DNA of 17,639 nt. Source: Gloeobacterales cyanobacterium. GTDB taxonomy: Bacteria > Cyanobacteriota > Cyanobacteriia > Gloeobacterales > PMM-0068. Position numbers and translations under genes: made by a program. The number at the start of each line of letters is the position of its first letter. Position 1 is the first letter of the stretch. The DNA is taken from positions 1 to 17,639 of the forward strand of contig JBBRSB010000046.1 of NCBI GenBank assembly GCA_038245785.1, read 5' to 3'. The notes beneath the pieces are model-generated. The model was not told where the DNA came from and searched no databases. It saw nothing but the letters and a program-made list of their open reading frames with translations. Below, piece by piece: positions 1-17,639 of this stretch.

Positions 1-111
1 AGGACTATTTTTAAGGAGTCCATCGAGATGACCGATGACATTCTTGATGTTGGTGGATTCGTTATAAGTTGGTAGGACAAGAGAAATCATGGGGCGCTGA
101 GTATCTAGCAT
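1..111 (-). CDS. GT2 family glycosyltransferase (polyprenol-phosphate glycosyltransferase-like), 5' part; runs off the left edge
   Basis: Not in the ORF track. Manual translation from ATG at 111 gives MLDTQRPMISLVLPTYNESTNIKNVIGHLDGLLKNSP..., containing the GT2 N-terminal signature S-L-V-L-P-T-Y-N-E. Alternative start at ATG 90. Confidence 0.8.
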   Translation of the reverse strand, partial: MLDTQRPMISLVLPTYNESTNIKNVIGHLDGLLKNSP

Positions 112-429
112 TAGGATATTCCTAGGTAAAGTAGATAAGAAGTAAGTCACTAAGGTCAGGTCCAGGACGTAGCACAGACATAGCCCAGAGTAATGGTGGT
201 CAAGGCATAAAAGCCTCCATTGTTTGGGCCTATTCTACACAGTAAAAATAAAACCTCATGTATAGTGGATGACCTGGGAGGAAAGAAAACTCCCTGAAAT
301 CTATACGCAGTTAGCTAAAGATTGCAATGCAACTCGAATGGAGATGATCTCTACCCTTATGGAGTTATGTTCTGCATGTTTCAAAAGCTGGGGTTTTTGA
401 GTAACGTCTGCATAACAGCTCCTCAGCAG

Positions 430-1602
430 CTAGGTAGGATTTTGGTTAACCAAAATCCCTTTATCTCGCTTTATAGCAGTAACCAATAAAGCTAAGCGAA
501 TAACAGCAGATAAAGTAATAGTTACTCTAAAAAGTATCCTTCCAGCCAATTCTCTGTTTCTCATGTCATAAGCAATGGGAAAGTAGAAAAATGCAACCCA
601 AGAAAAGGCAACTGTAAGTTTTCTTATTAAAAGAGATTCTGAAAACACAGCAATTGGAATAATCCACAAGAAGTATTGTGGTGAATAAAAGACAGAGAAT
701 GTAATAAAGCCTACAATTGCTATTAGAAAAGCATCAACTAAAGATTCAAATGTTTTTGGCTTTTTCAATACTGGCAGCAAAGAAGAAGAGATTTGTAGAA
801 GCGGAGGCAATCCAGGAAAAATAGTAGCAATCCAACTCAGGCGAAATACGTCGTATGTACTTTCACCATTTGGTCCCCGCATACCATGAAAGGCATAGGG
901 AGCTAAAAGACCTTGCAGGCCAGCGTAAAGAAGCACCATCAAGTTGCCTGCAAGAAAAGGTATAAAGCAAATTATAGTATTCGTGATAACAGCTTTAATG
1001 CCTCGTTTATAAAAGATGAATATACAGTAAGAAGGAAGTAAGAATATAGCATAACCCTTCAAAGCAATTGTTATTCCAAGCCAAATTGACCCTCTTGTGT
1101 ACTTTTCATCACGAATTGCCATTAGAGCAAGCAGTGTTGTAACAGATGGGTAGATGTCAAACCTGAATAGAGCAAAGTAGACTGAGGCAGGAGCTATCCA
1201 AAGCCAGAGAGAGTTTCTTGACACCTTAGTGTAGGTTATAAATATGGCAAAAAGGTAGAGTAAAAAGCTAGTAGATGTCCAAACAAATGAAAAACTTTCT
1301 ATATCAGATGGAAAAGGATGAGTTACCTTGGCAACAAGCCGACAATACCCAAAAATCAAGTTGGCTAGTAATGGATATTCAGAAAAAACGTCTTTGTATA
1401 GTATTCCTTCTCCAACGATCCATCGACTTGATTGAAAGTAGACATTAATGTCAAAATCATCAAATAGTAGCCTAATTCCGAAGGGTCGGTGAAAGAACAA
1501 AAAATCCCAGGCTAAGTACATACCAATCAAACTTATGATTATAAAGGGAGCAAGTATATATGTTAGCTTTTCTCTAAAAGGGTTATTTTGGAATAGCCTC
1601 AT
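430..1602 (-). CDS. Multi-pass membrane glycosyltransferase, GT-C fold (GT87/DUF2029-like)
   Basis: 390 aa with many hydrophobic segments. Motifs DDFDINVY, LYKDVFSEYPLLA, FRFDIYP, GITIALKGY and VFYSPQYFLW are typical of GT87/DUF2029 lipid-sugar-dependent transferases. Confidence 0.75.
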   Translation of the reverse strand: MRLFQNNPFREKLTYILAPFIIISLIGMYLAWDFLFFHRPFGIRLLFDDFDINVYFQSSRWIVGEGILYKDVFSEYPLLANLIFGYCRLVAKVTHPFPSDIESFSFVWTSTSFLLYLFAIFITYTKVSRNSLWLWIAPASVYFALFRFDIYPSVTTLLALMAIRDEKYTRGSIWLGITIALKGYAIFLLPSYCIFIFYKRGIKAVITNTIICFIPFLAGNLMVLLYAGLQGLLAPYAFHGMRGPNGESTYDVFRLSWIATIFPGLPPLLQISSSLLPVLKKPKTFESLVDAFLIAIVGFITFSVFYSPQYFLWIIPIAVFSESLLIRKLTVAFSWVAFFYFPIAYDMRNRELAGRILFRVTITLSAVIRLALLVTAIKRDKGILVNQNPT

Positions 1603-1749
1603 TCTGGTTTCCTATTAAGATGGATATAATTGCGAAATATCGACTAATTTCTATTTCCCTTTAGCACTAATCTTAAAAATGCTAGTTATTTATATAGGGA
1701 TTGAGCAATGAAATCCTCTGCATACGCCATTACGCAAGAAGAGGAGAAA

Positions 1750-1866
1750 GTGATTGCCGAAATTATAGCCCTCTACTCCATCACTGACGATTTACTCAAG
1801 GCACTGGACTACCGTGAAGACTGTCGCTGACAGATGAGTGGCGCAGAAGTCAAGGTCAACGTATAG
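1750..1866 (+). pseudogene. Transposase N-terminal remnant, IS982-like
   Basis: GAGGAG RBS (1741-1746) then GTG. Translation MIAEIIALYSITDDLLKALDYREDCR*QMSGAEV resembles my recollection of the N-terminus of cyanobacterial IS982-family transposases (EIIAxYxIxDDLLKAxxHxEDxRxxMSDAEV). In-frame TGA at 1828-1830; the rest of the gene is missing. Confidence 0.55.
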
Positions 1867-1959
1867 AATCCAGGGCAAGCATTTTGAGCTGACGAATTGT
1901 AAGGATAAATAACATGCAGCACTCATAGGTATGCGCGAGATAATTCTATACTTGAAAAT

Positions 1960-2433
1960 CTATTTCGGATCTACTCGCATCAAAACCTGGCCAAACTCCA
2001 CAGGCTCCCCATTTTTTACACAGATCTCTACAATCCGCCCAGAGACCTCTGCTTCGATTTCATTCATCAGTTTCATCGCTTCAATGATGCACACCGACTG
2101 GTTTTGACCAATACGGTCATTGAGCTGGACAAAGGGAGATGCTTCAGGAGAAGGTGCCCTGTAGAATGTTCCGACCATGGGCGCTTTTATTTCCAGCAGA
2201 TGAGCCTCAGGTAGCGGGGCTTCCTCTGAAGTTGCAGAAGTAGCAGGTGCACTGGAAGACACGGCCACAGAGGCCGACTGCGATGACGGCCCCGCTATGT
2301 TTGCGGCAGGAACATGAACCACAGACTTGCGGATGGCCAGTTTGAAGTCTTCAGATTCAAGAACCAATTCCGATAGATTCGACTGATTGACAAAGGCAAT
2401 CAACTCCCGAATTTCAGCAAGGTCTATTTCCAC
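1960..2433 (-). CDS. accB: Acetyl-CoA carboxylase biotin carboxyl carrier protein
   Basis: Biotinylation motif [24 protein letters not shown] and an Ala/Ser/Pro linker. GTG start directly abuts the efp stop. Confidence 0.97.
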
Positions 2434-3006
2434 TTACTCACCACGCCCTAAATAAGTATCGGTCCGGGTATCAATCTTGAGACGCTCGCCGACATTGATA
2501 AATAGAGGCACACTCACAGTTGCGCCCCCTTCTACAATCGCCGGTTTAGTACCTCCTTGGGCCGTGTCACCTTTGAGCCCTGGATCAGTTTCAATCACTT
2601 CCCGGACCACGGTATTGGGCATTTCCACGCCAATTACTTTACGGCTACCACCTACCTCCAAAAAGAGAACCTGAACCTCCATCCCTTCTTTGAGATATTG
2701 TGGTTTCTCCATCTGGCTAGCATTCAGCCGCACTTCTTCGTAGCTTTCCATATCCATAAAGACGAAGTTTTCGTTGCCTTCAGCATAGGTGTATTGCACT
2801 TCCCGTTTATCGACAACGGCCTGTGGCACCATCTCTCCTGCGCGGAAGGTCTTCTCCAGGGTGGTACCATTCTCAACATTTTTTAATTTTGTTCGGACAA
2901 AAGCGGAGCCCTTCCCCGGTTTCACATGCAAAAATTCCACCACTCGAAAAGCAGAACCGTCAATCATGATGGTTGCGCCTGTACGAAAATCATTACTGGA
3001 AATCAT
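2434..3006 (-). CDS. efp: Elongation factor P
   Basis: Start corrected to ATG 3006 ([10 protein letters not shown]). Contains [33 protein letters not shown] and VPLFI motifs. Confidence 0.97.
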
Positions 3007-3143
3007 GGAGTGGCCCGTAGTGCTTTGCCAACGGATATTTTCCCCTAGTGAGCGCCACAAAACAATCCCTTGGGATGTTATCTGTTTCCCTGGGTAGCCT
3101 AAGTATGGACGCTACGTGCATCCTGTGACTTCTGGCAATTTTC

Positions 3144-4067
3144 ATGGCGCTCGACTGTTCTCACTGTAGTTCCCGTAATTTAGATGATGCACAGTTTTGT
3201 AGCAACTGCAAAGCGCCCCTTACCCAAATCCTCTACACCTTGCCTACGAGAACCCTTTTAGCTCAGGGGCAGTATCGAATTGATGCTGTTCTGGGCGAAG
3301 GTGCTTTTGGCATTACCTACAAGGGCATGGACCTGTCCAAGAACCAGCCTGTAGCAATTAAAGAACTTTTTCCCCATGGAGCTATCCGCCAAGGTCAAGG
3401 CTTCTTATTACCCAACAATCTTGATAACGCCGGGTTTATGGAACTATGTGAGCAATTCACCGTTGAAGGAAATTGTCTTAGTCAATTGAATGACCCTCAT
3501 ATCGTGAAAGTTCTAGCCCGTTTTAAAGAAAACGGCACCTTGTATACGGTCATGGAGTTTGTAGAAGGCCGGACCCTTCATCGTCTGGTCAAGGCGCGGG
3601 GGCCGCTGGAAGACAAGATCGTCCTCAACTATCTACGGCAAATCGGACGTGCCCTCTCCAAAGTTCATCAGCAGGGCTTTGTCCATCGAGATGTTAAACC
3701 CACCAATATCTTAGTGAATGCTGACCACCATGTAACCTTGATTGACTTCGGGTCTGCGTGGGCAATCGGTCAACCTGCGCCAAAGAGGGTGCTCACGCCT
3801 GGTTTTGCCCCTCCAGAACAATATATAGACAACACAGGCTACCCTGCCCTGGATGTCTACGCCCTCGCAAGCACAGGCTATTTTGCCCTCACGGGCCATA
3901 CTCCCATTCCCTCCCGCGACCGTTTGGAAGGACAGAAACTTTTGCCCTTCCAGCTATCGAATAAGCTCGTCACGGCCAGCACAGAGATGTTGATACTGAA
4001 AGGCATGGCCCTCAGCCCAGAGAACCGCTCGAAGAGCATTGGTCACTTTTTAGGAGCCCTAGTTTAG
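3144..4067 (+). CDS. Hanks-type Ser/Thr protein kinase with N-terminal Zn-ribbon
   Basis: CSHC...CSNC ribbon. Kinase motifs LGEGAFG, VAIKE, HRDVKPTN, DFG, TPGFAPPEQ and DVYALA are all intact. Confidence 0.93.
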   Translation: MALDCSHCSSRNLDDAQFCSNCKAPLTQILYTLPTRTLLAQGQYRIDAVLGEGAFGITYKGMDLSKNQPVAIKELFPHGAIRQGQGFLLPNNLDNAGFMELCEQFTVEGNCLSQLNDPHIVKVLARFKENGTLYTVMEFVEGRTLHRLVKARGPLEDKIVLNYLRQIGRALSKVHQQGFVHRDVKPTNILVNADHHVTLIDFGSAWAIGQPAPKRVLTPGFAPPEQYIDNTGYPALDVYALASTGYFALTGHTPIPSRDRLEGQKLLPFQLSNKLVTASTEMLILKGMALSPENRSKSIGHFLGALV

Positions 4068-4069
4068 AT

Positions 4070-5104
4070 TTACTGAGGGTCCACAGGGCAGGCAACCCCC
4101 GGAGAACAGATATTTCGGGCATAAGTTGTAGCACTGAACAAAAGCTGAGTAGCTGTTTTGGCTTTAGTGGCAGCATCTGCGTCGCTTTGAACGATATCTA
4201 CGCTGCCCTGGACTGAAACGGTAACTGATTGTGGATTAGTGGGTGCGTTAGCAATACGCACGGAATTCGCAGTGGCCAGATAGTCTGATACAGCCGCACC
4301 AGCTCCAAGGACAGGAGGGGTTAATACCCAAACATTAACCGCAGCAGCATTTAGAGACTTATTCTTCGACTGGCTGGACGCCGGAATACTACTCTCACTA
4401 GTACTGCCTGAGTAACCAAAATCATCAAAGGGAATCGGAACAGGGCCTGACTCCCAACGGTACAAAACTCTAGGACCCTTGAACGTACTTGTTGGTGTAG
4501 TAGTGTAGTAAACAACAAATTTGTAAGCAGGGACTGAACCGGAAGTACCGTAGGCAACTAAATTACAAATACTAGAGCTGCCCGTGGGACTACTTTCATC
4601 AAATGGAGCATTGTTCAATTTTGCTGAAGGAACTGCTAAAAACTCACCCTGAGGAATGGTGCTATAAGGGGAACATCCTGGTTCTGTAGACTTAGTGGAG
4701 CGTATCCAAAAAGCAAGTTCAATTTTGGCATTAGTTTTATTAACTAAATTTGCAATAGAGATATCAGCTCCTGTGTTGCTTGAAGCACCCTTGTCTTCAA
4801 TGATTGCATCATTGCCTGCCTCAAATCCTGTAGAACCTTGCCGAAGCCAAGCGGTACAATATACGTCAGCAGGACATACAACATCATTCTGACGATAGAT
4901 GTATCGTGCTTGCCTCAGATCTGTATTGATATAACTGACTGCTCCCTGCACATCCCCCTGTACATCACTGGTGGAAACATTTTTGACAGCACCACGAGAA
5001 AAATTGATCAGGATAAGCCCTAAGGATGTACTGAGTATTCCTGTCATTACACCTGTTACAAGGAGTTCTGCAAGCGTGACTCCTCTTGCTCTTCTGAGAT
5101 TCAT
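4070..5104 (-). CDS. Type IV minor pilin, PilW/PulJ-like
   Basis: Class III signal RRARG|VTLAELLV with E at +5 and a hydrophobic helix; later INTDLRQA, typical of PilW/PulJ-like pilins. ATGA overlap with the upstream gene. Confidence 0.8.
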   Translation of the reverse strand: MNLRRARGVTLAELLVTGVMTGILSTSLGLILINFSRGAVKNVSTSDVQGDVQGAVSYINTDLRQARYIYRQNDVVCPADVYCTAWLRQGSTGFEAGNDAIIEDKGASSNTGADISIANLVNKTNAKIELAFWIRSTKSTEPGCSPYSTIPQGEFLAVPSAKLNNAPFDESSPTGSSSICNLVAYGTSGSVPAYKFVVYYTTTPTSTFKGPRVLYRWESGPVPIPFDDFGYSGSTSESSIPASSQSKNKSLNAAAVNVWVLTPPVLGAGAAVSDYLATANSVRIANAPTNPQSVTVSVQGSVDIVQSDADAATKAKTATQLLFSATTYARNICSPGVACPVDPQ

Positions 5105-5649
5105 TGCACAGTCCTTACTTTGCCAAGCACAGTAGAAATTACTACTGCTTTACATGTTCGAGCCGTTTCACAAGCAGTGCGCCCTGCATCACTATCTAAG
5201 TAGTTGGTATTATCCATCATTAGGTAGACGGTGCGCAGTTGACCGACATTAGAAATTTCGCCTCGGAAATTAAATTTTGTGCGAAATGGAACGACTCCAT
5301 TTGTTTGAAGATTGATGTTATTAGGTAAGTTTTGCTCTTGTTTAAGAGTTGCAGCATTCCATTCCACCTCATCATTATTGCCATCATTAGTATCATCATT
5401 GTCATTTTCATAAATTCGGATTTTATTGTTAGGAGAAGGAAAAAACTGAATAGTCATGGAACGTGATTTGGATATGGCAAGCTGACGAGCATTTCGAATG
5501 GATTGAGCGATACTTTGCTGTGCTAAGCCTAGATTTTGTTGTTGAACTTGACCAGCAATACTAGCCCCTGCAACCGTAGCCATGATCCCAGTCATAGCCA
5601 CAACCACCAGGAGTTCAATTAATGAAAAACCACTTGCATTATTTCTCAT
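5101..5649 (-). CDS. Type IV minor pilin, FimT/GspH-like
   Basis: MRNNASG|FSLIELLVVVAM prepilin motif; SIRNARQLAISK, FNFRGEI and C-terminal ISTVLGKVR match the FimT/GspH pattern. Confidence 0.85.
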   Translation of the reverse strand: MRNNASGFSLIELLVVVAMTGIMATVAGASIAGQVQQQNLGLAQQSIAQSIRNARQLAISKSRSMTIQFFPSPNNKIRIYENDNDDTNDGNNDEVEWNAATLKQEQNLPNNINLQTNGVVPFRTKFNFRGEISNVGQLRTVYLMMDNTNYLDSDAGRTACETARTCKAVVISTVLGKVRTVQ

Positions 5650-6434
5650 GTCGGCTCCGCAATATCAGCGGTGAGGACAACCAAGGCTGCTCTATTGTCT
5701 AGGGCTGAAGCATCCCCAGTGAAAACAGGCAAAGCAGTCTGAGTTGTTGCACCTGTAGGTAGACAGTTCGCAGGTGTGGTGACACAAGCAGGAGCACAGT
5801 TTGCTCCTGTACATGTTGTTCCAGCACCCACTGCTCTATAGATGCGTACTACAACACGGCGGGAACTATTAGGCGTAAGGTCAGCAGCCCCATCTCCATC
5901 ATTATCTTGATCTCCCCAGAAAAGCTGCGCGATAAAGCGCACAGGCTTACTTTTATTTACAGCAGCTTCAGAATCTCTATATATACAGGAAGCACCTGAA
6001 GTAATTGTTGTAGTCACCAAATTTTCTTGTATTGCATAATTAACAATGCCCGCGTCATTGACCGGAACATCATTATGATTGGTAAGGAGCACTTTTGTAA
6101 CCTGTTTAGGTCTAGCGCTCGTAACTTTCAAACTACAGTCATCTTTATCTATTTCTCCAAATAAAGGTAGCAAACCTGGAGTGTAGTTCACTGCTCTGTT
6201 TACAGCAGAACCTGGATTGAGCTGAGACCAGTAACGGCGGCTTTCCTCCAGTTGAATCTGAGCTAAATCAGTGGCCTCAGCAATAAGTTGCTGTTGCTGG
6301 CGTAGCAGAGAAGCTCCGGTTGCTAAGGGCAGTAAACCGACAGCAAAGATGGAAAAAACCACAATGGCCACCAAGATTTCTACTAGAGTTAGCCCTTGAA
6401 CACCCCGTTTGTTAGAGAGTTGTTTAGTGACCAT
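5646..6434 (-). CDS. Type IV minor pilin, PilV/PulI-like
   Basis: Start placed at ATG 6434 behind a GGAGCAGGAG RBS. KRGVQG|LTLVEILVAIVV prepilin motif; ATDLAQIQLEE is characteristic of PilV-like pilins. Confidence 0.8.
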   Translation of the reverse strand: MVTKQLSNKRGVQGLTLVEILVAIVVFSIFAVGLLPLATGASLLRQQQQLIAEATDLAQIQLEESRRYWSQLNPGSAVNRAVNYTPGLLPLFGEIDKDDCSLKVTSARPKQVTKVLLTNHNDVPVNDAGIVNYAIQENLVTTTITSGASCIYRDSEAAVNKSKPVRFIAQLFWGDQDNDGDGAADLTPNSSRRVVVRIYRAVGAGTTCTGANCAPACVTTPANCLPTGATTQTALPVFTGDASALDNRAALVVLTADIAEPT

Positions 6435-6894
6435 GTGCTCCTGCTCCGTACTTACCATAGTCAATGCGTATTTTCATAGATTCAGGCAATTGCTCAACAT
6501 CCTGCTGCGAGATGAACCAATTAGCACCAAAGCTCGTAGTAACTACGTATCCATCACCCTGAGGAGTTGCTGAGTTGATCTCTGAGGGAAGAAGCATGCC
6601 AAGCGCTTTTGGATCTGGCGGTGTTGGCTGAGTAATTTCAGGCGCTAGAGATGCTATGCCAGGAGAGGCCGCAGATGGAACTGTTGTTTCAGAAGTTCCT
6701 GGAGAAGAAATTGCGTTAGGAGAAGTAGTTCCAGACTTATCCAATGCCAGTGGAGGCGTTACTAGAGTTGAGTTGCTACTTACGTTCGCAGGCTTACTGG
6801 TTGACACAGACACCAAGAGCAATAAGAAGACAGCAACTGAAACGATAGCTCCTGAAATTAAAAATGGTTGAGTATTATTCTTCTTGACACGCAT
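6424..6894 (-). CDS. Hypothetical membrane-anchored protein with Ser/Pro/Thr linker
   Basis: AAGGAG RBS, basic N-terminus plus one hydrophobic helix, low-complexity linker and a ~55-aa C-terminal domain. Fills the gap between two pilin genes and overlaps the next start. Confidence 0.7.
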   Translation of the reverse strand: MRVKKNNTQPFLISGAIVSVAVFLLLLVSVSTSKPANVSSNSTLVTPPLALDKSGTTSPNAISSPGTSETTVPSAASPGIASLAPEITQPTPPDPKALGMLLPSEINSATPQGDGYVVTTSFGANWFISQQDVEQLPESMKIRIDYGKYGAGAHGH

Positions 6895-6907
6895 AGCATG
6901 CTCCTTA

Positions 6908-9625
6908 TTAGAACGTACGGTCGGCAGATGTGCCCAATCTAAAGAAAGTGACAGTACCTACAGGTATATTGCCCAGCGGAGACTTGTAATAAGTCATGCG
7001 GTCATCATAGTTAACCTGCATACCTGTACCGTCTGTATTAGCGTCATTACTGGCTTTATCTTTTCCATAGTCCAAGCCGTTGCAATAGTTATTAGGTTTG
7101 CCTGCCAATGTGGCAAATGCAGTTGAGCAATTGGCCGGAGCAGTTTTACCATTTTTAGAGCTTTCTACGGCGGTGGCTAGGATACCGAATTCCTTAGTTA
7201 CAAATCCACCATTAGCCATTAAGTTAGTACCTCGGACGACCCCTGCAATACGTCGATTGGCATAAACATAGCTATCTATACGCTCTACTTGATTGGCCAG
7301 TCTGGCATTGACTTTGTCGTAGGATGAGGTACTGTTTGGGTCTCCATAGTCATACAACACACCGGGCACATGTTGGTTTTCTGTAGTGTAGGTAGCAGGA
7401 GGGTTATTGGTGGTAGTGGTAGATGACGTCTTTGTCGCTACTAACTTTCCTTTTGAAAGTTTGTATGTAGTAGTTTCTGTAACAGTGGTGATAGCGCTAG
7501 TCTCACTAACATTAACAGCAAGACCAGCTTGTGATGTTACTTTTGTTGTTTTTGTAGTTGCTGTTACTTTCGTATCTACTTGACTGGTTGTGCTTGGAGC
7601 ACCAACAGTGCTAGTGGTAACAACTGGTGCAGAGGTAGTGGTAGTTGTTACAGGAGTAGTTTTGTCATCTGCGGAGTCAGCAGAGACAGTGTTACTTGCA
7701 TCAATAAAACTACTACCCCCGCGCACCGTAACTTTATCGGTCTGGTCTTGGACTCCAAGGATATTCCGGAATTCTTTGTCTGTAAGAGACTTTTTAAAAG
7801 TTCCGTCACTTGCTACGCTACCAGGCTTGATAATGTAGTCATAGGCCGATACAGAATCTTTGGTAACTACATCAGAGCCGTAAACAGTAGCTCCCGTTAT
7901 TGATTTATAGTCACATGCTGTTCCTACTGCCTGCACTGGTGGTCCAGGTAGAGCAACTGTATTTTTAACACACGTTAATTCTTCGCCAGATCCTTTCTTA
8001 AAGTACCGGGGAGCTGGGATTATACCAAAATTTGTGTTCCCATCTAGTCCAAACTGCTGTCTAATAAAAGTTTCAGGTTGGCGAAATGCATTATCCAGGC
8101 CATTGCTAGCACTAAGAGCATCTGTATAGCTAGCCGCATCATTCTGGTTCGTATAATCTCCAACGACAGCATTACCAGCAGCGAAGATCCTTAGTGAGTC
8201 TTTACTGGTTAACTCTTCTCGCGCCTTAGAATCTTTAGCAGCAGAGGTAGTCAAGTCATTATAGTTGCCTCTTCCAGACGTGCCAGGAGCATTTTTATAG
8301 AGCACTTCTCCAGCGACATATACATTCCGACTTGCAGTTATATTCCCATTCCCACTGACATAGCCCTTGATAATGACGTCTCCATTGAAGTAGAAATTAT
8401 CAGGCAGGACGATTGGGTCACCTTTAGTTCCCACGAGAATTAAAGTACCCGCTTTATCTGAGTCTGAAAGAGTTGTTTTTTGTTGTAAATCACTACCATA
8501 AGTACCATTAGGAGGAATTACATACATGCCTCCTTTCAAACCAGACGTCGTGAGGTCTGCCTGCGCATATTTATCTGGCTTGTCATAACCACCAGCGCTC
8601 ACCGTGACGCTCTTGCCTGCACTATCTCCCTGTGCCTTGGCTAAATCTACGGGGGGGATATCATTATTAATTCCATCGCCATCCAGGTCTCCCGCTGTTT
8701 TTACTGGATTGAATTTATCTCCATCATATTTCTCTTGGACGTTAGGAGTTCCACCATCGGGGTCAGTGATAGCGACTCCATTTAAATTCGCTAGCTTTGT
8801 GTTGGGTTGCGTATTATTGGTGCTGGTATCGTCGGTAAAACGCTGTAGACCAAGCATACTGCCTGCGATTCTGGTATCACCCCTCGCAGCATTTGTGCCT
8901 CTTTTTACTCCATCCCCGACACAACCATTGGCAGCCCCAGCTCTCTCGTCATAACCTACGTCGGTACAACTACTCTTGGCGTCCCAACCTGGTCGCACAT
9001 GGGAGAGGGCTCCTGTATCACCATTGATCTGTACATGACAAAAAGCACAGTTGATATTACGGGTCAAAATAGCAAATAGCGGTGCTCCTGTTCCAGATGT
9101 AGCAGCAAATCCTTTTACAACCGTTTGTTCACTACCATCTGGTAAGACGGCTGTCGCTTTTATAGTAAAAGTACCGGCTGGATTGGAAGCGTATACCCTT
9201 GACCGGACTACTACGTTTCCTCCACCTCTAGAGCTGTAGATATTAGCAAATCGATTGTCTAAGCTAATGAGATTTGCTGTATTTGTCTTAACGTCTGCAG
9301 TAGTGGCAGTTAACCCAGCATCAGTACCCGCACCATTATCAAGCGAAGTAACTGTACGTGTTCCAGACGTAATTAGATTTACCCACGCCGTGGTGGATTG
9401 GCCAGAGGTTCTTTGGTCTTTAAGATATTCATTACGAACATACTCAGCTGCACTATCAGCGGTTTGAAAAGCTGCCGTGACTCCTCTTTCTTGAACTGTT
9501 CGGTTTGAAAGTTGGCTAGAGACTAAAAAAGTAGAAGCACCGATCGCCGCTAAGATAACCCCTAAAAGGATAACGGTAAAAAGCGTTGCTCCGCGTTCTG
9601 AACGATTTTTATGCTTTCCCTTCAT
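6908..9625 (-). CDS. Large PilX/GspK-like pilin-anchored protein (putative pilus tip protein/adhesin)
   Basis: RSERG|ATLFTVILLG class III signal lacking E5, as in PilX/GspK. AAFQTADSAAEY fits the PilX N-terminal pattern. Long Gly/Thr/Asp/Asn-rich extracellular body; first gene of the minor pilin operon. Confidence 0.75.
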   Translation of the reverse strand: MKGKHKNRSERGATLFTVILLGVILAAIGASTFLVSSQLSNRTVQERGVTAAFQTADSAAEYVRNEYLKDQRTSGQSTTAWVNLITSGTRTVTSLDNGAGTDAGLTATTADVKTNTANLISLDNRFANIYSSRGGGNVVVRSRVYASNPAGTFTIKATAVLPDGSEQTVVKGFAATSGTGAPLFAILTRNINCAFCHVQINGDTGALSHVRPGWDAKSSCTDVGYDERAGAANGCVGDGVKRGTNAARGDTRIAGSMLGLQRFTDDTSTNNTQPNTKLANLNGVAITDPDGGTPNVQEKYDGDKFNPVKTAGDLDGDGINNDIPPVDLAKAQGDSAGKSVTVSAGGYDKPDKYAQADLTTSGLKGGMYVIPPNGTYGSDLQQKTTLSDSDKAGTLILVGTKGDPIVLPDNFYFNGDVIIKGYVSGNGNITASRNVYVAGEVLYKNAPGTSGRGNYNDLTTSAAKDSKAREELTSKDSLRIFAAGNAVVGDYTNQNDAASYTDALSASNGLDNAFRQPETFIRQQFGLDGNTNFGIIPAPRYFKKGSGEELTCVKNTVALPGPPVQAVGTACDYKSITGATVYGSDVVTKDSVSAYDYIIKPGSVASDGTFKKSLTDKEFRNILGVQDQTDKVTVRGGSSFIDASNTVSADSADDKTTPVTTTTTSAPVVTTSTVGAPSTTSQVDTKVTATTKTTKVTSQAGLAVNVSETSAITTVTETTTYKLSKGKLVATKTSSTTTTNNPPATYTTENQHVPGVLYDYGDPNSTSSYDKVNARLANQVERIDSYVYANRRIAGVVRGTNLMANGGFVTKEFGILATAVESSKNGKTAPANCSTAFATLAGKPNNYCNGLDYGKDKASNDANTDGTGMQVNYDDRMTYYKSPLGNIPVGTVTFFRLGTSADRTF

Positions 9626-9984
9626 AGATTCACGTATACTCCCTTTTAAAGGCTGGTCTAACCTCTACACACTAAAGTGCCCATCTAAGTTGTTATTTCT
9701 CTACATCAGCTTTAAAGAACCAAAATTTACTCTATTTCACTGATGGGGTTGGTACACTTAGGGACAGTTCAAACTGTACAGTGAGCTATACAGTAAGCTT
9801 CTAGAGTCAGAGTTACTGTGAGTATAGAGTTTCTTAACAAATCTTTTATAAAGCAATGATGAAGCACTTATAAAGTTTGACTAAAATCTGCTTATAGGGC
9901 AATTCAATTGACTTTTGTTCTTCTCAGTATACGCACACATTTCTAATAGCTATATAACGCGTAAGTTCAGCGGTTTTCTTAAGC

Positions 9985-10023
9985 AAAAGGGAGTAGATAT
10001 GACTATTTCATAATCTACTCCCT
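9985..10023 (-). terminator. Intrinsic terminator after ndk
   Basis: AGGGAGTAGAT...ATCTACTCCCT inverted repeat (9988-10023) followed by a T-run on the minus strand. Confidence 0.75.
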
Positions 10024-10061
10024 ATAAGATATTCAAGCTAAACTCAAATATGGGCTGGAGT

Positions 10062-10514
10062 TTATTCGTAAATCCAAGTTGAAATAGTTGGTGTCCACTC
10101 CGTTAGCTCTTCGGGCTTAAACCAAAGTGCAATTTCTCGCTCCGCAGATGCTGGACTATCAGATCCATGAATAATATTACGGCCAATATCTACGCCGTAG
10201 TCTCCACGAATAGTGCCAATGGCCGAATCACTAGGCTTCGTCGCGCCAATAATCTTACGAGCAGTTACGACTACGTCGTTACCTTCCAGCACAAAAGCAA
10301 CTACAGGACCGGAAGTAATAAAGTTAACGAGGCCATCAAAGAAGGGCTTCCCTTTGTGCTCACCATAGTGCGTCTGAGCCAGTTCATTACTTACCTGCAT
10401 CAGTTTGAGCCCTACGAGTTTGTAGCCCTTCTCCTCAAATTTTTTGAGAATGTTCCCGACCAATCCTCGTTGTACACCATCGGGCTTTACAGCAATAAAT
10501 GTCCGTTCCATCAT
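10062..10514 (-). CDS. ndk: Nucleoside diphosphate kinase
   Basis: [22 protein letters not shown] and NIIHGSDS (catalytic His). Start at 10514 or 10511 (ATG ATG). Confidence 0.98.
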
Positions 10515-10546
10515 GGTTCCCTTGTCTACCTGTATAACTTTACACG

Positions 10547-11410
10547 TTAAACACTACGCAAAAGTTGTTGAATCATTCGTTCCGCCTGGGATGCATAACC
10601 ACCACCGAACAAGTTGAAGTGGTTTAAGACATGGTAAAGGTTATATAAATTTTTACGTTGGGTATAGCCTCTATCCAGTGGGAATATTTGGTCATAGGCC
10701 CGATAGAATTCACCAGGGAAACCACCAAATAATTCTGTCATCGCTATATCCACTTCACGATCACCAAAATATACCGCTGGATCAAAAATAATCGGTTCTC
10801 CTGAGGTCATACTGCCAATATTTCCCGACCATAAGTCTCCATGAACTAAAGAAGATTGGGGTTGATAGTCTTTAAAAAATCTAGGGATAGCCTCTAGCAA
10901 TATTTCAAAGCCCTTGGAATAGAACCCTTTTTTCTGAGCGCATTCTATCTGGTATCGCAAACGACACTCTGCAAAGAACGAAGGCCAATCTTGATTCCAG
11001 GTATTGATCTGGGGTGTAGAACCAATCGTATTTTCTCGGCCCCAGCCAAATCCTGAGGGATGACTCATCCGATGCATCATAGCTAGCTGTTGGCCCAAGG
11101 CTGCCCAGTTTTGGTTGCGATTGAGGTCTATCCATTCCAAAACAATATAGGCCCCTGAGGAATCTGTTCCCCAACAAATAGGATGAGGAACTCGAATGGC
11201 TCTAGCCTCCTCAATTTGCAATAACCCTAAGGCTTCTGCCTCAAACATAGAGACTTTGGAACTATCATTGCGTTTAACAAAAAAAGAACGACCTGTCCCA
11301 GTAATTATCCATGCTTGATTGATGCAACCTCCACTCACAGAGCGCTGAGCTTCTATGATGAATGACTGTCCTGTAGCTTGCGCGATATGTTTCTGAATAG
11401 ATTGCCACAT
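10547..11410 (-). CDS. Fructosamine/ketosamine 3-kinase family protein
   Basis: [54 protein letters not shown] and [11 protein letters not shown]. Confidence 0.93.
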
Positions 11411-11425
11411 AATTCAGCTCATAGT

Positions 11426-11902
11426 TTAGGATCGCTTCGTAGTGACTGTTTTTAGAAGTCCATCACAGGCATCTAGTAATAAGTTAATAACGTAATCAAA
11501 ACCATCTGCTCCGCCGTAGTAAGGATCTGGGACTTCCATATCAGGATATTGCTGGCAAAACTCACACATCATCTTGACTTTATGAGCATATTTCTTCTCC
11601 GGGTCTAAATCTAGAATATCCTCATAGTTTTCTTGATCCATAGCCAAAATCAAATCAAATTTTTCAAAATCGCTCGTAGTGAACTGACGCGCTTGGCCAA
11701 CCAGAACAATTCCTCTGCGTTGAGCGGCAGCTGTCATTCTCCGGTCAGGTGGTTTGCCAATGTGGTAACCGGCCGTTCCAGCCGAATCACAGACAACCTG
11801 CGCCTGAAATCCATGCTCTTGAATTAAATGATTCATGATATTTTCAGCGGATGGCGAACGGCAGATATTCCCTAAGCAGACAAATAGAAGTTTTTTTGCC
11901 AT
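11426..11902 (-). CDS. Low molecular weight protein-tyrosine phosphatase
   Basis: P-loop VCLGNICRSP, DSAGT and DPYYG. Start probably ATG 11902 (MAKKLLF). Confidence 0.95.
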   Translation of the reverse strand: MAKKLLFVCLGNICRSPSAENIMNHLIQEHGFQAQVVCDSAGTAGYHIGKPPDRRMTAAAQRRGIVLVGQARQFTTSDFEKFDLILAMDQENYEDILDLDPEKKYAHKVKMMCEFCQQYPDMEVPDPYYGGADGFDYVINLLLDACDGLLKTVTTKRS

Positions 11903-11947
11903 AAGTGGATGTCTCAAGTACAAACTAGATTATTTTATTTAGACCAC

Positions 11948-11976
11948 GAAAAAGAGGGCTTTGAGCCCCCTTTTTC
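11948..11976 (-). terminator. Intrinsic terminator after atpA
   Basis: Minus strand reads GAAAAAGGGGGCT-CAA-AGCCCTCTTTTTC, about 20 nt after the atpA stop. Confidence 0.8.
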
Positions 11977-11997
11977 TCAGAAGTTTCAATCACTACC

Positions 11998-13515
11998 CTA
12001 AGCAGCTTTGAAACCTTTCTTGAAGTCATTGAGCGCTTTTTCCAAGATCTTAGGAGCATCGGTACCCTTGAGATCTTGACCCGCTTCCACAATCTCTACA
12101 TAGCCCTTGGCATTCTGGTTGATGTACTGCAGAAACTCTTTCTTGAATTGAGTAACATGCTTTACTTCAACATCATCAAGGAAGCCATTGCTCGCAGCGT
12201 AGATAATCGCTACTTGCTCATAAACTTTTAGGGGAGAATATTGAGGCTGCTTGAGGATCTCTTGCAAGCGCTGACCACGGGCTAGTTGAGCTTGGGTTGC
12301 TTTATCCAAGTCAGAAGCGAACTGAGAGAAAGCTTGCAGTTCGTTGTACTGAGCCAGTTCCAAACGCAGCTGACCGGCAACCCGCTTCATCGCCTTGGTT
12401 TGTGCCGCTCCACCGACCCGAGATACGGAAATACCGGCGTTGATGGCCGGACGAATTCCAGAGTTAAACAAGTCAGCTTCTAGGAAGATTTGACCATCAG
12501 TAATCGATATAACATTGGTTGGGATGTAGGCTGATACGTCACCAGCCTGCGTTTCAATAATCGGCAGCGCAGTCATCGAACCACCACCTAAGGCATCACT
12601 TAGTTTGGCAGCCCGCTCCAAAAGACGAGAGTGAAGATAGAAGACGTCTCCAGGATAAGCTTCACGACCGGGAGGACGACGGAGGAGCAAGGACATTTGG
12701 CGATAGGCCACTGCTTGCTTAGAAAGGTCATCATAAACAATCAGTACGGGTTTGCCTTCATACATGAAGTGCTCACCGATCGTAGCGCCTGTGTACGGAG
12801 CGAAAAACTGCAGGGCTGCAGGGTCAGAAGCATTGGCAGCAACCATGATCGTGTATTCCATCGCACCACGATCTTCTAGGACAGAGCGGATCTGTGCCAC
12901 CGTAGAAGCTTTCTGACCAACGGCTACATAGATACAGATAACACCGGTGCCTTTCTGGTTGAGGATGGTATCAACAGCAACGGTTGTTTTACCGGTTTGA
13001 CGGTCTCCAATAATCAATTCCCGCTGGCCCCGTCCGACAGGAATCATGGCGTCAATAGCGGTAATTCCGGTTTGCATCGGCTCACACACGGACTTGCGGC
13101 TGATGATCCCAGGAGCCATCGACTCTAAAAGTCTGGTCTTTGAGGTACGAACCTCACCTTTGCCGTCGATGGGACGTCCGATTCCGTCTACCACCCGACC
13201 AATCATTTCATCGCCTACAGGTACTTCCGCAACCTTGCCTGTGGCTCTAACGGTAGAACCTTCTTGAATCTTGAAACCTGTACCCAGAAGTACAACGCCG
13301 ACGTTATCTTCTTCCAGGTTGAGCGCAACCCCTAGGGTGCCATCTTCGAATTCTAGCAATTCTTGAGCCATGGCCTTTTCTAGACCGTAAACCCGCGCAA
13401 TCCCGTCCCCGACCTGGAGTACGGTTCCGACATTGGATACCTGTAGCTCCTGGTTATAACCGGCAATTTGTTGCTTGATAATGCTGCTGATTTCATCCGG
13501 ACGGATGCTAACCAT
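11998..13515 (-). CDS. atpA: F1 ATP synthase subunit alpha
   Basis: [13 protein letters not shown] start, Walker [44 protein letters not shown]. Confidence 0.99.
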
Positions 13516-13627
13516 GGGTGTTCTCCTTAACTGCGTACCATTCCTGAATCCCGTAACAATTCTAAGGGTTGCAGGGTCGTTTTCTTACAATATATTGCAG
13601 AGTTGTGAAATGTCCGATACTGGAATC

Positions 13628-13975
13628 ATGCGCCGCCTCGATTTTTTTACGATTACCCTAGGTCTTCTGCTAATCGGCCCTCTCTTCTATGGAGGAGCCA
13701 TTGCTTTGGGTGTCAAGGCTCAAACAGCGGGCGTATGGGCCTCTACTTTCTTTGTCGTAATTATCATTGGCTGGATTCTCACCTACGTCTTCCGCGTCCT
13801 GACCACTAACATGACCTTCAACCAGCAAATTCAGCTGATGCGCGGCAGTACAGAACTTTACCGCGAATACTTAGTGGACAAAGGCGTAGACCCCGATAGC
13901 AAGAAAGCAGAAGATCCAGTGATTAAGGCTGGTTTTGGAGATTGGTTAGAAGCTCGTGGCAAAAGTAATTCCTAA
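13628..13975 (+). CDS. DUF3007-like cyanobacterial membrane protein
   Basis: Start corrected to ATG 13628. MRRLD...AGVWAS...GWILTYVFRVLTTNMTFNQQ matches the DUF3007 pattern as I recall it; two hydrophobic helices. Confidence 0.75.
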   Translation: MRRLDFFTITLGLLLIGPLFYGGAIALGVKAQTAGVWASTFFVVIIIGWILTYVFRVLTTNMTFNQQIQLMRGSTELYREYLVDKGVDPDSKKAEDPVIKAGFGDWLEARGKSNS

Positions 13976-13989
13976 AATACTCAAGTCCT

Positions 13990-14011
13990 CGCAGGCAATC
14001 ATCTGCGTTTT
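13990..14011 (+). terminator. Possible weak terminator after the DUF3007-like gene
   Basis: CGCAGG-CAATCA-TCTGCG followed by TTTT. Confidence 0.35.
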
Positions 14012-14080
14012 AATTCTTTGAGAGGCACAAACATTTTCCACAATTTGTATCCTGGAAGTAAGGCAAGAAGGAGAGAGGCG

Positions 14081-14311
14081 ATGACCATAACGGTTAAGGC
14101 AATTTATGAACATGGGATTCTCCGGCCAATAGAACCCATTTCTTTAGTCGAGGGAACTCGTGTTGAAGTGACTGTCATAGTTCCTGCATCTGAGCCTGTA
14201 GAAAAGACACCTGCAGAGATTCCTGCTGCGATCGCCGCTATGCCTATAGAAGGTAGCGAAGAAAAATTCTCGGCTCAAGACCACGACCGTGTTCTCTATA
14301 CTCAGCCATAA
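14081..14311 (+). CDS. Antitoxin, AF2212/DUF104-like
   Basis: Start at ATG 14081 after AGGAGAGAGG. VKAIYEHGILRPIEPISLVEGTRVEV is the DUF104 signature; lies 5 nt upstream of a PIN gene. Confidence 0.85.
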   Translation: MTITVKAIYEHGILRPIEPISLVEGTRVEVTVIVPASEPVEKTPAEIPAAIAAMPIEGSEEKFSAQDHDRVLYTQP

Positions 14312-14316
14312 AAGTA

Positions 14317-14712
14317 ATGATCTTCGTGGATACGGGTGCTTGGTTCGCTAGTGTAGTGCCTTCAGACTCCGATCACCGTGCAGCCTCTTCATGGATGCGC
14401 CAAAATACCCAGCCGTTATTGACTACAGACTACGTGGTAGATGAAACACCCACACTACTGAGAATGCGCAAGGAAGTGCAGAGAGCCATTGTTCTGGGGG
14501 AAGCATTCTTTTCCGGTAAGCTGGCTACTCTTTACTATCTGACAGAGGAAGATACCCAACAGACATGGCAAGTATTTCGTCAGTTTTCAGACAAAAACTG
14601 GAGTTTCACAGACTGTTCAAGCAAAGTTATTATCGAAAGGCATAAGCTGACTCAGGCATTCGCTTTTGATCATCACTTCCGACAGTTTGGCTCTGTTAGC
14701 GTTGTCCCTTGA
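14317..14712 (+). CDS. vapC: VapC-type PIN domain toxin
   Basis: IFVDTGAW, YVVDET, SFTDCSS and AFAFDHHF: the acidic PIN active-site residues are present. Confidence 0.9.
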   Translation: MIFVDTGAWFASVVPSDSDHRAASSWMRQNTQPLLTTDYVVDETPTLLRMRKEVQRAIVLGEAFFSGKLATLYYLTEEDTQQTWQVFRQFSDKNWSFTDCSSKVIIERHKLTQAFAFDHHFRQFGSVSVVP

Positions 14713-14798
14713 AGGTCATTGATGATTGCACCTTAGAGGACGAAATCATACGAAGATTATTGCAATCTTCACAGGAATTCAAATTCGGTCGAAATTTC

Positions 14799-14807
14799 TG
14801 GTAACCT
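14799..14807 (+). promoter_or_regulatory. Possible extended -10 promoter for rplA
   Basis: TG-G-TAACCT just upstream of the structured rplA leader. Confidence 0.35.
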
Positions 14808-14820
14808 AGGAAAGCCGATT

Positions 14821-14879
14821 TTTTGTGGGAGAGCTTTACGTCTTATTTTCTAGATAAAGAAGCTCGCTAGACCACGAAA
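14821..14879 (+). promoter_or_regulatory. L1-binding autoregulatory leader (rRNA mimic) upstream of rplA
   Basis: TTTTGTGG/CCACGAAA outer stem, asymmetric internal loop GA / GCTAGA, and inner stem GAGCTT/AAGCTC, ending at the RBS. This is the GTGGGAG...GACCAC architecture seen upstream of rplA. Confidence 0.7.
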
Positions 14880-14887
14880 GGAAACTC

Positions 14888-15595
14888 ATGCCCAAACTAT
14901 CTAAACGTGTGCTCGAACTCCAGCGCCGAGTGGACCGCAACGTCCTCTATCCTCCGCAAGAAGGAGTGGACTTGGTCAAAGCTCTGGCAAATGCCAAGTT
15001 TGATGAAAGTGTTGAACTCCAGGCGCGTCTGGGAATCAATCCTAAGTACGCTGACCAACAGGTTCGTACCACCGTTGTTCTCCCCAAAGGAACGGGAAAG
15101 ACCGTTCGCATTGCCGTTCTTGCCATGGGTGAGAAAGTCCGGGAAGCAGAAGCTGCTGGAGCAGATGTCGTTGGTTCGGAAGAACTAATTGAGCGTATCC
15201 AAGGCGGTTTCATGGATTTTGATATCCTGATTGCGACTCCAGATATCATGCCCAAAGTAGCTAAGCTAGGTCGGGTCCTCGGTCCTAAGGGAATCATGCC
15301 CAATCCTAAAGGCGGCACGGTAACCATGGATCTAGCGGGTGCAGTAGAGCAGTTCAAAGCGGGTAAGCTCGAATTCCGGGCTGACCGTACGGGAATTGTT
15401 CATATGCCTCTCGGAAAAGCAAGCTTTTCGCTTGAAGACTTGATGATCAATCTGAAAGCTGCCCAGGAAGCTATTGACCGGGCTAAGCCTTCTGGTGCGA
15501 AAGGGCGCTACTGGAAAACCGTACACCTCAAATCGACCATGGGACCTGCGGTTGAAATCGATGTCAGCGTTCTGCGGGATACTAAAGCTGTCTAA
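14888..15595 (+). CDS. rplA: 50S ribosomal protein L1
   Basis: [44 protein letters not shown] and STMGP. Confidence 0.99.
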
Positions 15596-15616
15596 CCGGA
15601 TCTAACTAACTAAATA

Positions 15617-15712
15617 GCCAGAGACCACAGGAGCCAGAGGCTTAATCATCCTGTAGAGGCACCAGAAGAGAGCAATCTCTTCTTCGCGGACTCTGGCATG
15701 CTAGGGTCCGCT
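15617..15712 (+). promoter_or_regulatory. Ribosomal protein L10 leader
   Basis: CCAGAGACCACAGG...CTTAA...CCTGTAGAGG core, followed by hairpins GAAGAGA/TCTCTTC and CGGACTCTGGC/GCTAGGGTCCG, located between rplA and rplJ. Confidence 0.8.
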
Positions 15713-15744
15713 CATTTTATATCTGTAAAGGAGGTGAAAACCGA

Positions 15745-16302
15745 ATGGGAAAACGATTTGCAACCAAAATCCAGGGCCAAGGGGCTAAGGTCGAGGTCGT
15801 CGCTGACTTGAAAGACAAGCTGAACCGCGCTGCACTGGTACTCGTAGTAGATTACCGAGGCTCAACGGTGAAGCAGATTACCAACCTTAGAAATAAGTTG
15901 CGTAATGCTGACGCTCAAGCTGTGGTCGCCAAGAACACGCTCATGAACCGTGCCATTGATGGAACGGACTGGGAAGTATTGGGAGAGCATTTAAGCGGTC
16001 CTTCTGCTTTCTTGTTTGCCTATGGCGATATTGGCAAAGCAATCAAGGCATACCAGGAATTCGTCAAAGAAACCAAACAGTCAGAACTGCGGGGTGGAGC
16101 TATTCCTAACCTCAAACTGAGCGCTAAGGATGTTTCTGCTATTGCCGATCTGCCTTCCCGCGAGCAACTCTTTGCTCAAGCGGCTGGAGCGATCAATTCG
16201 CTGGCTACCAAAATTGCAGTGGCTATCAAAGAAGTTCCTTCTTCTGTGGGCCGTGCTGTCAAAGCTGTCGAAACTCAATTGGAAGAGGACAAAGCCGCTT
16301 AA
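15745..16302 (+). CDS. rplJ: 50S ribosomal protein L10
   Basis: VDYRG, LRNKLR, VAKNTLM and LPSREQL; AAGGAGG RBS; position between rplA and rplL. Confidence 0.97.
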   Translation: MGKRFATKIQGQGAKVEVVADLKDKLNRAALVLVVDYRGSTVKQITNLRNKLRNADAQAVVAKNTLMNRAIDGTDWEVLGEHLSGPSAFLFAYGDIGKAIKAYQEFVKETKQSELRGGAIPNLKLSAKDVSAIADLPSREQLFAQAAGAINSLATKIAVAIKEVPSSVGRAVKAVETQLEEDKAA

Positions 16303-16356
16303 AGCGCTTGTCTATCCAATTCATTTTGTACTTTTACAACCCTAAGGAGAATCTCC

Positions 16357-16746
16357 ATGTCTGACAAGATTGACCAAATTATTGAACAACTCAAAGGTCT
16401 CAACCTGCTTGAGGCTTCTGAATTGGTGAAAGCCATTGAAGAGACCTTCGGCGTAAGTGCTGCTGCTCCCGTGGGCGCGATGATGGCGGCTCCTGCTGCT
16501 GCCGCTGCTCCTGCAGAAGCAGTTGAAGAGCAAACTGAATTCAGTGTCATTCTGGATGAAGTGGACCCCAAATCCAAAATCTCTGTCCTTAAAGTAGTCC
16601 GTACCCTCACCGGATTGGGCCTTAAGGAAGCTAAGGACCTTGTTGAATCTACGCCCAAGCCTGTCAAAGAAGGCGTTAATAAAGACGAAGCAGCTAAAGT
16701 CAAGAAGGAATTGGAAGAAGCAGGCGCTAAAGCTTCTATCAAATAG
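16357..16746 (+). CDS. rplL: 50S ribosomal protein L7/L12
   Basis: [21 protein letters not shown], Ala-rich hinge and [13 protein letters not shown]. Confidence 0.99.
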
Positions 16747-16761
16747 TTCTTTTTTGTATTC

Positions 16762-16792
16762 AAAAAGCCTCCATTTATTTGGGGGCTTTTTT
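16762..16792 (+). terminator. Intrinsic terminator after rplL
   Basis: AAAAAGCCTCCA-TTTATT-TGGGGGCTTTTTT. Confidence 0.88.
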
Positions 16793-17007
16793 ATTGAACT
16801 TACTTCCTGTTTCCCCTACTATGAATAAGTCACTTAGCCATAGCTGGTTGTGATGTTTAAAGTAACAGAAGTTAAAGTTAGTTTTATCTCAAAAATAATT
16901 GCTGTTGGTCGTTCTATCGAAGCGCAAAGACCTGATGCTCTATTGGTCGATCCCTTCGCTAAGGAGTGCCATCACAAAGGGCAGCTACGTCCGCCCATTT
17001 CAGTCCA

Positions 17008-17639
17008 ATGAGCGATTCAGCCTCTTCCCCTTCCCCAATAGAACCGGGTCGTATCGCCCGCCCGCGAATAGCCGCCCATCAGACTGGCTGGATGCGCTGG
17101 CTGCCGGGATTGTACACCTTACGCCACTACGAGATCGGATGGCTGCGTCATGATATTGTAGCTGGGCTGGTGCTAACCACGGTGCTCGTGCCCGTAGGCA
17201 TCGCCTATGCTGTGGCCTCGGGCGTACCAGGCATTTGCGGACTCTACGCGACCATTTTTCCACTGCTAGCTTATGCGCTGTTCGGCCCCAGCCGCGTACT
17301 TGTGCTGGGGCCGGATTCCTCGCTGGCCGCTCTGATTTTTGCTGTTGTGCTGCCGCTTTCTGGAGGTGACCCGCAGCGCGCCGTTGCCCTGGCTGGGATG
17401 ATGGCGGTGGTCTCCGGCACGTTGTGTATTCTGGCAGGCAATGCCCGCCTGGGTTTCGTCACCGAGCTTCTCTCCAAACCGATCCGCTATGGCTACATGA
17501 ATGGTATTGCGCTGACCGTGCTGATTAGCCAGTTGCCCTCGCTGTTCGGTTTTTCAGTCGATGCCGATGGCCTGTTGAACAAAACCTGGACATTTATCGA
17601 GGCCGTGCTGGCTGGCAAGACGAACTGGACATCATTGGC
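17008..17639 (+). CDS. SulP/SLC26 family inorganic anion transporter, 5' part; runs off the right edge
   Basis: Not in the ORF track because it has no stop in the window. Frame +1 from ATG 17008: ...WLRHDIVAGLVLTTVLVPVGIAYAVASGVPGICGLYATIFPLLAYALFGPSRVLVLGPDSS...LLSKPIRYGYMNGIAL, the SulP signature. Confidence 0.93.
   Translation, partial: MSDSASSPSPIEPGRIARPRIAAHQTGWMRWLPGLYTLRHYEIGWLRHDIVAGLVLTTVLVPVGIAYAVASGVPGICGLYATIFPLLAYALFGPSRVLVLGPDSSLAALIFAVVLPLSGGDPQRAVALAGMMAVVSGTLCILAGNARLGFVTELLSKPIRYGYMNGIALTVLISQLPSLFGFSVDADGLLNKTWTFIEAVLAGKTNWTSL

Follow-up and report, generated by a model that had tools for sequence, protein, structure and literature searches.

A CxxCH motif conserved in PilX-type pilins with a predicted beta-solenoid is a candidate heme c attachment site in Gloeobacterales

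We found that a PilX-type pilin encoded by a Gloeobacterales cyanobacterium carries a CxxCH motif at the start of a predicted beta-solenoid, and that the two cysteines and the histidine of this motif are retained almost without exception in distant relatives. Taking all readings together, we lean toward the view that heme c is covalently attached to this motif.

The motif, its protein and the gene cluster

The window, that is, the whole stretch of 17,639 nucleotides analyzed here (contig JBBRSB010000046.1 of GenBank assembly GCA_038245785.1), encodes the motif-bearing protein, which we call P0001, on its minus strand (Table 1). The codons TGT GCT TTT TGT CAT at the site give C193-A-F-C196-H197, so that the CxxCH reported by an earlier, sequence-only reading of this DNA is confirmed, and the assignment of the protein to the PilX-type pilins is supported by both its predicted fold and its gene context. 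With 8 Cys and 4 His in P0001, a CxxCH would arise at random with a probability of about 2.7e-4, and 32 of the 3,811 ORFs of at least 150 aa in this genome contain one. The six cysteines outside the motif lie at positions 220, 235, 552, 571, 833 and 848; Cys552 and Cys571 are jointly absent from the relatives P0002, P0003 and P0014, and a loss of this kind is the pattern expected of a disulfide pair. At the N terminus, Gly12 is conserved in 99% of the relatives that share the motif. The acidic loop at D313-D322, which we take to be of the type named DxDxDG, corresponds to a D-x-[DN]-x-[DN]-G pattern that is found in 66 of 137 members of the motif clade and in 23 of 51 members of its sister group (both defined below).

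Table 1. Features of the window around the motif-bearing pilin gene
Feature	Positions	Strand	Basis
P0001, a 905-aa PilX-type prepilin bearing a beta-solenoid insertion; predicted to prime the pilus and form its tip	6908..9625	-	AlphaFold2 model and match to ComZ 6QVI
CxxCH, C193-A-F-C196-H197, turn at first solenoid rung	9035..9049	-	sequence, model, conservation
Prepilin cleavage at Gly12 and hydrophobic N-terminal helix (G/ATLFT..., without Glu5)	9521..9592	-	sequence, conservation, model
Beta-solenoid domain, ComZ/DUF3494-like, residues ~178-879	6989..9094	-	structure comparison
DxDxDG-type acidic loop D313-D322, possible calcium site	8660..8689	-	pattern
Thr-rich long-stranded insertion, residues ~645-755, variable, mostly missing in P0007-P0013	7361..7693	-	alignment and model
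156-aa protein with one membrane anchor, low-complexity linker and ~55-aa C-terminal domain	6424..6894	-	no known family matched
PilV-like minor pilin	5646..6464	-	PF07963 N_methyl E 4e-6; weak ComGE/HpsB/GspI matches
FimT/GspH-like minor pilin	5101..5649	-	PF07963 and PF12019; TIGR01708 E 1e-10, below cut-off
PilW/HpsC-like minor pilin	4070..5104	-	NF038304 HpsC E 6e-10, below cut-off; prepilin-type N terminus

The gene heads a cluster that runs on one strand in the order pilX-(small membrane gene)-pilV-fimT-pilW, and FimT, PilV and PilW neighbors recur at the loci of relatives. A gene of the same type as the small membrane gene lies directly downstream of pilX at 6 Gloeobacterales and 34 Deinococcota loci. 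Elsewhere, the genome encodes PilD along with five ATPases of the T2SSE family, and another contig (C33) has a further pilX-pilV-fimT set that lacks CxxCH. A scan of the locus for promoters and terminators returned signals at or below the level of shuffled sequence.

Predicted fold of the pilin

No Pfam or NCBIfam family matched P0001 significantly, and neither collection gave a match to a cytochrome family; a sequence match to the thiosulfate dehydrogenase TsdA (E 0.08) was set aside, as the motif alone carries it. An AlphaFold2 model of P0001, built from 79 sequences (pLDDT 79, pTM 0.77), comprises a pilin helix (residues 8-74), a pilin sheet (139-174), the beta-solenoid and a last strand (892-897). 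Structural matches to pilins and GspK reach residue 900, and in the model the solenoid is inserted before the last pilin strand. The best Foldseek match of this model was ComZ of Thermus (6QVI, E 7e-5). VIA-align gave a Z of 11.7 for ComZ (rmsd 10.7, 340 residues aligned), of 11.4 to 12.0 for ice-binding solenoids over residues 178-879 and of 8.3 for GspK. P0130, a relative of 413 aa that lacks the pilin domain, was modeled with a pLDDT of 87 and aligned with the ComZ solenoid at a Z of 17.5 (6QVI, rmsd 3.2, 229 residues aligned).

The place of the motif was read from the secondary structure of both models. In that of P0001 it lies between the first two solenoid strands (186-188 and 198-201), with a one-turn helix at 192-195, and in that of P0130 it occupies a loop (63-69) that is likewise between the first two strands; the motif is thus predicted to sit just past the pilin sheet, in a turn or loop rather than in a strand. 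Among the fold-search matches listed for the two models, none is a heme protein by title. The CxxC of P0001 had no thioredoxin match in Pfam and both models are solenoids, although the fold lists by themselves exclude neither that family nor a heme-protein fold. The atlas clusters that matched P0001 were annotated only as hypothetical, PilX_N or DUF4900, and matches of the compact relative P0130 stayed below 0.9.

Conservation and taxonomic range

Relatives were pooled from several searches, one of which gave 763 representatives at an E value of 1e-3 or less, with the best 150 of the 763 being used, and the resulting 350 sequences were reduced to 209 by removing those that covered fewer than 250 profile columns or were more than 70% identical. 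CxxCH is present in 136 of the 209 and CxxCK in one (P0071), 51 belong to a Cys-free sister group in which an aromatic loop occupies the site, and in the remaining 21 the site is uncovered or the sequence begins inside it. The sequence-only reading had named the invariance of C, C and H among homologs as a check on its proposal, and this invariance extends well beyond close relatives: in the motif clade, made up of non-redundant sequences with a median identity of 25%, both cysteines are retained in 137 of 137 members and the histidine in 136 of 137, with a single lysine. Scans with patterns that included the motif supplied 20 of the 137, and without these the last position reads 116 His and 1 Lys of 117. 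Lysine is an alternative heme ligand in NrfA.

The Cys-Cys-His triad is kept on a par with the Gly and Asp residues of the solenoid core, the best-kept of 520 columns, while the two positions within CxxC hold 26 different residue pairs across the 137 sequences, and both codons are in use at each motif site among 59 loci. A FastTree tree of 188 sequences, calculated with the motif columns removed, requires one state change and unites the motif group in a single clade (support, 0.775), which points to one ancient, long-kept feature rather than repeated gain.

Partners that might complete a heme site fared differently. His209 and Met257, the distal ligands proposed from the sequence, both exist in P0001 and are unconserved, with His in 19 of 79 and Met in 2 of 79 sequences of an alignment (A3) that was chosen from motif-bearing matches and whose counts bear on distal ligands only. 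Outside the motif, no His, Met or Cys column reaches 50% among the 137 sequences, and neither the head domains of the partner pilins nor the small membrane protein has a conserved His that could act as a sixth ligand. Methionine columns occur in some partners, at 23 of 32 and 14 of 32 sequences in PilW and at 15 of 35 in the small protein.

CxxCH was read in 10 of the 14 genomes of the order Gloeobacterales, and the family profile had zero matches in 300 other sampled cyanobacterial genomes. Beyond the cyanobacteria, the motif is present in all 30 of the best loci from the phylum of a Trueperaceae record (251 genomes). In the Planctomycetota, where 54 of 301 genomes matched, 30 loci were examined, of which 21 carry the motif and 9 are of the sister-group type, and named motif members were also found in Hydrogenedentes and Methylomirabilales. 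In about 10 relatives, a lipoprotein-like N terminus replaces the pilin domain and the motif is kept, which indicates that the motif belongs to the solenoid module.

Heme attachment and competing explanations

Several observations bear on whether heme is attached. The genome encodes ccsB and ccsA, adjacent to each other on one contig (C23), and DsbD/CcdA-family genes, including on contig C17, so that the CcsA/CcsB maturation route assumed in the sequence-only reading is available. A histidine follows CxxC at 17 of 57 sites in ORFs with a hydrophobic N terminus versus 20 of 421 elsewhere in the genome, and 7 of the 8 other CxxCH proteins with such an N terminus match cytochrome c families, the exception being encoded on contig C31. 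Judged from the single N-terminal anchor, of prepilin type or with a lipoprotein-like signal, the motif of P0001 and its relatives would lie on the exported side. According to the accessible part of the source, CcsBA ligates heme to CXXCH peptides of 9 to 20 residues, for which both thiols and the histidine are required (PMC8112865). A survey of which part was available accepted monoheme candidates on the basis of export and conservation of the motif in homologs (PMC4429474). The same text names thioredoxin-type proteins as frequent exported false positives in CxxCH searches (PMC4429474), and such proteins illustrate that export and conservation of a CxxC(H) do not by themselves imply bound heme. 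Co-occurrence with maturation genes was uninformative, as PF01578 was present in 53 of 53 tested Planctomycetota carriers irrespective of the motif, and in 4 of 4 in a smaller test. Against heme attachment speak the lack of a conserved distal ligand, the absence from all examined flanks of a WWD-type maturation gene and of any recurring cytochrome, and the single change of state on the tree, by which the conservation reflects one event.

The rival explanation that survives best is that a short structural disulfide between C193 and C196 caps the first rung of the solenoid, with H197 serving packing or hydrogen bonding, and that the protein is an ordinary, heme-free, ComZ-like adhesin or receptor. 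The caveat, already raised from the sequence, that CAFC might be a plain disulfide stands, and we regard this as a possibility of real weight, if not a probable one. The sister group has Trp (34 of 51) and Gly (33 of 51) at the two cysteine positions, no distal ligand is conserved, a VKOR disulfide-forming gene is encoded in the genome, other disulfide-like pairs occur in the family, the motif has a single origin on the tree, and the relatives recovered by fold are non-heme solenoids. The first of these points cuts both ways, as Trp and Gly at the cysteine positions would fit a lost buried disulfide as well as an aromatic filling of the heme space. Set against this explanation, the histidine is retained in all but one member of the motif clade, while the sister group varies at that position (N in 10, G in 9 and D in 6 of 51), and the other Cys pairs of the family are volatile, unlike the motif triad, with 15 of the 137 motif-clade members having zero Cys beyond the motif. 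Moreover, since an exported CXXCH suffices for CcsBA in vitro in the portion of the study available (PMC8112865), a heme-free state would need fast folding or oxidation.

It is unlikely that the motif instead forms a Zn, Cu or Fe site through its two cysteines and its histidine, or that it is a redox-active thiol pair. All three residues are metal ligands, and the turn opens with a residue of the N-cap type (N in 85, D in 23 and S in 10 of 137), but the family lacks a further conserved CxxC or His with which such a site could be completed, and the predicted fold is a solenoid. Thiolate metal sites are also uncommon outside the cytoplasm, which we counted against a metal site.

Least likely of all is that a heme c protein acts as the terminal electron carrier of the pilus for mineral reduction or iron uptake, an idea to which all of the evidence for heme attachment would apply and which a NapC/NirT-type multiheme protein elsewhere in the genome might favor, but each subunit would hold one heme, the three minor pilins of the cluster lack a heme motif, the carriers are of unrelated lifestyles, and nothing links the locus to the metal reduction or iron acquisition once suggested for it, with no WWD-type maturation gene in any examined flank and no cytochrome, maturation or iron-uptake gene recurring there.

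Relation to known systems

ComZ of Thermus thermophilus is described, in the accessible text, as a pilin fold with a large beta-solenoid before the last strand, for which a position at the pilus tip was argued sterically (PMC6561018), and it binds DNA (PMC6561018). P0001 resembles ComZ in its inserted solenoid and its minor-pilin neighbors, and 6QVI is the best structural match for both of our models. Unlike P0001, the ComZ sequence has no CxxCH; no PDB sequence match connects 6QVI with P0001, and hhalign against a close relative of ComZ aligned only 63 N-terminal columns, which amount to the N-terminal helix. By eye, C193 would correspond to a Trp and C196-H197 to a Gly-Gly turn of ComZ, a register that hhalign did not confirm. 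A ComZ-like gene and a motif-bearing gene are separate in one genome (G457), and their coexistence indicates that the P0001 type is a different subfamily and not the ComZ ortholog.

Two cyanobacterial PilX families, PilX-Com and PilX-EPS (HpsA), have been described with a triangular solenoid, proposed as a pilus cap that replaces PilY1, and are clustered with FimT, PilV and PilW (PMC13759059, as far as its text was available). On that description, P0001 is of the same build, a solenoid PilX beside FimT, PilV and PilW. The main text of that study contains none of the terms "heme," "CxxC," "cytochrome" and "Gloeobacter," and "heme" is also absent from the main text of PMC6561018; figures or image supplements could still show the motif. 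In a table of the former, two Gloeobacter species each have an entry for a PilW-FimT-PilW cluster in which PilX is missing (PMC13759059).

TfcP of Myxococcus xanthus provides a precedent, as its CxxCH heme c is associated with a minor-pilin cluster and serves folding or stabilization and not electron transfer (PMC8833165, in the part accessible). As presented there, TfcP is a soluble cytochrome c of the periplasm that has a distal Cys and forms no part of the pilus itself. In P0001, by contrast, the motif lies inside a pilin-anchored solenoid, with neither a third conserved Cys nor a conserved distal ligand. Class I and multiheme c-type cytochromes share with P0001 an exported, conserved CxxCH with free xx positions and maturation genes in the genome, but P0001 differs from them in having no cytochrome family match, a beta-solenoid and no conserved sixth ligand. 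No CxxCH-bearing pilin is described in the literature searched, subscription sources aside.

Should heme be attached, P0001 would be both a structural type IV pilus subunit and a c-type hemoprotein, with a fold unseen among the heme proteins returned by our searches, and it would represent a third PilX class beside the two described for cyanobacteria. If the motif forms a disulfide only, the family would still be an undescribed PilX subfamily.

A possible role for heme at the pilus tip

Our results lead us to propose, with about even confidence, that this pilin with a predicted ComZ-like solenoid uses covalent heme c as a folding and redox or ligand cofactor of a specialized tip, and not as an electron wire. 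The proposal builds on the observed motif, its conservation, the cluster and the genes for ccsB-ccsA, a CcdA-like protein, PilD and pilus ATPases, together with the predicted fold, and its individual steps are conjectural. The prepilin would be exported with its motif on the periplasmic side, where the general CcsBA synthase would ligate heme to C193 and C196 before folding, with H197 as the axial ligand. PilD would cleave after Gly12, and the holo-protein, together with PilV, FimT and PilW, may then prime and cap one pilus type of a cell that would have two or more; both the tip location and the part in assembly priming are suggested by fold and context. The heme would be held at the pilin-proximal end of the solenoid, its sixth site open or closed by a partner. 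With no sixth ligand conserved, the iron would either have five ligands or have its sixth position taken by water or a partner protein. The state of the iron, as set by heme supply, O2, NO or peroxide, or redox conditions, could decide whether the tip folds, assembles or sticks. Were this so, pilus priming would be tied to heme supply and redox state, and there would be a chemical handle on the way in which pili might sense surfaces or gases.

More speculatively, and with considerable doubt, we consider that these proteins may be a widespread and undescribed family of beta-solenoid c-type hemoproteins, displayed either as pilus-tip subunits, in Gloeobacterales, Deinococcota, Planctomycetota, Hydrogenedentes and Methylomirabilales, or as surface lipoproteins. 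Their heme, open and with five ligands, would sense gases, peroxide or redox-active surfaces, or react with them, where contact is made, and in the cyanobacteria the family would survive only in the lineage without thylakoids. Gloeobacterales are reported to have no thylakoids in the part of PMC13174344 available. Among the cyanobacteria sampled, the family is limited to a lineage in which heme ligation and pilin export take place in one membrane, a single coincidence that we treat as only a lead.

The named records nearest to P0001 are a Gloeobacterales metagenome-assembled genome (67% identity) and Anthocerotibacter panamensis (34%), the latter (P0016) being a cultured carrier.

Tandem copies and relatives of the motif-bearing pilin

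Motif-bearing pilX loci occur in tandem duplication (loci L001:4661-13439, L003:7455-15004 and L004), with two complete cassettes in a Gloeobacterales MAG and three or four motif-bearing pilX paralogues in Planctomycetota MAGs. The genome of the window also holds a second pilX-pilV-fimT set, on contig C33 (L183:508-3829), that lacks the CxxCH motif. Some relatives of the PilX-type protein, including P0088, P0118, P0130, P0136, P0151, P0155 and P0162, have no pilin part; they are lipoprotein-like and consist only of a linker and the predicted beta-solenoid with its CxxCH. The Thr-rich insertion of the PilX-type protein is found in some close relatives only, and its fold-search matches to pore-forming proteins look like matches to long hairpins alone.

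Directly downstream of motif-bearing pilX, in Gloeobacterales and Deinococcota loci, lies the gene for a small membrane-anchored protein, which is also present at L002:9776-10177 and in about 40 loci; in family f41 and Planctomycetota loci, it was not found behind pilX. Two of 19 members show a weak BapA_N match (E 0.0013), and the protein is possibly a folding or assembly helper.

Two further exported-looking proteins of the same genome, encoded at C2:268649-269941 and C31:35863-38574, have one CxxCH each and carry Big_5 and DUF4082 domains. Neither matched a cytochrome family, and they may possibly be additional unusual heme c proteins.

Other genes in the window

The kinase gene is at the same place in L001. 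A gene that we take, from its sequence, to be atpA-like (11998-13515, minus strand) stands without neighboring ATP synthase genes, both here and in L001. A small gene pair (14018-14712, plus strand) presumably encodes, as judged by eye, antitoxin-like and PIN-domain-like proteins. The 390-aa membrane protein, encoded within a low-GC stretch (GC 0.37-0.39), had no match in Pfam, and by eye we presume a resemblance to a membrane glycosyltransferase.

Positions of features in the window
Feature	Position	Strand
390-aa multi-pass membrane protein	430-1602	-
Zinc-ribbon Ser/Thr kinase, convergent with the pilin cluster	3144-4067	+
Small membrane-anchored protein; C-terminal domain (~55 aa) without named family	6424-6894	-
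Thr-rich insertion; very long strands in model	7361-7693	-
Rfam L10 leader, upstream of rplJ	15600-15726	+
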